Sequence record: MN871447.1
DNA: 64,000 bases
Reading direction: 5' to 3' (one strand)
Shown here: positions 1 through 64,000 of the stretch, one piece after another
How positions within the stretch are numbered: position 1 is the first letter of the stretch
Layout: each line of letters opens with the position of its first letter
Program-made: the position numbers and the translations under genes
The notes under the pieces: generated by a model
Database searches by the model: none
What the model was told of the DNA's origin: nothing
What the model saw: only the letters and a program-made list of their open reading frames with translations

Positions 1-1
1 A

Positions 2-1402
2 TTACCCACGACGCGTGCTGACGCAGAGACGTTTGAAGAAAGTTTGAATAACGTCACTAACGAAGACCTTGAATGGATTCTCTCGACTCGTAACGCGACG
101 GATTCAGCGTATCCCGGAAACGGTCTTCTGAAAGCGGCGATCCGTAACGGAGCAAAGTGGAAGACTCAGATCGAGAACCCGGCGACACCGATCCCGCTTT
201 GTGATTACCGCAGTGCGTATAAGATCTTTGATCAACCGGCTACCAAAATTTCGGGTATTGATGCAATCGATATGTTCACGGCCGGGACTAACTTGGGTCG
301 TCCTGTCACGGTACCGCTGTGGCACTCTGGTTTCTGGGTGAAACTCCGTGCACCGTCGGCTGCATTCTTAGCGGATATCGACCGTGCCTTAGCCTTTTCA
401 CGTGAAGAGCTCGGACTGGAAGTCTTCGGGGCGATCGGGGCCAATGACCGTTTGATCTTTGACGAGATTCTCGTTGACGCCGCGTTGAAACTCGTTGTAG
501 AGGCCAACATTCCGATTGCGAAATCGCCGATGGAATTAAAAGAGGTTATTGACTTCTTCGATATCGACAGTCTGATCTGGGGAATGGCATTAGCAGCATT
601 CCCGGACGGTTGTGAGATCGCCATTCCGTGCCCGAGCTGCCGTGGTGTGAGTCACGTCAAAGCAAACCTTCTCCGTATGCGTTTCGTTGATGAGTCGCGT
701 TTGACACAAGTTCAAATCCGTCAGATGGCCAAAGGGATTAGCCATAAGACAACGCTGGAAGAATTGAAGAAATACAAAGAAGAGTTCCAAATCCTCAATA
801 CCCAGAAATGGGAATGGAACAAACGTACTTTCACCTTCCGTTCACCAACGATCGAAGAGTACTTAACTTCAGGTCGGGAATATATCACTTCGGTTTCCCG
901 TGCGTTAACCGAAACGCTGCGTGACGACATTACTGACGACTACCGTCGTGGCCAGAGCATGAAGTCAATCCTTAACACGGAAGAGACAGCGCGGTTCATG
1001 CACTTCATTCGTGAGATTCGTATCCCGAACACCAATGAAAAAGGTAACCCTGATAACTACGGGATTGTTACCGATTCCCATGCTATCCTCGATATCATGC
1101 GTTATATTTCGGGTGACTTCGAAGCCAGTGACGGTTTAATCGTGGCAATCAATGATTTCATCAATGACGCCATCTGCACTATCATTGGATTCCCTAACGT
1201 CAATTGCCCGGCTTGTGGCAAATTCTATCTCTCGAAGACCGGGGAAGCGACAATTATTGTTCCGTTTAACCCTGCTGTGGGTTTTTTTATCCTTGCGCAA
1301 CACAAGATTACGGAAGCGGGGTCGGAGCCACTGACGAATTTAATGACGTTAGGTCTGACCGGTTTGCTATCCAAGGTATCGGCCAGCGAGGCTCAGGGTT
1401 AA
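2..1402 (+). CDS. 5'-truncated tail/baseplate assembly chaperone-like protein (T4 gp26-like, two CxxC motifs)
   Basis: Frame open from base 2. CPSC and CPACG motifs. Near the C-terminus, AVGFF is encoded over a G GGT TTT TTT slippery site. Family call is inference. Confidence 0.45.
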   Translation, partial: LPTTRADAETFEESLNNVTNEDLEWILSTRNATDSAYPGNGLLKAAIRNGAKWKTQIENPATPIPLCDYRSAYKIFDQPATKISGIDAIDMFTAGTNLGRPVTVPLWHSGFWVKLRAPSAAFLADIDRALAFSREELGLEVFGAIGANDRLIFDEILVDAALKLVVEANIPIAKSPMELKEVIDFFDIDSLIWGMALAAFPDGCEIAIPCPSCRGVSHVKANLLRMRFVDESRLTQVQIRQMAKGISHKTTLEELKKYKEEFQILNTQKWEWNKRTFTFRSPTIEEYLTSGREYITSVSRALTETLRDDITDDYRRGQSMKSILNTEETARFMHFIREIRIPNTNEKGNPDNYGIVTDSHAILDIMRYISGDFEASDGLIVAINDFINDAICTIIGFPNVNCPACGKFYLSKTGEATIIVPFNPAVGFFILAQHKITEAGSEPLTNLMTLGLTGLLSKVSASEAQG

Positions 1403-1419
1403 TTGAGAAGACAGGCGGA

Positions 1420-1806
1420 TTGGGGAACCTTTCCGCCAAAGTGGCGTTGCGCAGGGCGTACGACCTCGATAACGGGATTTACTCTGAAGCAGTAGATGCC
1501 AAAGTCCCATTCTCTCTTATTGCGATGCATGAACCCGAAGCGGCTGCAAACAAAGGGAAATGGGATGAGTTACTCGAAAAATATCACACGCACCAGATTA
1601 AAGATTACTTCAACTTTACGTTTACAGATTGGGTGAGTCAACCTAATGATATGGTTGAAAAGCAAATCAACACTTCTATTCGGTGGCGTGAACGAGAAGT
1701 CAATGCTAAATCGGAAGAAACGAAAGAGTTAGAGGCACAACTTTCCCAACAGGGTATTACGGTCCCTAACGTTCAAATGATGAAGGAAAAAGGCCATGGC
1801 CAATAA
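1420..1806 (+). CDS. Small T4 gp51-like protein, possibly made as a -1 frameshift fusion with the upstream gene
   Basis: Annotated start is TTG with a weak RBS. The frame is open from 1270, just before the slippery site at 1279-1288. Confidence 0.5.
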   Translation: MGNLSAKVALRRAYDLDNGIYSEAVDAKVPFSLIAMHEPEAAANKGKWDELLEKYHTHQIKDYFNFTFTDWVSQPNDMVEKQINTSIRWREREVNAKSEETKELEAQLSQQGITVPNVQMMKEKGHGQ

Positions 1807-2434
1807 GTTTGATAAAATCCAAAAGAAATCTCAGGAACTCTCTGACGCAGCAGATGCGGTAGCAGAAACGGCTGCTTCGGGTGAGAACGACAACGCTCCT
1901 GTTGCAGCAACCGTGGCAACCGAGTCTGCGGTAGGCGGCAGCGTGAAAGTAAGCACGGTCTCTGAAACTGCGGCTAAGACTTCAGCTGATGTTTACGCTG
2001 GAGAAAGCGATGCGGTCAAATTGATCATTGCACACCTCGAAGACTACGTTCTGAAAATGGCGCCAGAAAAAGCGCAGACTGAATCTTCACTGAAAGAAAA
2101 TCAGAGCGTGCTCTATCGGACACTGGAGCAACTGGTTAATCTGGACAATGTTGCGGATTTTGCGGTCTGCATGAAACGTCTGTTTGCGCTGGTTCGCAAA
2201 TACGAAGACGGAGCCTTTGCGCCCAATATGCGTTTTCGTCGCCTGAGCCTTTTAGCGAAGGGTGATAAACAACTCGATAAATACATCGCGTTCGTCGACA
2301 TGGTTTGCGCCTTTGCTACTCCCGCAGTGCGTAAAACTATCATTCAACGCTACAACCTGGCACGAGCGGCAGAATTCGCTAAACCGGAATATCGTGAGCG
2401 TCTGATTGAATTCGTGAAGGCGATCAGCGGTTAA
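1796..2434 (+). CDS. Hypothetical protein, possibly virion-associated (Ala/Thr/Ser-rich N-terminus)
   Basis: 212-aa ORF overlapping the upstream stop, followed by a terminator hairpin. Confidence 0.75.
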   Translation: MANKFDKIQKKSQELSDAADAVAETAASGENDNAPVAATVATESAVGGSVKVSTVSETAAKTSADVYAGESDAVKLIIAHLEDYVLKMAPEKAQTESSLKENQSVLYRTLEQLVNLDNVADFAVCMKRLFALVRKYEDGAFAPNMRFRRLSLLAKGDKQLDKYIAFVDMVCAFATPAVRKTIIQRYNLARAAEFAKPEYRERLIEFVKAISG

Positions 2435-2441
2435 GTTATAA

Positions 2442-2475
2442 CTCCCCTCTTCCCGTGTTTACGGGAAGAGGGGAG
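2442..2475. terminator. Hairpin between convergent genes
   Basis: Perfect 15-bp inverted repeat CTCCCCTCTTCCCGT-gttt-ACGGGAAGAGGGGAG. Confidence 0.8.
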
Positions 2476-2492
2476 AATATATGTTATTTCAA

Positions 2493-3449
2493 TTAATTCG
2501 TTTTATCCCATTCCAACAGAATAAGGTCTACCAACTTTTCTTTTTGGGTCTGGTTAAGACCATCTCCCAAAAAGAAATAAATAAGGTCTTTTACGACGAC
2601 TTCTTTTTTATTATCGTAATCAGGGGCGAGGAGAGCGACACGACGTTTTATCTCATCTGGATTAGTCAGAGAGAGGTCAATAAGAGGTGAATTGATATTA
2701 ATGAATTTTTCTGTCAAAAAATTCAGTTCAGCAGGGTCATTAAGATCTATCACATACTTATTTCGCGAGCTTTCATTTACTGGGGTGGGTGTAAAACTCG
2801 GATCAGGGCGGTCGTTTGGCATTAACCCAGTTACCGTGAATTGCGGTGTGCGATACGATGAAAGATCTGGGGATTTACATTTACCAAAAATATCATTGAT
2901 TTTTTCAGTAATATGTTCTTCATGGGTTGGCTGAGGGGCAATTTCCAATTGGTCGTTGATATATCCATTAAAAATAAGATCGAATCCGGTAATGTTAACA
3001 TTACCATTATTTCCCTCGGCTTCTTTACTCGTGTCTAATGTAGGATAAATATAACGCCCATTGACGGATAAACGTGGATAAAAACTGAATTCACCGTCAC
3101 GTAATCCGTTTGCATACTGGAGGAAATGTTCGTGTGGGGTATTGGGGTTCAGTAATGTGATTTTGACCGAATAAATTGTTCCGGAAAGATCGCCCTGAAG
3201 CTGATGGGTATTTAGGGTGAATTTGGCTTCGGATAAAGAAGGGAAATAATCCATTTGGTTATTTTTATCTTTAGCTTCTTCACGAGACACAACGGAAACA
3301 TAAGCCAAAATAGGCGGAGTAGTTTGTTTTACGGCGCTTATTACCTGGGCTACTTTATCAATGGGCAGCAGGCAGGCTTTAGCAACATCCTGCAATGAGA
3401 AATAAACGATCATGGAGTCGTTACTTACAATTTTTACTTGATGGTTCAT
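2493..3449 (-). CDS. Hypothetical protein
   Basis: 318-aa ORF; TATG motif about 50 nt upstream. Confidence 0.75.
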   Translation of the reverse strand: MNHQVKIVSNDSMIVYFSLQDVAKACLLPIDKVAQVISAVKQTTPPILAYVSVVSREEAKDKNNQMDYFPSLSEAKFTLNTHQLQGDLSGTIYSVKITLLNPNTPHEHFLQYANGLRDGEFSFYPRLSVNGRYIYPTLDTSKEAEGNNGNVNITGFDLIFNGYINDQLEIAPQPTHEEHITEKINDIFGKCKSPDLSSYRTPQFTVTGLMPNDRPDPSFTPTPVNESSRNKYVIDLNDPAELNFLTEKFININSPLIDLSLTNPDEIKRRVALLAPDYDNKKEVVVKDLIYFFLGDGLNQTQKEKLVDLILLEWDKTN

Positions 3450-3551
3450 CTTGACCGTACCTTTTCTTTGTTAGAGCCTCCTAGCGGGCTCATAGTAGCT
3501 GTGGGTACGTATTTTTTGTTATGAGATCAATTTATCACGAAGGGTCAGATT

Positions 3552-5516
3552 ATGTTTAATTTTGCCAAAGCCGCATTTGGAATGGTTGAAGTAGAAGAAG
3601 CGAACGGAAAGATTAAGGTCACCGCTATTCGTTCTAAGGACGCTTTAGGGGAAATTTATAATACCTGGCGTACCTCTCGTATCGAACAAAGTATGTTCAC
3701 TAAGATTACGCCTTACAGTATCGAATTTTACAGTTTCTTCGCGGTAGAGTTTGTTTACATTCTCGATCAGATTATCGCCAAACAGGGGCGAAGTATGATT
3801 GCGAAGAAAACATTGAAACAAGTGAAAGAAGGTATTCTCACTAATACTTGGATGCGGTCTACTCAGGTAGATCACGACCCTATTCTAGATCGTAGTAAAC
3901 TGAGTCTGTTTACCAAAAGCCCGCTGCGCCATCAAATGGAATTCATCGATCATTACGATACTGTTGTTCCTAAATGGCAGCTCAGCGGTTACTGTATGGC
4001 TATGAATACTGGGTCCGGGAAAACCTTGTCTTCGTTAATGATCGCAGAAATGCTCAATGTTGATATCATTATCATGGTATCATTAAAAGCGTCTATTTAT
4101 CGTGTCTGGGAAGATGCGATGCAAAATGATTACAAAAAGACACCTGAGTACTGGGTTCAGGCACGAGATGGATCATTGCCCTCGGGAACTTTACCGAAGT
4201 ATTTAATCTACCATATGGAAGCCATTGGTAAATTACTGGAAGATTCCGGGCGATTCACTGGTAAGAAAATTGCATTAATCCTCGACGAATCTCACAAACT
4301 GAATGAGCTTAGTTCTCAGCGCACTCAAGATATTTTACAATTTTGTAAGCGTATACAACCCGTTACAACGTTATGGGCTTCCGCAACACCGATCAAAGCG
4401 TATGGTTCAGAAGCTATCCCAATGCTGGCGACGTTTGATAAGATGATGACGTTAGAGGCCATGGAAGCCTTTAAGAAACTATACGGGAAGTCAAGTAAGA
4501 AATGTTTTGACATCATACGTCATCGTATGGGCAATGTCATGTTTAAAGTGGAAATTGTTAAAACCAACCCAATCATCGAGAATGTTCCGATCAAACTGAA
4601 AGACCCGGATAGGTTTTTACTGTCTACGTTGAAAATGGACATGAAAGACTATATTCTGGAGCGGATTGAGTACTGGAAAAAACTTGAGCCGCAAGTTAAG
4701 TTAGGTTACTATTCTGGCGTAGACAAATATGCTCGTACTGTTAAGACTAAAGAACAAGAAGCTCAATTAAAACAATACCAACGTTTTGTTGAGCAAATCT
4801 CTAAAACCACCGATTACCAAATGGTGAAAGAAGAGATGATGTTCTGTAATAAGTTTGAAAAGAATTTAATCGAGCCTTTGCTGCGCGGGGAAGAGTTAAA
4901 GAATTTCCGCAGTTACAAATCAGTGATCAAATATTTACCGTTAAAAGTTCGTGGTGAGTGTTTAGGTAACGTCGTAGGGAAGCGCAGAGAAGAAGTTACA
5001 CTTGCTTTAATCGCGGAGTGTGATCTTCCTAAATACATTAAAGCGGCAGAGAAGAAAACTATCATTTTTACTAGCTACGTGAAAGCGGTAGAAATGACAG
5101 AAAACTATCTGGTGTCGAAAGGATTCAAACCTGTAACCGTTTACGGGGAAGGTGAGGATTTAACTAAACAAGTAAAACGGTTCTTTGATGACAGCGGCAT
5201 CAACCCATTAATTGCAACCTATCAAAGTTTGTCTACTTCGGTCCCCTTGATCGCAGCGAACGTTATTTTAGCCATCAACGCGCCATTCCGCGATTACATC
5301 ATGGAACAGGCTATCGGTCGTATCGACCGTATTAACCAAAGCGCCCAAACTTATGTCTTTAAATTCTATTTGGAGACATCGGAACCTAACATCAGTAGTC
5401 GAACACTTGATATCTTAACCTGGTCGGAAGAACAAGTGAACCAAATACTTGGTGTGAAAGAGGAGGCGGTAGCCCTGGAAGCTTGGTCACTTGAAGCCAT
5501 TCCGCAATACACGTAG
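3552..5516 (+). CDS. SF2 (SNF2-like) helicase
   Basis: Walker A MNTGSGKT, Walker B LDESH, motif III SATP, motif VI QAIGRIDR. Confidence 0.9.
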   Translation: MFNFAKAAFGMVEVEEANGKIKVTAIRSKDALGEIYNTWRTSRIEQSMFTKITPYSIEFYSFFAVEFVYILDQIIAKQGRSMIAKKTLKQVKEGILTNTWMRSTQVDHDPILDRSKLSLFTKSPLRHQMEFIDHYDTVVPKWQLSGYCMAMNTGSGKTLSSLMIAEMLNVDIIIMVSLKASIYRVWEDAMQNDYKKTPEYWVQARDGSLPSGTLPKYLIYHMEAIGKLLEDSGRFTGKKIALILDESHKLNELSSQRTQDILQFCKRIQPVTTLWASATPIKAYGSEAIPMLATFDKMMTLEAMEAFKKLYGKSSKKCFDIIRHRMGNVMFKVEIVKTNPIIENVPIKLKDPDRFLLSTLKMDMKDYILERIEYWKKLEPQVKLGYYSGVDKYARTVKTKEQEAQLKQYQRFVEQISKTTDYQMVKEEMMFCNKFEKNLIEPLLRGEELKNFRSYKSVIKYLPLKVRGECLGNVVGKRREEVTLALIAECDLPKYIKAAEKKTIIFTSYVKAVEMTENYLVSKGFKPVTVYGEGEDLTKQVKRFFDDSGINPLIATYQSLSTSVPLIAANVILAINAPFRDYIMEQAIGRIDRINQSAQTYVFKFYLETSEPNISSRTLDILTWSEEQVNQILGVKEEAVALEAWSLEAIPQYT

Positions 5517-5539
5517 CAAAAAAAAAGAATATAGCGGAT

Positions 5540-5573
5540 AGTTTCCCTACTGCCACTAGGCAGTAGGGAAACT
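5540..5573. terminator. Hairpin between convergent genes
   Basis: Perfect 15-bp inverted repeat AGTTTCCCTACTGCC-acta-GGCAGTAGGGAAACT. Confidence 0.8.
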
Positions 5574-5577
5574 TATA

Positions 5578-5961
5578 TTAGTTTGCGTCTGTCAGATCAA
5601 GGAATTCAATTCCCATGAAAACACAGAGAGAAGGGTCAGTGGTCGAAGAGTTAGCGTACATGACCCGTATACGCGTATCATTGAATCGTGAGACGGCCGC
5701 GGTAAACTCGATAGGGTGAATGTATTGCTCTGGACGAACCGGGTTCTTGAACGCTTTAGGGAACGCTGGGGGAAGGTTATCAACCTGATCGTAATTCCAT
5801 TCTCCCATCGCCGCGTATGTCTTGAGCATGATCGCCGCTTTTTGTTTGGCTTCCGCGACACACGGTTTAGCATATTTAACATCAGGCGATGCGTATCCTT
5901 CTGCTGCAAAGGAGGTGGCGGAAATGACGGAGAGAATCAACGCGATAAAAATGTTTTTCAT
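5578..5961 (-). CDS. Small secreted/periplasmic protein with two Cys
   Basis: Signal peptide MKNIFIALILSVISATSFA-A; two Cys in the mature part. Confidence 0.7.
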   Translation of the reverse strand: MKNIFIALILSVISATSFAAEGYASPDVKYAKPCVAEAKQKAAIMLKTYAAMGEWNYDQVDNLPPAFPKAFKNPVRPEQYIHPIEFTAAVSRFNDTRIRVMYANSSTTDPSLCVFMGIEFLDLTDAN

Positions 5962-6002
5962 TTATGAATTCCTTATTGACTGAAGTAAGTAGGAGGGGGT
6001 GT

Positions 6003-6548
6003 TTAAATACTAACGGCGAAATTAACCATGCCAAGTTCTAAAATTATTTCAGCCAACTTTTTACAGTTAGCGTAACTTGAATGTTCAAACGTACGAACCA
6101 TGTCGATGGTTAAACCATCAATGTTTTCATAGTCTTTCACGTTGAAGGTTTTAAAATTAACTTTACCTGCATCCGGGTCGTTAACGTAATCAGGTTTAAG
6201 GGGCAAAACAGAATCGATAATGTCGGAATAAAGTTCCTTAATTACACTCGCCGCCAGCGCGTCAGTATCGTAGCTACTAGTCTCAGTGATGATAGGTCCG
6301 ACAAAATACAACGTTCCGTCATTGATGCCATAGCTAAAGGCTTGGACGCCAAGTGCTTCTAAAAATTTTAAGAAGTGACCCCAATGTTCATTTTCATTGT
6401 TTTCACGATACGTGTGCGTCGGACAAAATTTGTATTCAATACCCTTACTGTAAAGAAAGTTACAGTCTTTAATCTCTGACCCCAAAAATATTTTTGCACA
6501 CGCTTCAACATATTTTTCGATTACGACTTCAGTTAATTTAATCCGCAT
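6003..6548 (-). CDS. Hypothetical protein, tandem paralogue of 6623-7159
   Basis: Shared pattern LTE..K.VE..AK.FL...CNF.Y and W..FL..L..GV..FSY...LYF..PII. Confidence 0.75.
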   Translation of the reverse strand: MRIKLTEVVIEKYVEACAKIFLGSEIKDCNFLYSKGIEYKFCPTHTYRENNENEHWGHFLKFLEALGVQAFSYGINDGTLYFVGPIITETSSYDTDALAASVIKELYSDIIDSVLPLKPDYVNDPDAGKVNFKTFNVKDYENIDGLTIDMVRTFEHSSYANCKKLAEIILELGMVNFAVSI

Positions 6549-6622
6549 TTTAAATTCCTTAATATTAGTTTAGTTTGTTTATATTCACTAAATGAAAAAT
6601 AAATTTCACTTTGACCGGAAAC

Positions 6623-7159
6623 TTAGCCATTGTACTCGATGGAAGTGATACCAAGATCACGATAGAGACTGGCCGCTTTAAGCGCTTCGAAATATGTTAA
6701 AGTATCAAACCTTTCACCGAGAGCGTGAGCAAATTCGGTCGCAGAAGCGTAGCGCTGTGGACAGAACTCTTTGTAGAATAGCCGCTGCTGTTCTGTGATA
6801 TCGAAATGACTCGCGGCACAATTACGAAGATATGGTTCGGTGAATAGTTCCCGTATCGTAATTATCGCGGTTGTATTAACTCGATGTGACGGAGCTTCGC
6901 TAATGATCGGGCTGATAAAGTAAAGTTCGTTGCGGTCAAAACAGTAACTGAAACCTTTGACGCCGATGAGATTAAGGTGGTAAAGAAAGTTTTCCCAAGG
7001 TGTCTTTTCACCTGGGGTTGGTACAGACGTCGATTGGAACTTAAAGTCGTACATGTCAGTGTAATAGAAATTACACGCTGTGACGTTCTCAGATAAAAAT
7101 CTTTTTGCGGCGAGTTCAACATGTTTCTTAACTTGGTCTTCTGTCAGGACAGTGTTCAT
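6623..7159 (-). CDS. Hypothetical protein, tandem paralogue of 6003-6548
   Basis: Same shared pattern as its neighbour. Confidence 0.75.
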   Translation of the reverse strand: MNTVLTEDQVKKHVELAAKRFLSENVTACNFYYTDMYDFKFQSTSVPTPGEKTPWENFLYHLNLIGVKGFSYCFDRNELYFISPIISEAPSHRVNTTAIITIRELFTEPYLRNCAASHFDITEQQRLFYKEFCPQRYASATEFAHALGERFDTLTYFEALKAASLYRDLGITSIEYNG

Positions 7160-8037
7160 TATTTTACCTCATTTAATTTTTTGAAATAGCTCTTTATCAG
7201 GGCGCCTTCTTCGTTCAATTCAGTTTCGGAACATAAACTTTCTTTACGGTTCCGATTACTGACCTCATTAATTCTTCGTTCAATACCCTTCTCATCGATA
7301 TAATGCGGATATTTAAAATCTCGGTACCCGAATGCATCCAGTTGGCGAGCACGTTCATTAGTGATGTCTAAAGCCAATCCGATCTTTGCAAACGTTGCGC
7401 CTTTAGCTCTGGCCAGTGTAGCAAACATTCGACGTACTTTCGTAATATCTGATTTAACTTTATTTGTTATTTCGCCTTTCGCTATAGCTTTCTCAACAGC
7501 GCACTTTTTATCGTGATAAATTTTTTCCAATTCTTTCATCACAGTCGATTTATCCGATAAAATTTCTTTTGTTTTACTAAAAGTATTAGGGGCATTATAC
7601 ATCGGCCAGATAGAGTAATAAGCTTCTTGGTAACCTTTTAACAGTTTCTGATCTTCATTAAACTGTTTTATTGCTGTTGGGATCTGGCTATCCTTGCAAT
7701 AAGCTTGCCCATCGAGAAATGTAAAAAACTGATCTCTTTTTTCTCGGTTTCCCGGGAAACTTAAATTACAGAAGAATCGCGCTCCTTTCCTTGTGCGCTC
7801 TCTAACCGCCTGATGACCTACGCCCAGCAACGACCCGGTAAGTCCATAACTGAATCCTCGCAGTCTAACGAGTAATAAATAACACCATTCTGCTCTCCGT
7901 ATCGTTATTTGTAATTGTTTCTTATTAACCGATTCTGTCGAATATATACGCGCTAATAAAAGCTGAGTTTCGATCTCATAGAGCAATTTACTGAACTGCT
8001 TGACAAGTATTGTAACGAAATAAATTTTATCGTTCAA
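7159..8037 (-). CDS. Protein with two sigma-70 region-4-like HTH motifs
   Basis: GFSYGLTGSLLGVGHQAVRER and GATFAKIGLALDITNERARQ resemble the sigma4 T..EIG..L.VTRERVRQ pattern. Confidence 0.55.
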   Translation of the reverse strand: MNDKIYFVTILVKQFSKLLYEIETQLLLARIYSTESVNKKQLQITIRRAEWCYLLLVRLRGFSYGLTGSLLGVGHQAVRERTRKGARFFCNLSFPGNREKRDQFFTFLDGQAYCKDSQIPTAIKQFNEDQKLLKGYQEAYYSIWPMYNAPNTFSKTKEILSDKSTVMKELEKIYHDKKCAVEKAIAKGEITNKVKSDITKVRRMFATLARAKGATFAKIGLALDITNERARQLDAFGYRDFKYPHYIDEKGIERRINEVSNRNRKESLCSETELNEEGALIKSYFKKLNEVK

Positions 8038-8070
8038 AATTTAATCCTCCGAATTATGTTATTCATTACA

Positions 8071-8079
8071 GTGATATAT
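8071..8079 (-). promoter_or_regulatory. Putative early (virion RNAP) promoter ATATATCAC
   Basis: Variant of the phiKZ early consensus TATATTAC, 34 nt upstream of the 8037 start. Confidence 0.6.
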
Positions 8080-8086
8080 ACACAAA

Positions 8087-8116
8087 ACAGATTGGAGACT
8101 GATGTCTCCAATCTGT
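8087..8116. terminator. Hairpin
   Basis: 13-bp inverted repeat ACAGATTGGAGAC-tgat-GTCTCCAATCTGT just after the TOPRIM stop. Confidence 0.7.
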
Positions 8117-8119
8117 CAG

Positions 8120-8621
8120 TTATAAGTAAGGTTTTACTACCGCCCATCTTTCTTCTTCTGTTAGTTCGTCTAAATCACGACTAGTCGACCCTCTGCTGAA
8201 GTTACGACTAAACTTCTCACCTGCTTTATCATCGTCTCCCAAACAAACAAATTCGTAAGGAAGTAATAATAGTTGTTGTTTCAGTTGAGGGGAAAGGTCA
8301 GAACCTAATGCGCTCCAGCTATTTAAACCCAGGACATGGAGACTGGCTGATTTAAAGACAGACTCCGTTAAGAATACGGGACCGGGTTTCAGTTCTAATT
8401 TCTAAACCAAAAACACCGACGTTGCCGAGGAGTCTCGTGAAATAACGGGCCTCTTTTGGGTTCTTTGTTTTCTTGGGGGCGTCGGGTGTATAAACCTGAT
8501 AACCGCGCAGTTTATAATCGAAACCAAACAAAGGTACGGTAAGACTGGTTTCTGTTAACCAATTAGTCGGGTAGCGGTTTACGTCGTAATGACGTTCGAG
8601 CAAGTGTTCGGTTAAGTTCAT
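8120..8621 (-). pseudogene. Small TOPRIM (primase-like) gene broken by one extra base near 8400
   Basis: Frame A ends ...GVFGLE. The +1 frame continues LELKPGPVFLTESVFK...LGDDDKAG...DLDE to a TAA at 8120. Total length 502 nt = 3n+1. Confidence 0.75.
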
Positions 8622-8728
8622 GACTTGGTCTCTCTTTTATCTTGAGCTGAGTATTTTCATACGGGTTTGCAGTAACTGCGGAAAACAGATTTAATCTTTG
8701 CATCCCGATAAAAATAGTAAGTGCGTTC

Positions 8729-8929
8729 TTAGCGAACATGATTCCTCCTTTGGTTTAATTCTGATCTGGTCGGTTTTTCAGCATCGATAGGTTCTAGCCA
8801 AAAATGTTTACATTCCCTACATTCCCAAGTTATTTCATTGTCGTCCTCATCGTATACTTGAGAACAGTGCATAGCTTGGCACATAGGGCAATCCATCCCG
8901 GTCCACTGGAACGTCATGGTTTTACACAC
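8729..8929 (-). CDS. Small zinc-ribbon protein
   Basis: CPMC...CREC. Confidence 0.65.
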   Translation of the reverse strand: MCKTMTFQWTGMDCPMCQAMHCSQVYDEDDNEITWECRECKHFWLEPIDAEKPTRSELNQRRNHVR

Positions 8930-9390
8930 ATGTATTTGGTTTGTTCCAGAAAACCCTGCGACTCATAGAATTTCTGGGCAATTACGTTAGAGACGTGGAC
9001 TGACAGACTAACTTGGTCAACCGAGAGGTGCTTAGCAAACATTCTAACTTGTTTTACCAGTGCCTTCCCGTAGCCCATTTTTCGATAATGTCGTTTGATG
9101 TACAGATAATTAATCGACATCCACGTAACACTTCCGTTTACGACAGGTGGTATATACTCAACAAACCCTACGACATTCTCTTTATCTATTACCAGAAGAA
9201 TGTTAGTTTGGTCAGTCCAACGATCAATGAGTTTTTCTGTTTTTAACTCGTTGGTGAGGATGTCGAGATTACTTCTTGATTTCCATAAAGTTGCTTCATT
9301 CTTATCCATGACATGGAACATCTCTAAAAGTTCTTTTTCATACCTGGTAGTTTCCGGATCCTCTGGACCCAGTAATAAAACAAATTCCAT
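8914..9390 (-). CDS. GNAT-family acetyltransferase
   Basis: LYIKRHYRKMGYGKALV (motif A) and NVIAQKFYESQGF (motif B). Confidence 0.85.
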   Translation of the reverse strand: MEFVLLLGPEDPETTRYEKELLEMFHVMDKNEATLWKSRSNLDILTNELKTEKLIDRWTDQTNILLVIDKENVVGFVEYIPPVVNGSVTWMSINYLYIKRHYRKMGYGKALVKQVRMFAKHLSVDQVSLSVHVSNVIAQKFYESQGFLEQTKYMCVKP

Positions 9391-9442
9391 AGTTTCTCTC
9401 CTGAATTGATGGCATAGAGGAGAGAGCTTTCGCCCTCCCCTT

Positions 9443-9556
9443 AGCCCGATTATTTGAATGTCTCACGACAAGCAAAGTCGTATTATTGCCACGCTGATTT
9501 CTCAGACGAAGCTACCGCGCTGGCATCGCGATTCGGTTAACAGGTGGTGCTGTTTA
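9443..9556 (-). ncRNA. Candidate small structured RNA
   Basis: Lies between TTTATG (9557-9562) and a GAAA hairpin (9417-9442). Contains hairpins AACAG/CTGTT, CTGA-GAAA-TCAG and ACGAC/GTCGT. No ORF seen. Confidence 0.35.
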
Positions 9557-9587
9557 CATAAAAATAGATCACTGATGTTAATTTAAA

Positions 9588-9740
9588 TTAGCTGCCCAGT
9601 TTATCGCTAACTTTGTCTTTCACTTCGTTAAATTTTTCCGCTACTTTGTCCAGCGCCGGATCCATTTTAGCTTTGTGTTTACGATAAACAAAGATCGCAA
9701 TAATTGCAACTACTACTACACCGAGAATAGTACCGATCAT
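9588..9740 (-). CDS. 50-aa single-pass membrane protein (absent from the ORF track)
   Basis: MIGTILGVVVVAIIAIFVYRKHKAKMDPALDKVAEKFNEVKDKVSDKLGS; GAAGG RBS; TTATGAAC upstream. Confidence 0.7.
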   Translation of the reverse strand: MIGTILGVVVVAIIAIFVYRKHKAKMDPALDKVAEKFNEVKDKVSDKLGS

Positions 9741-9777
9741 CTTTTTGCGCCTTCAATTAATGAAAAGAAAATGTATG

Positions 9778-9785
9778 GTTCATAA
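9778..9785 (-). promoter_or_regulatory. Putative late promoter TTATGAAC (TATG core)
   Basis: Same 8-mer recurs in intergenic DNA at 11642, 13925, 16466 and 26887. TATG is the known phiKZ late promoter core. Confidence 0.5.
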
Positions 9786-9964
9786 AATTAACAGCATAAA
9801 GAGAGGGTCTTTCGACCCTCTCTCGTACTGACTAATAGTCAAAAGAATCTCAGTGTTTAGCTCATAAATGACTTATCGCACATCATCCTTTTCATGTTAA
9901 GGTCGCCACCGAAACATGTTTATTCTCGGCTATACGAGTTAGCTTAATTTCCAGATTTTTAATA

Positions 9965-10497
9965 CCCGATCCCTTCTACGTTGGAGAAATGGATCGAATA
10001 GGGTGACGCCCCCGGACATTTTTGCCGGCTCCTTGCACCTCTTTCGCCGGAATCCCCGGCTGAGGTCTATGGTCTATGGCCGCCTATTTTCGCTCTAAGG
10101 CGTAGGCCGCCGATAATGACAGGCGTCATAATTAGTACCCCTCGGCCGATTCCGCGGCGCGTTTAACCGGCGGGTCGCCGAAGTCTTTGTCTCACGAGAG
10201 TTACCAATAAGTTATTGCTTATTGGACAAATCATTCGGATACGATTCCGAACTCCCTTCCTACCGAGCCTCTACTACCGAGCAGGAGTCGAACCTGCACT
10301 CTCTGTAAACAATATCACTTGACTAGAGCAGTATTGTAAAGGTTACGTGGACTTTAAAAGTGTAGAATGGGTATCAGTTAATTTGTTGCGGCCGCATACC
10401 GGTAACTGACTTCTTCTACTAGCGCCACCACTGACTCCGGTGTCTCGCCTAGTGGCGTTGTGCGACCCATTAACTCGCACTCTCTCTTTTAAGTCCA
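9965..10497 (-). ncRNA. Large structured non-coding region with a lone T-arm
   Basis: No ORF of 60 aa or more. 12-bp helix 10348-10360/10486-10497 encloses three hairpins. T-arm GCAGG-TTCGACT-CCTGC at 10281-10297. GC-rich hairpins at 9965-10200. Confidence 0.5.
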
Positions 10498-10501
10498 ACT
10501 T

Positions 10502-10609
10502 TGGTTGATAGGTACCGAATCGAACGGCTATCTCAGGCTCCCATGTTAAGGCGCCCCTCGTATGAGAGGGGGCCTAATGCCCGCGCTTTACCTTTAAGCT
10601 AGCCTATCA
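10502..10609 (-). ncRNA. tRNA-like gene with a 40-nt anticodon loop containing a hairpin (TGG/Pro-like if trimmed)
   Basis: Acceptor TGATAGG/CCTATCA plus A-CCA; D arm; anticodon stem CGGGC/GCCTG; T loop TTCGATT. Confidence 0.7.
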
Positions 10610-10734
10610 TTGAATAGGTTCCCTAGCACTCAATGAGTATCATCTACACCAGCAGCGCCCGGTGTTTAGCCGAGATGCAATTATGCTTCAATGGGTCGTA
10701 TTTAACGGCTCATTTATTCGTCGATGATTTACGT

Positions 10735-10833
10735 AGGGATAACCAGGCGACATCCCCCTCAGCACGCCGAGGTCAACTTTTGCCTTAGGCCAAGATTAAC
10801 TCTCCGCAACATTAAGTCGCCTGGTTAACCCCT
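10735..10833 (-). ncRNA. Structured element: long helix enclosing internal hairpins
   Basis: Perfect 12-bp inverted repeat TAACCAGGCGAC (10740-10751)/GTCGCCTGGTTA (10816-10827), extended by AGGG/CCCT. Confidence 0.45.
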
Positions 10834-10862
10834 GCCTTTAGTCTAAGTAAGATGTCATTATT

Positions 10863-10952
10863 TGGCAGAGAGTGAGAGATTCGAACTCTCGGTACCCTTT
10901 CGGATACATTCCCTTAGCAGGGGAACGACTTAAACCACTCATCCAACTCTCT
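10863..10952 (-). tRNA. tRNA-Ser: tRNA-Ser(GCT)
   Basis: Full cloverleaf, long variable arm, loop CT-GCT-AA, G73, encoded CCA. Confidence 0.95.
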
Positions 10953-10961
10953 ATTAAAATG

Positions 10962-11035
10962 CGACTCTTCCAGGACTTGAACCTGGGACCTACAGCTTAA
11001 CAGGCTGCCGTTCTAACCAACTGAACTAAAGAGTC
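10962..11035 (-). tRNA. tRNA-Asn: tRNA-Asn(GTT), CCA not encoded
   Basis: GACTCTT/AAGAGTC acceptor, loop CT-GTT-AA. Confidence 0.93.
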
Positions 11036-11041
11036 ATTATT

Positions 11042-11116
11042 TGGCGGTGCTACGGAGAATCGAACTCCGGTCTCCTCCGTGACAGGGAGGTATCCTTTCC
11101 GCTAGACGATAGCACC
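11042..11116 (-). tRNA. tRNA-Asp: tRNA-Asp(GTC)
   Basis: GGTGCTA/TAGCACC acceptor, loop CT-GTC-AC, G73-CCA. Confidence 0.95.
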
Positions 11117-11124
11117 TTTTTGTT

Positions 11125-11226
11125 TGGTTGTTCCCTTCCGGATTTGAACCGGCAACCTCCTGCTAAGCAGTGGGCGGCGCAGTGGCCGCCGGTGCAGGCG
11201 CTCTACCTAGTTGAGCTACGAGAACA
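11125..11226 (-). ncRNA. tRNA-like gene with a 30-nt anticodon loop containing a GC hairpin
   Basis: Canonical D arm GCTC/GAGC; anticodon stem CCTGC/GCAGG; variable AGGTT; T loop TTCAAAT; encoded CCA; inserted GGCGGC/GCCGCC hairpin. Confidence 0.75.
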
Positions 11227-11233
11227 TTGTATC

Positions 11234-11309
11234 TGGAGCAAGCAGCGAGGTTCGAACTCGCGACCTATGACTTGGAAGGACATCGCTCTACCAACTGAGC
11301 TATGCTTGC
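11234..11309 (-). tRNA. tRNA-Gly: tRNA-Gly(TCC)
   Basis: Cloverleaf, loop CT-TCC-AA, U73-CCA, one U-U mismatch in the anticodon stem. Confidence 0.93.
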
Positions 11310-11314
11310 GCTAA

Positions 11315-11389
11315 TGGCAGAAGCGCCTAGATTCGAACTAGGGGTACCGAGATCAAAGCCCGGGGCCTTAACCGCTTGGCTACGCTTCT
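11315..11389 (-). tRNA. tRNA-Gln: tRNA-Gln(TTG)
   Basis: Cloverleaf, loop CT-TTG-AT, G73-CCA. Confidence 0.93.
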
Positions 11390-11396
11390 ATAAAAC

Positions 11397-11480
11397 TGGT
11401 GGGGAAGGGTAGATTCGAACTACCGAAGCCGAAGCAGCAGATTTACAGTCTGACCCATTTGACCACTCTGGAACTTCCCC
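11397..11480 (-). tRNA. tRNA-Tyr: tRNA-Tyr(GTA)
   Basis: Cloverleaf with long variable region, loop CT-GTA-AA, A73-CCA. Confidence 0.95.
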
Positions 11481-11641
11481 TGAATTTGGGACCCGATTAT
11501 TTCAGCGCTGCATTCTTTACTCTCGGGCCAAGGAGCACTATTAGTTTCTTCTCAGGGCGTATGGTTTCCCTCTGAGACTTGCGCAATATTTGAACAGGTT
11601 GATTGTTGTCTTAACATTCCGGAGAGAAAGTTACAATCTTT

Positions 11642-11649
11642 GTTCATAA
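11642..11649 (-). promoter_or_regulatory. Putative late promoter TTATGAAC upstream of the first tRNA block
   Basis: Recurrent intergenic 8-mer, about 160 nt upstream of tRNA-Tyr. Confidence 0.45.
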
Positions 11650-11677
11650 GATATTGAATTACTTAAATTTTGATTAC

Positions 11678-12019
11678 CTACCGGAATTTCCCTACAGATA
11701 ACCAGATATCAGCAACCAAAAGAATTTGTCCGCCATATTGGGTAACGGTATTCCAACCGTTGCGTTTAGCGGCCGCATTGATCAGCGATAAAAATTGGTC
11801 TTTCCAGTGGCCCTGGTAAATCTGAGAGTGATGTATTATCCGTGTATTATTCGAACTCTCAATCTTATTAAGTTCTTCTGTTCCCCTGATCATATCGAAA
11901 ACGTCTTTCGACTTAATCAAATAAGCCGGATCGTTAATCGTTCGATCAGAGGCTAAAGGAAGACGATAAGAAATATGATCAATGTCTTCTTGACTGTGTG
12001 CAAATGTTACGTCATTCAT
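11678..12019 (-). CDS. Hypothetical protein inside the tRNA cluster
   Basis: 113-aa ORF with AAGG RBS. Confidence 0.65.
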   Translation of the reverse strand: MNDVTFAHSQEDIDHISYRLPLASDRTINDPAYLIKSKDVFDMIRGTEELNKIESSNNTRIIHHSQIYQGHWKDQFLSLINAAAKRNGWNTVTQYGGQILLVADIWLSVGKFR

Positions 12020-12098
12020 TTTACTTTTACCTTATACAAGTTAGTGGTCTAAACCGAAATAGGAAGACCAACAAAAACTGTGGGTGAATATAATGAAG

Positions 12099-12173
12099 TG
12101 TCCTCTACTGGATTCGAACCAGTGACCTACGGCTTAGAAGGCCGTTGCTGCTATCCTGCTGAGCTAAGAGGAC
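12099..12173 (-). tRNA. tRNA-Arg: tRNA-Arg(TCT); extra C in the D stem, CCA not encoded
   Basis: GTCCTCT/AGAGGAC acceptor, loop CT-TCT-AA; D-stem 3' strand reads GCAGC rather than GAGC. Confidence 0.88.
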
Positions 12174-12178
12174 GTAGA

Positions 12179-12263
12179 TGGTGCCCGGGGCGGGGTTCGA
12201 ACCCGCACGCGATTAAGCGAGGGATTTTAAATCCCTTGTGTCTGCCGATTTCACCACCCGGGC
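12179..12263 (-). tRNA. tRNA-Leu: tRNA-Leu(TAA)
   Basis: Type II cloverleaf, loop TT-TAA-AA, A73-CCA; resembles enterobacterial leuZ (recalled). Confidence 0.95.
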
Positions 12264-12268
12264 AAATA

Positions 12269-12344
12269 TGGTGGGTCCAGCAGGTTTTGAACCTGCGACC
12301 AAGCGATTATGAGTCGCCTGCTCTAACCACTGAGCTATGGACCC
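12269..12344 (-). tRNA. tRNA-Ile2: tRNA-Ile2(CAT), or Met(CAT)
   Basis: Anticodon arm GGCGA-CTCATAA-TCGCT and D arm match enterobacterial ileX as recalled. Confidence 0.85.
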
Positions 12345-12395
12345 GAAAACGATGTTTTATTAAGAGCACATAAATGTACCCTTTGTAAAATACCG

Positions 12396-12560
12396 TCAGC
12401 TCGATTGTTTCTTTTTCTTTCTGAAAGCAAGCTGCACATAAACGGCAATTGCACCAGCGAGAATAATAAGCAGGACAATATCAATCAATACACCTGCCAT
12501 TCGAAACAACACCAAAAAGATGACGGCCAGTAATATTAACCAGCCGATCTTTTTCAGCAT
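12396..12560 (-). CDS. 54-aa two-TM membrane protein (absent from the ORF track)
   Basis: MLKKIGWLILLAVIFLVLFRMAGVLIDIVLLIILAGAIAVYVQLAFRKKKKQSS; starts 3 nt after the TAXI stop. Confidence 0.7.
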   Translation of the reverse strand: MLKKIGWLILLAVIFLVLFRMAGVLIDIVLLIILAGAIAVYVQLAFRKKKKQSS

Positions 12561-12563
12561 AAC

Positions 12564-13421
12564 TTATTTTCCTGACGCTGTACCCTGAACGCGCGCAGAG
12601 TTCTTCAGAAGAATTGTAGAGGCATCTTCAAGGAACTGGTCGCTGTCACCTGAGGTATTCGCTACCACCAGGGTTTTAGTGCAAGGGACTTTTACGGTCG
12701 AATTGAAAATGATACCCGAATCGGTTGTTGCTTTTTCGATCGTGTACACCGCTTTACCGTTCGGCAGTTTTGCATCAGCATTCCAGGAGTTGAAATCAAT
12801 GATCTCTAGTCCCGAGTCTTTTTGCATGACTGCGTCCAGGAATTTATTATTCCGGTCGGGTGCAGAAACCCAAAGGAACGCGTCGTATTCGCCAGTATTC
12901 ACTTTAGCCAAAGAACGGATACCGCCTTTGGCATACGTTTCAACTTTCGCGTAGTTTTTCTCCAATGTCTGGAGATACTGCCACGAAGCGTAAGATCCAG
13001 AGGTAGGTTCACCCACAGCGATTTTAGTGCCTTCTTTTAGATCACCTTTACCGGTGACCTTACCGTCTTTCTTGACGGCGACAAAGACGCACTCACTGGC
13101 CAGTTCGCCAATGATATCAACGTTCTGTGCTTCGTTGGCATGACGCGAACGCCAGAACTGATAGGCATCAGCTTGGGTAAACCCGATAGTGGCTTCTCCA
13201 GAGGCTACACGATCAAGGTTATCGAGCGAGCCTTTAGAAGGGACAACCGAAGTCTGGTAACCGTACTCGCTCAGAGCACTGGCTAAGTTTACGCCATAAA
13301 CGGCGTTATAAGTTAAACCTTGTTGACCGGTGGTAATAACAATTTTGCCATCGGCCGCGGATACGCCAGCACTCATGCAAAGTAACGCTACCGAAATCAC
13401 GGCAAAAGCAAGTTTCTTCAT
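12564..13421 (-). CDS. TAXI-family TRAP solute-binding protein
   Basis: Signal peptide MKKLAFAVISVALLCMSAGVSA; motifs TGQQGLTY, SKGSLDNL, GFTQAD, GEPTSGSY; start moved to 13421 from RBS spacing. Confidence 0.8.
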   Translation of the reverse strand: MKKLAFAVISVALLCMSAGVSAADGKIVITTGQQGLTYNAVYGVNLASALSEYGYQTSVVPSKGSLDNLDRVASGEATIGFTQADAYQFWRSRHANEAQNVDIIGELASECVFVAVKKDGKVTGKGDLKEGTKIAVGEPTSGSYASWQYLQTLEKNYAKVETYAKGGIRSLAKVNTGEYDAFLWVSAPDRNNKFLDAVMQKDSGLEIIDFNSWNADAKLPNGKAVYTIEKATTDSGIIFNSTVKVPCTKTLVVANTSGDSDQFLEDASTILLKNSARVQGTASGK

Positions 13422-13932
13422 TTGCATTCCCTTTAAGGAAAGTATGGGTGTCAAGCGGCATAACCGCCACAGTGAATTTGAGGGGCTGACAAGTTGGCCC
13501 AACATGTGCATTAATCATGTCACGGAATAAAGAGGCGCCTTTGTTTCGTGCTACCTGTAAGGGTTTAAGATTAAGTTAGTTGCAAGTCAGCCCCTCAAAA
13601 GGGGCGATGACATCTACAAACTTTCAGCTTTCCTATCTTTGGATTCCGGGCCACAGTAGGAGTAAGTTGAATTATGCCGATTTAAGGTCAGCCTTATCTG
13701 TAGATATCATCTATTGTAAAAAGACAGGCGCCTGAATTAGCTAGGCGTCTGCGTCGGTGAAGAAGTGTCGTCGTCTCTCCATTCATGGAAAGAACCTTGA
13801 AAAGGAATCACCTGTTTATCTTACCAGCCAGCCCGCATTGAGATAAAAGAGTTGTTGTGATTCCCTTGGCGTTCATTCGCAACGACAGGGGGTTTACTAC
13901 CGTGAAAAGGAACCTGAAGGTTGGGTTCATAA
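13422..13932 (-). promoter_or_regulatory. Long structured leader of the TAXI gene with mutually exclusive pairings
   Basis: TTATGAAC at 13925-13932. 14-bp inverted repeat 13477-13490/13586-13599 competes with a local hairpin at 13586-13611. Confidence 0.45.
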
Positions 13933-13956
13933 ATGACTGAGCAGAGTATTTTTTGA

Positions 13957-14112
13957 TCAATTCGAGTCTTCAGGTAAAGGAGTTTGCTGGAAATCATCCG
14001 AGCCGCAATTTTTACAGAGTAGCGGTTTATCTTGCAGTTTAAATTCCTTTAACTGCTTATCTGTTGGGGAGGTCAAGCAATTTTTGCATTCGTATTCGTG
14101 ATGCTTTTTCAT
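13957..14112 (-). CDS. Small zinc-ribbon protein
   Basis: YECKNC...LLCKNCGS; start set at MKKHH after a GGAGG RBS. Confidence 0.7.
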   Translation of the reverse strand: MKKHHEYECKNCLTSPTDKQLKEFKLQDKPLLCKNCGSDDFQQTPLPEDSN

Positions 14113-14135
14113 AACCTGTCCCTCCTTGAAGGGAA

Positions 14136-15023
14136 TTAAATAAAGTTCCACTCTGCCCATTCTGGTCGTTTAGAATAGCAACGGGCGTAAACTTCTCTCG
14201 GTTGAATAGATTCTCCCTGAGAGCATTTGAAAGCGTTTTGGTACTCTTTCTTACCTACTTTCACTCTTCGCTTGTAATCAGGGTTATTCGGATTTTTACT
14301 TTTTGGTTTCTGACGAGACTCGGCGAATTTATCACGCCAAACTGGTTTGGTTTTTCTTTCCTGTCCGTAGTCGTCGCTATGATCTTCAGTAACCGTAGGG
14401 TAACCTTGACGAGTGTCTTTCCACCACATAGAGAAACCTTTTGAAACTGCCCAGCATTTCTCATGGTCATTCACTAACAAGAATCGTGACGCCAGTAAAT
14501 TGACAGGGGTAGCATCAAAAGCGTTCTGAAGGACTTTGCTACTGTGAATACCCAGGCGAAGAAATTCTTCTGTTTGTACTACTGCGTGCCTTGGCATTCG
14601 ACTGACTTCACTATAGTACACCGCGGAGTCTTTCGGATGGTAAACTACAACGCCCTCTATCGTCTTATCATTAACGTCGGGAATCTTCAATCCGTTAATA
14701 ATAGTCCAATCCGGGAAATGTTTAGGGTCACGATTTGCAAAGTGTAACCAAACCGTGTCGTCTTTCCATTCTGCTTTTTGTAACCCGTAACCCATCCGAA
14801 CCTTAAAGAATTCCTCTTCGTGCTCTTTGAGAAAGCGTTCGTAGAGATCTTTGAAGATAGGGATCAATTCTACCGGTTTACGTGAAACAAATTGTTGCAC
14901 CGACCATTCCAATAGGCAATGGGAGAGAATCATCCAATCGCTATTCTCATTAGCCAGTGTAGTCATTGATTTACGGAGCCTATGGCTCAACGTCAAAATA
15001 ATGACAACGGTTGAGTTATCCAT
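14136..15023 (-). CDS. Hypothetical protein with basic C-terminal region
   Basis: 295-aa ORF; true start may be MTTLAN. Confidence 0.7.
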   Translation of the reverse strand: MDNSTVVIILTLSHRLRKSMTTLANENSDWMILSHCLLEWSVQQFVSRKPVELIPIFKDLYERFLKEHEEEFFKVRMGYGLQKAEWKDDTVWLHFANRDPKHFPDWTIINGLKIPDVNDKTIEGVVVYHPKDSAVYYSEVSRMPRHAVVQTEEFLRLGIHSSKVLQNAFDATPVNLLASRFLLVNDHEKCWAVSKGFSMWWKDTRQGYPTVTEDHSDDYGQERKTKPVWRDKFAESRQKPKSKNPNNPDYKRRVKVGKKEYQNAFKCSQGESIQPREVYARCYSKRPEWAEWNFI

Positions 15024-15082
15024 AAATTCCTCAATTAAAAAGTGTCTTCTACATTAAAACAGTTTACCGTAAAAAAGCATAG

Positions 15083-15110
15083 GAGAGAGGAGGGAATTCC
15101 CTCCTCTCTC
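15083..15110. terminator. Perfect palindromic hairpin closing the ncRNA region
   Basis: GAGAGAGGAGGG-AATT-CCCTCCTCTCTC, followed on the minus strand by TATG. Confidence 0.7.
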
Positions 15111-15276
15111 GAATAATTTATTTATCAAAAAGTGATCTCTTTGAAAAAGAAACTTTTGTGGTAAGAAGGGCGGAGGTAAGGATATAACCATCCCCAACAC
15201 CGCCCATAGCCATTCAGCTATAAACAGAATTTAGCGCGACCTATCTAAGAATAAGATTGGAAGTTTTATTTTATAA

Positions 15277-15371
15277 TCTAGTGCTCTACCGGCTGAGCTA
15301 TCTGCCTCCAAGAAACACTCTGTGAATGTGTCCAGGTAGGCAGAGCGGAATTCGAATCCGCGACCTCTAGA
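15277..15371 (-). ncRNA. Circularly permuted tRNA-like module B
   Basis: TCTAG-AGGTC-GCGGA(TTCGAAT)TCCGC-TCTGCCT-[30-nt linker]-AGGCAGA-TA-GCTC(AGCCGGTA)GAGC-A-CTAGA. Confidence 0.85.
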
Positions 15372-15468
15372 ATTCTTTCCGTAAAAGAAAGAAAGTTCAG
15401 TCCGCTATTTTACTGTTTACTCTTTATCTTTAAGCGTGTGAGGCGATAAGATAAAGTTAACACTAACC

Positions 15469-15589
15469 ATCCGGGTCGCATTATGGGTGCATTGATGACT
15501 GCGTCTACCAATTCCGCCATTCTCCCATAGTTTGGTGGGAGAAGAAAGAGTCGAACTTCCAGTGGGGTCATCACACCTGCAACACGGAC
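15469..15589 (-). ncRNA. Circularly permuted tRNA-like module A on a long interrupted helix
   Basis: GATGAC-CCCACT-GGAAG(TTCGACT)CTTTC-TTCTCCC-[ACCAAACTAT]-GGGAGAA-TG-GCG(GAATTGGTAGA)CGC-A-GTCATC, extended by GGTGT/GCACC, GTTGCA/TGCGAC and GTCCG/CGGAT. Confidence 0.85.
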
Positions 15590-15662
15590 TAACAATAAAG
15601 ATAAGGTTGGCCTCAATCTTTATTATCAATGGGCACTCGTGAGAATACCCATTACTAACACA

Positions 15663-16430
15663 TTAAGCAGTGAAGTTTTTCAGAATCACGTTGGTCAGCA
15701 CTTCGCCGATAGAACCCTGAACAACTTCGGTGCAGTTTGCACGCATACGTGCATTAGTGACTTCAACGATCAGTTCGTCGATATCACGCAGTGCGTTGGC
15801 TTTCTGCATCGGGGTGCAGGCGCCGGAATAGCTTTTACGGGTGAAGCTACCGATTACGACGGTGCTTTCCGATTCTTTCACCTGTGCAGGGTGGTGGTCG
15901 GTAGCCGGCGCCAGGATAACCGGAGTGAGCACTTTCTCGGTTTTCGTCGTGACTTCGTCCGTCACGGTACGGAATCCGTAGGTGCTGTTGCTATCGCGTT
16001 CCCATTGTTTGGACGAATCCAGAGTAGGGGCCGCGGCGATCAGTTTGCGCAGTTCCGCCAGGCGTTTTTCCAGGCCCAGGAGTTCATCTACCGGCACTCC
16101 AGAAACGAGGACTTCGCCTTTGAACATGATGTCTGCTTTTGCGACCTGGTTAGTCAGGGCTTTTTGCAGGCGAAGGTCTTCTGCGGTGGCGAAATATTCG
16201 AAGAGGTACTGCAGCGTTTCGGCTACAGTGGTGATCACTGCCTTGCTGGTACTTTCGCTTTTTTCGATCGCGGCGTTGGCGTCGTTGTCTTCGTGAAGTT
16301 TCAGGGTTTTATCAAACCCGCTGAAATATTCAGCCGATTTATTGAATTTTTTACTGGCGTCTTCGATCAGGACTTGCACTTGTTTGGTGCGAGTGGGTTC
16401 TGCTGCCAATACTTCGTGTAACTTAGCCAT
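15663..16430 (-). CDS. Uncharacterised 255-aa helical/coiled-coil protein with a beta-rich insert, linked to the permuted tRNA-like RNAs
   Basis: AAGGA RBS; TATG promoter motif; codon use by eye resembles the chimallin and PhuZ genes. Confidence 0.85.
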   Translation of the reverse strand: MAKLHEVLAAEPTRTKQVQVLIEDASKKFNKSAEYFSGFDKTLKLHEDNDANAAIEKSESTSKAVITTVAETLQYLFEYFATAEDLRLQKALTNQVAKADIMFKGEVLVSGVPVDELLGLEKRLAELRKLIAAAPTLDSSKQWERDSNSTYGFRTVTDEVTTKTEKVLTPVILAPATDHHPAQVKESESTVVIGSFTRKSYSGACTPMQKANALRDIDELIVEVTNARMRANCTEVVQGSIGEVLTNVILKNFTA

Positions 16431-16465
16431 TTGATTTCCTTACGATAAGAGTGAAAATAAAGTTT

Positions 16466-16473
16466 GTTCATAA
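16466..16473 (-). promoter_or_regulatory. Putative late promoter TTATGAAC for the 255-aa gene
   Basis: Recurrent 8-mer, 36 nt upstream of the ATG. Confidence 0.55.
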
Positions 16474-16496
16474 ACTAGTTAACGACGTAAAATAAA

Positions 16497-16526
16497 AAAA
16501 AAGAAAGGGGCGAACCCCTTTCTTTT
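16497..16526. terminator. Bidirectional intrinsic terminator, identical to 43619-43648
   Basis: A6-GAAAGGGG-CGAA-CCCCTTTC-T4. Confidence 0.8.
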
Positions 16527-16533
16527 TGACAGA

Positions 16534-17112
16534 TTAATCTACCATAGCCAACCGTAAAACCACCCCGCTGTAATGATCGCCTAAATCCATACGGCTGGCC
16601 AAAATCCACTGGAAGCCAAAAGCTCTCGCAATGTAGCGAAACCCTGCGACATTAACAGCCGGTTCGTACCGATCACCGTCAACATCATCTGGCAGATTAC
16701 GTTGGTGAACTTGTACCATTAAAGAATCGAAATCTGGGAGTAGCTTATAAGCGTACTCGACTAAAATATCTTTCATCCAGGCGACGTACACTTCGCAGTC
16801 AAAACTCTCCATTACCGGAGTAATAGATAACCGCGTAATATTGCGCTCTTTATCTTCCAGCGTATATGCTTTGATTTGACGTACTCCGGCGGCATAAAGT
16901 TCGTCGAGTGTTTCGTTGAGTTCGTAATTAAAAGGGAGATCAAACCCAAGGATGTTTTTAGCGTCATTCTCTACGTCCAGGTCAACGATGCTCGTTCCAG
17001 GGGGCGAGATATGGGTAACCGTGATAAGAATGTGTTTGGTAGTGGAAGCAGAAACTTTTCCGGCCAAGTTAAACGCAGCAACAAATTTTCCTAACGAGAT
17101 TAATTCTGACAT
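16534..17112 (-). CDS. Hypothetical protein
   Basis: 192-aa ORF with AGGAG RBS. Confidence 0.75.
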   Translation of the reverse strand: MSELISLGKFVAAFNLAGKVSASTTKHILITVTHISPPGTSIVDLDVENDAKNILGFDLPFNYELNETLDELYAAGVRQIKAYTLEDKERNITRLSITPVMESFDCEVYVAWMKDILVEYAYKLLPDFDSLMVQVHQRNLPDDVDGDRYEPAVNVAGFRYIARAFGFQWILASRMDLGDHYSGVVLRLAMVD

Positions 17113-17169
17113 GTTATTCTCCTAAAACAAAATAAGGGTAGGTAGGGGTCGAAACCCCTACCCAGTAAA

Positions 17170-17622
17170 TTATTCGGCCATCAGTACGTTTTTGCAGGAG
17201 AACAAATATTCCTGCTGATCAAAATGATCCCAGTCAACTTCGACATAGATTTTGATCGCATTGGTACGGGCTCCAACTTTGCCCTTCATAGCGATGTGAA
17301 CACGCACTGTACCTAAGCCGCATTTACAAACACGGTCAATTGTTTTTGCGACATCCAGCGCGCGAGCACCTTGACCAAAAAGAGAAACAAACTCTTTTGC
17401 ATCAAAACGATCACCATGGGAATGAATGCGATTAGACAAAAGGATACGAGCATTGGCCGCGAAAGCTAACTGTTCGGCTTCTTCCAGGGTCTCAACGAAT
17501 TTCACTTCGGGGAGATAACCTGTACTTTCGGCTAAGCCTTTGGTTTTCAGAATGACGCGTTGAATCTTGATCTTTTGTTCTTCGGTAATCATGTACGTAC
17601 GAATCCTAATTGAGAGTTGCAC
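17170..17622 (-). CDS. Hypothetical protein
   Basis: 150-aa ORF; probable start MITEEQ. Confidence 0.7.
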   Translation of the reverse strand: MQLSIRIRTYMITEEQKIKIQRVILKTKGLAESTGYLPEVKFVETLEEAEQLAFAANARILLSNRIHSHGDRFDAKEFVSLFGQGARALDVAKTIDRVCKCGLGTVRVHIAMKGKVGARTNAIKIYVEVDWDHFDQQEYLFSCKNVLMAE

Positions 17623-17650
17623 AAAGAATAATCACAACGTTAAACTTTGA

Positions 17651-17938
17651 TTAACGAAGCGCGGCATTAAAGCGCTGTTTAAATAACTTCTGGAAACCCG
17701 TTTTCACCATCGGATTAAACCCGGTTTCGGTACGGTGACGGAATTCAATCGTCGACCCGTTAACGATCAACAGGAGTTTTTGATAGGGTTCCAGGCCGTC
17801 TTCTACCGAGAATGACATCGCATCGACGTTAATAAGATCAATCGCGTGGAACGCGTTATCGGTTTCAATCGTGACGACATTCCCTTTTTCGCTGGCCTGG
17901 GAATCTACTTTGAAGAGATGTTTGGTATAAACAATCAT
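17651..17938 (-). CDS. Hypothetical protein
   Basis: 95-aa ORF with GGAGG RBS. Confidence 0.7.
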   Translation of the reverse strand: MIVYTKHLFKVDSQASEKGNVVTIETDNAFHAIDLINVDAMSFSVEDGLEPYQKLLLIVNGSTIEFRHRTETGFNPMVKTGFQKLFKQRFNAALR

Positions 17939-17950
17939 TTTACCTCCAAA

Positions 17951-19120
17951 TTAAATAAAACTTGTTTTGATCATACTTTCAGTTTCGATGAAGGTCTCCC
18001 AGTTTAATGCTTCCGCCAACGTGATTTTCTCACGACCAGCGAAATCTACCGGTTCGAGATCAACCGCGCTCCGGGCCTTCGCAGCTTCGGTTTCATTTAA
18101 CGTTCTGAATGACAGGGCTTTAAACAAACGGCCGGGGCGAATAATTGCATTATCGACTGACTTGAGGTTAAGTAAGTTAGTTGAGATAATGAATTTGACA
18201 TTACCGGAAGTGATCCCCTCTGCGGCGTTTAATAAACCGGACATTAAGCTATTACCGTTTTCGCGACGCTCCAACATAACTAGCTGGTCTTCGGTGACGA
18301 GCCAAGTACCGTCATCCAAATCATGGATATACGGAACAATAGATGGCGAATTGAGTACGTCCGCAGTATCCGCTACAACGACGTTATCATTTTTTTGTTC
18401 ATTTTTCCACCGTATCATTTCACGAATGAACTGGCTCTTCCCTAACCCTGGTGCACCGTAAAGGACTAAAACATTGTTGTTTGAATTATCAAACGCTTCC
18501 GCCAATTCCGCAGGGGATAATGAGAAATAAGGCCAGAATCCCTTAAAGTCTTTTATCTCTTTTTTATCTTGCAGTCGTTTGTTCCGCGCAACGACATTAC
18601 CGCCAGCATTCAGCGACAAACGAGAAACCGTTTCCGGTAAGCGGGCCGTGAAGAACGTACTGATGATTTCCCCGAACCCTTGGCAGAGATCGTCAGGCCC
18701 GTAACAGAATACAAAGTTTTCTGAGACACCGGACCCAAAATAGAGCATCCCTACAATCTCTCCTCGTAGGTTAGCGAGAAGGAATGCCCCAGGAATAATT
18801 TCGCTGTAAACAAAAGTGTCGAATTTCGAGAGGTAATTACGTAACTGATTGGAAAGCAGTTCCTCAACACTTTTCCCTAAGTCGCGTGCATTCCCTGTTA
18901 ACCAAAACCCTTTCCTTGAGAAACCCATAGGGCGATTATTGACCCCCAAGAAAATTTTGATCGCTTTTTTAACATGGTCGCCGTTACTTCGACCTTCGAC
19001 ATTTATCCGGCAGTAAATATCGAAAAATTCCATCATTTCTTCTTTGAGCTTACCTGAATCGGCGCGTGCATTTGACGTAAAATCTTTAGTCAAAACATTG
19101 TTTTTACTTTCATTAGCCAT
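17951..19120 (-). CDS. AAA+ ATPase (paralogue 1)
   Basis: Walker A GAPGLGKS, Walker B WLVTED, sensor ISTN, arginine finger IRPGR. Confidence 0.88.
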   Translation of the reverse strand: MANESKNNVLTKDFTSNARADSGKLKEEMMEFFDIYCRINVEGRSNGDHVKKAIKIFLGVNNRPMGFSRKGFWLTGNARDLGKSVEELLSNQLRNYLSKFDTFVYSEIIPGAFLLANLRGEIVGMLYFGSGVSENFVFCYGPDDLCQGFGEIISTFFTARLPETVSRLSLNAGGNVVARNKRLQDKKEIKDFKGFWPYFSLSPAELAEAFDNSNNNVLVLYGAPGLGKSQFIREMIRWKNEQKNDNVVVADTADVLNSPSIVPYIHDLDDGTWLVTEDQLVMLERRENGNSLMSGLLNAAEGITSGNVKFIISTNLLNLKSVDNAIIRPGRLFKALSFRTLNETEAAKARSAVDLEPVDFAGREKITLAEALNWETFIETESMIKTSFI

Positions 19121-19224
19121 TTAGATTTCCTTATTAAACAAAGTTAGTTATTGACAAGTACAGCCACCAGAGAAAATACTCCCGTAGCACTTTTCACAGA
19201 TGACATCTTCAATGGTCAGTACGA

Positions 19225-19569
19225 TCATTTCTTTTTCCTACTTGGGGGTTTCATCCCGGTTTCCAAAATACTGAGTTGTACTTCCATCTCAGCGAGCGCT
19301 TTGTCAACCGACGCTAATTCCTTCACAAGTGTTTTATCCGACCCTGCACTCACTGCGGCAGTGTGGCGGTCAAATTCGATCACTTTCTCAACGTCTCCTA
19401 CGGGACATTCTAAAACATGGGCTATTTCTTCATCAGAAAGCCCACGTGCCCTTAAGACTGTAGGAGAGAGCTCTGCACTGAATTCAGGAAATAACCGCTC
19501 ACGTTCGATCTGGCGGCCTAAACGATACGTTTGGCGATCGAGACTATTAAACTTCGTTTTGCGTGCCAT
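19225..19569 (-). CDS. Small HTH protein (ECF sigma4-like) with a coiled-coil tail
   Basis: RGLSDEEIAHVLECPVGDV; start moved to MARKTK (AGGAG RBS); paralogue of 34797-35027. Confidence 0.6.
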   Translation of the reverse strand: MARKTKFNSLDRQTYRLGRQIERERLFPEFSAELSPTVLRARGLSDEEIAHVLECPVGDVEKVIEFDRHTAAVSAGSDKTLVKELASVDKALAEMEVQLSILETGMKPPSRKKK

Positions 19570-19600
19570 GTCATTTGGACTCCTTAGGGTATCTACGTAA

Positions 19601-19609
19601 GTGATATAT
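19601..19609 (-). promoter_or_regulatory. Putative early promoter ATATATCAC
   Basis: TATATTAC variant 32 nt upstream of the 19569 start. Confidence 0.55.
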
Positions 19610-19647
19610 ACGTAAATAGACATGGGCGGGAATTCCCGCCCATACAG

Positions 19648-20916
19648 TTAACGACCGATAAAGCCGCCTTGTTTGATCTCGCTTTGCAGAGCCTGATACG
19701 ATTCCCAGTTTAACGCTTCCGCTAAGCTGAGTTTGGACACGTTACCGAAATCAATTGGGGGATGCCCTATCGCAGCGCGGGCGGCATTAGCTTGATCGGC
19801 TGTTAACGCTTTGAACGGGATGACGCGTAAAGTACGACCTGGACGATACAGGGCATGGTCAACGTCTTTTAACGACGTGATGTTAGTTGAGATAATGAAT
19901 TTGACGTTACCGGAAGTGATCCCTTCGGCAGCATTCAGAATCCCGGCCATCAGACTGTTACCCATATCGCGTGCTTCGATCATTTCATGGGCGTCTTCGG
20001 TCACTAACCAGCTGTTACTTGGCATGTCGTGAACGTAAGGTGTAAACCGCGGGGATTTAAATACCGGGTTATCGTCGCAAACAAATACGGTACCGTAAGA
20101 GTTCTCGTCTTTCCACTTGATCATCTCGGCGATATATTGGCTCTTACCTAACCCCGGCTCGCCGTACAGAATCAGTACGTTCGAGTCACTGGCTTCAAAC
20201 TCGGCTGCCATCTCACGAGGTGATTTTGGTGCGAAGGGCCAAAAGGCTTTTGGATCGGTAACTGTGCGCCGTTGTTTAAGTGTTTTATACTGACTTTGAA
20301 CATCATTGTTACCCGTTAAACAGAGCCGACGAATAGTAATATTTTTCTCTTTATTTTGGAAGCTGTTGAAAATATTTTTGAGGATTTTCCCGATCGAAAA
20401 GTCACCAACGTAAAAAAATCTTTGTTGATTACCATTATCTTCTATCTGGCATGTCCCTACAATTTTATCGTCACGAAAGATAAAGAAGCTCCTGTGGCTA
20501 AATGGTTCAGTATAGATTCCGTCCTGATTCATTTTGTCCAAGAAAAGTTTCAGTACTTCCATTTCAAATTGAAAGGCTGCGTATCCAAAAGGACGTTCGT
20601 AGTTAATGAACGTATGAATACTCACCGCTTCCCTTTCGAGCAGTTGAAAGAAACGCATTAGTAATACCTGACTATTTAAGTTTTCACTAATACGTTCTAC
20701 GGTGGGGTAAAGTCCTTTAAAAATCAGACGGTGGAATTCTTTAATTTCTTCGTACTTTTTAGCGCGAGACGCTTCATTGAGCGGCGGGTAATTCAATAAT
20801 ATCTCATGAAAGATCGCAGTACGTGAAGATAATTCAGTATTAGTTTCTTCTTCGACTGCTTCTTCCCAAGGTGCTGGAAGTTCTACTGATTCTTCGCGGT
20901 AAGCATGTAAGGACAT
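19648..20916 (-). CDS. AAA+ ATPase (paralogue 2)
   Basis: GEPGLGKS, WLVTEDA, NAAEGITSGNVKFIISTN (shared exactly with paralogue 1), YRPGR. Confidence 0.88.
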   Translation of the reverse strand: MSLHAYREESVELPAPWEEAVEEETNTELSSRTAIFHEILLNYPPLNEASRAKKYEEIKEFHRLIFKGLYPTVERISENLNSQVLLMRFFQLLEREAVSIHTFINYERPFGYAAFQFEMEVLKLFLDKMNQDGIYTEPFSHRSFFIFRDDKIVGTCQIEDNGNQQRFFYVGDFSIGKILKNIFNSFQNKEKNITIRRLCLTGNNDVQSQYKTLKQRRTVTDPKAFWPFAPKSPREMAAEFEASDSNVLILYGEPGLGKSQYIAEMIKWKDENSYGTVFVCDDNPVFKSPRFTPYVHDMPSNSWLVTEDAHEMIEARDMGNSLMAGILNAAEGITSGNVKFIISTNITSLKDVDHALYRPGRTLRVIPFKALTADQANAARAAIGHPPIDFGNVSKLSLAEALNWESYQALQSEIKQGGFIGR

Positions 20917-20943
20917 TGACTGTCTCCTTGAACAAAAATGGAT

Positions 20944-21582
20944 TTAATTAATGGGAACTAAAACAGGATGTGACTCCACTTTACTGACTAATTGTGCTTT
21001 TGTCTTCTTGTCACCAATCATGGCGTTTCCTTTCCCTGAAACAAATTTCACAAAACCCTCGCCTTTACTCAATTGGTTGGCTATTACCCTACCTTGTTTT
21101 TCAATAAAACGTCGATCTACTCCTAAGGCTTTATTCGCCAATTCCCCGTCAACAAAAGCACTTCCGAAATAATTAACGCGAAACACTTTTGTCTTGCCAC
21201 CTAACAAGTAAGGAACCTCTATTCCTTTTTCGGGTAACGCGCCAACGTACTTTAACGAGGAAAAAATAACTCGCGCACTTCTCCCTTTCTCAACCCCTTT
21301 GTGAATCAACTTGACGATATCGTCCGCTAAGGTCTTCCAGCTATAGGGGTATAAGTTACCGTGGAAATAAATCCCGATCAGTTGCGACAATTCCCCTTGG
21401 GTATTAATTGCCATTAACCCATCGAAGTCACGCACTTTGTGCATATCGCAAGTTAAGCTAACAATTGCGCGTTCACCAAAGAAGATACTGGCTTTTACCA
21501 ATTCCCCGTGTTTACCTACTTCACCGATAATCGATTGTTTTTTATCCGTGTACCGAAAAGTTGTATTCAACACTCGACTCAT
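20944..21582 (-). CDS. Hypothetical protein
   Basis: 212-aa ORF. Confidence 0.7.
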   Translation of the reverse strand: MSRVLNTTFRYTDKKQSIIGEVGKHGELVKASIFFGERAIVSLTCDMHKVRDFDGLMAINTQGELSQLIGIYFHGNLYPYSWKTLADDIVKLIHKGVEKGRSARVIFSSLKYVGALPEKGIEVPYLLGGKTKVFRVNYFGSAFVDGELANKALGVDRRFIEKQGRVIANQLSKGEGFVKFVSGKGNAMIGDKKTKAQLVSKVESHPVLVPIN

Positions 21583-21596
21583 GTCGCCCCCCCTCT

Positions 21597-21944
21597 TTAA
21601 ACCAATAACCCTAAAGCAATACCAAAAAGCGTACCGATGAACACCCCTACGACAACGGGCTTAATTACACTACTCAGCGATTTATTACGCTCTAAGAGGG
21701 TTTCCCTTTCTTTGGCCAGTAATTCTTGTTCTTTCTCGTTTAACGCGTCGGCATGGCACTGAGCTTCTTTTGCGGTCCCATATACCGTGAAAGTCCGACA
21801 ACCAAATTGATCAGTTTCATGCGTATAACGGTATTCATCGTCGTAGCTCGTGACCGTTCTGTCCATGGGTAAGTCGTTAATCGACAACTGATATTTATTG
21901 TACATCACGACGTAACCCTTTTTGTATCGATTGATTCCGTACAT
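21597..21944 (-). CDS. Protein with a C-terminal transmembrane anchor
   Basis: Ends VIKPVVVGVFIGTLFGIALGLLV. Confidence 0.7.
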   Translation of the reverse strand: MYGINRYKKGYVVMYNKYQLSINDLPMDRTVTSYDDEYRYTHETDQFGCRTFTVYGTAKEAQCHADALNEKEQELLAKERETLLERNKSLSSVIKPVVVGVFIGTLFGIALGLLV

Positions 21945-21989
21945 TTCATTTCCTCCGTTAAGTAATGAATTTTATCGAGGGATATTTTT

Positions 21990-22331
21990 TTATTTTTCCT
22001 GTATATCAAATTCTCGGTAGCGTCTAATAAATTCTAACACTCCTTTTGCCCACCTGGCGTTAAAGGTGGCTCTGTCCAGCGAATGGTACAACATGATACT
22101 GTCATCCTGCCAGCCCTCTTTACTTTTCCGTAGCCAATCGATAAAGAGGCGTAATCCTTCGGCTTTTTCAGATTCTTGAATAAAGCGTGTATACTGGTCG
22201 ATGTCCTGAGGGTCTTCTTTCTTTAAACGTAAGAGATCCTTTTGAAGCTGATTCACGATTAACTCAAAACGAGCAGTGTAATGATCCTCCTGAGTTAACC
22301 GGTTAAATTCCAAATAAGGTTCTTTGGTCAT
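21990..22331 (-). CDS. Hypothetical protein
   Basis: 113-aa ORF. Confidence 0.7.
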   Translation of the reverse strand: MTKEPYLEFNRLTQEDHYTARFELIVNQLQKDLLRLKKEDPQDIDQYTRFIQESEKAEGLRLFIDWLRKSKEGWQDDSIMLYHSLDRATFNARWAKGVLEFIRRYREFDIQEK

Positions 22332-22356
22332 TTATTTTCCCTTTGCCCTTCAACAT

Positions 22357-22707
22357 TCAATTGATTGCCGTAGACTTCTCTACGCTACCGTAACGGTTAA
22401 TAACTAATTCGGTACCGTCTCGTTCGAAGTATGGCTGAAGAACCATTACCCCATTACTGTTATCAATGACCTTGTAAAAGACGGCTGAAACACCGTACTC
22501 GTTGTAAACGACGGCTTTAATGCAATGTTCAAAGGTCTCCTCGTTTAACGTTTGGAAGGGGATCATCATGAAACCATCGCCTTCTTTTTTGTTGATGTAA
22601 ATAACATTGTCTCCTGGAACGAGTTCTTCTAACGTACTCGGGTTGTAGAAGTCAAAGTTACCTGCGGGTGTCCCCAGAGTGATATCTTTCGTTCTTACTT
22701 TAGTCAT
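22357..22707 (-). CDS. Hypothetical protein
   Basis: 116-aa ORF. Confidence 0.7.
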   Translation of the reverse strand: MTKVRTKDITLGTPAGNFDFYNPSTLEELVPGDNVIYINKKEGDGFMMIPFQTLNEETFEHCIKAVVYNEYGVSAVFYKVIDNSNGVMVLQPYFERDGTELVINRYGSVEKSTAIN

Positions 22708-22800
22708 TTGTCTTTACTCTAATATTTTTTCGTTGAAAAAATGTCCTTGGCGTTATAACGACTGAGTTATTAGCGCTAATGGACTTTTAGTGGCGTTTGA

Positions 22801-23535
22801 TCACTCTACTTCCTTCAATGAAACATAAAACATCCATCTTTGAGTGTTGTGAGAAAAATCACCTTTAATCACGACGCTCTCTGTAGGGTCTTTCTCGTCC
22901 GAGAACAACCTTTCTGCTGCATCCCTGATAATCTGGATGTTATCGCGGAAAAGGTCGCTCTGTTGTAGACGGTGAGTTTCCCTGAAACCAAATGCCTCAA
23001 ACGGAATATTTTGGAACTCCTTTAAACCCCTTTCGACTAAGAAGTCTTGATCATCCGTATGAAAACCTCCCAGAGCCTTATAATTTTCTGGGGGAACTAT
23101 GGCTATCTGCCAATTTCCGGCTGAATAACAAGGGAGCTCAGTCAGAATGAATTCTATCTCTCTGTGCTCAGATTCGATAATGTTAGGACCTTTTAACTCT
23201 TTAATAATCTGAGAAATCCTAGCCGAAGAGAGTTCGTACATCTCCGCTAATTTCCTTTGTGGGATACCGGATAAAAACCCCACGCCAATATTCAGCTTTT
23301 TGATCTCTGCTAAGATCGCTTTTGTTTCCGCAAGCATCTTATCTATCTCAGGGTTAGCATGACCCAGCTTATGCTGATACTCTAACCTTTCAACAATAGT
23401 CTTTGTTAAAGTTAATAAGTCAGTCTGTGTATTTGTCCATTTCACTAACTCCTCAATACTCAACGATTTCTTCATCTTTTCCTCCTCAAGAGACATAATC
23501 CCAGAGGAGAGTTTTATACTCTCTCTCCAGGTCAA
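22801..23535 (-). CDS. HTH-containing protein
   Basis: GIPQRKLAEMYELSSARISQIIKE; true start probably MKKSLS. Confidence 0.6.
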   Translation of the reverse strand: MTWRESIKLSSGIMSLEEEKMKKSLSIEELVKWTNTQTDLLTLTKTIVERLEYQHKLGHANPEIDKMLAETKAILAEIKKLNIGVGFLSGIPQRKLAEMYELSSARISQIIKELKGPNIIESEHREIEFILTELPCYSAGNWQIAIVPPENYKALGGFHTDDQDFLVERGLKEFQNIPFEAFGFRETHRLQQSDLFRDNIQIIRDAAERLFSDEKDPTESVVIKGDFSHNTQRWMFYVSLKEVE

Positions 23536-23811
23536 TTATTCGTATTGTTAACTACCAGCGTAATCTTCATTTCAATCAGATTACTTGAAGGAGTATTACT
23601 CCCTTCCGGTACCTCTTTACCTTAACCGAGAGTTCACTGTGTTCACTCTCTCTAAGGAAGGTACCTGCAGTACGTAATAGCTAACTGTTTCGGATTGGTG
23701 CATTATTTAAAACCACCCCCTTTCCCCCAAAACTTTATTTTTACCATTACCCTCAAAGTGACCAGTAAAACGACCTTTGATTCACATATAAAGAAAAAGC
23801 GTTAAAAAATA

Positions 23812-24783
23812 TTAATTACTTTTCTCAATAAACCGATAACGAAATAATTCAGTTTCAATAATCGGGAAATAGGATCTGTCACGGTATTCGTTTAAGATCA
23901 AATTGTGGTAAAAAATCGCCTTCTTAAACTCGCTATCTGATTTATGAACATCCCTATAACGATTGATAGAGGGTCTTTCATAATACGCGTAACCAAGAGA
24001 AACGATCAGGTTGATGAGTTTACTTTGAGTATCGATCCCATCTAAGGATTCGTAGTGATCGAAATAATCTTTGTAAACATTATCGGATGGATCTAAAACG
24101 AAACGATCAAAATTCCAGCCAGAGTGCCTGATGACCAACTGGTATTTTTCTGGATTGCGTAGAATAAGATCCAGTGGAACACCCAGTCCAAACTCATCTT
24201 CGTTATCGCCATGATAAAGAGAATTAACCTCTCGATCAATGAGTTCAATAACACGTTCCTCTGGTAAATTAACCGAATATTGAAGCTCCTTCATTCTGCG
24301 AATATTGGCAATGACCCCAGCTAACTCCGGATCTTTAGGTTTCCTTAATAACCCTACCCCAAAGTCGGTGTCAATTTGAAAGGTACATTTATCGGAAGTT
24401 AAATTTTCGATATACCGCCGGGCAGCCTCTTGAAAATATTCAGTTATTTGACTATCGTCAAGGGCTAAATCGGTAAAGCAATATTCGGCCTCAGCAAAAC
24501 GCCGAAATAAATCAACCACGGTTTCTTTCCGTTTCTTCTTATCCCATGAAGGATTAAAATGAGTACTGGTAGCAACGTTGGATCGGAATAAAGAATCACC
24601 CGGTAGCCGTACCATAACCCCATTTCGCTGACTGAAAAATTGTACAGCAATGAGATCTTGTTGATCTATTCCAAAAAGATGATTGAACCGTTCAATTGAG
24701 TTCTCTAAATCTTTACCATCGAAATAAATGTCGAGATCATTATTTTCTTCTACTTGCTCCGTGCGATACAGTGTCTTTTTCAT
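23812..24783 (-). CDS. Hypothetical protein
   Basis: 323-aa ORF, ATGA-coupled to the upstream gene. Confidence 0.75.
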   Translation of the reverse strand: MKKTLYRTEQVEENNDLDIYFDGKDLENSIERFNHLFGIDQQDLIAVQFFSQRNGVMVRLPGDSLFRSNVATSTHFNPSWDKKKRKETVVDLFRRFAEAEYCFTDLALDDSQITEYFQEAARRYIENLTSDKCTFQIDTDFGVGLLRKPKDPELAGVIANIRRMKELQYSVNLPEERVIELIDREVNSLYHGDNEDEFGLGVPLDLILRNPEKYQLVIRHSGWNFDRFVLDPSDNVYKDYFDHYESLDGIDTQSKLINLIVSLGYAYYERPSINRYRDVHKSDSEFKKAIFYHNLILNEYRDRSYFPIIETELFRYRFIEKSN

Positions 24784-25022
24784 GCGACCTTCTCCCCGTA
24801 CTTCAAATTGACGACAAACCCAACTTTCTCTAACCCGGAAAGATCTCTCTGACCTAACATGCGAAGGAAAGTTTGATTAATGACAATCTGGCTACGGATC
24901 CCGACAGGCAGTCGTTTTCTTTCACGTAACGCTTCACGAATACGTTTACGAAAATTCTTACAAGTTTCTTCATCCAGCGTCGCCAGCTTTTTCAGATCGT
25001 GTTCAATCAGTGCTAAAGTCAT
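24780..25022 (-). CDS. Hypothetical small basic protein
   Basis: 80-aa ORF. Confidence 0.65.
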   Translation of the reverse strand: MTLALIEHDLKKLATLDEETCKNFRKRIREALRERKRLPVGIRSQIVINQTFLRMLGQRDLSGLEKVGFVVNLKYGEKVA

Positions 25023-25035
25023 GTTATTTTCCTTT

Positions 25036-25401
25036 TTAGTGTTTAATGAGTCTGTTGAAGTATTCGTCAGGGATAGTAACTAAGGGTTGAGATTTCCCTT
25101 CGCTGATTAATCCGATCGGAAAACCCTGATCACTGTACCCGATGATTTTCACTAATCGGATATGTTTAAGGTGTCCCGATTGATAAACAACATTATTCCG
25201 TCGTTTCCATTCTTCGATCAACCGCTGTTCTTCGAAGAAGTCATTGGCGGTCGTTAAATAACCCTCAGGAATCTCTGAGGGCGTTTTCACTGCAATAAGG
25301 TAGTACTTATCCAAAACTAACTGATCGATGCTCAGAGGAGCATTCAGGAACCCTGACATCGGTCGAGTTTGGTTAGCGGTAATATCGATCGTGACTTTCA
25401 T
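25036..25401 (-). CDS. Hypothetical protein
   Basis: 121-aa ORF. Confidence 0.65.
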   Translation of the reverse strand: MKVTIDITANQTRPMSGFLNAPLSIDQLVLDKYYLIAVKTPSEIPEGYLTTANDFFEEQRLIEEWKRRNNVVYQSGHLKHIRLVKIIGYSDQGFPIGLISEGKSQPLVTIPDEYFNRLIKH

Positions 25402-25410
25402 CCTTCGTCC

Positions 25411-25854
25411 TTAAAAATACAAATGAACATCAACTAAGGCTGCACCCAATTCATCGTCGGTCATCCTCCTCACGATGACCGGGTCTAACTTACCGTTACC
25501 ACAGCCCAAATGCGTTAATGCAAGCGTGTTGACCTGTTCCCGTTCTACAAAGACTGCGATCCGTTTTAAACAGGCTTCTACCCACGGGTACCGAGAAGGG
25601 TAACGCCAATGGTCTTTAGTCGCCGCCAGTAACAGTCGCGTCCCGTCGTTCGCTTCCGTATACCAGACGTTCCCTGGTTTCCATTGGGCTTTATCGCACT
25701 GCGCTCTATACCGCGCGTAGACCTCAGGGTAGCGTTGCTTGCATGTCAAGGCGACTCCAGCACCCATTGCCCCTACGCAATTTACGGTTACGACCTTTAC
25801 GACCTCAGCCTCTTCCTCAAACAAATCCCCTTTCCGCAAATATAAAATACCCAC
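25411..25854 (-). CDS. Macrodomain protein (Poa1p/DarG-like ADP-ribose hydrolase)
   Basis: KGDLF, VNCVGAMGAGVA, KDHWR, LGCGNG. Confidence 0.85.
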   Translation of the reverse strand: MGILYLRKGDLFEEEAEVVKVVTVNCVGAMGAGVALTCKQRYPEVYARYRAQCDKAQWKPGNVWYTEANDGTRLLLAATKDHWRYPSRYPWVEACLKRIAVFVEREQVNTLALTHLGCGNGKLDPVIVRRMTDDELGAALVDVHLYF

Positions 25855-25956
25855 TTTCTTCTCCTGTTCTCATTATCGTTAAATGCTTCACAGAATCCAT
25901 CCTCAGCGGTTTTCTCTTCAAACCCGACCAAAGATATCTCTAAACAAAGAAAATGG

Positions 25957-26637
25957 TTAACGTTGCCAAATAGGGAGATTTCTTTTCTTCAGGTCTTTTA
26001 CCCGTGACATCCAAAACCGATGACTCAGTCGATACGGATACGGTAACAATACCCGACCATTATCCACAGGTTCAATCGAGTCAGTAAAGTACGCGTTCGG
26101 ACTGGAGATCGGATAGGTCGTCACGACGACATCGGTACCTGCCTTCTGTCTCTTTTCTAAACGCCTTTGAAACCGCCGGAGCTTGTAACGGTTTGCTTTT
26201 CGTCTTTGAGGTTCTACCGCCAACCCGTAGTACTGCACAAACGCTTTGAGCGCTACAGTTAAACGAGCGTAGGGAGAGAGTGCCACTTTATCCCAATCCA
26301 CTACGTGCCCTGAACCATCGTGTTCCACATCCATATTCGGGAACATCTCACCGACCAACCAATACTCGCTGACACTGGTACTATAGCCCAGGGGTTGGAG
26401 CGAATCGAAGGCTTTCCCATCGACCTCAATCCACGCGTGCCAGCCGTGGTCATTCCAGACGGCGCTATAGCCTTTCTTCAGGAGCGCGACACTCAGCGCT
26501 TGTCGAACTTGATAACAGCACCCGTTACTGAGAATGAATCGACTCTCGTCGACTGTTTCGTATTTCGGTCCTGTCAGATGAAATAATGTAATCAACGTTT
26601 TTAAGCAATCTTGTACGTACAACTGAGCTTCGGTCAT
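25957..26637 (-). CDS. Transglutaminase/papain-like protein with a Cys-His-Asp triad
   Basis: NGCCYQ...WHAWIEVDGKAFD. Confidence 0.5.
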   Translation of the reverse strand: MTEAQLYVQDCLKTLITLFHLTGPKYETVDESRFILSNGCCYQVRQALSVALLKKGYSAVWNDHGWHAWIEVDGKAFDSLQPLGYSTSVSEYWLVGEMFPNMDVEHDGSGHVVDWDKVALSPYARLTVALKAFVQYYGLAVEPQRRKANRYKLRRFQRRLEKRQKAGTDVVVTTYPISSPNAYFTDSIEPVDNGRVLLPYPYRLSHRFWMSRVKDLKKRNLPIWQR

Positions 26638-26754
26638 TTCTCCTCCGTTTGGTATTTTAAGAGCATAAAACGAAGTCCCTCACGGACTCCGATAAATAGT
26701 TAATCAAATAGTATTTAAAAAATGATTACCCTAAAAGAATAGGTCAACCCCAGT

Positions 26755-26886
26755 AACCGGCAAGGATGTCGTTCAGTCTACTCGATCTCGCTCCGTTCCG
26801 TATCCTCCCCCTCTACGAGTGTGAGTCTACTACACTACTCTCGCTCTCGTTCCCTTCACTCCTCTCTTCTTGCCGGTTTCAATTTT
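26755..26886 (-). ncRNA. Candidate purine-rich small RNA with six GGA motifs
   Basis: 10-bp inverted repeat 26755-26764/26869-26878 encloses a 104-nt, about 73% purine segment; TTATGAAC at 26887-26894. Confidence 0.4.
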
Positions 26887-27089
26887 GTTCATAATAATAA
26901 AAGTAGTAAAATTTTAATTTCCTCTATTCGAACGTTAGAGAGAATAGATTAGGAATATTTATTTCTTAGTTTATTTAATCCTTGAATTAACGATACTAAA
27001 GAATCTTTCGATAGAAAGAAATAAAACTCTCCCTCCTTCCGTCAGGAGAGAGATTGCCGTTCGGTATAAGTGAATAGGCGGCGGGGCGA

Positions 27090-27572
27090 TCAGCAGCGGC
27101 GAACCAGGTTGGCGGCTTTGAACATGGCCCGCGCCTTGTCGTCGAAGTGCGTCTCGTTTAAAATTCCTTCTCGTTTTAATTTCGTAAAGAAGCCGCAGCT
27201 TTGCAAGTCCCATGGATGCCAATAGACTTCTTTATCCTCTGCCTCTGGCATAATCGCTTTTACCAATTCTACTGCTAAGCCGGTTCCCCGATAACCAGAC
27301 CTCACGTAAAGCATTCCTTCCCAGACTCGTTTGTTCCCGCGTTCCCCTGGTATTAATACCACAACAGCGTCTTCCCGGTAGAAAATCGCTCGGCATGGAA
27401 TCTCTCCTTGCCGTTGGTCGTAGAGCGCCTCTAACATTTTCCCTTTGTACAAATAGAGTTCGTGTTCCAGACACAAACGATAAATCTCGCTGCTGTCGTT
27501 AATCTGTACGAAAGTCTCTTTAAAACGTTCCGTGATAGTCTCTACGCTTTTTATTAGTTTTGGACGAGTCAT
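27090..27572 (-). CDS. GNAT-like acetyltransferase
   Basis: LYVRSGYRGTGLAVELVK. Confidence 0.7.
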   Translation of the reverse strand: MTRPKLIKSVETITERFKETFVQINDSSEIYRLCLEHELYLYKGKMLEALYDQRQGEIPCRAIFYREDAVVVLIPGERGNKRVWEGMLYVRSGYRGTGLAVELVKAIMPEAEDKEVYWHPWDLQSCGFFTKLKREGILNETHFDDKARAMFKAANLVRRC

Positions 27573-27626
27573 TTTATTCCCCTGAAAATGAAATCGCTTA
27601 CAGAGCTTCCTGTTAGCTCTATTAAG

Positions 27627-27635
27627 GTAATATAT
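27627..27635 (-). promoter_or_regulatory. Early promoter ATATATTAC
   Basis: Exact phiKZ early consensus, 55 nt upstream of the GNAT gene. Confidence 0.7.
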
Positions 27636-27749
27636 GTTTTAAACCAACTTCACTGGTTAATTAACTTCTTACTATTTTAACGATAACAAAATAATTACAC
27701 AGGCGCACGACTGAGAGAGGCAAAACCTCTCTCAGTCGATGTGTTTTAC

Positions 27750-29933
27750 TTAGATGATCTGATTCAAGTGTGCGGTACGTGTGCTCAATACCCTTCCCCG
27801 GAAGAGTACCTCTTTACTCCGCCAGTAGTCGAGATGTTTATCAATGTTCATGCAAACAAAGCAATGATAACTCTGTGGGAATTTCTTCTCCCCTTTGAGT
27901 TCACGCAAACGCCCTAACGCCTGAACGTTCGCGTTTGGTGAGTCAATCGCAACGGTCAGATAGGCTTGCGTCAAGTTAGGGATATCCACCGCGGTACCGG
28001 ATTTACCAATCGTACTGAAAATGATATCCGAATCCAGTAACAATTGATAATCGTCTCCTGATGTAAAGGAGTTGATCACCAGTTCCGGGAGACGTTTCCT
28101 GAAGAACGTGGCCAGGCGCTGGCACATCTCAATAGTCGCCGAGAAGATTAACAGCTTATGTTCCCTTTTCCTCTTCTCTAACCAGTTATCCTTGGTGTAG
28201 TCAAAAAGCGATTCTTGCCACCGTTGCTCTCGTTGCCTGTCTGCCATGATCCAGGCTTCGTACGTCGTATGACTGTACGACCCTTGACCTCCGACGACTT
28301 TCGCTTTCTGCCAATCCTTCAGATTATACTGGACTTTCACCAGATCGATATACCTACTTGGTTGCCCGCCATTTCGCCGCAGTTTTTTCGGTAAGAAGGT
28401 TTCGTAGATGAAAAGTTGAAAATCCATCTTAGCCAATAACGTAGCGGTCAAATAAATCTTTTTCGGAACATGCGAATAGAGATCAGAGACAAAGTTCGCA
28501 TGAATTTCTTTATGCGCTTCATCAATGATAACCAGACCTATCCCCAGAAACTCCCAGAGATCTCTCGGATTGATATCTTCGCAATCAGTCCCAACCACTC
28601 TCCCGTTATTCCAGTTCTTGTAAAAGTCCCTCAACGTGGCTGTGGAAATGAAAATCGCCTTAACATTATCAATACCGGTAGTCTTCGCTTCCCGTAATAA
28701 ACGATAGAGCTTTACACAACCGCAGCACGAACGAACCTCTTCCGGCTTGAGATTGAGTTTAGCGTAAAACTCCGGTATCCATCGATCCTCGTAGCCGCCG
28801 AGTGTTACCACCGCAAAACGGGTTCCGTTATTCTTTGCCATCGCCAATGAACAAGCCGTGTTATGGGTCACGATATAGTCATCGGTGATGTAGAGATGTT
28901 CAGGGTCATCAATCATGATGCACTGAGTGGCCTCAGGCTCGCGTTCTTCGATTGAAGTAATAGCTAACCGCTCTTGGGTGAAATCGACACGTAATGTGTC
29001 CCTTGCCTCATCTAAGTAGGCAAGGCCACCATAAGCCCGTGCGGTATATTGTATTGCCTCCAACAATTCAAGGCCCCCTAAACTAACCGTAAACTCCATT
29101 TCGTCCTGCGAGGTCTCTGTTACCATTCGGAAGTCGGCAGGTAAAGTCTGACCGAGAATGAGCGGCACAGAGAAAGAACTTTCCCCTAGCCGGTCTTTTA
29201 TTTCGCGGGTCGTGATAACTTTATCTTGTTGTTCCTCGTTTTCTCGTACTGACCAGAGATGTTCCGGGTTAACATCGGTATACCGCCCATCAGCAAAGTG
29301 GATACGCCAGACGTCAGTCACGCCCTGCGGGAAGACCCCTATGACAGAAGCGAGGCGCCTCTTAGGTGTCACGACCTGTTGCCCGACTTTCATCTCGCCC
29401 ATGGTTAACCAACCGTCAGGGACTCTGATCTTAGAAGAAAGCGTCTGAGCCTTACCGAACCCAGGCTCTGCGGTGATCGCTTTCTGGATACCGGGACCCG
29501 AACCGAATTCAATAATCGGCACCTGGTTATCCCACGGTGTGAAGTCCATCTCAAACTCAAACTTCACCGGTTCGTACATCGGAACAACATCGATTTCAAA
29601 CGTGCAGCCATTCCATTGGTATTTTTCCGCTTCCTGTTTAAAGCGTTCCAGTGTGTTGATGTGGAAACACGTCTCTTCCGTTTCAAGGTCTCGGCGTGCG
29701 TAAACCTTGGTAGGTTCCATTCGGAATCGCCCACGTTTCTTCACTAAGTTTTTCTCAATAAAGTGCTCAGTGAATTGTCGACGGAATTGTCGGCCTTTGG
29801 CGGTATAGGCAAAAACGGAAAAGTAGTGGCTATATTGCGTGATACGTAGATCCAATGTCTTAGCCCTCACAGGTGATAATCGAATCTCGTAGATTCTTTT
29901 CTCTAGGTATAGGTCTCTATAGGAATTACTCAC
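27750..29933 (-). CDS. SF2 (UvsW/RAD25-like) helicase, phiKZ gp75-like, containing an intein
   Basis: Walker A EPGFGK|T split by the intein; IIDEAH; LTAT; QALGRLR; downstream of the nvRNAP genes. Confidence 0.88.
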   Translation of the reverse strand: MSNSYRDLYLEKRIYEIRLSPVRAKTLDLRITQYSHYFSVFAYTAKGRQFRRQFTEHFIEKNLVKKRGRFRMEPTKVYARRDLETEETCFHINTLERFKQEAEKYQWNGCTFEIDVVPMYEPVKFEFEMDFTPWDNQVPIIEFGSGPGIQKAITAEPGFGKAQTLSSKIRVPDGWLTMGEMKVGQQVVTPKRRLASVIGVFPQGVTDVWRIHFADGRYTDVNPEHLWSVRENEEQQDKVITTREIKDRLGESSFSVPLILGQTLPADFRMVTETSQDEMEFTVSLGGLELLEAIQYTARAYGGLAYLDEARDTLRVDFTQERLAITSIEEREPEATQCIMIDDPEHLYITDDYIVTHNTACSLAMAKNNGTRFAVVTLGGYEDRWIPEFYAKLNLKPEEVRSCCGCVKLYRLLREAKTTGIDNVKAIFISTATLRDFYKNWNNGRVVGTDCEDINPRDLWEFLGIGLVIIDEAHKEIHANFVSDLYSHVPKKIYLTATLLAKMDFQLFIYETFLPKKLRRNGGQPSRYIDLVKVQYNLKDWQKAKVVGGQGSYSHTTYEAWIMADRQREQRWQESLFDYTKDNWLEKRKREHKLLIFSATIEMCQRLATFFRKRLPELVINSFTSGDDYQLLLDSDIIFSTIGKSGTAVDIPNLTQAYLTVAIDSPNANVQALGRLRELKGEKKFPQSYHCFVCMNIDKHLDYWRSKEVLFRGRVLSTRTAHLNQII
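28860..29450 (-). mobile_element. 197-aa class-3 intein with a degenerate endonuclease remnant
   Basis: Begins AQTLSSKIRVPDGW; block B PEHLW; block F TQCIMID; ends VTHN; +1 residue Thr. Confidence 0.9.
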
Positions 29934-29999
29934 TTAGTGTAAAAATACCGTAGATAAAACAAAAAAAAGAAGGAGGGAATTACCCCTCCTTCTCTCACC

Positions 30000-31967
30000 T
30001 TAGATACGTTTTAAACGCATTTCCTTATCGACATCCAACAACAGATAGTCGAAGGGATGGTTCTCTTTAATCGGGTCATACGAGCCCGGAGAGAGCATGT
30101 TTTGATACTGCTTCTCGTAAGCACATTTCACCGAGAGACTCCGTCCAGACATGATATCGGATTTCGTAGCGAAGTAACGTCCCGTCCCTTTCTTCGGTAA
30201 ACGGAAATCGCCATTCTTCGGATCACGCGACATCATGGCGTAAAGGACAATTTCCACAATCGCCAGGTTAACCGAGAACTTACGGTTCGTCATTTCCGAA
30301 ATGTCTTTCAACGCCATCGCCAGAATGTCAGGGTCGGTTAAGTCATACCGTAACCGCTCTTTCGATTCCTTACTCGACATGAAGATATTGGATTTTAACT
30401 CCATCATCATCTCGAGCGTCGAGCTATGACGTTCCGGGAATTTCAGAATACTTTCTGAAGGGTCCCAGTTTTTCAGATCAACCCGAATCTTACGCCCTAA
30501 GTTCTGGAAACCGTAATCCTTCATGTGCTGAATAAAGGCAGCGGTTAAGAACGGTTTATAAGACGAATGACTTGTAGCGATCAATTCTTCCTTGATAGTC
30601 CCTTTGACATCGCCTTGGTGAACGATGATCATGACGTCTTCTACGCCTGAAATACGGCGGAGGTCATTTTGACTGAACTCGGTCATCGCATGAATATCGG
30701 AAAGACGTGGCAGATACGCCATATCGATTTCGATTTCCACATGATGATTCCAGATCGCCTCAGACAGCATCAGCTCAGAAATATCCGACGCATTGACCAT
30801 ATAGTCCTTATAGAACGGATCGATTTCAAAACCTTCCGTCTCAGCAGAGCGCAGAAGGTGTTTCGTCGAGATAACGTCCTGAGAGACCTTTTCGTTCTGG
30901 GTTACGGTTGCAGCATGTCCCAGGTTAGTGCCTCGTTGTACGGATCGCGCCAACTGGCCCATACAGGTGCTACAGACTACGCCGTCATCGGGGTGCCAAC
31001 AACACGCCACATTCCGCAGCTGGATCGTTTTCCCTACCAGGAAGACGTCTCCTGCCTTAATGGCTTTGAGTTGTCCTGTTTCAGTGAGATAAAACTTACC
31101 GGGTAAGATATTATCCAGTTCGTTTTTCTTCACCGTCCACGGGATCGTTTCCGTACTTCCGCAATCCCCCATCCAAATGCTCTTCACAACGTACGTAAAG
31201 AGCTGCAGCTCACGGTTATAATACTCCGTCTGCTTAACAGGATCGTCCGTCGCCTGGAGCGCTTTAGAGGCGTCTCTGGAGATCATGGCGAAGAAACTGG
31301 CCCGATGTATCCCTTCGAAGAAACCCGCATTGACGACGTTAGGAAAGATGCTCTGATCAACTTCAGAACACCACCCTCGTTTCCCGATGACCTGGTGGAA
31401 CTGCGCCATCTTCGTCTGACCGATGTGACAGGCCAGCGCCATGCTGTTCCCTTGTAAGAAGGGGTCAGTGGCAATCACACGGGAAATCACCCCGTATGCA
31501 CGGTTGACCCCGCCAGGGCTCGGTTCCATGTTATAGAGCGCATTCTGGATCTCAGGGCGGTCGTAGATATCCAATAACGTCAGAACATCAACGGTATCGA
31601 TATACGCCTCGCCGCGCGTCGTGAAGGCATTGTGTAACCGGTTATTGCCGCGATAGATAGCAGCCTGTAGGTTTTCAATGTCTTCATGCGGATACGCTTC
31701 GAGAACAACCTCCTTCATGCGGTTGAGGATTTTTAATTCCAACCCCGGCGAATCAAAGTCATCCCAGAGATGATGACGAATACTGATTTGTGCGTCAGGG
31801 TAGTCTCGAAATACCTCCCAGAAATACCAACTAACAATCGTCTGCGACCAATCTGTAATGATCTCGCCATCACTGAAGACTAAACGAAATCGATCGTGGT
31901 CGTGTTCCTTTTTCCAGAGTTCTTCCTCGGTCCAGTGTACGATGTCTTCTGCCCACACAACTTGCAT
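30000..31967 (-). CDS. Non-virion RNAP beta-prime middle/C-terminal subunit (phiKZ gp74-like)
   Basis: Zn site CWH...VCSTCMG; trigger-loop-like HAATVTQNEKVSQDVISTKH; bridge-helix-like KQTEYYNREL. Confidence 0.85.
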   Translation of the reverse strand: MQVVWAEDIVHWTEEELWKKEHDHDRFRLVFSDGEIITDWSQTIVSWYFWEVFRDYPDAQISIRHHLWDDFDSPGLELKILNRMKEVVLEAYPHEDIENLQAAIYRGNNRLHNAFTTRGEAYIDTVDVLTLLDIYDRPEIQNALYNMEPSPGGVNRAYGVISRVIATDPFLQGNSMALACHIGQTKMAQFHQVIGKRGWCSEVDQSIFPNVVNAGFFEGIHRASFFAMISRDASKALQATDDPVKQTEYYNRELQLFTYVVKSIWMGDCGSTETIPWTVKKNELDNILPGKFYLTETGQLKAIKAGDVFLVGKTIQLRNVACCWHPDDGVVCSTCMGQLARSVQRGTNLGHAATVTQNEKVSQDVISTKHLLRSAETEGFEIDPFYKDYMVNASDISELMLSEAIWNHHVEIEIDMAYLPRLSDIHAMTEFSQNDLRRISGVEDVMIIVHQGDVKGTIKEELIATSHSSYKPFLTAAFIQHMKDYGFQNLGRKIRVDLKNWDPSESILKFPERHSSTLEMMMELKSNIFMSSKESKERLRYDLTDPDILAMALKDISEMTNRKFSVNLAIVEIVLYAMMSRDPKNGDFRLPKKGTGRYFATKSDIMSGRSLSVKCAYEKQYQNMLSPGSYDPIKENHPFDYLLLDVDKEMRLKRI

Positions 31968-34237
31968 TATTCATCCTCTTCGAGCGCGTCGTTATCTTCT
32001 TCTGGAATTTCAAACTCATCTTCCAGTTCCGGGTCTTCATCGTAGTTGATTTCTATTTCAGGAATGTCGGAGAAATCGTCTCTGTAACCCGGCTTGGTTC
32101 GGGTTGCCGCTCGGATTTTCTCTTCTTCCACTGGGGTAATGTTATCCACGTTCATGTACGCCATTTTCACCCCTGAGCAATAGAGTGTATTGTTCAGATA
32201 GTTCAGCGCCATGCTGTTACCCAGCGGGATCTCGTTACGGTCAATACAGAAATCGAGATCAACAGGGTTTTCCGCAGAGATAATCTTACTCCATTGGTAT
32301 TCCTGCGCTTTCGGGTTATTGGCACGATCCAGCATATCAGCCGCCCACTTCCCGCCAACGATACCAACATAGTTTCGAATCTCCGATTCACCGAAGAGAC
32401 GGAACGGGATTTTACGGAAAGGTAAGTTGAAACGCTCACGACCGGAAGGCTTGGTAGGAACACCATGCACCTGTCGTTTAGCGATATCCACTGCACCCCA
32501 GTCATGGCCGGTTTTCTCAAGGACAATGACCTTGATTTCCCCGATCATCGTTGGCTTCGTACTGGTAACACGTTCGCCCAGATCATTGATCCAGGTAACA
32601 TGCTCAACCGGTTCAGGAAATGCCTCACGTAACCGCCGACATTGTTCTGCCCCCAGGCCCGGTGTGTACGGTGGCATATAGGCGAAAATCGCATCTTCTG
32701 CCACGGCATCAACGTGTTGTTTAATCCGATCAAACGACCAGTTTTGCTGATCAATCTTATCGAGATAAACAGGCGTCGCCGCCCGATAATAACGACGAAG
32801 TAATTCGTAACATTCGAGATACGTCTCCTTACTCTTACTCTCCTTCAGCATGGCACGAATCGGTTTCTCCACCCTCTGTTCGGCGATGTAATTACAATAC
32901 TGCTCGATGAACATACTGGGGTTCATTCGGTTTGCAATACTGAAACCGTCAACGATCAGGTCAGCAGTCGTTCCGTCTTCATAACGCGGCATTTTAGCAC
33001 GAGGTTTCTTCGCACAGATAACGCCTTTCATGCCATAGTCAGTCGAGAGCTTATAACCGATAGTGGGGGTGATGTCGTACATGAAAGAGATCTTCACGTA
33101 CAGCGTGGGGATGCTCTGTTTCTTTAAACGGAAACGTCGTTTTCCTTCTGGGGCCGAAGTGAAGACGATTGCATCAGTGATAAGACGATGGAGTTTCTTC
33201 GACAGTGCGGGTTCCTTTCCTTGCCCTGCTTCACGACGCAGTTGACGATAGACTTTGACGATCGCATCCATGTAACGCAATTTCGCTTTCCACAGACGTG
33301 TGATCGCATCATCTTCACCGTATTCTTTCCCGGTAAACTCCGGCATGGCATCAAGTTTATCCCCATCAGACATCCACAGGTCGATATCAACGACTCGCGC
33401 ATTCTCAACGCCTGCTTCGATAAAATATTTCTCATCGAAATAGTAGTCGTAATCTTCCATGGCTTCCGCTGTCATTTCGACACAACCTAACATGTCGTCA
33501 TATTCGCGCAGCGCCATTAAGAGTCCGTCTTTACGAATCTGCTCACCTGGTAACGGAAGAGGACGATAACGTTTACTGTTCCCGTAGGTATTGATCGGGT
33601 ACTTACCTTTAGGAACAATAATCGTGACCTCGCCAAAGCCCGTGGTCTGATTCTCCTTACACCATTCTTCTGACACCAGAAAACCGTCTTCGGTCACAGC
33701 GTGATGACTTTGGAAGGTTGTTTTGGTACGGGTAGAATAAATGTAATCGCCGTCTGGCGTTACCCCCGGAGAACGATTGAGTCGAACTCCTCGCTGAAGA
33801 ATCTCGCCAGGCCGCATGAGTTTTTGATTCTCTATGACCGGGACGAATTCAAAGCCGAAGCTAGTGTGATGGGAACAATAGGTATCGTAGTCCAGGTAGT
33901 CGTATTCACGCGTTTCCATGTTACGTACGATAACAATCTTTTTCGGGTTACTTTTAAAACTCTCGGAACCTCGACCCACCTCAAACTTGTCGATTACCGC
34001 AATCACTTCCGCAGGGAACTGAACACGACAACCGAAAGTATATTCGGCATACTCTTTCTCAACACCCACGAAAAAGCGGGGTCGATTGATCCCTTTTGTG
34101 ATCAGTTTTTGCTGTATCTGCGATGCCAGCATAACCAAACGAGAAGGCGAAGTACAAACTGCCCAGGGTCCGAGGTGAGTGGCTGTCCCTATCAGATCAA
34201 CATCCATTTGATGTTCATTAGGTAACTTTTCTCTCAT
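31967..34237 (-). CDS. Non-virion RNAP beta C-terminal subunit (phiKZ gp71-73-like), uninterrupted
   Basis: SPSRLVMLASQIQQ; TEDGF; GYKLSTDYGMKGV (cf. GDKLSGRHGQKG); NRMNPS; RLFGESE. Confidence 0.9.
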   Translation of the reverse strand: MREKLPNEHQMDVDLIGTATHLGPWAVCTSPSRLVMLASQIQQKLITKGINRPRFFVGVEKEYAEYTFGCRVQFPAEVIAVIDKFEVGRGSESFKSNPKKIVIVRNMETREYDYLDYDTYCSHHTSFGFEFVPVIENQKLMRPGEILQRGVRLNRSPGVTPDGDYIYSTRTKTTFQSHHAVTEDGFLVSEEWCKENQTTGFGEVTIIVPKGKYPINTYGNSKRYRPLPLPGEQIRKDGLLMALREYDDMLGCVEMTAEAMEDYDYYFDEKYFIEAGVENARVVDIDLWMSDGDKLDAMPEFTGKEYGEDDAITRLWKAKLRYMDAIVKVYRQLRREAGQGKEPALSKKLHRLITDAIVFTSAPEGKRRFRLKKQSIPTLYVKISFMYDITPTIGYKLSTDYGMKGVICAKKPRAKMPRYEDGTTADLIVDGFSIANRMNPSMFIEQYCNYIAEQRVEKPIRAMLKESKSKETYLECYELLRRYYRAATPVYLDKIDQQNWSFDRIKQHVDAVAEDAIFAYMPPYTPGLGAEQCRRLREAFPEPVEHVTWINDLGERVTSTKPTMIGEIKVIVLEKTGHDWGAVDIAKRQVHGVPTKPSGRERFNLPFRKIPFRLFGESEIRNYVGIVGGKWAADMLDRANNPKAQEYQWSKIISAENPVDLDFCIDRNEIPLGNSMALNYLNNTLYCSGVKMAYMNVDNITPVEEEKIRAATRTKPGYRDDFSDIPEIEINYDEDPELEDEFEIPEEDNDALEEDE

Positions 34238-34317
34238 GACAGACTAAACCCCTTTATGCTTCTTTCACGATAGTTAAAAATAGATTTAGACTCAGTGTCT
34301 AAACAGCCTTCAATAGA

Positions 34318-34326
34318 GTGATATAT
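34318..34326 (-). promoter_or_regulatory. Putative early promoter ATATATCAC for the nvRNAP beta operon
   Basis: TATATTAC variant upstream of the 34237 start. Confidence 0.55.
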
Positions 34327-34354
34327 TCTTTAAGTCAGTTGGAGAAACCTTGTT

Positions 34355-34705
34355 ATGGCAGAACCTTTAATAACGAAATTGAGGAACCCAGGACAACCTC
34401 AATATTACACGGAAAGTTGGCTGAATTGTGTTGAAGATCATTTACTGTTCCTTCAAGACCCAGGTAACGGCGAAACTTACCGTCCCACGGGAATGGAGCG
34501 AGCACGGTATAAAGGAAGGTTCTACGCTTTCCTCCGTGACGTAGCGAAGGTAACGCAACCACAATACTTTTACCCTTATCTTCGTGCTAACAACATGACA
34601 TCACCCGATCAATTCGGGGAAAAGTTTGATTTGCTCATCTTCCCTTCAATTAATAAAATCGAGCAGATATACACGCGGTATACGTCGTCTCTGCCGACGA
34701 ATTAA
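34355..34705 (+). CDS. Small protein with a LysM/baseplate-like motif
   Basis: YPYLRANNMTSPDQF resembles LysM-type W..I..N...P; inference. Confidence 0.45.
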   Translation: MAEPLITKLRNPGQPQYYTESWLNCVEDHLLFLQDPGNGETYRPTGMERARYKGRFYAFLRDVAKVTQPQYFYPYLRANNMTSPDQFGEKFDLLIFPSINKIEQIYTRYTSSLPTN

Positions 34706-34796
34706 AAGGTTTTCTATATCATTAGACCCAGCCGTTGAAAATGAGAAAACAAAAAATAAAGAGAAGAGGCGAAAACCTCTTCTCGTTTATAACGAA

Positions 34797-35027
34797 TTAA
34801 TTGGGTTCGAAAACATCGGGTGAGTAGCTAAGAAAGTTGTCTACAGCACCGACCGGTATTTCCAGAAACGCAGCAATTTCTTCGTTGAGATAGCCCCGCT
34901 CAGCCGCCGATACCACCAAACGATGCAGGTGATTATCGATCGTTGTCCGGTAGAGATTAACTTGTGCCTCTACGTCGTCGAGGATAAGTTTCATCTGCGA
35001 ATCGTCTTTTGATTGACGCATTTTCAT
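34797..35027 (-). CDS. Small HTH protein, paralogue of 19225-19569
   Basis: RGYLNEEIAAFLEIPVGAVDNF. Confidence 0.6.
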   Translation of the reverse strand: MKMRQSKDDSQMKLILDDVEAQVNLYRTTIDNHLHRLVVSAAERGYLNEEIAAFLEIPVGAVDNFLSYSPDVFEPN

Positions 35028-35081
35028 CTCCTTAAAAGAACAGATTGAGAGAGGGCAAATGCCCTCTCTCGGTTTTATGTC

Positions 35082-36335
35082 TTAACGACGGAAACGGTTG
35101 CGGGAACCAAATGCACTTCGTTCTCCGAATCCGCTTCCGCGACGGTCGTAGTCACGATCATCGTAACGGTCGAGTAATGAACGAGGACGTGAACCACGAC
35201 GATCCTCATCGTAATCACGATCGTCCCGGTCGTCATGAGAAACACGACGCAGTAAGCTACCGCCCCGGCGATCATCTTCGTAACGACGATCGTTACGACT
35301 TCCGCCGATTAAACTCCGCGGTTCATCACGACGCTCATCTGTTGAACGAAGTACTTGCCGACGGCCAGAGGAAACTTCACGACGTTGTTCGCGTTCTTCA
35401 CGAATACGTTCGCGGTTTTCCGCTTTAGCCTTAGGCTTCGCCAGCTCGTCTTCGTTCGCTTCGCCTTCGTTACCTTCCAGCGGCGGAATGTCATTACGAT
35501 ACTCCGTCAGCTCCGCCATGTTCTTAACCCAATTCGTTCCGATCAACAGACCTTTCATTTCTTCAAAGTCTTCCTGGAATACTTTCGTGACCTTATTCAG
35601 ATCAAACGCCAGATTTGCAAACGCCATCATCAGCGAATGGAAATTCGGCGCGACCGATGAACGACTACCATAGCTGTATTCGTCAATCGATTTATCGAAA
35701 TTAGGGAAGATGTGACGGAGCAGGTTAAACAGCGCTGCACGGTCACGAACGCGGAAGGTGACATCGAAGATTTTCTTATCTTCGTTATTCTCCTGGTCCG
35801 CAATCGGGAAGGTGGTTACCGCCACGCGAGAATACTCTTCGCCTTTCCATACGCCGCCACGTTTGATGAATATGTTGATAAACGCGTTATCGCCTTTAAA
35901 GGTCAACTTCGACATCATCAGTTTACGGGTATCTTCAACCGTACGTTTATCGGCTTCCGGTAAGAGGCGAAGATAGTCGCGTTGCTCCGGCGTCAGTTTT
36001 GCATGGCGATCTGTGTCCGCGGCCAGTTCGGTCAGGAAACAGATCATCGTTGCCCCAACCTGATAGAGTCGGTTACAAACACAGAGCGTCAACCGTTCCA
36101 GTACTTCGGACTTTTTCCGTTGGGTGTTTTCAGATAGCGGGTGGAACGGGATAGTATTTTCCCAATCCGGATTTTTCAGCCATTCGTCGGTCGGAATAAC
36201 CAACTGACGTTTGTTCATGGTGAAAGGTGCTCTGACGCCCAATGCTTCGAAATAGACGCCGCCCTTCTCATCCACCTCAAAACCTAACGCGGTAAGAATC
36301 TCGCGATAGATCGTAGTCAACTTTTTCTTGTTCAT
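35082..36335 (-). CDS. Core protein (phiKZ gp70-like) with an Arg/Asp-rich disordered C-terminus
   Basis: Position after the PicA-like gene; tail with DDRDDRDYDEDRR. Confidence 0.7.
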   Translation of the reverse strand: MNKKKLTTIYREILTALGFEVDEKGGVYFEALGVRAPFTMNKRQLVIPTDEWLKNPDWENTIPFHPLSENTQRKKSEVLERLTLCVCNRLYQVGATMICFLTELAADTDRHAKLTPEQRDYLRLLPEADKRTVEDTRKLMMSKLTFKGDNAFINIFIKRGGVWKGEEYSRVAVTTFPIADQENNEDKKIFDVTFRVRDRAALFNLLRHIFPNFDKSIDEYSYGSRSSVAPNFHSLMMAFANLAFDLNKVTKVFQEDFEEMKGLLIGTNWVKNMAELTEYRNDIPPLEGNEGEANEDELAKPKAKAENRERIREEREQRREVSSGRRQVLRSTDERRDEPRSLIGGSRNDRRYEDDRRGGSLLRRVSHDDRDDRDYDEDRRGSRPRSLLDRYDDRDYDRRGSGFGERSAFGSRNRFRR

Positions 36336-36363
36336 TTCTTTTCCTCAAAGAGAATCTTATCGT

Positions 36364-37887
36364 TTAAAAACGGCCGTTCCCGCCCCAACTGAAACCAGTC
36401 AACGCGTCATCGATACGGTTTTCTTCCATGGAGAATTGACTGTCTGCCAATTCGGTGATCGTACTTTGCAAGTCAGTGACGATCTTAGATGCCAGATCGT
36501 AGTCATCGGTTTTCTGCGGTGAGATAAGACCATCGCAATACATCGGAATAACGTAAAGCTCTTCCGGTTGGCCGTCTAACGACAGATTGATTTTAATGTC
36601 CGTGATTGCAGAACAGTCGATCGTACAGGTAACAATCATCTGACCGTTATGGGAAACGGGTTTCGCTACTTGATACTCAATCAACTGACGAACCGCGTTC
36701 ACCGCGCCCGAGACGTTCGAACCCGGAATCAACGGACGTTCACCCCAGACCTCAACCTGCATTTCTCCGATATCGTTATCATTACTGAAAGCGATCATGG
36801 CATCAGAGATGTGGTTGGTCATCAGGATAGAAGGTACGGCTTGAGAGATGATACGAACGGCTACTGCATCAACACCTGCACCGCCGAGGTTGTTCCCACG
36901 TCCACGTTCGTAGCTTTTATAACCACGCTCTTCGACCTGTTTCGGATTGATAAACTGCGTGACGGGCTGACCACGATAAGTCTCTGGCCAATCTACCATC
37001 CGCGCTAAGTCTTCGAGGCGAATGACGCCTTCTTGATAGAAGTCGCATTCTTGCAGGAACTGCGCAAAGAGTGGGTTATCTTCTGTTTTGCTCAGGTTAA
37101 CTGCTCCTGCCGCCAGTTCCGATTTTGACATCTCTTCCCCTGCTAACGCAGAGTCGGGGTTCCAGCTCGGCTGCTCCATTGTCTCCGCCAGTACACCCGC
37201 CTTCAATACCGTCGAGATGTAATCCGCCGCATTATTCTCACGACGAGAACCCATCTTGATATCGCCCACCAAATCAGCACGGGTATCAATAATCTGATCG
37301 CCGCCAGAATGGTAACGCTGATAATCTTGGATACCTACGTCATTGAAGATATCGTGCGGACGAATTAAACGCTCGCCACGGTCACGGCGAAGACCACGTT
37401 GGCCTTCGTTACGGCCCCGACCACGGATAACGTACTCAGAGGATTCAATTCGTGGACGCAGAATACGGCCACGGCCCGTATCGAGAACGGTGTCACGGAT
37501 GATGATGGAGTTATTGATGAAGAGATCCATTTGGTCATCCAGTTCACCGCTGACCATACTGACGCCGTTATAATCGGTGAACCCGGTCAGTACCTGACGT
37601 TGGGTAGATCCCGCATAGTCAGAGATCAGGAACGTGATAATGAAACTCAAACGTTTCTCACCCCAACCCCCGGGGATATCAATAATTGAACCGCGCTTTG
37701 CAGTCATGCTGATCGCATCGTTAACGGCTGCTGATAACGAAATCGAGTTGATGTTTCTGCCGCGATCGGTTGCTTTGACAAGACGGTCTTTCACGCCATT
37801 GTCGAAATGAGTCGTGAATGAGCTACCGTATTGGTCATCGTAATTAGAAGTGGTGAAGAAGAATGCACTAATTACAGTCGGTTTCAT
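36364..37887 (-). CDS. picA: Probable phage-nucleus import factor PicA/Imp1 (phiKZ gp69-like)
   Basis: 507 aa, directly after the gp68-like gene; assigned from recalled synteny and size only. Confidence 0.6.
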   Translation of the reverse strand: MKPTVISAFFFTTSNYDDQYGSSFTTHFDNGVKDRLVKATDRGRNINSISLSAAVNDAISMTAKRGSIIDIPGGWGEKRLSFIITFLISDYAGSTQRQVLTGFTDYNGVSMVSGELDDQMDLFINNSIIIRDTVLDTGRGRILRPRIESSEYVIRGRGRNEGQRGLRRDRGERLIRPHDIFNDVGIQDYQRYHSGGDQIIDTRADLVGDIKMGSRRENNAADYISTVLKAGVLAETMEQPSWNPDSALAGEEMSKSELAAGAVNLSKTEDNPLFAQFLQECDFYQEGVIRLEDLARMVDWPETYRGQPVTQFINPKQVEERGYKSYERGRGNNLGGAGVDAVAVRIISQAVPSILMTNHISDAMIAFSNDNDIGEMQVEVWGERPLIPGSNVSGAVNAVRQLIEYQVAKPVSHNGQMIVTCTIDCSAITDIKINLSLDGQPEELYVIPMYCDGLISPQKTDDYDLASKIVTDLQSTITELADSQFSMEENRIDDALTGFSWGGNGRF

Positions 37888-37915
37888 TTACAGGTTCCTT
37901 TTCGGTAGTTTGGTA

Positions 37916-39457
37916 TTAAGGTTTAGCAATGGTAGAACGCGTCTTAATGAAGATAATGAACTCAGCCAGTAACTGTTTAAAGTTAGGCGGTACCATTAAT
38001 CCGCGATGATTATCTTCAATCATCGTACTTTCGTTTGCAATCTCAGCAACGACATCGCGTTGCCAATAGTTGTTCGCAAATTCATTATAGAAGGCGTTAA
38101 CGGCGATTTCGCCGGGAGTTTTTAGCATGGCTTTAGAGCGGGCAGACCCTAAAGTTGAATAGCGTCGATATGGATAAATTTCATTGAAGACATTCAGTTG
38201 CTCCTCTTTGATTTGTCCTGCATTGAAGATATTTTGGATTCTTTCTTTCTGCGTAGCACCAATCAAGTCCGCCAGCGCCGCGAACCCGTTTTGATAAAGA
38301 TAGACCTGCGCAATAGAGATCAGATCAATCGCTCCGCTGCGCTCCGTATGCGGAATAGAACGCGTAACAACCTGTTGATGTAACGTCACCGCTACCAACT
38401 TCAGTTGCGCTTCGTTCGGGTTGAAAAACTTCCTGGACTTATTACGCGCAATCACCGAGAAAAGTAACGCTTGGTCGTAGTCATCACCGAGAATACGACT
38501 GGCTTTCGCCCGCAGTTCTTTCGCCCAATAGTCAAACGCGATACGTTCGCCGTCAGAAATACTTTCCCTGACTTTATAACTTTCCGCCGTAGACAGGTTA
38601 TCTTCTTCCCCGCCTGAGTCTTTGACCATGGTTTTTGGTCTGACGTCATCTTTGCCGCTCCGTCCGCCGTCACTTGGAAGCTGCGTTTTGATCGCGCTCC
38701 ACATCTTACTGATCAGGTTAACGGTTTCGACTTGATCATCGTCATCATCATGACTCAACTGAATCACTGACAACCGACTCACCACGAGATACGCCAACAT
38801 CCATTCGGGAATATCCGCTGAACCGATCCCAAAGATGATATTCTTCATCCCCGGTGTCGTCCCCGAAACCACCGCATCTACGAACTCACGGAAACGTTCC
38901 ATCGCCTGTGATTCATAGATTTCAGTTCGACGTAAAAGCTGTTGCGCGTAGATCTCTTTGTTGGATTCTGCCATTGCGGATTCCAACGCCAAGAACTCAC
39001 TCCAGATCGGCACCATTGCTTTCAGAGCAATCGACATCACGGTCAGTTGACGATAATCCGGTTCCAGATACGTTTGCTCTGGACGATCATCTTCCAGCAA
39101 AGACGTTTTCAAATCTGGGGGTAAACGGATATCGCTGTAGTGACGCATCCAGTGATCGATCAAGGCTAACGGCAAGAACTGATAAAGTTCAATGATGTCC
39201 TCGTTGACCATTTTACTCGTGGTATTGAATTCGTACGCATTGTCCAGTTTATCACGAATATTACGATAAACTAAGAAGACCTTTTCCTGAATGTCTTCTT
39301 CGAGATAAGAGAAGAATCGATTAATGTCACGAAACGTTGTTTCGTTCCAGGTTAATTTCTTCATCTCCCAAAAGAGCGTGTCGTATTCCCCGTGACTCAT
39401 ACAGAGTACACGTGTTTTTGCTCGACCACCTAAACTTTCATCAAAATAAAATTGCAT
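37916..39457 (-). CDS. Non-virion RNAP promoter-specificity subunit (phiKZ gp68-like)
   Basis: 513 aa; synteny between the ChmC-like and PicA-like genes; early promoter upstream. Confidence 0.65.
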   Translation of the reverse strand: MQFYFDESLGGRAKTRVLCMSHGEYDTLFWEMKKLTWNETTFRDINRFFSYLEEDIQEKVFLVYRNIRDKLDNAYEFNTTSKMVNEDIIELYQFLPLALIDHWMRHYSDIRLPPDLKTSLLEDDRPEQTYLEPDYRQLTVMSIALKAMVPIWSEFLALESAMAESNKEIYAQQLLRRTEIYESQAMERFREFVDAVVSGTTPGMKNIIFGIGSADIPEWMLAYLVVSRLSVIQLSHDDDDDQVETVNLISKMWSAIKTQLPSDGGRSGKDDVRPKTMVKDSGGEEDNLSTAESYKVRESISDGERIAFDYWAKELRAKASRILGDDYDQALLFSVIARNKSRKFFNPNEAQLKLVAVTLHQQVVTRSIPHTERSGAIDLISIAQVYLYQNGFAALADLIGATQKERIQNIFNAGQIKEEQLNVFNEIYPYRRYSTLGSARSKAMLKTPGEIAVNAFYNEFANNYWQRDVVAEIANESTMIEDNHRGLMVPPNFKQLLAEFIIFIKTRSTIAKP

Positions 39458-39489
39458 GGTTTTTCCTCGGGTTTACGGCTATCAATAGA

Positions 39490-39498
39490 GTAATATAT
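39490..39498 (-). promoter_or_regulatory. Early promoter ATATATTAC
   Basis: Exact consensus, 33 nt upstream of the gp68-like start. Confidence 0.7.
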
Positions 39499-39551
39499 GC
39501 ACGAAAACAAATGGAACCGAGCGAGTCTCACGACTCGCTCGGGTATTCCTG

Positions 39552-40388
39552 TTACCAAGGAACGTCGTTATCAAAAGTGCCTTGCGGCGCCGCAGGTGCT
39601 GCAGGTTGAGAAGACGCTTGGTTGCCGCCACCCCAACTATTACCGCCGTTACCACCACCGGAATTGTTGTTCCAGTTCCCCCCGCCGTTACCGCCTTGAC
39701 GTTTAGCAAAGTTCTGCTGGTTCTGCTGACGGTTACGGTCTTTCGCTTCTTGAACTTCTTGGTCAGACATATAACCCGCTTTCAGAATGCTGTTAACGTG
39801 ATCCCACCAGATGTCTGCACGAGCACGGGCCGCCAGAGAGGAAACATAACCGTTAGTCAGGACTTCACCGGAAGAAAGACGCAGCTGCGTCATCTTCGGC
39901 GGAGTGAAGTAGAACTTCACGTTATCGCGCCCTTTCATCATCAGACCAATGAAAACGCCTTCCTGGTCTTTACCTACAACAACCATGACTTCGGTTTCAG
40001 GGCGATCGAGCTTTTTGCCGAACATGAAAGTAGTCATGCTTTCAAGTTTAACGATCGAAAGCGGCTGCCCATTCTCATCCAGCGCGCGACCCGAAGCAAT
40101 GTCTTCGATTGCTATTGTGATCATTCTGAACTGCGTCAACGAAGGGTAGAAATCGATTTTCCCGTCACGACCTTGTTTACGCAGGTTCACGCCCATTTTG
40201 ATATCACGGACTTTAACGTGATTACCGTCAACTTTGTGGTAACGGAAATCGACGAACAGAAACGGCTCTTTACCGTCACTGCTTTGTGTTGCGGGCGCGC
40301 TCAAACGGCAGTCCCAAGCATCCATCGCGCGAAGAGGACGTCCGAGATCAAATGTATTGTTGTTAGCCATAACTAGCCTTAATTTCAC
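39552..40388 (-). CDS. chmC: ChmC-like nucleic-acid-binding protein (phiKZ gp67-like) with a G/N/Q-rich tail
   Basis: Beta-rich N-terminal domain; Gly/Asn/Gln tail ending FDNDVPW; synteny. Confidence 0.6.
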   Translation of the reverse strand: MKLRLVMANNNTFDLGRPLRAMDAWDCRLSAPATQSSDGKEPFLFVDFRYHKVDGNHVKVRDIKMGVNLRKQGRDGKIDFYPSLTQFRMITIAIEDIASGRALDENGQPLSIVKLESMTTFMFGKKLDRPETEVMVVVGKDQEGVFIGLMMKGRDNVKFYFTPPKMTQLRLSSGEVLTNGYVSSLAARARADIWWDHVNSILKAGYMSDQEVQEAKDRNRQQNQQNFAKRQGGNGGGNWNNNSGGGNGGNSWGGGNQASSQPAAPAAPQGTFDNDVPW

Positions 40389-40440
40389 GGTTAAGAAAAG
40401 GGTATCGTATTAACTCACCCTCGCGTAAAAACTGAGACTC

Positions 40441-41286
40441 TTAGAAAAGTCTTTTTAGCATCTCAGCAGTGTAGCGGTCGTTCATCCAGTTCAGGTTGAG
40501 CCTTATTTTGTCCATCGTTGTCATCGTTGTCCATTTGAAACGTTCTGACAATTCAAGAACAGCCTCCCTCACCGGTTTGGGGTAACGCATAAAAAGAATA
40601 TTTCGGTCACCGAAGACCTGAATCGTGAACGCGTTAAACGGAATCCTCGGGTAGAGCTTTCCATCCGTCAATTTGGTGTTCCACTGACTCTTCGATTTGA
40701 TCGCACCTGAATACGATTCAATCAAACGTAATTGCGTAAACTCAGTACGGGAAAGTAAGTCAATGGAGTAATGAGTCATGATCAGAGCTTTGATGGGTTC
40801 CCCTTTTAATTGAGAGCCTTTATCAAAGTCGACATAGCGTCCGATAGGTCGACGTAAAACCTCATCGATAACATTGTCCATTAAATGACGAAACGTTTTC
40901 TGAAGCGGAGTCTTCGGGTTAAACAAAATCGCGTGACGATAGTCTCGTAACAAGTTGGCGTATTCACGGTGATATAAGGTAACTTTGTCAAGTTTCCCTT
41001 GCCCGTACTGAAGAATTTGATGGAGCTCTTCTTCGAGGGTATCGGCAAATGCTGCGACCACCACCTGATTATTACGCTGGCTTTTATCCTGCATCAGAGA
41101 CCCTACAAGCGCTTTTCTGTCTTCACCGTCTAACGCATCGTAGATGTTACGATAAAGCGTCCGTGTGTTGATCCAGAGCCCTCCGTAACGTTTGTTTGGT
41201 TCAAGGGTCTCCATAGCCAAACTGGTACCGATGCTGAGCGGTAGTTCCCCTACCGCTCTTCTCGCAAGGATGTCGTAGATATTCAT
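40441..41286 (-). CDS. Core-block hypothetical protein
   Basis: 281-aa ORF between the SbcD-like and ChmC-like genes. Confidence 0.7.
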   Translation of the reverse strand: MNIYDILARRAVGELPLSIGTSLAMETLEPNKRYGGLWINTRTLYRNIYDALDGEDRKALVGSLMQDKSQRNNQVVVAAFADTLEEELHQILQYGQGKLDKVTLYHREYANLLRDYRHAILFNPKTPLQKTFRHLMDNVIDEVLRRPIGRYVDFDKGSQLKGEPIKALIMTHYSIDLLSRTEFTQLRLIESYSGAIKSKSQWNTKLTDGKLYPRIPFNAFTIQVFGDRNILFMRYPKPVREAVLELSERFKWTTMTTMDKIRLNLNWMNDRYTAEMLKRLF

Positions 41287-41519
41287 TCTGCTCCTTGGTC
41301 GACGTTCTTACTTTTGGTCACCGAGCTTAAAATCGCATAGATGACCCGGGCCAAAATCAATGCGAACAACGCTAATGTCGCATGAGCGGGAACGTTGTAG
41401 TCATTAGGGTGAAAGAGACTGGCGAAAGAGGACATAAACCAAAATAAAAACCAAAATCCTGATGCCGCAATAATCTCCAGAATAATGTTCGTCGCCGGCT
41501 TATCCATCTTATTCCTCAA
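41283..41519 (-). CDS. Small two-TM membrane protein
   Basis: Two hydrophobic segments; coupled overlaps at both ends. Confidence 0.65.
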   Translation of the reverse strand: MRNKMDKPATNIILEIIAASGFWFLFWFMSSFASLFHPNDYNVPAHATLALFALILARVIYAILSSVTKSKNVDQGAE

Positions 41520-42630
41520 TTAATTCATTCAATAACGAAAGCGTCTTTTCAATTTTACTTGCCGGGATTTGTTCGTTCTCCCAGCGCTGTTTGAACAGAG
41601 GTTGAATACTTGACGGCGTGATAGGAGTAAACTCAAAACGTTTCTGAGTGAACGTGCTCCCCGCCACCGTTTGGGTTTTCTTCCCTCTTCTGATCTCACT
41701 GAGTTCATAATCAGGGAAAGTAGATTTAAGAATTTCCATCCACGCCGTCACCGGGTCATCGGACATAAATTCTAATCTTATCGCCGAGCCTTTCGGAAGA
41801 TCACTCTGCCTGTCGATGAGATCGATAATTTCCGGGAAATCTAAACCGATAGCAGAAAGCGTACGATATATTTTCGCCTGCTGATTAATCCGGCGTTTAA
41901 AGTCGACCTCTTTCCCGTTTAAGAACGTCAGTTCGATCACACCTTTAGGTTCTTCTTCCCCATGACCAAGTCGCTCCAATGAGCCTACAGAGACCCATTT
42001 CAGATACCGACTGTGGTTATGGATATGCCCAGAGAGAACGACCAGGGAGACAAGATCACTCCATTTCACCGCATCGTGTAACGCAGGGGAATGAATCCCA
42101 GGCAACTGATAAGTACAGCCCCCATGAACAATAGCGATATCGACTTTTTCCAGCCCGCGAGAATGAATCAAATCCTTAACCTGCTGGAGCGTTAGTTCCG
42201 CGTTATGAGTCCATTCATCGGGAAGGTAAAGTACGTTGATATCCCACGCCTCAAAATATTCGATACTCAACGTATCAACGTATTTCAGTTGCGCGTCAAT
42301 CCCCTCGCCGTCGTTGATAAAATCGAAAATCTGATTCTGTCGACGGTCATGAGAGTTGGTCCCTTCTAATACACGGAGTAAAATGTTCCATTTTTTACAA
42401 TAGCGCAAGAGATGACGAACACCTTCAATTGCGTAGTATATATCGGGCTCATTGAAACTGACCAAATGATCGAAGTAATCCCCTGACACCGTGAGGATGT
42501 CTAAATCGGGTTTTTCTTCCATCGGGTAAAGTCGCCTTAACCCCGCAAGCATTCGCGGGGATTTGGTTCGCTTATGGAAGAAGTGAATATCGCTGACAGC
42601 ACCTATTGTGAGTTTTTTGTCAGAAATCAT
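41509..42630 (-). CDS. SbcD/Mre11-like metallophosphoesterase nuclease
   Basis: SDIH, GDYFD, GTNSHD, VHG, SGHIH, GSLER. Confidence 0.88.
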   Translation of the reverse strand: MISDKKLTIGAVSDIHFFHKRTKSPRMLAGLRRLYPMEEKPDLDILTVSGDYFDHLVSFNEPDIYYAIEGVRHLLRYCKKWNILLRVLEGTNSHDRRQNQIFDFINDGEGIDAQLKYVDTLSIEYFEAWDINVLYLPDEWTHNAELTLQQVKDLIHSRGLEKVDIAIVHGGCTYQLPGIHSPALHDAVKWSDLVSLVVLSGHIHNHSRYLKWVSVGSLERLGHGEEEPKGVIELTFLNGKEVDFKRRINQQAKIYRTLSAIGLDFPEIIDLIDRQSDLPKGSAIRLEFMSDDPVTAWMEILKSTFPDYELSEIRRGKKTQTVAGSTFTQKRFEFTPITPSSIQPLFKQRWENEQIPASKIEKTLSLLNELIEE

Positions 42631-43177
42631 AATCGTCCGGTTGACTCAGTGAAGAGGGAGTTACAGGAGCAGCGTTCCCTTTACCTGTCGTTATTGTCGT
42701 TTGGCCAGGATAAGGATAACCACAGTGCATCCTGATTTCGTGGAGGTGACGTTGCCACATTTCTTTATCGGCTGTTTCAAGCGCGAGTGAGGAGTAGATT
42801 TTCTCGCTCATGGCTTCGCCCTGTTTACGCATCCGATTCATAACCGTTTTTATCTCCATCCCGATGGAAAATAACGAATTATGTTCGCCGGTGTAACGAG
42901 GTTGGAAATCGCCGAGAATAGGCGGGAAAACCCATTTAATCGTTCTATCCTCATCGAAGAGGAAAACCGGTTTATTCCGCCCAAACGCAATCAGGCGCTC
43001 CCATTCCTCTAACGCTTGTGTTTGGACAGCTGGTTCGGTGTTAAAGAAACGCGGCGCCCAATTGGCTGCAAAATCCCGCATACTGAGCTTACTGATCATC
43101 TCTGCGGAATATTGCATAACGTCGCTCAGATCCCGTTCCAGGTCTTCTCTTGTTAACTTAGGCGTTGCATCAGTCAT
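42620..43177 (-). CDS. Core-block hypothetical protein
   Basis: 185-aa ORF with coupled overlaps. Confidence 0.7.
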   Translation of the reverse strand: MTDATPKLTREDLERDLSDVMQYSAEMISKLSMRDFAANWAPRFFNTEPAVQTQALEEWERLIAFGRNKPVFLFDEDRTIKWVFPPILGDFQPRYTGEHNSLFSIGMEIKTVMNRMRKQGEAMSEKIYSSLALETADKEMWQRHLHEIRMHCGYPYPGQTTITTGKGNAAPVTPSSLSQPDDYDF

Positions 43178-43568
43178 TATTTAAAACCCCCAAAACATTT
43201 TTAATCACACCGTTGTAATATTCAATAATTCGTGAGAAGTCGTAACTTTTCCCTTCTCGCGTAAAACGCACTTTGAAGATTACACCGAAGGTATCTTTTG
43301 TCTCGTCGATTTCAGGCGTAACCAGGACTTTTACGTCGGAAAAATGCGTACTGAATAAAGTAGTGTATTGTTCCGTCATTTCCGTACAAAGGCTATTCGG
43401 GTCATCCGAGTACCTTTGTATCATCATGTCAAGGGAAATGATTTGACCGTGATACAGTTCAGACTGACTGTCCTTTGCCCAAATAGAGGAAGCGAATAAT
43501 TCATCGGCAATCACAAAAGGATTTTTCGTATAACCGTGACCGTTTAAACTGGGGTGTACAGTGGCCAT
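43170..43568 (-). CDS. Core-block protein, possibly a gp25-like baseplate wedge
   Basis: 132 aa, alpha-beta pattern; function is inference. Confidence 0.5.
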   Translation of the reverse strand: MATVHPSLNGHGYTKNPFVIADELFASSIWAKDSQSELYHGQIISLDMMIQRYSDDPNSLCTEMTEQYTTLFSTHFSDVKVLVTPEIDETKDTFGVIFKVRFTREGKSYDFSRIIEYYNGVIKNVLGVLNND

Positions 43569-43618
43569 TTTTTACTCCTAGTTATTAAGTTTGGTCTACA
43601 GAAATACAGAACAGAAAC

Positions 43619-43648
43619 AAAAAAGAAAGGGGCGAACCCCTTTCTTTT
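43619..43648. terminator. Bidirectional intrinsic terminator, identical to 16497-16526
   Basis: A6-GAAAGGGG-CGAA-CCCCTTTC-T4. Confidence 0.8.
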
Positions 43649-43654
43649 ATTATT

Positions 43655-44275
43655 TTACAGTTTCTCACCTAACGGACTGAAGGGGTCAATGCCTTCATCA
43701 ATCGCGTTATTGATCACGTCAAAGGTCGCGCAAAGTTCCATCTGCTGTTCCAACGTCAGATGTTCTTCACCCTCAACATCACAAGCGCCATAGGTGTATT
43801 CCACCCACCACTCCCCTTTACTGTTTTTCTCTGCGACTCCGTTGCGAATCGCTTTCCAGTAAGGGTCGTTTTCCGGCGTAGTCTCAAACACAAAGGCGTC
43901 GCGTTTAGAGCCCCAGCCGTGCGTACTCTGGCGATCCCAAAGTGAACGGGTTCTCGGACTACTGAGTAACCAACGCCGCATCTTCAGCGGTGCACTGGCC
44001 ACTTCCTCAGGACTGTCCAAGAACTGAATGATGTTATCACGATAGAGACCGCGTTTACTGCTGTTCAAACGCTTGAGCTGACTTCTGACTGTGTCATCAT
44101 AAAGCGATGAAATCATTGTCTTCGCCGAGTTCAGCATTCCTTTCGCCCGGTCAGACAGATTGGAACTAAAACGCTCCAGTCTATCGTAAGAGCGCTGAAT
44201 GTCCTCACGATCGGGAAGACCGAAGGCCGCTGCCCTAAAAACAGACTCACCGCCATCGATAATTGCAATTTTCAA
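43655..44275 (-). CDS. Core-block protein (phiKZ gp59-like by position)
   Basis: 206 aa, coupled to the beta-prime N-terminal gene. Confidence 0.6.
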   Translation of the reverse strand: MKIAIIDGGESVFRAAAFGLPDREDIQRSYDRLERFSSNLSDRAKGMLNSAKTMISSLYDDTVRSQLKRLNSSKRGLYRDNIIQFLDSPEEVASAPLKMRRWLLSSPRTRSLWDRQSTHGWGSKRDAFVFETTPENDPYWKAIRNGVAEKNSKGEWWVEYTYGACDVEGEEHLTLEQQMELCATFDVINNAIDEGIDPFSPLGEKL

Positions 44276-45726
44276 AAGTGTCTCCCGTATAAGAAATTGT
44301 TGATTGTGGAACGCACAGGTTTCCCAATCTCCATGTTGCTATTCAAACTCAGAGGTTTATTGAGATCAAAAGTCCCCGTGTGCGGAGAAAGCTTCCGTAT
44401 AGCAATAAAGTCCTCACGTGAAAGAATAGGCATTCCCGCGAGCTGGTCCCCGTCGAAATCGCAGTTGGGGGCTCGGAGCACGAGTAAGCTTAGACCGATG
44501 GTATTGTCGTGAGGGTCTGTCTTGAAGCGTGTAACGAACAGAGACTGTACTGAACGCAGGTTTAAGGTCGGGTTACGACCCAAGATCTGCGGTAAGCCAC
44601 GTTTACCCTGAAGCGTTTCGTAAGGAGAACGATCAATCAGACGATTGAGAAGATCGTGCATGTACGGGTCGTATTGCCCTACACAATCCAAAATGAACCG
44701 CTCACTCTGCGCCAAGGTTAATCCGTCACGCATTAACATCCCAAGAAGATGCGTATGATACAAGGTTATACCCATACCCCAAGGCATGTGCATTTCTTCG
44801 TAGTCATGTGCACCGGACAACGAACTCACCACGCCACGATAAGTCGGTCCTGTACGAGAACCGAAGATCTGTTTACGATACCAACCAGGTTTCGAACCCA
44901 AAACATTCTTATCGACAAACTCACGATACGCAATCAGCATTGTTAATGCTTTAAACGTATTATGCTCACGGGTGTTTTGATAACGGGGTTCCTCTTTCCC
45001 AACAAGCCCGTAAATGGCCCTTGCTGCGTCAACCACATTGACATAGCCCTCCGCGCAAAAGCGCGTTTTGTTTGAGAGTTCTGTAATGATACTACGCCGA
45101 CTGGGTAACGGGATATATTGCGAAAAGAGGAGATGACGATTGTTGCGCATGAAGTCATAAACTTCGGTTCGCTTCTGGTCGGGTTTGAAGACAGGGGCCG
45201 TCATCAGTAATTCCAGAATTTCGTCGAAGTGATCAATGAAGTGGTTATACCCTCTTGGTATCCCTAACTTCTTGAATCGTTCATAGACTATGCTGTTGCG
45301 ATTCTTAGGCTCATACCGCGTATTACAGAGCCATTCTATCGCACTAAAATCGTCTTGCTTAAAAGCCCGCATTAACATATCGAGCGCATTAACGCGTATA
45401 AAGGCTCTAACGCCATGAGGGACTTTCATCCAAACACTGGACTCAAAACCTCGGTCAATCGGTGACATCACTTCAGTGTCACAATACGGACACACGGTAT
45501 TGGCGGTGCCAGGTTTGGTTGAGGTATTATAACGACCAGTGGTCATCCCACATTCACACGAGGGTAACGTATCGATCACGTCGCCTTCATACTCTGTCAT
45601 GGTTAATTCACGGACAGGGTCAATGAGTTCATATTCGTCGGAACGAATTTCATTGAGAATAATAGGAGGACGTTTGAGCCGTTGTATGTCTTTGTCGTAG
45701 TCAGGTAACGCGTAATAAATGCCCAT
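44272..45726 (-). CDS. Non-virion RNAP beta-prime N-terminal/catalytic subunit (phiKZ gp55-like), uninterrupted
   Basis: Zn motif CECG...CPYC; RNPTL; catalytic NCDFDGD. Confidence 0.93.
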   Translation of the reverse strand: MGIYYALPDYDKDIQRLKRPPIILNEIRSDEYELIDPVRELTMTEYEGDVIDTLPSCECGMTTGRYNTSTKPGTANTVCPYCDTEVMSPIDRGFESSVWMKVPHGVRAFIRVNALDMLMRAFKQDDFSAIEWLCNTRYEPKNRNSIVYERFKKLGIPRGYNHFIDHFDEILELLMTAPVFKPDQKRTEVYDFMRNNRHLLFSQYIPLPSRRSIITELSNKTRFCAEGYVNVVDAARAIYGLVGKEEPRYQNTREHNTFKALTMLIAYREFVDKNVLGSKPGWYRKQIFGSRTGPTYRGVVSSLSGAHDYEEMHMPWGMGITLYHTHLLGMLMRDGLTLAQSERFILDCVGQYDPYMHDLLNRLIDRSPYETLQGKRGLPQILGRNPTLNLRSVQSLFVTRFKTDPHDNTIGLSLLVLRAPNCDFDGDQLAGMPILSREDFIAIRKLSPHTGTFDLNKPLSLNSNMEIGKPVRSTINNFLYGRHF

Positions 45727-45809
45727 GATTCCCCTCTAAGCATTAAAAGTCAAGACAAAAAAAGAAAGGACCGAAGTCCTTTCTTTTTAGAGTATTACCA
45801 AACTACGAA

Positions 45810-47711
45810 TTAACGACCGCCGAAACCGTAAGAAGAACGGGCACGAGAACGGAAACCTGCACCGTCATAGCCGTTGGATTCGTAACGAGAGGTATAACCA
45901 CGACGGCTGGTACGGCCATCCTGAGTAATACCATCAGCGGTAACCACCATGCCTGCTGCAGACAGTGCGCGGGTCAGGCCGAACAGCCAGTTGGCGTTCA
46001 CTTCGATGACGTCTGCACGGTCGGTGATCTGATACTGACCGCCGGTGTAGTCTTCGATGATTTTTTCCATCTGGTCCATACGGACTTGCAGATCGATCGA
46101 ATCGTCGTTCAGGCAACGATCGTAATCGGCAACCACCTGCGGAGATTTCAGACCGAAGTTGGTCAGAATTTCGTAGTAACCGATTTCACGCAGGTCACGT
46201 TTATGACCCTGTTCGTCGATCCAGGTGCCCAGCAGTTGCGGCATGTCGCGGATGATACCCACGTCGTACAGATCTGAGGTGTTCATGATGGTAGAGAAAC
46301 GATCGCCGGAGATGTTGTCGGCGGCTTCGATCAGCACGTCAACAGCTTCTTTACGGTTCGGGTTCGTTTCGTCGCACGCATCAACCAGCAGCTGCAGCAG
46401 CGGGGTGTTGATGGAAGAACGCGGGATCTGGATCTGAACGATCTGGCTGTTCTCACGAACAACGTTAGCCACCAGGCCAGCCCATTCGTCGTCGTTCAGA
46501 ACTTCCGGGAGTTTTTCAAACTCGCCTTTCAGTTCATAGGTCAGAGCTTCAGCGGTACGCAGCGCGCCTTTGGTGTTCAGCGGACGCAGACCCTGAATCA
46601 GAGCCGGTTCAGTCATCAGTGCAGATACCTGTGCCAGAGAGAACATCAGGTATTCAGGAATCGCCACGCATTTCAGATCGCTGATCACCAGAGCGATACC
46701 GTAGATACGGGTATCGAAGTCTTCCGCTTTCTTTTTGCGCAGTGCAAAGAAACTGTTGGACTGCTCTTCTTCGCCTTTGTAATACAGGTCGACGTGGGAG
46801 ATCAGACCGGCCAGCTGAGTGGACTCACGCTCGGACAATACGTTAACAATACCGCCACGACGTTCGTCACGCGGCGCCACCATCAGATCAACAACGATAT
46901 CGGCGCGATGCGGCATTTCGGTGATGTCGTCAGCAACGTCACCTTGATGGAACGCGATGTTCGCCAGCAGATCGTTATTTTTCAGGTCCAGCGCCGCAAT
47001 GCTGAACTCGTTAGTGGTCAGGATCGCGTTAACGGAATAGATGATCTGGTTGATCACGGCAGAAGCGATACGCTCCAGTTCTGCGTCGGTCGGTTTGTCC
47101 AGGAAGATCGGGGACGCCGCCAGATGCTGAACCTGGCCGGTGAATGCCGGGTTGGACAGGGCAATCAGATCGTCCAGGGACTCTTTATAGCCGATCGCTT
47201 CGTACTGGTCGTTTGCGGTGGTGGTGAAACGCACGGTGTGGTCACGACCAACCTGCACGGCCTGTTTCGGCATCACGGTGTTACCCACGAAGATCACGGT
47301 AGACGCGAAGATCATGCCGTTGTCTTTCAGACGGGCAGCGATGACCGCAGCGTCCAGTTTCATTTGGGTATCTTTGCCTGTTGCCGGCGTTACCGTCCAT
47401 TCCAGGACACCGTTCAGGCTGATCGCGGCGCTGTGCTGTTTCTGGATTTCTTTGGTCAGTTCGACGAATTTGGCTACGTCGCCTGCCGCAGAGTTCAGGG
47501 ACAGTACTGGCGCATCTTTACGGAAGTTATAGGATGAAGTCACTTTTTTCTCCTGACGGGAATCATTTTCGTTGGAACGGGTGTAAAAGGAACGGCGGCG
47601 TGCAGAGGATTCTTCCTGGCGACCTTCGTCGCGAGAAGTTTCCTGCGCACCAGTTTCTACTGCTGCTTCTTCTGCTTTGTTTTTGTTGTGATCGTCATCA
47701 CGTAAGGCCAT
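45810..47711 (-). CDS. chmA: Chimallin (phage nuclear shell protein)
   Basis: 633 aa directly upstream of the beta-prime gene; HRADIVV and LGTWIDEQGHKRDLRE resemble chimallin segments as recalled; disordered termini; strong codon bias. Confidence 0.88.
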   Translation of the reverse strand: MALRDDDHNKNKAEEAAVETGAQETSRDEGRQEESSARRRSFYTRSNENDSRQEKKVTSSYNFRKDAPVLSLNSAAGDVAKFVELTKEIQKQHSAAISLNGVLEWTVTPATGKDTQMKLDAAVIAARLKDNGMIFASTVIFVGNTVMPKQAVQVGRDHTVRFTTTANDQYEAIGYKESLDDLIALSNPAFTGQVQHLAASPIFLDKPTDAELERIASAVINQIIYSVNAILTTNEFSIAALDLKNNDLLANIAFHQGDVADDITEMPHRADIVVDLMVAPRDERRGGIVNVLSERESTQLAGLISHVDLYYKGEEEQSNSFFALRKKKAEDFDTRIYGIALVISDLKCVAIPEYLMFSLAQVSALMTEPALIQGLRPLNTKGALRTAEALTYELKGEFEKLPEVLNDDEWAGLVANVVRENSQIVQIQIPRSSINTPLLQLLVDACDETNPNRKEAVDVLIEAADNISGDRFSTIMNTSDLYDVGIIRDMPQLLGTWIDEQGHKRDLREIGYYEILTNFGLKSPQVVADYDRCLNDDSIDLQVRMDQMEKIIEDYTGGQYQITDRADVIEVNANWLFGLTRALSAAGMVVTADGITQDGRTSRRGYTSRYESNGYDGAGFRSRARSSYGFGGR

Positions 47712-47782
47712 CTTTAAATCTCCTAGGAGTTAAAACAATTTTTATCGCGATTCTGAAGGTACTCATTACCTTCTTCACTATT

Positions 47783-47791
47783 GTGATATAG
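47783..47791 (-). promoter_or_regulatory. Putative early promoter CTATATCAC for chimallin
   Basis: TATATTAC variant 72 nt upstream of the chmA start. Confidence 0.55.
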
Positions 47792-47995
47792 ATGTGAAAA
47801 AAGTTTGAAATGGGTCTTTTATAGCGATGAGATATAATAGACCTCACTCAATAGAGAGTCAATCGGGTTTCCGATTAGAACTTTCTACATATAATAGTCA
47901 TTATGCCCATTTAGGGCTAGTCCTTCGTTATGAAGGAGTTCTTTCATAATATAGCAGATGCACTTTAAAAATGATTAGTCGCTCGGAGAAAACTA

Positions 47996-49090
47996 ATGAT
48001 CTCAGCTTTCGAATTTCTAAACCGTCAATCCGTGAAGACGTTTTTTCCGGGACAACTCACCTTGCTGCGCAACAATGCCGGCATTAATTTAAAGAACATT
48101 AAACAACATTACCGTAATAGCATCCGTGCTGTTGAGAGTGATCATATACTGATTCAGATACTTCAACATTTACCGTCACGGGTAGACATGAACGATGAAC
48201 AGTATTATCGATTCTGTCACTCCGCCAGTAAACTGACACACAGGGCGTTGAACCTCAATACGGAAACCGTGCTTTCTGGTAAAGCCAGTAAACCATGGTT
48301 TTACGGTCAAGGTATGACCGAGTTCTACATCGTTGAGGAAAAAGATCTCCCTTATCGATTCGACGCAAAGAACTACTGGCAAGAACTTATTCCAGTACGC
48401 CCAATTTCGCACAATCTGACAGGGCTTTCTTTTAACGCCCGTGACGGGCAGCACTTTAGTCACTATAAAGGAAACGCTTTCCTGTCTATCGACATCGGTC
48501 TTCTGGCAGTCCAGTATCGGCACTGGTCGCAGTTTAACGTCGGTACAGAAGCGAACCCGCATCCCGTTTCTATCAACCAATTTGTTTATCAGTACCCTTT
48601 AGTCAACATGATCGAAGAGGACATGAATTTTTGTTTCTTCAATCGTCTTCGGTTGTCGACAGGGTATATCCCGGTTAACGATGACGCCGCACGACACGGC
48701 TTGGCAATCTACGATTTACGTCCACTGGTTGATAAAGTCTGGGAACAGTGGTTACAACGCGCCAGAAGCGCTCCGCGGCGCTTCATTGACCTTCCGGCAC
48801 AAATCCCCGGGTTATTTACAGAAACACTTCTTGAAGCGATTACGATCCCGGATATCTTTTTCAACCGTCAGAACCTCGGTCTTTACACATTGGCAAATTT
48901 ACCGTACTTAAGTACCCTGTCCCGTCTTTCTGGTGAAACAGGGTCTAAAGACAACGGTAGTGTAAAAACTCAACTGGAACGTTGGTACGCGCGTTTTGTT
49001 AACGGAGGTTACCTGACACCGATAACGGGGATTAATCCTCAAGATACTCTACAGGTTCTGTTGGACGAAGTGCTGATTCCACTTCGTTAA
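47996..49090 (+). CDS. Core-block protein (phiKZ gp52-like by position)
   Basis: 364 aa, divergent from chmA, 3' end overlaps the DNA polymerase gene. Confidence 0.65.
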   Translation: MISAFEFLNRQSVKTFFPGQLTLLRNNAGINLKNIKQHYRNSIRAVESDHILIQILQHLPSRVDMNDEQYYRFCHSASKLTHRALNLNTETVLSGKASKPWFYGQGMTEFYIVEEKDLPYRFDAKNYWQELIPVRPISHNLTGLSFNARDGQHFSHYKGNAFLSIDIGLLAVQYRHWSQFNVGTEANPHPVSINQFVYQYPLVNMIEEDMNFCFFNRLRLSTGYIPVNDDAARHGLAIYDLRPLVDKVWEQWLQRARSAPRRFIDLPAQIPGLFTETLLEAITIPDIFFNRQNLGLYTLANLPYLSTLSRLSGETGSKDNGSVKTQLERWYARFVNGGYLTPITGINPQDTLQVLLDEVLIPLR

Positions 49091-51248
49091 AGTCAGAGAA
49101 AGCATCCTCACGAGAAATTTGATCAAAGACCAGTTTAGATTGGTCTTTATCAAAGAGGTAGTATTCCAGTGACTCAAGAACCAGGTAGAAAGGTGACATG
49201 GCGCTGCCGATAATTTTACGAATGTTTGTCGCCTCAAGGATATCCTCTGGAATCCCGATTGACATGACAATACTTTCTGGCAGCAGGATACGACCCAAAT
49301 AAGTCTTATTCTTCGCTGCCAGGAATTGTCGCATTCGTTTCGCCATTTCCTGATCTTTCCAGTTCGCTAACCATTTCTCCGTTTTGGTTTTCGTATCGTG
49401 GATAATACTGAACGACAACGCTGAGTATGGCGGCGGTTCAATAAGACCAAACTTCGGCGCAAAGACTTCTTGCCACAGTTCGTAGTTCAGATACGGCGTA
49501 TTCTGTTCTTCGGTCTTCTTAGTGTACCCTTCCTCTTCTTTAACACGTGCCGCTTTAAGGTACGTGGTCTCCCCTTTACGAATCGATTCGTAGATCGTAT
49601 ACTCCCACCGGGCTACCCACCGTAAGTAACGGCTCAGTTCCAACATTTTCCCTTCCGTAACACTGTCGACAATCTCTTCGATCATCAAATCAAGATCTTT
49701 ACGTACTCCGGCTGGTGAGTTGGAAGCAATGAGCTCTACGCCTTTCTTCTCTCGGTCTTCGATATAGACCCCTTCTTGTACGCGTTTGTTTGCCGCATAG
49801 TGCTTAGCACGACTGGTCAACATGAACACCGGGAAAAGGAATTCGTTCTTCATTGCCAGACGGAAGACTTCTTTCTCGTCCTGAACACCCATGTTTACGG
49901 TCATGGTAGCAAGGTTATGCGTGGTCGTCTGCGAGACAAGGAACGCAATCCCTTCAGCTAGAATGATGTTTTCTTTCGTTAGCAAATCATTATCAGAGTA
50001 CCAACGAATCCAATCCTGAACCGTAAAGATAGCGGAGTCGGTATCAGACCCTACACCACTGCGTCTAACGGCATGGGGGAAGTCAGAAATCAGGAACGGG
50101 ATGTTTCTTGACATCAGGAACGTATCGATGATTTCTTTATATTTGTCCAGCGTCTGGTAAATGAGTGCACAGGTGGAACCTAAACGCCAGTAATCGGCTT
50201 TAGCAATAACTTCTTCGTGGAACGGGTTTTTATCGCCAATGATTTCCGGGAACATAACCGTGATCTGTGCGATGGTGTCTTCATCGACAAACTTCATCCA
50301 TCCTTCGTAGTCAGGTACCGGCGTTTCTGCTGGAGTGACTAAACCACGAATCAGATCCCTTACAATCGCCTCGTTGAACTGACGAATATGATAAAGGTCG
50401 CCCATGTAAACGAACGCTGCTCGTTCGTAATCGCTACAGCCTTTCAGGAAACGTTTTAAATTGCGGTCTCCCCCTTCTGATCGCCAGTAGAGGTCAGACG
50501 AATACGACAGTACCGCTAACGTTTCTTCAACCGACGGGATATGCAGATTAAACTTCTTAACGGTATTTTCTACTTTTGCCCAATCGGTCAGTTCAAGAAT
50601 ACTGGTCAAGTTAGCGTAGACAACATCAGGTCGCCAATAGTGGCGAGAGCCAGACAATAAACGGTCATTGTTGGAGTTGGCAATACCGTTGGCAATACGA
50701 CAGCAACTTGTCAATACCGGGTGCGTTGAGCGGTCGTAAAGCGGTGAGTGCTCAGAACGGTGGTTACCGGAGATGGCGTTGTTCAGAATCTTTTTGTTGT
50801 TCTGATTGTTGTTGTGGAAGGTTGCCTTAATAAAGTTACCGACTTTCTTCGCTTCAAACATTTCATGTTTTTCGGCGGAGCGTTTTTTCAAGTTACCTTT
50901 GATATATTCAGAGAGTAATGATAACTTTTGGTGCGGTGGTAACACGGTCGTGAACGTAGGTGCCATTAACCATTCGTTATCGAGAATGTCTTTGAGGTAC
51001 TGTGAGAAAGGTACCATAATCGGCTTTTGATCCAGATTTTCATCGCGTTCCAACATGCAAAAAACAGGGTCGGTCACGCCGTTATCCGGGTTTTTCAGTT
51101 CCTCGACAACAAAGTCACGACATTCTTCGAAAGGTCTTCCAGTGCTGCGTTGTATGAATAAAGCAGTTTGAATAATGTACGACTCGTGCACGCCAAGGTC
51201 TCGATGGTAATCCTTAGCAGTACGCGTAAATGGGTTAGAAACTTTCAC
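49032..51248 (-). CDS. Family-B DNA polymerase subunit (phiKZ gp50-like)
   Basis: KILNNAISG (motif B-like); GSDTDS (motif C); MKNE...KHY; KGVEL. Confidence 0.85.
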   Translation of the reverse strand: MKVSNPFTRTAKDYHRDLGVHESYIIQTALFIQRSTGRPFEECRDFVVEELKNPDNGVTDPVFCMLERDENLDQKPIMVPFSQYLKDILDNEWLMAPTFTTVLPPHQKLSLLSEYIKGNLKKRSAEKHEMFEAKKVGNFIKATFHNNNQNNKKILNNAISGNHRSEHSPLYDRSTHPVLTSCCRIANGIANSNNDRLLSGSRHYWRPDVVYANLTSILELTDWAKVENTVKKFNLHIPSVEETLAVLSYSSDLYWRSEGGDRNLKRFLKGCSDYERAAFVYMGDLYHIRQFNEAIVRDLIRGLVTPAETPVPDYEGWMKFVDEDTIAQITVMFPEIIGDKNPFHEEVIAKADYWRLGSTCALIYQTLDKYKEIIDTFLMSRNIPFLISDFPHAVRRSGVGSDTDSAIFTVQDWIRWYSDNDLLTKENIILAEGIAFLVSQTTTHNLATMTVNMGVQDEKEVFRLAMKNEFLFPVFMLTSRAKHYAANKRVQEGVYIEDREKKGVELIASNSPAGVRKDLDLMIEEIVDSVTEGKMLELSRYLRWVARWEYTIYESIRKGETTYLKAARVKEEEGYTKKTEEQNTPYLNYELWQEVFAPKFGLIEPPPYSALSFSIIHDTKTKTEKWLANWKDQEMAKRMRQFLAAKNKTYLGRILLPESIVMSIGIPEDILEATNIRKIIGSAMSPFYLVLESLEYYLFDKDQSKLVFDQISREDAFSDFNEVESALRPTEPVEYLED

Positions 51249-51361
51249 GCTATCGTCCTATGTAATCGGTCTTCTACAGGAATAGTACGGTCACTGAAAA
51301 AAGAAAAAAAAGAAAAGATAACCTTCTCCTGTAACCTTTCGGTTACAGGAGAAGAGAATAG

Positions 51362-51784
51362 TTAACTGGTGACGATGGTGAAATTGTTGAAGCCTGCGCT
51401 GTTAATCGCCAGCCGGATCTTTTCAATATCGCCTGTACCAATCCCGGGAATAGTGACAAGGGCATTCACTGTCTCAACAACGTTGATCGTATCAACTTTG
51501 ATCCAGGGTAATCCGATGACGCGTTCTGTGCCGTCTTCTAAGGCCAATACCAACCAGTTGTAAGAACGGGCATTGTCTTCAACGCTACCCGATGGCAGAA
51601 GAGGATAAACCTTCGCGTGCTCTGCTTCCGGGTCAATACCGAATTTAGTAGCACCTCTGGCCGACACAATGTCAGTCGGAACCACGTTACGGAAAACATC
51701 CCCGTAAAGCGCAGACGGATAAACCTGAAAGGTCACCGTGGAGTTCAGTGTAAATTTACCGAGGATGAGGTCTGTAGACGTCAT
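51362..51784 (-). CDS. Core-block beta-rich protein
   Basis: 140 aa, upstream of the polymerase gene. Confidence 0.7.
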   Translation of the reverse strand: MTSTDLILGKFTLNSTVTFQVYPSALYGDVFRNVVPTDIVSARGATKFGIDPEAEHAKVYPLLPSGSVEDNARSYNWLVLALEDGTERVIGLPWIKVDTINVVETVNALVTIPGIGTGDIEKIRLAINSAGFNNFTIVTS

Positions 51785-52144
51785 TTAATTTTCTCCCGAT
51801 TCGAAAAGCAACATTAACGTAGTAGAGTCGAAGTACTCGAGGTCTACATAACGAAAGGTTGTTTTACTGGTGATTTCTTCCACTCGTTCTTTCAAGGTTT
51901 CGTGGGTGAGAAAAAGATGACCAGCAATCTCACCGTGTTCAATAGAAGGAACAGTAGTTTTCAATCCGCTGTCAATGACTTCCAATACGAGCTTCCTGGT
52001 CGAGTCCTTTAGGTATTCGATGTCAATAACCGTATCATCATCTTCATCGCATTGGACTTCGTCTAAAAGACCCTGATAAAAATAACTAAAGATTAAAGGG
52101 AGTCGTACAAGGGAAGTAAGAACTTTTATTTTCATGTTCTTCAA
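51785..52144 (-). CDS. Array member 1 (hypothetical)
   Basis: 119 aa; terminal beta-strand pattern shared with neighbours. Confidence 0.65.
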   Translation of the reverse strand: MKNMKIKVLTSLVRLPLIFSYFYQGLLDEVQCDEDDDTVIDIEYLKDSTRKLVLEVIDSGLKTTVPSIEHGEIAGHLFLTHETLKERVEEITSKTTFRYVDLEYFDSTTLMLLFESGEN

Positions 52145-52514
52145 TCCTTAAACCAAGAGAATAACTTCCCGTGTACAGGAATAAGTTCTCAAGATGATAA
52201 CGTTTCTCTAATAGGAAGGGATGGACTTTCTCCATCTCACGGTAAAGTCGAGTATGGAGGCAATCGTAGTTTTCCAGAATGATTTCCATGCCGTACTCGA
52301 GTAAACCAGGATCACTCGCAATAAAGAATCCTTTTAAGACCTCGGGGTGCATCGCCATTTTTTCCGGTTCCAAAATATCTTCGACAAAAAGCGACGAAAG
52401 ATCACGTGCTTTTATCCAGACATCTCTTGGCATATTATCTAGGAGCGTCGATAAACCAGAATAAAAAGACTGGCAGGGTAAAACAACCAACGTTGCATTT
52501 TTGTTTTTCACCAT
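52086..52514 (-). CDS. Array member 2 (hypothetical)
   Basis: 142 aa. Confidence 0.65.
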   Translation of the reverse strand: MVKNKNATLVVLPCQSFYSGLSTLLDNMPRDVWIKARDLSSLFVEDILEPEKMAMHPEVLKGFFIASDPGLLEYGMEIILENYDCLHTRLYREMEKVHPFLLEKRYHLENLFLYTGSYSLGLRIEEHENKSSYFPCTTPFNL

Positions 52515-52972
52515 ACCTCCCGGCTAAGGTCCTCCACTACAAATGAGATTGCGTTGTTTCGTAAGAGTACGTCGCCGATATCGATATCTTCGTGATATCG
52601 GAGTTGACTCCTCTCGAAGGACAACAGTAAATCGGTCGCAATCACTTCAGCCATATCTTCAATGTAACAAAGCAACCGGTGTCGAGTACCCCTATCTAAC
52701 CGTAACTGATCGCTGGGATCATCTGCATCAGGGACAAAGAAAAGATCAATCGTGTCATCGAGTCTTTCCGATGCCTCCTGCTGACCGAAGTGCTTAACGT
52801 CCAATACATAAGCGATGGTACAGCCGATAAAGTCAGTCACTTCAAAACGAATTTTGTTTCGGGGGATATAACGATTAAACCCATCGATATATCGACTGAA
52901 GAAAAGGTGAAAGTTTGACGTTGGCCAATCCTTCACCGTAAAGATTAAGATAGTACGAAAGAAACGGGACAT
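52508..52972 (-). CDS. Array member 3 (hypothetical)
   Basis: 154 aa; ends IGDVLLRNNAISFVVED. Confidence 0.7.
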   Translation of the reverse strand: MSRFFRTILIFTVKDWPTSNFHLFFSRYIDGFNRYIPRNKIRFEVTDFIGCTIAYVLDVKHFGQQEASERLDDTIDLFFVPDADDPSDQLRLDRGTRHRLLCYIEDMAEVIATDLLLSFERSQLRYHEDIDIGDVLLRNNAISFVVEDLSREVW

Positions 52973-53382
52973 TAAGATCCTCTGCGAACAGTCAGTTGGA
53001 AGGCGATGCCGTGGTGGCGTAATTCTACAAAATCAATACGGGGGGAACGTGAAAAGTTACTTCGTATCTCCCGTCGATAATCACGATAAAACGAGACGAA
53101 GAGTTCTTCCGCTGTCTCTATCAACTCTTGCGTCGTAACATCCGGCATCTTAGCGTGCGGATACGAACGTAAGAAATTCTCGATTTCAACTCTGATACGC
53201 CGCGTACCCGATAACGATAGATTTTCTTCGTCGGTGCCGATAATGAAGTCGAATATCATTTGCAGAACAAGTCGGCGATAGAGTAAATCGCAATACATCA
53301 GTTCGTGCAGTATGGCAGCGGTTTCTCTTCGATAAGGCAAAACAAAAAGACGGGTCGTAGTTTCAGTCACTGACGGTAACAT
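52972..53382 (-). CDS. Array member 4 (hypothetical)
   Basis: 136 aa; ends IDFVELRHHGIAFQLTV. Confidence 0.7.
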   Translation of the reverse strand: MLPSVTETTTRLFVLPYRRETAAILHELMYCDLLYRRLVLQMIFDFIIGTDEENLSLSGTRRIRVEIENFLRSYPHAKMPDVTTQELIETAEELFVSFYRDYRREIRSNFSRSPRIDFVELRHHGIAFQLTVRRGS

Positions 53383-53830
53383 AGAGGTCTCCTCTAACGA
53401 ATCTTACGTTTCTGATTTGATCAGGACTCAAAACGATATCTTTCATGGCTAAAGTCTTCCTTGATATCTTCGAGCCTAATAATTGAATATCGATGTAGAA
53501 TTTTCGCTCGAGTTCTTCTTTGAACTTCTCGTCCAGATGTTCCATTCCGTCGGAGCACAATAAGTTATCTAAGACCTTTTCCGCTTCTTCGTTAGCCTTG
53601 AAAAAGAAGGGCATGGAGAAGGTTGTTTGGTAACGTGATAAAGAAAATAGAAAAGCCGGGAGAATAATCTCCCGGCTGTGTATTGAGTATAGGTTTTCTA
53701 TTTTCTTTATTTCTGACGCGTCCCAATGCAGGTCATAGATGAAGGTTTGTGAATAATCTAATCGACCGTTGGTCACGTGAGATCTCCCATCCATAATAGT
53801 CAATGATACGTTCTTCGCTTGTTTTCTCAA
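53363..53830 (-). CDS. Array member 5 (hypothetical)
   Basis: 155 aa; ends IRNVRFVRGDLYVTVSD. Confidence 0.7.
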   Translation of the reverse strand: MRKQAKNVSLTIMDGRSHVTNGRLDYSQTFIYDLHWDASEIKKIENLYSIHSREIILPAFLFSLSRYQTTFSMPFFFKANEEAEKVLDNLLCSDGMEHLDEKFKEELERKFYIDIQLLGSKISRKTLAMKDIVLSPDQIRNVRFVRGDLYVTVSD

Positions 53831-54155
53831 GAAACGTTTTGATTTCTTGTAGCGACAATTCCAGAAGTGCGTCAGTATCAGATAAATTTAGTTCAGGCGT
53901 AGAAAAAACGGAAAGTAACCGCTGTTCCATCGTAGAGTAACCATAAATCAGTTTCTCCAGACTAAAGAGCAAAAGTAAACCATACGCCTCGCCAAACGTC
54001 ACCGGCTCTAAAGTGTCAGAGAAAAAGCAACGGTAGATCTTCTCGAGGCGAGGTCGTAATAACGCGATGTCAATAATCTCTATTTTGTTCTTCACGTTTT
54101 TCTCGTTGTATCCTTTCCCAATCCCGAATTCGCCAATCGCCAAGGTTCTCGACAA
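53733..54155 (-). CDS. Array member 6 (hypothetical)
   Basis: 140 aa; start uncertain. Confidence 0.6.
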   Translation of the reverse strand: MSRTLAIGEFGIGKGYNEKNVKNKIEIIDIALLRPRLEKIYRCFFSDTLEPVTFGEAYGLLLLFSLEKLIYGYSTMEQRLLSVFSTPELNLSDTDALLELSLQEIKTFLEKTSEERIIDYYGWEISRDQRSIRLFTNLHL

Positions 54156-54597
54156 TCAATGCGTTGTTTCTGACTTCGACCACCACAATTTCATCCCAGA
54201 ACCTATTTTTTCGTATCCCCATGTCACGAAAATACTCTACCGCGAACACGATAAAGATATCGATGACTTCGCGGTAGAGTTCTTGGGACGGCTCATCCAC
54301 GATCTCTTCGTTGTACGGATTAAAACCAATAGGCTCTAACGTGTAACCTTTAAACCAACCACGAATAGCAGCATCGTCGTCCCAGCATTCCCAAGGATAT
54401 TTAGCGTCTTTATTGATGGCATTCCAAAAGAGACGGAGGGCGGTTTCCTTAAGATCTTCTACACGAAGGTTCTTGTCAGCGTACCGGTCGATAACACTGT
54501 GTTGGCGACGGACTGAATAGAGAATGGACGATAGTCGTCTGGCGAGATAATCAATATCAATAACATAACGCATAATAGAGACCTTATCGATAAACAA
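54070..54597 (-). CDS. Array member 7 (hypothetical)
   Basis: Probable start MRYVIDI; contains IVVVEVRNNALIVEN. Confidence 0.7.
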   Translation of the reverse strand: MFIDKVSIMRYVIDIDYLARRLSSILYSVRRQHSVIDRYADKNLRVEDLKETALRLFWNAINKDAKYPWECWDDDAAIRGWFKGYTLEPIGFNPYNEEIVDEPSQELYREVIDIFIVFAVEYFRDMGIRKNRFWDEIVVVEVRNNALIVENLGDWRIRDWERIQREKREEQNRDY

Positions 54598-54988
54598 GAT
54601 AGGTACGTGAGTTCATCCGTTCCGTGTAACATTCACCGTAAATACCGTATCGATCCCATTGAGAACGAAGATCGCTAAGGATTTTTTCTAATACGCCTGT
54701 ATTTTTCATTTTTTCAATTTCTTCCTGAAGAGACATGTAAAACGATAACTGGTCCCGATAATAAGGATCATCGGGAATCGTTTCAAAATCGCTTTCCAGC
54801 GGGTCAATGTTGTTCGAGTAATAAATCTCAATGAACAGTTTGTTATAATCTTTAGCTTTTCCTTTTTCCCAGTGGTACGCGGTAGAAAGGAAAGCGTCTA
54901 TAATCTGATCCCGCCAGAGACCCTTATAGCCGTCGGTGAAGACCTTAAGCGCCGGGGGGATTTCGAAGAGATATTTTTGCACTGCCAT
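54584..54988 (-). CDS. Array member 8 (hypothetical)
   Basis: 134 aa. Confidence 0.7.
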   Translation of the reverse strand: MAVQKYLFEIPPALKVFTDGYKGLWRDQIIDAFLSTAYHWEKGKAKDYNKLFIEIYYSNNIDPLESDFETIPDDPYYRDQLSFYMSLQEEIEKMKNTGVLEKILSDLRSQWDRYGIYGECYTERMNSRTYLVYR

Positions 54989-55302
54989 AAATCAGGATTC
55001 CTCTGACGAAACTCTTCATCATCTACCCAAACCATTAATGCGTTCCGTTGTATATCGAGCGATTCGATATGAAGCAGATTAACCGGAAGTTTCAATGGTA
55101 CGCCACCGTACTCTTTTTCCAATACCCTGGCTACTTGCCATATCTTCTCTGTCTCCCAATGGTCATTATCAATAATTAAATACTCAGGCGGAATCGTGTT
55201 ATACGTCCGGTCTAACCAGTGGGCTAAAATCCTTAACCGATAGAACCGATCCATTGTCGGTGTCATATCGAGAAAATGCTTAATATCGATGACAATCAAC
55301 AT
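54898..55302 (-). CDS. Array member 9 (hypothetical)
   Basis: Start moved to MLIVIDIKHF; contains IESLDIQRNALMVWVD. Confidence 0.65.
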   Translation of the reverse strand: MLIVIDIKHFLDMTPTMDRFYRLRILAHWLDRTYNTIPPEYLIIDNDHWETEKIWQVARVLEKEYGGVPLKLPVNLLHIESLDIQRNALMVWVDDEEFRQRNPDLWQCKNISSKSPRRLRSSPTAIRVSGGIRL

Positions 55303-55729
55303 GGTCTTCAGTTCCCAGTGTAATTTCAAAATGATTGTGTTGGAAAGAAAAGTCGAGGACACGATAATGACGCGGGACACCCTCCAATTGAAAGAGCGTA
55401 GTGAGTTCCTTTTCTTTTTCATTAACTCGATTGAAGATCGCTTCGATCATTGCGTTAAAATCACGTTTATCTCTACCCGGTAGCATTTTGCTGGGTTCTA
55501 CCTTATCGGTTAACAAATAGATCCCTTGCGCCCAATGCTTTCTTTCCCGGAAATGAAACCACGTCATCCAGGTCGCGTAGAAAATTTCTTTCACGGTGAA
55601 AATACCGTGATAAGGTGAATTAATCCAGTAAAAGATCTTTGGGATCTCGCCTTTAACAATCATGACGTCACCAGACTTCCTGTAAGTCATTCTAAGCCTC
55701 TTTTTACTGTCAGTAGTACTATCTATCAA
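55280..55729 (-). CDS. Array member 10 (hypothetical)
   Basis: 149 aa; first gene after the early promoter. Confidence 0.65.
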   Translation of the reverse strand: MIDSTTDSKKRLRMTYRKSGDVMIVKGEIPKIFYWINSPYHGIFTVKEIFYATWMTWFHFRERKHWAQGIYLLTDKVEPSKMLPGRDKRDFNAMIEAIFNRVNEKEKELTTLFQLEGVPRHYRVLDFSFQHNHFEITLGTEDHVDCHRY

Positions 55730-55776
55730 ATAAATTGATAAACCCGTACAAAGCGATTACAGCTATGTTCAATAGG

Positions 55777-55785
55777 GTAATATAT
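55777..55785 (-). promoter_or_regulatory. Early promoter ATATATTAC for the ten-gene array
   Basis: Exact consensus, 48 nt upstream of the 55729 start. Confidence 0.7.
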
Positions 55786-55894
55786 GTCCTATTTCTTTTC
55801 CAACAAAACAAAATAAAAAAGACGGAGCGGGAAAACCCCGCTCCGTTGATGATCTTAAATGATTGAAGCAGATAAAAGTCCTACATACTAACGA

Positions 55895-56863
55895 CTAGAG
55901 TTCCATCCCGTCGCCCTGAACATCGCCACGGATAAAGTTCTGCGCAGCCTTGGACTTCTTATCGCGTGCAGCGCGACGTTGTTCGTAGTCGTCAAACGTT
56001 TGGCGAAGTTCCATTAAGATCTCATTCAGTCCATCTGTATGAATGACAAAATAAAGCGAATCTTCCCCTGTACGTTTACGGGTACCGAACGTGTTATAGT
56101 CCGCTGGGATAGTACCGGCTACCGGCTTGTTGTCGCCGTAGAGTTCCGCAACTGAAATAGGTGCGTTAACGCTCACTGCATCATCACGGTCCTGGAAGAC
56201 GTCAAGGAGACCGAGCTCCGGGCTTACGCCTGCACCAAGAACGGGTTTCGCCCAGGTCAGTACGTCCGCAGAATCCAGTCCATGATGTTTCCCGGAATAA
56301 AGATCCAGAACGGCGCGGATGGTAGCGATCATGATCGCATCGACTTCGGCGTTGCGCAGGTTGTTCTCATTGCTCTCGTAACAGACGTTACAGAACTGAT
56401 TGTTCTTGATCGCAATGTTACGCAGCGACGAAATAGTCTTCATGGTGTTTTCGGTGGTATTACCCGATTCTGTCGAACCGACTAAAAAGACCAGCACCGC
56501 TTTATTCTGCGCATAAAGCGCTTCGATCAGTTTCGGACCAATGACCGAACCGCTGCCGCCGGAGGCGGAGAAGATCAGAATGTTGAGATCGGACGGCTTC
56601 AACTTAAAGAGAATGTCGCTGATGCTTCGGTTCGTGACGTCGTAGTTGGTTTTACGGATTTTCCCTGCGCCGTCTACGCCCTCGAGGAAATACCATTTGT
56701 CAGGGTCTTGAACAGACCGCTCGGAAACGTTGGAACGACTACCGTCAACATACGCTTCTTTGACGTTAGCAAGTTCAGAAAGATCGGTGCGCATGAGTTT
56801 AGTGAGGATGTCGATACCCGCACCACCTGCGCCGTAAATAGTTACTGTGTTATTCGATGACAT
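55895..56863 (-). CDS. phuZ: PhuZ tubulin
   Basis: GAGGAG (G-box 1); DGAGKIR; tubulin signature SGGSGS; acidic C-terminal tail. Confidence 0.93.
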   Translation of the reverse strand: MSSNNTVTIYGAGGAGIDILTKLMRTDLSELANVKEAYVDGSRSNVSERSVQDPDKWYFLEGVDGAGKIRKTNYDVTNRSISDILFKLKPSDLNILIFSASGGSGSVIGPKLIEALYAQNKAVLVFLVGSTESGNTTENTMKTISSLRNIAIKNNQFCNVCYESNENNLRNAEVDAIMIATIRAVLDLYSGKHHGLDSADVLTWAKPVLGAGVSPELGLLDVFQDRDDAVSVNAPISVAELYGDNKPVAGTIPADYNTFGTRKRTGEDSLYFVIHTDGLNEILMELRQTFDDYEQRRAARDKKSKAAQNFIRGDVQGDGMEL

Positions 56864-56949
56864 AATACGGTCGCTCCTTATGTTGGACCAAAAGTCGTAT
56901 CATAGTACTTTATAACAAGACGTAAAATAATCGATGGAGGATCTCAAAG

Positions 56950-57780
56950 ATGGTGTTACAGAAAGTGATTTCTGATATTCGTTTTATCATTCCTAAAGAG
57001 GTACTCGAAGTTGCCTTTTTAGGTGACGTCGGGTTGGAAAGAAAACGACCCGGTTCATTGGATTGGGAAATTCGTAACAAAGTGATCGACGCGAAAGTCA
57101 GACCCGATTGTAATTTACTGGGTGCGCTGGAAATGAACATTCCGCTGGCAAACGCAGAAGTAACTTACGATACTAGCGGTCTTTACCGCAACACGGTAAG
57201 AATCCCTAAGTCGTTAACCGGCGGACGTTCTATCGTGCTCCCCACTTACTTTAACTATTACTACTACACCGGGGCAATCGGTCAAGTTGGTGGCTACATG
57301 GCCAATAACTACTCGAGCAACACGTGTGGTAACTCACCGTTAATGGCACAGGCCAGTCGAATCCTACAATCCTCCGCGAACTCCGATGCTACCGGTACCG
57401 CGGCAGTAAGATTGATCGGTGAAAACACGGTAACGATTAATGACTATATCGGCTCGATTACACAAGGTTCATTGGTTTGTTTAGTGAGCCATGATTCCGA
57501 GATGAATTCTATCGGTCCCCGTGCAGTTCCACAGTTCTCCAAACTCTGTCAACTGGCTTGTAAAGCGTACATCTACAACACGTTAAAAGTTAAGTTGAAC
57601 GGCGGGTATCTTTCAGGTGGGACCGAACTGGGAGAGATCCAGAATGTCGTGGACAGCTACTCTGATGCTGCTGAACAGTATTCTGAGTATTACGAGAACG
57701 AATGGCAGATGGTTCAGTTCAGTAACGACGATACACGTAACTCGTGGTATCTCCGTAATTTGATTGGCGGTGGCGCATAA
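56950..57780 (+). CDS. Core protein, probably virion structural
   Basis: 276 aa, divergent from phuZ; structural role inferred from recalled synteny. Confidence 0.6.
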   Translation: MVLQKVISDIRFIIPKEVLEVAFLGDVGLERKRPGSLDWEIRNKVIDAKVRPDCNLLGALEMNIPLANAEVTYDTSGLYRNTVRIPKSLTGGRSIVLPTYFNYYYYTGAIGQVGGYMANNYSSNTCGNSPLMAQASRILQSSANSDATGTAAVRLIGENTVTINDYIGSITQGSLVCLVSHDSEMNSIGPRAVPQFSKLCQLACKAYIYNTLKVKLNGGYLSGGTELGEIQNVVDSYSDAAEQYSEYYENEWQMVQFSNDDTRNSWYLRNLIGGGA

Positions 57781-57814
57781 CGGGTAGGAGGGGTAAACCC
57801 TCCTACCTCTATGT

Positions 57815-58636
57815 TTAGTGTAGTCGTAATACGACGCAACTGGCGTCGAGATCAATCGCAGTGACCCCTTCGTTTTCTTTATCGGAGATAGCAAGGCGGT
57901 AAAAGTTGACCTCGTTCACTGCGCCCATTAATCGATCGCTGTAAACGGTTTCTTCAATCTCGGTTTTTCCGCTGGCAAACGTATAACCTTCGACCGTCCC
58001 GTAGCACATCGCAAGCATGGAACCGATAACGTAGTTCCATTCTGATTCCTGCCACGTTTCTCCCTGAAAGACAGAGAACAGGATTCTGGCGTTGGTTCTC
58101 TCTTCGATGAGTAAGAGCGCATCTTTACCAATGAAGTGCGGGTTATTCTGGTCAGCGTATTGATAGACCAACAAAGTTTTGCTGGTCTTGCTGTCCTTTA
58201 TTTCAAAACCTTCTTCGATATTCCAAAAGATGAAATAATCTTCATTGTTCTTCGCCATCAGTTCGTAGAAATCTAAAATACCGTCAGCGTCAAAGGTGGG
58301 CCTGGCGTACACTCCACCATTGACGTAAGGGAACGGTGAACTTTCGTTAAGTTCCTTTATCTGGAACACTGCAGCGACTACCGCGTCGTCCGGTATCGCA
58401 TCGACATCCGACAGCAACAAAGAAACTTCCAGTAACGATAGCGAAGGTGTCTCGGTTTCAGGGACGCCGGTAAACGATATCGCCCAAACCGTGTGACCAC
58501 CGGTAGGGAACGTCATTGTGACGAGAATCGTCCCAATACCGATGTCACCTTTTTTAGGAAGCGGATGTATACTGACAGTACCCTTCGATTTCTCTGATGT
58601 AGACAAGCCCACTGCATTTTCAACTACCGTCTCCAT
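57815..58636 (-). CDS. Hypothetical protein
   Basis: 273-aa ORF. Confidence 0.7.
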   Translation of the reverse strand: METVVENAVGLSTSEKSKGTVSIHPLPKKGDIGIGTILVTMTFPTGGHTVWAISFTGVPETETPSLSLLEVSLLLSDVDAIPDDAVVAAVFQIKELNESSPFPYVNGGVYARPTFDADGILDFYELMAKNNEDYFIFWNIEEGFEIKDSKTSKTLLVYQYADQNNPHFIGKDALLLIEERTNARILFSVFQGETWQESEWNYVIGSMLAMCYGTVEGYTFASGKTEIEETVYSDRLMGAVNEVNFYRLAISDKENEGVTAIDLDASCVVLRLH

Positions 58637-58656
58637 TCCTACCCCCAGGTATAAAC

Positions 58657-59118
58657 TTAGTTTGTTTCTAATCTTTTAAACACAGCCGTATTTCTAACGC
58701 TATTAAAATATTGGAGCAACTGCGTCTTATCGGTAACAACAATGTTATACTTGTCTAAAATTTCCTGGAATAAAGCAGATAAGTTACCCAACTCATCAAT
58801 GATTGGGATTTCGTTTAAGAGCCACCACCATCGCCCTTTGATCCGGGTGATTGCAGGCTGCCCCCAGACTAATCCTTTCATCTCGAAATGATAATGCGAA
58901 GAAAGGTTCTCTTCTACCTGATTTAACAGGTTTCTAATCGGACCAGCTTCTTTACTCTTCCTGAGAATACGGTAAACAACGAGTGTTCCGTCAATGGCAA
59001 CTACCACGCTATGTCGAATTGTCTTCGAGGAAAGCGAAAGGGTTAAAAGACAATCCGTGTCGTTCATTAAAGTGAGATCAAGAAGATGGCCATCGGTAAA
59101 ACGAACTGTAGTACTCAT
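58657..59118 (-). CDS. Hypothetical protein
   Basis: 153-aa ORF with GGAGG RBS. Confidence 0.7.
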   Translation of the reverse strand: MSTTVRFTDGHLLDLTLMNDTDCLLTLSLSSKTIRHSVVVAIDGTLVVYRILRKSKEAGPIRNLLNQVEENLSSHYHFEMKGLVWGQPAITRIKGRWWWLLNEIPIIDELGNLSALFQEILDKYNIVVTDKTQLLQYFNSVRNTAVFKRLETN

Positions 59119-59148
59119 TCAACGCCTCCCGTGGCCAGTGTGTATTTA

Positions 59149-59766
59149 TTAGAGTAAATTCCAACGTTTTTCCATTAATTCGCTAATGCGATCTTTGATT
59201 CGCGGACTGGTGATCCATGGCGGGTTGATCAGTTCAGAAATGACAATCCCGAGATCAGGGAGTTTTTTCAACAGCGCCGTAATCTGTCCGGTAGTGAATC
59301 CCTCTGGTGGTGTATTGATGTCGAGTTTACAATAGCGACCAAAGTCATTCTCTTCTTTATCGAAGTACCAGTCCAGTTCCCCAATTATCCCGTTACCCAG
59401 ATCAATCAGTGAGCGTCTTTTTTGGTAGAGACGTTCGCCGAATGGTAATGCCATTTCATACTCTTCCGGCGTAATGACCTTTTCAAGTTCAATGCACCGA
59501 GATGTCTGAGTTTTAGCATCGTAAGGTAAACGATACTTCGTCGCCGCTTCATAAACCACTTGACCAGCAACGTCTTTGCTTTCGGAGAAAACTTCAGTTC
59601 GTCTAACCCGAACGGTAATGCGGGTATTGTTTGTTGTTAACGCATTCGTTTCTGATTGCGTTATTTGGTAATAGTCGCCTGTACTTTCTTTTAGTCTTCG
59701 GAAACTCGCCTCATCGACCTTAAAGAAAATGGCCACTTCATTTTCGTTACTCTTTTTATTACCCAT
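59149..59766 (-). CDS. CYTH (triphosphate tunnel metalloenzyme)-like protein
   Basis: ENEVA (ExExK-like), VRVR, ELEK, QKRR, GELD; start moved to MGNKK. Confidence 0.6.
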   Translation of the reverse strand: MGNKKSNENEVAIFFKVDEASFRRLKESTGDYYQITQSETNALTTNNTRITVRVRRTEVFSESKDVAGQVVYEAATKYRLPYDAKTQTSRCIELEKVITPEEYEMALPFGERLYQKRRSLIDLGNGIIGELDWYFDKEENDFGRYCKLDINTPPEGFTTGQITALLKKLPDLGIVISELINPPWITSPRIKDRISELMEKRWNLL

Positions 59767-59941
59767 GAAGAAGCTCGTTATTCTGTAGTTAATTTGGACG
59801 GTAGGGAACCACTGGTCATTTCGCCTACCTTGCATAAGTAACGTCCGAAGGCCAAAAAAGAAACAGAAAAAATAAAAAAAAAGAAGGTGTGAAAACACCT
59901 TCTTTCGTGACAGATGCACTATAAATAGCAAGAGGAATAAA

Positions 59942-60496
59942 TTATGAAAACCCGGCCAAAAGACGTTGGAAAGAATTCAACTCTTTAATGTATTTAGCGA
60001 CCACCGCAGCCTTCAGTTGGATATCTAATCCAGGCGGGAGTTGTTCCTTCAGCCTGATCTGTCCGAACTGACTTTCGAACGTTGCGTAGAGAAAAACTTT
60101 ACCAAGCTCTAACCGTAACCCTGCGTTGATCGCTCTTAACGGTAACGGATGTTTCTCGGTGAGAATATCCCACTGCTCGGTGAACCCGCGAACGTTAAGG
60201 CAATACCCTCCTTCTGACGCGAGACGATTGATGTCGTCACCGGTCATGGAAAGATAGAGGTCTGCTATGTCAACCCCCAACTGGGTAACTGGGAATCGTT
60301 TGTTCGGCTCTTTCAGCGCGTATTTAAGTACCAGCGTACTATAATGCTCTTTGACGATGTTCTGAATATCAGTTTTCGCCTCTTTCGTTTTAAACGACGT
60401 CACTAACGAGCCGTAGTGCCGTAACTCATGGATGACACTCCCTTGCGTCACGTAACTCTTCGCTCTAATTTTGCCCAGATCAAAATTATAGTACAT
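59942..60496 (-). CDS. Hypothetical protein
   Basis: 184-aa ORF with AGGAG RBS. Confidence 0.7.
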   Translation of the reverse strand: MYYNFDLGKIRAKSYVTQGSVIHELRHYGSLVTSFKTKEAKTDIQNIVKEHYSTLVLKYALKEPNKRFPVTQLGVDIADLYLSMTGDDINRLASEGGYCLNVRGFTEQWDILTEKHPLPLRAINAGLRLELGKVFLYATFESQFGQIRLKEQLPPGLDIQLKAAVVAKYIKELNSFQRLLAGFS

Positions 60497-60530
60497 TACT
60501 CGCTCCTTATTTACTGTCGTGGCGGTACGG

Positions 60531-60983
60531 TTATTGACCAGCGATTAACGCGTTCTCTAACACCAAACGAAGAATCTTATCGTTCAGGTCGTCACGGTTA
60601 GTGGGCGAAGTAATCCGCTTTTTACGCAGTCCTTCTGCGACCGTTCCCGTATTGAACTCGAGTGTAAGGTAGCCCACGTCTTCTTTCTTGTCTTCCAGCC
60701 AACGATATTCGTACTCGAATTTTTTGTCATCATACGCGACAGGGTGGCGAGAAACAATACGGTAGGTGCGGCACATCACTTTATTTTGAAGATCACTGTA
60801 GAGCTTGTAGATCTCCATTTTAGTGACTTGACCTTTGACCTCCCGGTAATTCTCTGCCGAGAGTTCCGCGATCAGTTTACCGTCCTTTGCCAAGAGCAGG
60901 TTTCCGTGATGGATAGTCGCAATCATCCCGTCTTCACGGCGCTCTTGTAGACCGGCGCAGCCCGTTAGTTCAAATGTAATCAC
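60531..60983 (-). CDS. Hypothetical protein
   Basis: 150-aa ORF. Confidence 0.65.
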   Translation of the reverse strand: MITFELTGCAGLQERREDGMIATIHHGNLLLAKDGKLIAELSAENYREVKGQVTKMEIYKLYSDLQNKVMCRTYRIVSRHPVAYDDKKFEYEYRWLEDKKEDVGYLTLEFNTGTVAEGLRKKRITSPTNRDDLNDKILRLVLENALIAGQ

Positions 60984-61488
60984 TGAGTAATCCTTTAAAA
61001 AGTTTGAAAGCTTCTGGTTGGTAACCGATTTGTTCTGGCGCTTCCGAAGGACTGAGAAGGTAAAACCGATTCTCCTCGTCTTCTTGCCAAAGGAAATGAT
61101 CCCGATAATCTAATAACCCATCAGGATATAAAAGATCGTAATAATAATCCCCTACTTTCAATAACGAATGACCAAAACAAAAATCAGTCGGCGTATTGTC
61201 GTCGTAAGAAATCTCTTGGTAATAAAATAAAAATTCTTCCGGGTGATCGGTACACAGTTCTTTCCCTAAATCACTGATGGCTAAGCAACACCCTGAATAG
61301 ATTTCGCCAGGCCCTTGATCCGCTGAACCGTATAACCAGATATCAAAATCATCGCCTGGAACAAAACCGATTTCTTTCGCCCGCACTATCCCCCAGTCCC
61401 AACAATGTTGACCGAGATTTAGGTTGTTAGTCAGAAAGAACTCCTTGTAGACTTTCCTCAACAAATGCAGGTATTCACTTGTCGTCAT
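60970..61488 (-). CDS. Papain/transglutaminase-like protein with a Cys-His-Asp triad
   Basis: YSGCCLA...GHSLLKVGDYYYD; start moved to MTTSEY, just after the upstream stop. Confidence 0.5.
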   Translation of the reverse strand: MTTSEYLHLLRKVYKEFFLTNNLNLGQHCWDWGIVRAKEIGFVPGDDFDIWLYGSADQGPGEIYSGCCLAISDLGKELCTDHPEEFLFYYQEISYDDNTPTDFCFGHSLLKVGDYYYDLLYPDGLLDYRDHFLWQEDEENRFYLLSPSEAPEQIGYQPEAFKLFKGLLSDYI

Positions 61489-61489
61489 C

Positions 61490-61834
61490 TTATTCGATCC
61501 TGTCGGTGTAATTTCCGTACCACCATCCATCCGGCGCCAACGTGACAACGATCCGACTTCCGCCTTCCAACGGAATCCATTCCTTATCAAAAACGTATTT
61601 AACAGGCCATGATGTCTCGTTAGCACGGACGCGTCTTCCTACGTTACTCTCTAAAGGAAGAAACCGGAATCGAAACATTTCTTTATTTTCCAGGGTTCCA
61701 ATTTCTACCTTGACGTCAGGTATTCGACAACTTCTACGAACCGCCCGGGAAAAGGTAGCGATGATTCTTTTTTCATTGCGATAAAATTTAACACAAGGTG
61801 TAGTTTTAATTATACTCATAGGCAATTTCATCAA
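61490..61834 (-). CDS. Hypothetical protein
   Basis: 114-aa ORF. Confidence 0.65.
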   Translation of the reverse strand: MMKLPMSIIKTTPCVKFYRNEKRIIATFSRAVRRSCRIPDVKVEIGTLENKEMFRFRFLPLESNVGRRVRANETSWPVKYVFDKEWIPLEGGSRIVVTLAPDGWWYGNYTDRIE

Positions 61835-61898
61835 AAAACCCTCTTAACGATTATAGAACCTCTAGAGACGTTTCCGTCTCTAGAGGGGAGTATTTTAT

Positions 61899-62579
61899 TC
61901 AGCGAGGTGAATGGTTATCTGCAAGGGCTATAGGTAACTGGTTCTGAAACGCGTAAAGCGTGACTTCCTGTTTATACGCCTTGCGGTGATTTGAAACGAC
62001 GGAGTTGACGTATTGCTTGAATCCGGCAACTGTGCGGGGTTTACCTTTATCAGTGTAGAAGTACGCGCGATTACCTGCTGCGCCTCCTGCCACCCTTACC
62101 GCTAACCGATCATTTCGTGCCTTCAATATTTTCACTGCACCGCCGGGTCCTAACAGATGGGCCATGTAGATTTCATTGATCCCGACCTGACGCTGGAGTG
62201 AACGCTCTAAAAACTCTTTGTTCTCCTTCATGTACGCTACCGCCATAAGCGTGTTCGCACGTGAGTTTTTTACACTGGTTCCGGGTTTGACCCCGTACTG
62301 TTTACCGTACTTCTTTACCGTGGCTCGCCACGTTCGATCTGTAAAACCAAATAGTCCTTTTGCTGAAGAGTGTTTATTGTGCATACCGGCGCCCATCGTA
62401 CTTTCAATGGAAGCCATGGTAACCAAGTCAATCATTTTAACGTCGGTTTTTTGAGATACTCGATATAAGGTATCGCTATGCTTTGCAAAGCCTACGCTAT
62501 TAGTCGAGACAGATGCGGTTGCTGGGGTAGCAATAATGCTTACCAGGCAAAGGACAAGCGCCCAGAAATAGTTTGGCAT
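61899..62579 (-). CDS. Lytic transglycosylase (endolysin-like) with a signal peptide
   Basis: Catalytic SIES; SAKGLFGF..TW; YMAHLLGPGGA; N-terminal MPNYFWALVLCLVSIIATPATA. Confidence 0.85.
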   Translation of the reverse strand: MPNYFWALVLCLVSIIATPATASVSTNSVGFAKHSDTLYRVSQKTDVKMIDLVTMASIESTMGAGMHNKHSSAKGLFGFTDRTWRATVKKYGKQYGVKPGTSVKNSRANTLMAVAYMKENKEFLERSLQRQVGINEIYMAHLLGPGGAVKILKARNDRLAVRVAGGAAGNRAYFYTDKGKPRTVAGFKQYVNSVVSNHRKAYKQEVTLYAFQNQLPIALADNHSPR

Positions 62580-62675
62580 TTCTCATATTTCCTATTCAAA
62601 TCAAAAGAAAGCCAAGGTAACCCTTGGTTACGTATCTCAACGTAACCGGGCATACCCTGACTATAGAAAGGCGAA

Positions 62676-63323
62676 CTATTGTACCGAAATCACCCGCTCT
62701 TTCATCAAAGGGAAATCAAGATTCGTCCGGAAATCGACAATCTCGTGATCAAAGAAGCTGATATAGACGCGTTCACGGTCAACCAGATTACCAATAACAA
62801 AACGCGTAGTACCGAGTCGGATATGTTCCGCGACGACACTGAATGCGTACAGCAGCTCACCCGGATTAAACGGTATACTGTTCCCCTCGACGTTATCGAC
62901 AGGCAATGACAATACTTCTGCCGCCACGAAGATGTGTGTTGTTCCTCGATGCCACCATGCGTATTTGTGCACGCCTTCTTTCACTTTCAACATCACCGCA
63001 GGAATATCCGGGCGAGTGAGATCAAGAGCAATCTGCTGCACTGTTGGGAAAGTCGCACAGAGTTCAAAGAGTACCCAGAAGAGATCTTTGTGATCCTCTC
63101 CTACCGCTGCATTCAGTTCCTCAATAGCGGTTGCGCTACCGTACTGACCGATAACACTACTGAAGACAACGGGTTCGTCCAATAACTTGCTCCCTGGGTG
63201 TGGCACGTTCTCGAAGTTTTGAGTTTCTTCCGCACTGATTGGAACGGTCAGGGTCAAAGTTTCCGTAGCGTTATCCAACGTGAAGTTACCGGTCTGGAAG
63301 ATTTTAAGTTCTGGTTTACTCAT
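62676..63323 (-). CDS. Hypothetical protein
   Basis: 215-aa ORF. Confidence 0.7.
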   Translation of the reverse strand: MSKPELKIFQTGNFTLDNATETLTLTVPISAEETQNFENVPHPGSKLLDEPVVFSSVIGQYGSATAIEELNAAVGEDHKDLFWVLFELCATFPTVQQIALDLTRPDIPAVMLKVKEGVHKYAWWHRGTTHIFVAAEVLSLPVDNVEGNSIPFNPGELLYAFSVVAEHIRLGTTRFVIGNLVDRERVYISFFDHEIVDFRTNLDFPLMKERVISVQ

Positions 63324-63522
63324 TTTCTTTTCCGTATTAAGGTTAGTCTAACAAATCAAGAGAAGGTAACGTGACTTTGCAAATCGAAGTCAAGGTCAAC
63401 TACTTAACCGTTATGACTTTTAGAGTCATAACTCTAAGGATGGACCTACGGTCTAATTAACGCACAGGCTTCGCCGTGCGAAGGTCAACAGATAAATATA
63501 AATAAATTTATTTTTCGATGAA

Positions 63523-63930
63523 TCAACTTTTGTACAACGCGATTACCTTCAAAATCTCACTGACCATCGAATCGGGAAGTTTGAAATCGTTCCGTTCCAT
63601 TTGTTCCTTAAAGAGACGAATCTCTTTCAATGACCGATCCACTCGTAAACCGAAACGATCTCCTAACCAGAACAACATCGGGTTTTTCATAAAACGTTTC
63701 AGTAGGCGTTGCTCGGGTTCCGTCAGTTCGTCAAACGTCCGTAAGACTTTAATGCGTAAGAGCAGCGGACGGCGTTTCGGGGATTCTAAGTAACGAGAGA
63801 GACGTTCAAAGAGTTCATTGTCAGAAATCTCTGGATTTTTCTCAGAAGGGATTAACCGATCGATATAGTCATCACTGAATCCAAAAGAGCGAAGGAAACG
63901 TTCCGCAACGTCATAGTGGCGAATGGCCAT
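63523..63930 (-). CDS. Hypothetical basic protein, probably early
   Basis: 135 aa, AGGAG RBS, CTATATCAC upstream. Confidence 0.7.
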   Translation of the reverse strand: MAIRHYDVAERFLRSFGFSDDYIDRLIPSEKNPEISDNELFERLSRYLESPKRRPLLLRIKVLRTFDELTEPEQRLLKRFMKNPMLFWLGDRFGLRVDRSLKEIRLFKEQMERNDFKLPDSMVSEILKVIALYKS

Positions 63931-63963
63931 GGTAATACTCCTCTAGTTAGTACATTCAATAAC

Positions 63964-63972
63964 GTGATATAG
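63964..63972 (-). promoter_or_regulatory. Putative early promoter CTATATCAC
   Basis: TATATTAC variant 34 nt upstream of the 63930 start. Confidence 0.55.
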
Positions 63973-64000
63973 TTTTTAATTCAATTTGAAACAAAAAAAA

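Follow-up and report, generated by a model that had tools for sequence, protein, structure and literature searches.

A tRNA-like gene with a hairpin in its anticodon loop in the tRNA cluster of a Klebsiella jumbo phage, a putative non-decoding RNA

The window analyzed here, a stretch of 64,000 nucleotides from sequence record MN871447.1, belongs to a Klebsiella jumbo phage of ~300 kb from the FBKp24/KpLz group. A single cluster holds every tRNA gene of this phage and of the related genomes. In the window, the cluster occupies positions 10863–12344 of the minus strand and carries nine ordinary tRNAs, for Met/Ile2, Leu, Arg, Tyr, Gln, Gly, Asp, Asn and Ser. It is 100% identical to the cluster of Serratia/Klebsiella phage KpLz_1_41, a jumbo phage of ~305 kb whose kin are vB_KpM_FBKp24 (Maaswegvirus), KpLz-2_45 (Siatvirus), Centimanus, MJ359 and LPKP23. 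Two tRNA-like genes with an enlarged anticodon loop, referred to below as copy 1 and copy 2, accompany the ordinary tRNAs, and the MJ359 record labels both of them ‘tRNA-OTHER’.

Read along the minus strand, the gene order is Met/Ile2, Leu, Arg, an open reading frame (ORF) of 113 codons, Tyr, Gln, Gly, copy 2, Asp, Asn and Ser, followed by copy 1 as the last member. Copy 1 stands apart from the tightly packed tRNAs, with a spacer of 253 nt separating it from tRNA-Ser. Beyond copy 1, ~680 nt devoid of any credible ORF lead to a terminator-like GC hairpin followed by UUUAU (9797–9822, minus strand), which we recognized by eye and which is unlisted in the consensus scan. Transcription likely ends at this hairpin; in the FBKp24 record, an annotated terminator follows copy 1 at a distance of ~530 nt.

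Copy 1 (10502–10609) spans 108 nt with its encoded CCA, as delineated by ARAGORN with introns allowed, by Infernal and by its predicted fold; it and all of its parts lie on the minus strand. The 5′ strand of the acceptor stem, UGAUAGG (10603–10609; ARAGORN and minimum-energy fold), pairs over 7 bp with CCUAUCA, which is followed by the discriminator A and the encoded CCA (10502–10512). Three nucleotides, C-U-A (10600–10602), and not two, connect the acceptor stem to the D stem, a detail missing from the earlier note. The D arm (10585–10599), found alike by ARAGORN, RNAfold and Infernal, consists of GCUU, the loop AAAGGUA, which contains a GG, and AAGC, and G26 follows it. The T arm (10513–10529) displays a canonical UUCGAUU loop and either a mismatch at the base of its stem or a stem of 4 bp. 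The acceptor/T junction thus contains a mismatch, which is A49.A65 in the ARAGORN model or C7.A66 with a 4-bp T stem in the Infernal alignment, and which was absent from the earlier description of this gene.

The anticodon arm is where copy 1 departs from a tRNA, as its 5-bp stem, CGGGC (10579–10583; ARAGORN and fold) paired with GCCUG (10534–10538), encloses 40 nt instead of 7. These 40 nt comprise a 5′ linker, AUU (10576–10578), whose A and U occupy the would-be positions 32 and 33, a GC-rich hairpin (10549–10575) and a 3′ linker, UAACAUGGGA (10539–10548), which is invariant across relatives. The hairpin is made of 4 bp and 6 bp with one bulged C (AGGC-CCCCUC / GAGGGG-C-GCCU) and is closed by the 6-nt loop UCAUAC (10560–10565). 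A would-be Pro anticodon, UGG (10541–10543), lies in the 3′ linker, and the equivalents of G37 and A38 come next. The minimum-energy structure computed by RNAfold is a cloverleaf with a long anticodon arm, in which the hairpin pairs have probabilities of 0.90–0.99. We ruled out that the hairpin is a mobile GC-rich repeat: a search tolerating up to 3 mismatches found no second occurrence in the window or elsewhere in the 305-kb genome, and the hairpin is therefore no dispersed repeat.

ARAGORN in its default mode reports nine tRNAs in the window and misses copy 1. When introns are allowed, the program reports a tRNA-Pro(tgg) whose insert is 33 nt long and whose limits are exactly c[10502,10609], and the ARAGORN drawing shows that excision of these 33 nt (10543–10575, with boundaries ambiguous by one U) leaves a 7-nt loop, AUUGGGA, comprising U33, the UGG anticodon, G37 and A38. 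The restoration of a 7-nt loop with a TGG (Pro) anticodon, claimed previously from inspection of the letters, was thereby reproduced. Infernal aligned copy 1 end to end with the Rfam tRNA model at 34.4 bits, above the gathering score of 29, and placed a 36-nt insertion in its anticodon loop. The identical sequence of KpLz-2_45 also scored 34.4 bits; copy 1 is unlisted in two larger cmscan runs covering the window.

To gauge chance, we ran ARAGORN with introns allowed on 20 shuffles of the 64-kb window (1.28 Mb), which yielded 0 calls, and on 556 kb of loci taken as unrelated, which yielded 0 intron calls in spite of the 21 tRNAs that they contain. In the window itself the total is two intron calls, copy 1 and copy 2, both located in the tRNA cluster and on the tRNA strand. 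Since neither shuffled nor unrelated DNA yields such calls, the call of copy 1 is well beyond chance. ARAGORN, Infernal and RNAfold agree on a tRNA-like body with a CCA and on an anticodon stem enclosing 40 nt with a GC hairpin, as the earlier note had described, and the hairpin-bearing cloverleaf of copy 1 is confirmed.

Copy 2, the sister of copy 1, maps to 11125–11226 of the minus strand, where it was identified by ARAGORN with introns allowed and scored 38 bits against the Rfam tRNA model. It is nested between the Gly and Asp tRNAs, 7–8 nt from each, and is present in all relatives. Its 5-bp anticodon stem encloses, from 5′ to 3′, a linker of 3 nt, a GC hairpin of 6 bp whose loop has 6 nt, and a second linker of 9 nt. 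Copy 2 shares U1-A72, G2-C71, A73 and the CCA with copy 1, its D arm is identical to that of tRNA-Trp genes of phages, and in its body it is similar to T4 tRNA-Pro. Without its insert, the gene is left only with a GCU loop in which position 37 is a pyrimidine, and its body does not have the long arm typical of bacterial tRNA-Ser.

We compared the two halves of copy 1 separately and locally. There is good support for the proposal that copy 1 descends from a phage tRNA-Pro(UGG) gene that received an insertion between positions 33 and 34, because the loop remnant is AUUGGGA, because this tRNA is commonly borne by phages (we found its gene in T4, T5, Morganella phage MP1 and an IMG/VR phage, L061) and because the cluster has no other Pro tRNA, ARAGORN in default mode detecting none in the window's cluster. 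Like the ordinary tRNA-Pro(UGG) genes of T4, T5 and MP1, copy 1 has the AU / UGGGA remnant, A73, an encoded CCA and a location in a tRNA cluster. It differs from them by the 33-nt insert, a linker from acceptor to D stem that is longer by one nucleotide, the mismatched base of the T stem and the first acceptor pair, which is U1-A72 (followed by A73) in copy 1 and C1-G72 (with A73) in all four phage tRNA-Pro genes (T4, T5, MP1 and L061). G72 and A73 are major determinants for the E. coli prolyl-tRNA synthetase. Judged as a canonical tRNA-Pro, copy 1 therefore has the cloverleaf and the Rfam score and lacks the encoded 7-nt loop and C1-G72. The perfect Pro(UGG) loop obtained on removal of the insert has the look of a recent insertion or of a real intron, an observation that counts against a tRNA mimic.

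The earlier note had proposed to look for conservation in relatives, and copy 1 turned out to be kept in 13 of 13 related phage records (blastn), as well as in an IMG/VR contig (L010) and a metagenome contig (L063), with 97–100% identity among carriers. Only four positions vary in total, and all of the changes spare the fold. FBKp24-type copies carry three substitutions relative to the window's copy: U to C at 10535, which converts a G.U pair of the anticodon stem to G-C, and, within the loop of the hairpin, U to C at 10565 and A to G at 10561. The fourth, A to G at 10529 in contig L063, falls on the already mismatched base of the T stem. No pair of the hairpin stem is changed on both sides and both linkers are invariant in what is a shallow clade.

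The surroundings of copy 1 are far less constant. In FBKp24 and Centimanus, both flanks are unalignable right up to the gene borders. Among eight cluster variants, only copy 1, copy 2 and the Met, Leu and Asn tRNAs are always present, whereas each of those for Tyr, Gln, Gly, Asp, Ser and Arg is missing from some; HNH endonuclease genes have moved into the cluster in relatives, and some tRNAs have been swapped for alleles that are 82–88% identical. Copy 1 as a whole gene thus shows a pattern expected of purifying selection on a folded RNA, with an invariant hairpin stem in a shallow clade. As the clade is shallow and no stem pair has changed on both sides, this signal is one for the whole gene rather than for the hairpin itself.

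These observations also bear on the possibility that copy 1 is a tRNA-Pro pseudogene, killed by the insertion and persisting in a young clade beside the other tRNAs. The carriers are all close relatives whose clusters are 90–100% identical, the variable sites number only four and the anticodon-loop remnant is still perfect, as it would be soon after an insertion. A dead gene would, however, hardly remain 97% identical where its flanks have been replaced or have become unalignable to the gene borders, nor would copy 1 and copy 2 be expected never to be missing while adjacent working tRNAs were lost or swapped in several relatives. In addition, one cluster holds two different tRNA bodies with the same unusual design, and in T5-like phages this design is clearly selected for its structure, as detailed below. 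We consequently regard a pseudogene as quite unlikely.

Searches for more distant carriers led back to the same group of phages. Exact patterns for the D arm and for the T arm with the acceptor matched IMG/VR and metagenome contigs of the same clade only. The neighboring NMT1-like protein retrieved mostly loci of only ~75% protein identity on contigs taken as unrelated, none of which has a gene resembling copy 1, and a search with the DUF7873 protein retrieved only three loci. Likewise, blastn with copy 1 returned its own clade only (13 records), with no homology to the T5 RNAs rna1 and rna2.

These two RNAs are nonetheless the closest counterparts in design that we identified. The T5 RefSeq record NC_005859 lists several misc_RNAs in the tRNA region. 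Two of them, rna1 with 144 nt and rna2 with 125 nt, bear the label ‘tRNA-like stable RNA with unknown functions’, and RNAX, of 719 nt, comes directly after a tRNA. Our literature searches found no paper on the T5 stable RNAs, and their stability is stated by the annotation of NC_005859. Under the settings used for copy 1, ARAGORN folds both RNAs as cloverleaves with an enlarged anticodon loop: in rna1, which is of the Leu type, 40 nt are inserted just where the 5′ strand of the anticodon stem ends, and in rna2 the insert measures 48 nt. Both RNAs thus resemble copy 1 in lying inside a phage tRNA region on the tRNA strand, in combining a cloverleaf with a structured insert of 40–48 nt at or just after the 5′ strand of the anticodon stem, and in having the old anticodon displaced to the 3′ single-stranded linker.

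The rna1 family is deep enough to be informative about the insert. It comprises 487 T5-like records by blastn, with identities down to 74%, and none of the clade of copy 1 is among the 30 matches listed out of these 487. We aligned nine sequences spread over the identity range of the 487 records and derived a consensus structure with RNAalifold, which yielded the cloverleaf and a two-stem insert hairpin. In these nine sequences, both-sided changes affect 11 of 38 pairs, including 4 of 8 in the hairpin, and 97.4% of cells are paired, compared with 39–50% in slid registers; the observed value was unreached by 500 shuffles on four of five measures. The 8-nt loop of the hairpin is almost invariant in the nine sequences. 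In contrast, the would-be anticodon strand varies between phages (UUAAAA, UCAUAAA or CGAAAAC). Because the hairpin covaries and the anticodon strand drifts, the alignment indicates that the hairpin is the selected part of rna1 and the old anticodon is not.

Like copy 1, rna1 is conserved in its phage family, and there its hairpin is maintained by compensatory changes. It differs from copy 1 by its body, which is of the Leu type, has a long variable arm and does not encode the CCA, by its two-stem insert with an invariant 8-nt loop, and by the drift of its anticodon remnant, which is intact in copy 1; T5 also belongs to another phage family (siphoviruses, ~120 kb). In the absence of sequence homology, copy 1 joins the type represented by rna1 and rna2 by design, not by descent. 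The novelty of a hairpin-in-loop design that was implied previously is accordingly overstated, as the design has an old, if obscure, precedent in these two RNAs.

The 719-nt RNAX has a place in a further reading, in which copy 1 serves as a processing or punctuation signal: its tRNA-shaped part would attract RNase P and the enzymes that trim 3′ ends, and flanking non-coding RNAs would thereby be released or stabilized, the hairpin being incidental or a nuclease barrier. The position of copy 1 away from the packed tRNAs, with an upstream spacer of 115–253 nt, and the ~680 nt lacking a credible ORF between it and the terminator-like hairpin would suit such a role, and RNAX directly follows a tRNA. 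An ordinary tRNA would suffice for this purpose, however, and the conserved hairpin would be left unexplained, as would copy 2 with tRNAs 7–8 nt away on both sides. Moreover, the segment just downstream of copy 1 (10350–10501) is unconserved in FBKp24 and Centimanus. We consider this reading very unlikely.

Other systems are more remote. The T4 RNAs C and D are stable RNAs whose role was unknown in a 2010 review (PMC3014915), and rnaC is the only extra call that intron-aware ARAGORN makes in the T4 region; the tRNA clusters of Huxley, MP1 and Croc_ER14 gave no such extra call. T4 rnaC and rnaD (species 1 and 2) are, like copy 1, small stable RNAs at the 3′ end of a tRNA cluster, and both the T arm and the end pairing of rnaC are tRNA-like. 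Unlike copy 1, rnaC is 139 nt long, with a large non-tRNA 5′ part and no neat hairpin in an anticodon loop, rnaD is not recognizably a cloverleaf, and neither has sequence similarity to copy 1.

The tRNAs of Lak megaphages are reported to contain conserved ‘enigmatic introns’, for which no mechanism was given (Devoto et al. 2019, PMC6784885). By their description, they resemble copy 1 in being over-long tRNA genes of huge phages that are classified only by intron-aware predictors, and their inserts are identical across samples (PMC6784885). The Lak phages infect Bacteroidota and are unrelated to the phages studied here, and some of their inserts are missing in related genomes, unlike that of copy 1.

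The Lak genes bring up the reading in which copy 1 contains a genuine intron of 33 nt. An as yet undiscovered protein endonuclease of bacteria or phages would cleave on either side of the hairpin and RtcB of the phage or the host would seal the halves, so that a working tRNA-Pro(UGG) would serve CCA and CCU codons. Excision gives a canonical loop with U33, UGG, G37 and A38, tRNA-Pro(UGG) is usual in phages (T4, T5, MP1 and L061), the cluster is without another Pro tRNA, and CCU and CCA make up 46% of the Pro codons in the 57 ORFs of the window. FBKp24 and KpSz_1, two of seven relatives, encode RtcB. The conserved Lak introns would offer a parallel, and so would archaeal and eukaryal pre-tRNAs, which are spliced at a bulge-helix-bulge (BHB) by EndA together with RtcB or Trl1 and in which removal of a short insert likewise restores the anticodon loop.

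A further likeness to these pre-tRNAs is complementarity between insert and anticodon. The insert motif CUCYCAUR is complementary to CAUGGGAG in the anticodon region, and in FBKp24-type copies the 8 bp are perfect, and both of their loop substitutions strengthen the pairing; this 8-nt match recalls anticodon–intron pairing. As a structure for the window's copy 1, we rejected it: its energy is less favorable than that of the hairpin by 5.5 kcal/mol and its pair probability is zero, which also speaks against a true intron in this version of the gene.

The junction is likewise at odds with known tRNA splicing. Our criterion for a BHB was a helix of 4 bp flanked by two 3-nt bulges, one on each strand. 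In copy 1, the 3-nt AUU faces a strand of 10 nt, which places the bulge on the wrong strand, and the other bulge, after the 4-bp helix, is of 1 nt; the statement in the earlier note that the junction is no BHB therefore stands. The insert is located at 33/34, and not at 37/38 as in archaeal and eukaryal pre-tRNAs, and the host is a bacterium.

Candidate splicing enzymes are also wanting. We obtained no match to the EndA family (PF01974) in the whole genomes of two relatives, whereas the controls matched in four archaea. Rnl2 had no match in the two whole genomes; Rnl1 had none in the two relatives, a result that carries no weight because no control genome gave a match either. RtcB is sporadic, being absent from this phage's own record and from 4–5 relatives, all of which keep copy 1. 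A group I intron was rejected as well, since 33 nt fall far below a ribozyme core of ~200 nt or more, and cmscan/Infernal returned no Rfam intron or ribozyme family match at copy 1. Our literature search found no paper on spliced phage tRNAs with short hairpin inserts.

Three additional points weigh against a true intron: (i) U1-A72 in place of C1-G72, together with the junction irregularities, is unlike a standard elongator tRNA; (ii) copy 2 regains only a GCU loop whose position 37 is a pyrimidine, and it has no tRNA-Ser long arm; and (iii) the T5 RNAs of like design are annotated at full length as stable. Splicing is thus weakened by the lack of an endonuclease match and of a consistent ligase, of a BHB and of C1-G72, and by a copy 2 loop that is not restorable, and we hold a true intron to be unlikely. 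We assign a lower probability still to a specific version of it, a protein-based, non-BHB route (5-bp stem, 3-nt 5′ linker and GC hairpin) with a ligase, perhaps gated by infection, that would produce tRNA-Pro(UGG); to our knowledge, no such protein-based tRNA splicing pathway is known in bacteria or their phages.

Our preferred explanation, to which we give a probability of roughly 0.55, is that copy 1 is the gene of a stable, unspliced and non-decoding tRNA-like RNA that arose from tRNA-Pro(UGG) through a 33-nt hairpin insert at position 33/34. Of the two readings offered in the earlier note, the non-decoding mimic has gained from the conservation of the gene and the precedent of T5 rna1 and rna2, and the splicing substrate has lost ground for lack of a BHB, an endonuclease and a consistent ligase.

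We propose that copy 1 would be transcribed together with the tRNA cluster and matured as its neighbors are, with RNase P cutting the 5′ end and trimming exposing the encoded CCA at the 3′ end; this type of processing is suggested by the acceptor stem, the T arm, the GG of the D loop and the T loop, which are all tRNA-like. The RNA would adopt the L shape and retain its insert, making the anticodon arm ~10 bp longer. With the old anticodon held on the 10-nt side of an internal loop that is asymmetric, it would be unable to read codons in the A site. We infer that it may instead act by binding a tRNA-handling factor of the host or the phage, with the hairpin as the specific handle. The analysis itself shows the sequence and predicted fold of copy 1, its conservation, the lack of known splicing parts in the genomes searched and the T5 parallels; its transcription, end processing, stability, lack of decoding and partner are inferred. 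A host tRNA-directed nuclease or sensor titrated by copy 1 would be the leading candidate for this partner, although this is a speculative guess that we consider rather improbable even if copy 1 is a mimic.

The same design (a tRNA body in which a hairpin replaces the usable anticodon loop and the old anticodon is pushed into a linker) has arisen on different tRNA bodies in T5-like phages and in an unrelated Klebsiella jumbo phage, and this recurrence argues for a real function. In the latter, copy 1 and copy 2 belong to the stable core of an otherwise changing tRNA cluster, and they provide a small, well-defined pair of genes for functional work. If their partner proved to be a tRNA-directed defense nuclease or sensor, they would be RNA-based counter-defense factors, which would be relevant to how Klebsiella phages for therapeutic use deal with the defenses of their hosts.

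The tRNA cluster is a mosaic across the relatives L002, L003, L004 and L010. HNH endonuclease genes lie between the Met and Leu tRNAs in the Centimanus cluster, which is devoid of Asp and Ser, and take the place of Arg-Tyr-Gln in KpLz-2_45. In FBKp24, tRNA-Gly is reduced to a 25-nt remnant, and some cluster tRNAs are swapped in relatives for alleles with 82-88% identity.

The surroundings of copy 1, the tRNA-Pro(UGG)-like gene carrying a 33-nt hairpin insert, vary as well. The spacer that separates tRNA-Ser from copy 1 spans 253 nt (window 10610-10862) whereas it is only ~115 nt long in FBKp24 and in the IMG/VR contig L010, indicating that the lineage of the window has roughly 138 extra bases. 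A stretch of ~700 nt without a credible ORF extends from copy 1 to a terminator-like hairpin (window 9797-10501, minus strand); its distal part is kept at 85-100% in relatives and its first 150 nt are not conserved. This stretch harbors a T-arm-like hairpin, GCAGG UUCGACU CCUGC (window 10281-10297, minus strand), and is reminiscent of the T5 'RNAX' (719 nt), which directly follows a tRNA.

A further possible likeness to T5 concerns rna1 (L071:10502-10645), an annotated tRNA-like stable RNA. The loop of its insert hairpin, ACAUCCRC, is nearly invariant in our alignment (A3) of T5-like phages that infect Escherichia, Salmonella and Klebsiella. The pattern N-C-A-U-N-C fits the first six bases of this loop and both loop variants of copy 1 (UCAUAC and CCAUGC), a match that may be a coincidence.

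We considered the RNA ligase RtcB as a possible joiner of tRNA halves. A full-length RtcB gene (about 401-402 bits) was detected in only two of the seven relatives searched, FBKp24 (record positions 174958-176106) and KpSz_1 (record positions 223605-224753), and is absent from the record of the window phage itself. Separately, a 'tRNA-Ile(aat)' annotated in Erwinia phage Huxley (L068:5308-5404) has a length, 94-97 nt, unusual for that tRNA, and ARAGORN in default mode calls it without an intron.

Another tRNA-shaped element, of 85 nt (window 15321-15430, minus strand), sits directly 3' of a DUF7873 gene (window 15663-16430, minus strand) encoding a 255-residue product (Pfam DUF7873, E = 2.7e-72). 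ARAGORN reports its 98% identical FBKp24 counterpart (L065:11013-11097) as 'tRNA-Stop(tta)' and makes no call for the window's own element; the FBKp24 and Centimanus copies score 26.8 bits against the Rfam tRNA model.

In the minimum-energy fold of copy 2 (window 11125-11226, minus strand), the sister gene of copy 1, the insert pairs with the 5' side of the T stem and the cloverleaf is not formed. The Centimanus copy 2 has Watson-Crick pairs in place of two junction mismatches, and its T54 and A58 are swapped (T54 to A, A58 to T). The 6-nt hairpin loop of copy 2, CACUGC, has an exact second occurrence in the 3' linker, and each of these two stretches is similar to CCUGC, the 5' side of the anticodon stem. 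This repeat and this resemblance suggest that local duplications created the copy 2 insert.

What the first reader, a model, noticed from the sequence alone, without database searches (positions are those of the whole stretch)
11125..11226. Second tRNA-like gene with the same hairpin-in-anticodon-loop design (copy 2)
Seen: a different sequence from copy 1 but the same layout: anticodon stem CCTGC/GCAGG, 3 nt (ACC), a perfect 6-bp GC hairpin, then 9 nt (CACTGCTTA), versus 3 and 10 nt in copy 1. It sits between tRNA-Asp and tRNA-Gly with encoded CCA and an apparent 8-nt acceptor strand. Inference: two independent occurrences suggest a selected structural class rather than decay.
Basis: partly seen in the sequence, partly recalled or inferred. 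Interest (0 to 1): 0.7.

Follow-up and report, generated by a model that had tools for sequence, protein, structure and literature searches.

The report
Conserved non-decoding tRNA look-alike in phage
A Klebsiella jumbo phage keeps, inside its tRNA gene cluster, a tRNA-shaped RNA gene whose anticodon loop is replaced by a 30-base loop holding a GC hairpin; it is under selection, probably cannot read codons, and most likely serves as a stable tRNA mimic of unknown partner.

Summary
Window 11125-11226 (- strand) encodes a 102-nt tRNA-like RNA between tRNA-Gly and tRNA-Asp. It has D and T arms and the anticodon stem CCUGC/GCAGG. Its 30-nt "anticodon loop" is ACC, a 6-bp GC hairpin, then CACUGCUUA. 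The acceptor has an extra U-1:A73 pair followed by A and an encoded CCA. Rfam scores it as tRNA (38 bits, threshold 29); ARAGORN misses it.

The window is a 305-kb Klebsiella jumbo phage. Copy 2 and copy 1 (10502-10609) are present in all 13 related phage records, while ordinary tRNAs of the cluster come and go. Conservation stops at the gene ends, and the few changes restore or keep base pairs. It is therefore selected, not decaying.

No excision of the insert gives a normal anticodon loop, because position 37 would always be U. There is no archaeal-type splice (bulge-helix-bulge) motif, and low-depth metatranscriptome contigs keep the insert.

My best reading (confidence about 0.4) is a stable, non-decoding tRNA mimic that uses tRNA processing, a circular-permutation cousin of the two Y-RNA-like (YrlA-like) RNAs I found 4 kb away. 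The main rival is a short, unconventionally spliced tRNA intron.

The 3x9-10 geometry is not kept in the one distant homologue. No paper found describes it; one GenBank record calls it "tRNA-OTHER".

The parts
11125..11226 (-). Whole copy-2 gene (102 nt), from U-1 to the encoded CCA
   Evidence: Sequence. Rfam tRNA 38 bits at 11129-11225. Annotated 'tRNA-OTHER' over the same 102 nt in PQ182779.
11219..11226 (-). Acceptor 5' strand UGUUCUCG (positions -1 to 7)
   Evidence: Pairs with 11129-11136 as U-A, G-C, U-A, U-A, C-G, U.G, C-G, GxA. The last pair becomes G-C in phage Centimanus.
11200..11216 (-). D arm GCUC-AACUAGGUA-GAGC
   Evidence: invariant in 8 phages.
11194..11198 (-). Anticodon-stem 5' strand CCUGC
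   Evidence: Five Watson-Crick pairs with 11159-11163.
11191..11193 (-). 3-nt 5' side of the internal loop, ACC (AUC in most relatives)
   Evidence: The same C-to-U difference at 11192 appears in metatranscriptome contigs.
11173..11190 (-). Hairpin GGCGGC-CACUGC-GCCGCC. It may carry a further C:G pair closing an ACU triloop, with a bulged C.
   Evidence: The last loop base is C or U in relatives. The equivalent pair in copy 1 covaries U:A to C:G.
11164..11172 (-). 9-nt 3' side of the internal loop, CACUGCUUA. It repeats the hairpin-loop hexamer CACUGC.
   Evidence: The first base is A in phage KpXa_1.
11159..11163 (-). Anticodon-stem 3' strand GCAGG
11137..11153 (-). T arm GCCGG-UUCAAAU-CCGGA (4 bp plus a G49xA65 mismatch)
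   Evidence: In Centimanus G49xA65 becomes A-U, and the loop changes from UUCAAAU to AUCAUAC, swapping 54:58 from U:A to A:U.
11129..11136 (-). Acceptor 3' strand AGGGAACA (positions 66-73)
11125..11128 (-). Unpaired A followed by the encoded CCA end
   Evidence: ACCA is invariant in copy 2, copy 1 and L029.
10502..10609 (-). Copy 1, the paralogue (108 nt) with a 40-nt loop insert
   Evidence: Rfam tRNA 34.4 bits; conserved in 13 records; structure.

Best explanation
Copy 2 is a gene for a stable, non-decoding tRNA mimic.

Shown:
- It is a tRNA-like gene that lies in, and on the same strand as, the phage tRNA cluster.
- It has a selected cloverleaf, a T-loop/D-loop elbow, an extra U-1:A73 pair and an encoded A-CCA end.

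Inferred:
- It is co-transcribed with the cluster.
- RNase P cuts 5' of U-1, and host 3' trimming stops at the CCA, giving a long-lived RNA of about 102 nt.
- It does not enter decoding. The anticodon loop is replaced by a 3x9 internal loop plus a GC hairpin. The acceptor/T helix is 13 layers long (8/5), unlike the 12 of elongator tRNAs. No known identity set for aminoacylation is present.
- The tRNA body acts as a processing and stability scaffold and as a handle for tRNA-binding proteins. The prolonged 'anticodon arm' is the specific part.
- It works as a decoy or adaptor for a tRNA-recognising protein, such as a host tRNA-targeting defence nuclease or an RNA repair or surveillance factor.

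Topologically it is the circular permutation of the YrlA-type Y-RNA-like RNAs that the same phage encodes 4 kb upstream.
For: Real tRNA-like fold: Rfam tRNA 38 bits.

Selection:
- The gene is in 13 of 13 related records at 92-100% identity.
- The flanks vary while the gene does not.
- In Centimanus, 9 changes include G49xA65 to A-U, G7xA66 to G-C, and a 54:58 swap from U:A to A:U.
- Copy 1 shows U:A to C:G in its hairpin and G.U to G-C in its anticodon stem.
- L029 keeps all four stems with different base pairs and the same U-1:A73, G1:C72 and ACCA.
- Both copies are retained while Gly, Asp, Ser, Arg, Tyr, Gln or Met genes are missing in individual relatives.

Non-decoding:
- The three bases before the 3' stem strand are UUA, so any 7-nt loop has U36, U37, A38. 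A pyrimidine at position 37 is not found in decoding tRNAs (established knowledge).
- The window allele has C, not U, at the only candidate position 33 on the 5' side.
- The only possible anticodon, GCU (Ser), sits on a short-variable-arm body, and there is no G3:U70.
- Contigs of a wastewater metatranscriptome cover copies 1 and 2 with the insert retained, and cover the tRNA cluster but not the flanking spacer or ORF. No joint skips the insert in 4 runs.

Precedent in the same genome:
- Window 15250-15377 hits Rfam YrlA (37.6 bits, E 1e-6).
- Window 15425-15600 folds into a Y-RNA-like shape with a capped acceptor stem, T and D arms and a long terminal stem.
- M. smegmatis YrlA is cut by RNase P and receives CCA (PMC4201824, read). 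That gives the same architecture as copy 2, but in two pieces.
Against: - No partner protein is identified. No Ro60/TROVE gene is annotated in 300 kb of the relative FBKp24 or detected near the cluster.
- The insert sequence and geometry are not conserved in the distant homologue L029. This is unexpected if the hairpin were a specific binding site, unless it co-evolves with its partner.
- The RNA evidence is thin: assembled contigs at depth 3-5, and precursor-like, since they run past gene ends. A mature spliced form could be missed.
- The thermodynamic minimum for the full RNA is not the cloverleaf.
- Many other phage tRNA genes with inserts 5' of the anticodon look like real tRNAs that must be spliced. 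An unknown excision pathway in phages is therefore plausible.
Confidence: 0.4

Rival explanations
1. Copy 2 is an intron-containing tRNA gene. A 23-nt insert lying 5' of the anticodon (after position 31-33) is cut out and the halves are re-joined by phage or host RNA repair enzymes, such as RtcB or a ligase plus the phage Tpt1. The product is a working tRNA with loop CUGCUUA or AUGCUUA.
For: - G37 fits Pro.
- A family of phage tRNA genes (22 distinct inserts in 19 loci) has 45-60-nt inserts in which the last 5 nt before the 3' stem strand look like anticodon+37+38. G37 is enriched when base 36 is G (Fisher p 0.03).
- RNA 2'-phosphotransferase Tpt1, a tRNA-splicing enzyme in fungi and plants, is encoded by all 13 phages, including the window's genome.
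- RtcB is present in some relatives.
Against: - The spliced loop of copy 2 would have U at position 37, and a Ser anticodon on a class-I body that SerRS should not charge.
- There is no bulge-helix-bulge motif: the two bulges lie opposite each other rather than staggered by 4 bp (hand analysis).
- The insert is far too small for a group I intron.
- RtcB is absent from the window's own phage and from 7 other records.
- No splice joint appears in 4 RNA-type runs, while unspliced contigs do.
- The 8/5 helix with mismatches is atypical for elongator tRNAs.
Confidence: 0.2
2. Copy 2 is a cis-acting processing element. The tRNA-like fold is kept only as a cutting signal for RNase P and 3' trimming (tRNA punctuation) or as a folding spacer for the polycistronic tRNA transcript, and the RNA itself has no trans function.
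For: - It lies within a tightly packed tRNA operon, 7-8 nt from its neighbours.
- The acceptor/T/CCA features used by RNase P are the best conserved.
- The insert is free to differ in L029.
Against: - The neighbouring tRNAs supply their own RNase P sites, so an extra one is not needed.
- The insert is almost invariant among 13 phages, with 3 variable positions out of 30.
- L029 is solitary: no tRNA genes are detected elsewhere in its 14-kb locus.
Confidence: 0.12
3. Copy 2 is a decayed tRNA gene (Ala-like body) disrupted by a small palindromic insertion or duplication, drifting neutrally.
For: - ARAGORN does not call it in default mode.
- There are mismatches at 7:66 and 49:65.
- The direct repeat CACUGC...CACUGC could be a duplication scar.
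- The anticodon stem and variable region are identical to a phage tRNA-Ala(UGC) in L027.
Against: - It is universally retained and nearly invariant, while real tRNAs in the same cluster are lost.
- Sequence diverges immediately outside the gene ends.
- The changes are pair-restoring and pair-preserving.
- A distant homologue has full covariation.
Confidence: 0.08

Closest known systems
YrlA-type bacterial/phage Y RNAs (Rfam RF02553; Chen et al. 2014, PMC4201824)
   Same: Both have a tRNA-like module (acceptor, D and T arms, elbow) joined to a prolonged irregular stem in place of the anticodon arm. M. smegmatis YrlA is cut by RNase P and receives CCA. The same phage has two YrlA-like RNAs at 15250-15377 and about 15425-15600.
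   Different: - Copy 2 has the normal tRNA order, with open acceptor ends and an encoded CCA. YrlA is circularly permuted, with a capped acceptor and its termini in the stem.
- The YrlA model does not match copy 2; there is only a 22.5-bit stray hit at the gene border.
- No Ro60/Rsr gene was found.
Phage T4 stable RNAs species 1 and 2 (rnaC, rnaD)
   Same: They are small stable RNAs of unknown function encoded inside a phage tRNA cluster, with a tRNA-like T arm and acceptor or CCA end.
   Different: - The T4 RNAs are 119-139 nt and lack a recognisable D arm and anticodon stem.
- They do not score as tRNA in Rfam; the best hit is tRNA-Sec at 17.5 bits.
- They share no sequence similarity with copy 2.
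Intron-containing tRNA genes (archaeal/eukaryal BHB introns; bacterial group I introns)
   Same: Extra sequence interrupts the anticodon loop of an otherwise tRNA-like gene.
   Different: - The insert is not at position 37/38 and has no bulge-helix-bulge motif.
- It is 10 times too small for group I.
- No excision yields a canonical loop.
- Canonical examples found in the same searches look different, e.g. UUUGCA|intron|U in L196 and CUGUAG|intron|A in giant-virus tRNA-Tyr.
Engineered 'tRNA scaffold' for recombinant RNA (Ponchon & Dardel approach; cf. PMC3753655 listed)
   Same: A foreign hairpin is placed in the anticodon arm of a tRNA so that the cell processes and stabilises it like a tRNA.
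   Different: That is a laboratory design. Here the arrangement is natural, and the displayed element's target is unknown.
Bacterial tRNA-Sec and 8/4 'allo-tRNAs'
   Same: The acceptor stem is extended to 8 pairs. The acceptor/T stack is 8/5 in copy 2 (fully paired in Centimanus) and 8/4 in copy 1 and L029.
   Different: There is no long variable arm, no 6-bp D stem and no UCA anticodon. The extra pair is U-1:A73.

Membership tests
tRNA (Rfam RF00005) | Cloverleaf with conserved D/T-loop bases, scoring at or above the curated threshold | tested here: met
   38.0 bits against gathering 29, full-length model match 1-71.
tRNA (functional decoder) | 7-nt anticodon loop with U33 and a purine at 37 | tested here: not met
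   The loop is 30 nt. Every way of excising an insert leaves U36, U37, A38. The window allele has C at the 5' candidate for position 33.
tRNA (functional decoder) | 7-bp acceptor plus 5-bp T stem (12 stacked pairs) | tested here: not met
   There are 8 acceptor positions plus 5 T positions, 13 layers in all. Two are mismatched in the window and all are paired in Centimanus.
BHB-intron tRNA (archaeal/eukaryal type) | Two 3-nt bulges separated by a 4-bp helix, with splice sites in the bulges, usually at 37/38 | tested here: not met
   The unpaired stretches (3 nt and 9 nt) lie directly opposite each other at one helix junction. Hand analysis only; no dedicated BHB tool was available.
BHB-intron tRNA (archaeal/eukaryal type) | Splicing endonuclease (EndA/Sen) available in the phage or host | not tested
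   None is annotated in 300 kb of FBKp24, but most genes there are 'hypothetical'. The host genome was not examined.
Group I intron in tRNA | Self-splicing core (P3-P9), about 200 nt or more | tested here: not met
   The insert is 23-30 nt, and no Rfam intron family is hit.
YrlA / Y RNA | Match to the family model | tested here: not met
   Only a 22.5-bit hit (threshold 69) at 11200-11265, straddling the tRNA-Gly border.
YrlA / Y RNA | Permuted topology: capped acceptor stem, RNA ends in the long stem | tested here: not met
   Copy 2 has the standard tRNA order with open acceptor ends and CCA.
YrlA / Y RNA | Encoded next to a Ro60/Rsr (TROVE) gene | tested here: inconclusive
   No TROVE hit among 20 neighbouring ORFs, and none annotated in 300 kb of FBKp24. 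Divergent proteins, the last 7 kb of FBKp24 and the host copy were not excluded.
tRNA-Sec | 8/5 helices plus a long variable arm, a 6-bp D stem and a UCA anticodon | tested here: not met
   Only the 8/5 feature is present. The variable region is 5 nt and the D stem is 4 bp.
tmRNA | tRNA-like domain plus a tag-peptide reading frame | tested here: not met
   ARAGORN finds no tmRNA. A 30-nt insert cannot hold a tag ORF.

The most novel reading that the evidence does not exclude
Copies 1 and 2 belong to an undescribed maturation system in phages. In it, short inserts placed 5' of the anticodon are removed from tRNA precursors by a protein-dependent cut-and-ligate pathway that is neither BHB nor group I. 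The conserved phage Tpt1 and host or phage ligases could take part. The much larger 'hairpin + CAGCAA' insert family seen in gut-phage tRNA genes would belong to the same system. This would be the first enzymatic tRNA splicing in a bacterial system, possibly gating phage tRNA activity.
Probability: 0.12. Interest if true: 0.9.

Novelty: new variant of a known kind. Interest (0 to 1): 0.6.

Why it matters
Phage tRNA clusters are usually read only as codon-supply or anti-defence spare parts. Here a nucleus-forming Klebsiella jumbo phage group, of interest for phage therapy, keeps two tRNA-shaped RNAs that cannot decode more faithfully than it keeps several real tRNAs. Next to them it has Y-RNA-like permuted tRNA mimics.

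If these RNAs are decoys or adaptors for tRNA-binding defence or repair proteins, they add an RNA-based layer to the tRNA-centred arms race between phages and bacteria. If they are spliced, they reveal an unknown RNA-processing pathway in bacteria.

There is also a practical point: default tRNA finders miss or mislabel these genes ('tRNA-OTHER', 'tRNA-Sup-TTA').

Tried and rejected
- **BHB intron.** Rejected by hand: the bulges are opposite, not staggered by 4 bp.
- **Group I or a known ribozyme in the insert.** No Rfam family hits at gathering or E-value thresholds.
- **Isotype assignment by nearest tRNA body.** Comparison with 656 tRNAs gave mixed neighbours (His, Pro, Arg, Ala). Only the anticodon stem and variable region match a tRNA-Ala(UGC).
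- **Similarity to E. coli tRNAs.** blastn found no match.
- **Hairpin as a repeated element in the window.** It is unique.
- **More relatives.**
  - A leader-plus-D-arm pattern found only ordinary tRNAs.
  - The metagenome scan for the Ala-like stem with a 20-50-nt loop gave mostly canonical 37/38 introns; one copy-2-like gene turned up (L193/L195).
  - The scan of representative bacterial and archaeal genomes gave archaeal intron tRNAs and no Klebsiella.
  - L029 has no relative among GenBank phages.
- **MAFFT alignment of the three types.** The 3' halves misaligned, so pair tables were built from explicit coordinates instead, and the count of structure pairs and a covariance model were not used.
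- **Gene neighbourhoods of the solitary homologues L011, L029 and L062.** No RNA-processing genes.
- **The 563-aa ORF next to RtcB in FBKp24.** No Pfam, PHROG or PDB match.
- **Literature.** Six full-text searches found no description of these RNAs.
- **A script error.** The first energy evaluation used wrong hairpin indices and was corrected.

Full report
**What the window is**

The 2.1 kb around the finding is 100% identical to 'Serratia phage KpLz_1_41' (MN871447, 305 kb, isolated on Klebsiella pneumoniae). It is 90-99% identical to a dozen Klebsiella jumbo phages: FBKp24 (Maaswegvirus), KpLz-2_45 (Siatvirus), MJ359, LPKP23, Centimanus and others. The FBKp24 annotation shows a nucleus-forming jumbo phage, with a shell-protein-like gene, a tubulin and split multisubunit RNA polymerases. 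The - strand of window 10863-12344 carries nine canonical tRNA genes.

**Checking the observation**

- an 8-nt acceptor strand UGUUCUCG, then UA;
- a normal D arm, then G26;
- anticodon stem CCUGC/GCAGG;
- a 30-nt loop made of ACC, the hairpin GGCGGC-CACUGC-GCCGCC and CACUGCUUA;
- a 5-nt variable region;
- a T arm with loop UUCAAAU;
- the acceptor 3' strand AGGGAACA, an unpaired A and an encoded CCA.

ARAGORN in default mode skips it. The Rfam tRNA model matches it end to end at 38.0 bits (threshold 29) and treats the 30 nt as an insertion in the anticodon loop. The anticodon arm alone folds as described at -18.0 kcal/mol, and the hairpin sequence is unique in the window.

For the whole RNA, the nearest-neighbour minimum (-39.2 kcal/mol) pairs the 5' hairpin strand with the variable/T-stem strand. 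The cloverleaf plus hairpin scores -36.0. The G49-to-A change in Centimanus breaks that alternative helix but builds a new T-stem pair, so the comparative data favour the cloverleaf.

Copy 1 is at 10502-10609(-). It scores 34.4 bits as tRNA and has a 40-nt loop of AUU, a hairpin of about 10 bp, and UAACAUGGGA.

**Is it selected?**

Yes. Five lines of evidence agree.
- Both copies occur in all 13 related records (11 distinct phages). Copy 2 is 92-100% identical and copy 1 is 97-100% identical.
- In the copy-2 alignment, apart from Centimanus, only 2 of 102 positions vary (33 C/U, and the first base of the 9-mer C/A). The 7-8-nt spacers on either side vary at several positions.
- For copy 1, the sequence diverges completely right after the CCA in FBKp24 and Centimanus.
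- The nine changes in Centimanus copy 2 include G49xA65 to A-U and G7xA66 to G-C, giving a fully paired 8/5 acceptor/T helix. They also turn T-loop UUCAAAU into AUCAUAC, swapping the 54:58 tertiary pair from U:A to A:U. Copy 1 shows U:A to C:G at the top of its hairpin and G.U to G-C in its anticodon stem.
- Gene content around the two copies is fluid. FBKp24 lacks tRNA-Gly. Centimanus lacks Asp and Ser and has an HNH endonuclease at the position of tRNA-Met. KpLz-2_45 lacks Arg, Tyr and Gln. Both tRNA-likes are always there.

A homologue of copy 1 in an unrelated 273-kb viral contig (L029) has the same D arm, U-1:A73, G1:C72, ACCA end and AAAG trailer. Its acceptor, anticodon and T stems use different, still complementary base pairs. 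One GenBank record already labels both genes 'tRNA-OTHER'. None of the papers I could search describes them.

**Can it be a decoder, with or without splicing?**

The three bases before the 3' stem strand are UUA. Any 7-nt loop made by removing an insert therefore has U36, U37, A38. A pyrimidine at position 37 is essentially unknown in decoding tRNAs (established knowledge).

With introns allowed, ARAGORN calls copy 2 tRNA-Ser(GCU) with a 23-nt intron after position 31. The body is class I, however, and SerRS needs the long variable arm. The stem and variable region resemble tRNA-Ala(UGC), but G3:U70 is absent.

The two unpaired stretches lie opposite each other, so there is no bulge-helix-bulge motif, and the insert is far too small for group I. 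The acceptor/T stack has 13 layers, whereas copy 1 and L029 have 8/4, or 12 layers.

In a wastewater metatranscriptome, low-depth contigs cover copy 1 (10465-10603) and copy 2 (11106-11217) with the inserts intact. They cover the tRNA cluster but give zero depth over the adjacent spacers and ORF. None of four runs shows a joint that skips the insert. This evidence is weak: the contigs are assembled, the depth is 3-5, and the pieces look like precursors.

**Evidence that keeps the splicing idea alive**

Pattern scans of IMG/VR found many phage tRNA genes with inserts in the anticodon loop.
- One family (22 distinct inserts in 19 loci, often several genes per contig) has 7-12 nt, then a 6-8-bp hairpin, then a conserved CAGCAA-like motif, then 10-20 nt.
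- In that family the last five bases before the 3' stem strand look like anticodon+37+38. G37 goes with base 36 = G (Fisher p 0.03).
- These look like real tRNAs that must lose an insert lying 5' of the anticodon. No Rfam family explains the insert.
- Copy 1 fits this layout in miniature (AU...UGG-G-A, i.e. Pro with G37). Copy 2 does not.

On the protein side, all 13 phages encode the RNA 2'-phosphotransferase Tpt1/KptA (Pfam 145 bits; the gene is at MN871447 91266-91826). RtcB (402 bits) is found only in FBKp24, KpSz_1, KpZh_1 and KpZh_LPS_45, not in the window's phage.

**Context that points to tRNA mimicry**

About 4 kb upstream, a separate unit ends in a strong terminator-like hairpin at 15083-15110. 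It holds two permuted tRNA-like RNAs.
- Window 15250-15377(-) matches Rfam YrlA at 37.6 bits (E 1e-6 in a 611-nt search, below the curated 69). The order is T arm, acceptor 3' strand, a 31-nt cap, acceptor 5' strand, D arm. FBKp24 annotates part of it as 'tRNA-Sup-TTA'.
- Window 15425-15600(-) folds on its own into a Y-RNA-like shape. A long irregular stem is formed by the two ends, and it carries a T arm, an 8-bp capped acceptor stem and a Leu-type D arm.
- Chen et al. warn that tandem tRNAs can mimic YrlA hits (PMC4201824). Here, however, the two acceptor strands flanking each cap are exactly complementary (6 and 7-8 bp), which tandem unrelated tRNAs would not show.

Copy 2 is the circular permutation of this design: its acceptor is open with CCA, and its long arm is closed by a loop. 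M. smegmatis YrlA is cut by RNase P and receives CCA in vivo, which gives the same architecture in two pieces. No Ro60/TROVE gene was found near the cluster or in 300 kb of the FBKp24 annotation, so membership of the Ro/Y system is not established.

**Verdict**

Copy 2 is a real, selected tRNA-like gene. I think it most likely (about 0.4) yields a stable non-decoding tRNA mimic. In this reading the tRNA body gives RNase P and CCA-end processing, stability and a handle for tRNA-binding proteins, and the prolonged anticodon arm is the specific part; the partner is unknown.

The rivals are an unconventional short intron (about 0.2), a purely cis-acting processing element (about 0.12) and a decaying pseudogene (about 0.08). 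The remainder is unassigned.

It does not hold for the exact 3x9-10 geometry, which L029 does not share.

Noticed in passing
window 15250-15377 (-): Circularly permuted tRNA-like RNA that matches Rfam YrlA (Y RNA-like) at 37.6 bits, E 1e-6 locally and below the curated 69. The order is T arm, UCUGCC, a 31-nt cap, GGCAGA, D arm. The FBKp24 record labels its first half 'tRNA-OTHER / tRNA-Sup-TTA'.
   Followed up: partly
window 15425-15600 (-), with terminator-like hairpin at 15083-15110 (-): Second permuted tRNA-like RNA with a Leu-type D arm. The acceptor 3' strand plus ACCA sits 6 nt upstream of its complementary 5' strand. The minimum-energy fold is a Y-RNA-like long terminal stem plus a tRNA-like junction. 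It lies just downstream of a promoter annotated in FBKp24. No Ro60/TROVE gene was found.
   Followed up: partly
window 15110-15330 (-): Downstream of the YrlA-like hit, the sequence continues with another tRNA-like 5' half (GGAGGCAGA-UA-GCUC...GAGC) followed by an expanded AU-rich 'anticodon' region and a degenerate T-arm-like hairpin. It was not resolved.
   Followed up: no
window 10502-10609 (-): Copy 1, the paralogue. It has 8/4 acceptor/T helices, a 40-nt loop insert and a hairpin with two bulged C and a CAU triloop whose closing pair covaries (U:A to C:G). If an insert were removed, the loop AUUGGGA would read as Pro(UGG) with G37.
   Followed up: yes
window 10610-10862 (-): A 250-nt non-coding stretch between tRNA-Ser and copy 1 contains an 11-bp inverted repeat (AACCAGGCGAC/GUCGCCUGGUU). 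The fold z-score is only -1.7, there is no Rfam hit, and metatranscriptome depth is zero over most of it.
   Followed up: partly
IMG/VR loci L092, L097, L099, L110, L112, L127, L142, L143, L148, L157, L158, L167, L176 and others; also L229 (Lachnospiraceae MAG): An undescribed family of 45-60-nt inserts in phage tRNA genes, often several genes per contig. The layout is a short leader, a 6-8-bp hairpin, a conserved CAGCAA-like motif and a spacer, then what looks like anticodon+37+38 just before the 3' stem strand. There is no Rfam match and no BHB motif. They look like introns lying 5' of the anticodon.
   Followed up: partly
IMG/VR loci L008-L061 (e.g. L014:6692-6803 +): About 40 contigs of 30-58 kb share a 112-nt tRNA-like gene. 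It has an 8-bp acceptor stem, no CCA, and a 46-nt prolonged anticodon arm ending in a GAAA-capped hairpin. It is another non-decoding tRNA look-alike family.
   Followed up: no
L193/L195 (viral contig, 9.5 kb), L011:6987-7096, L062:2122-2227: Solitary tRNA-like genes with the same CCUGC/GCAGG stem (L193, L011) or a 9-bp acceptor (L062), and GC-rich hairpin inserts that start after a 2-3-nt 5' bulge. L011 sits between DUF669 and Gp157 replication genes of a siphovirus-like contig.
   Followed up: partly
FBKp24 (MW394391) 173261-176199 and 191106-191669; MN871447 91266-91826: Tpt1/KptA RNA 2'-phosphotransferase is encoded by all 13 phages of the group. RtcB ligase is found in only 5 records, not in the window's phage. 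A 563-aa ORF next to RtcB has no Pfam, PHROG or PDB match.
   Followed up: partly
window 10863-12344 versus L001-L007: The canonical tRNA set differs between close relatives (Gly, Asp, Ser, Arg, Tyr, Gln or Met missing in one or another), and HNH homing-endonuclease genes sit inside the cluster in KpLz-2_45 and Centimanus. A 113-aa ORF (11678-12019) inside the cluster has only weak PHROG hits of unknown function.
   Followed up: partly
L023:1848-1919 and L188:3505-3577: Two further genes share the copy-1-type D arm (GCUUAAAGGUAAAGC): an amber-suppressor-like tRNA (anticodon CUA) and a tRNA-like gene with a 6-nt anticodon loop.
   Followed up: no
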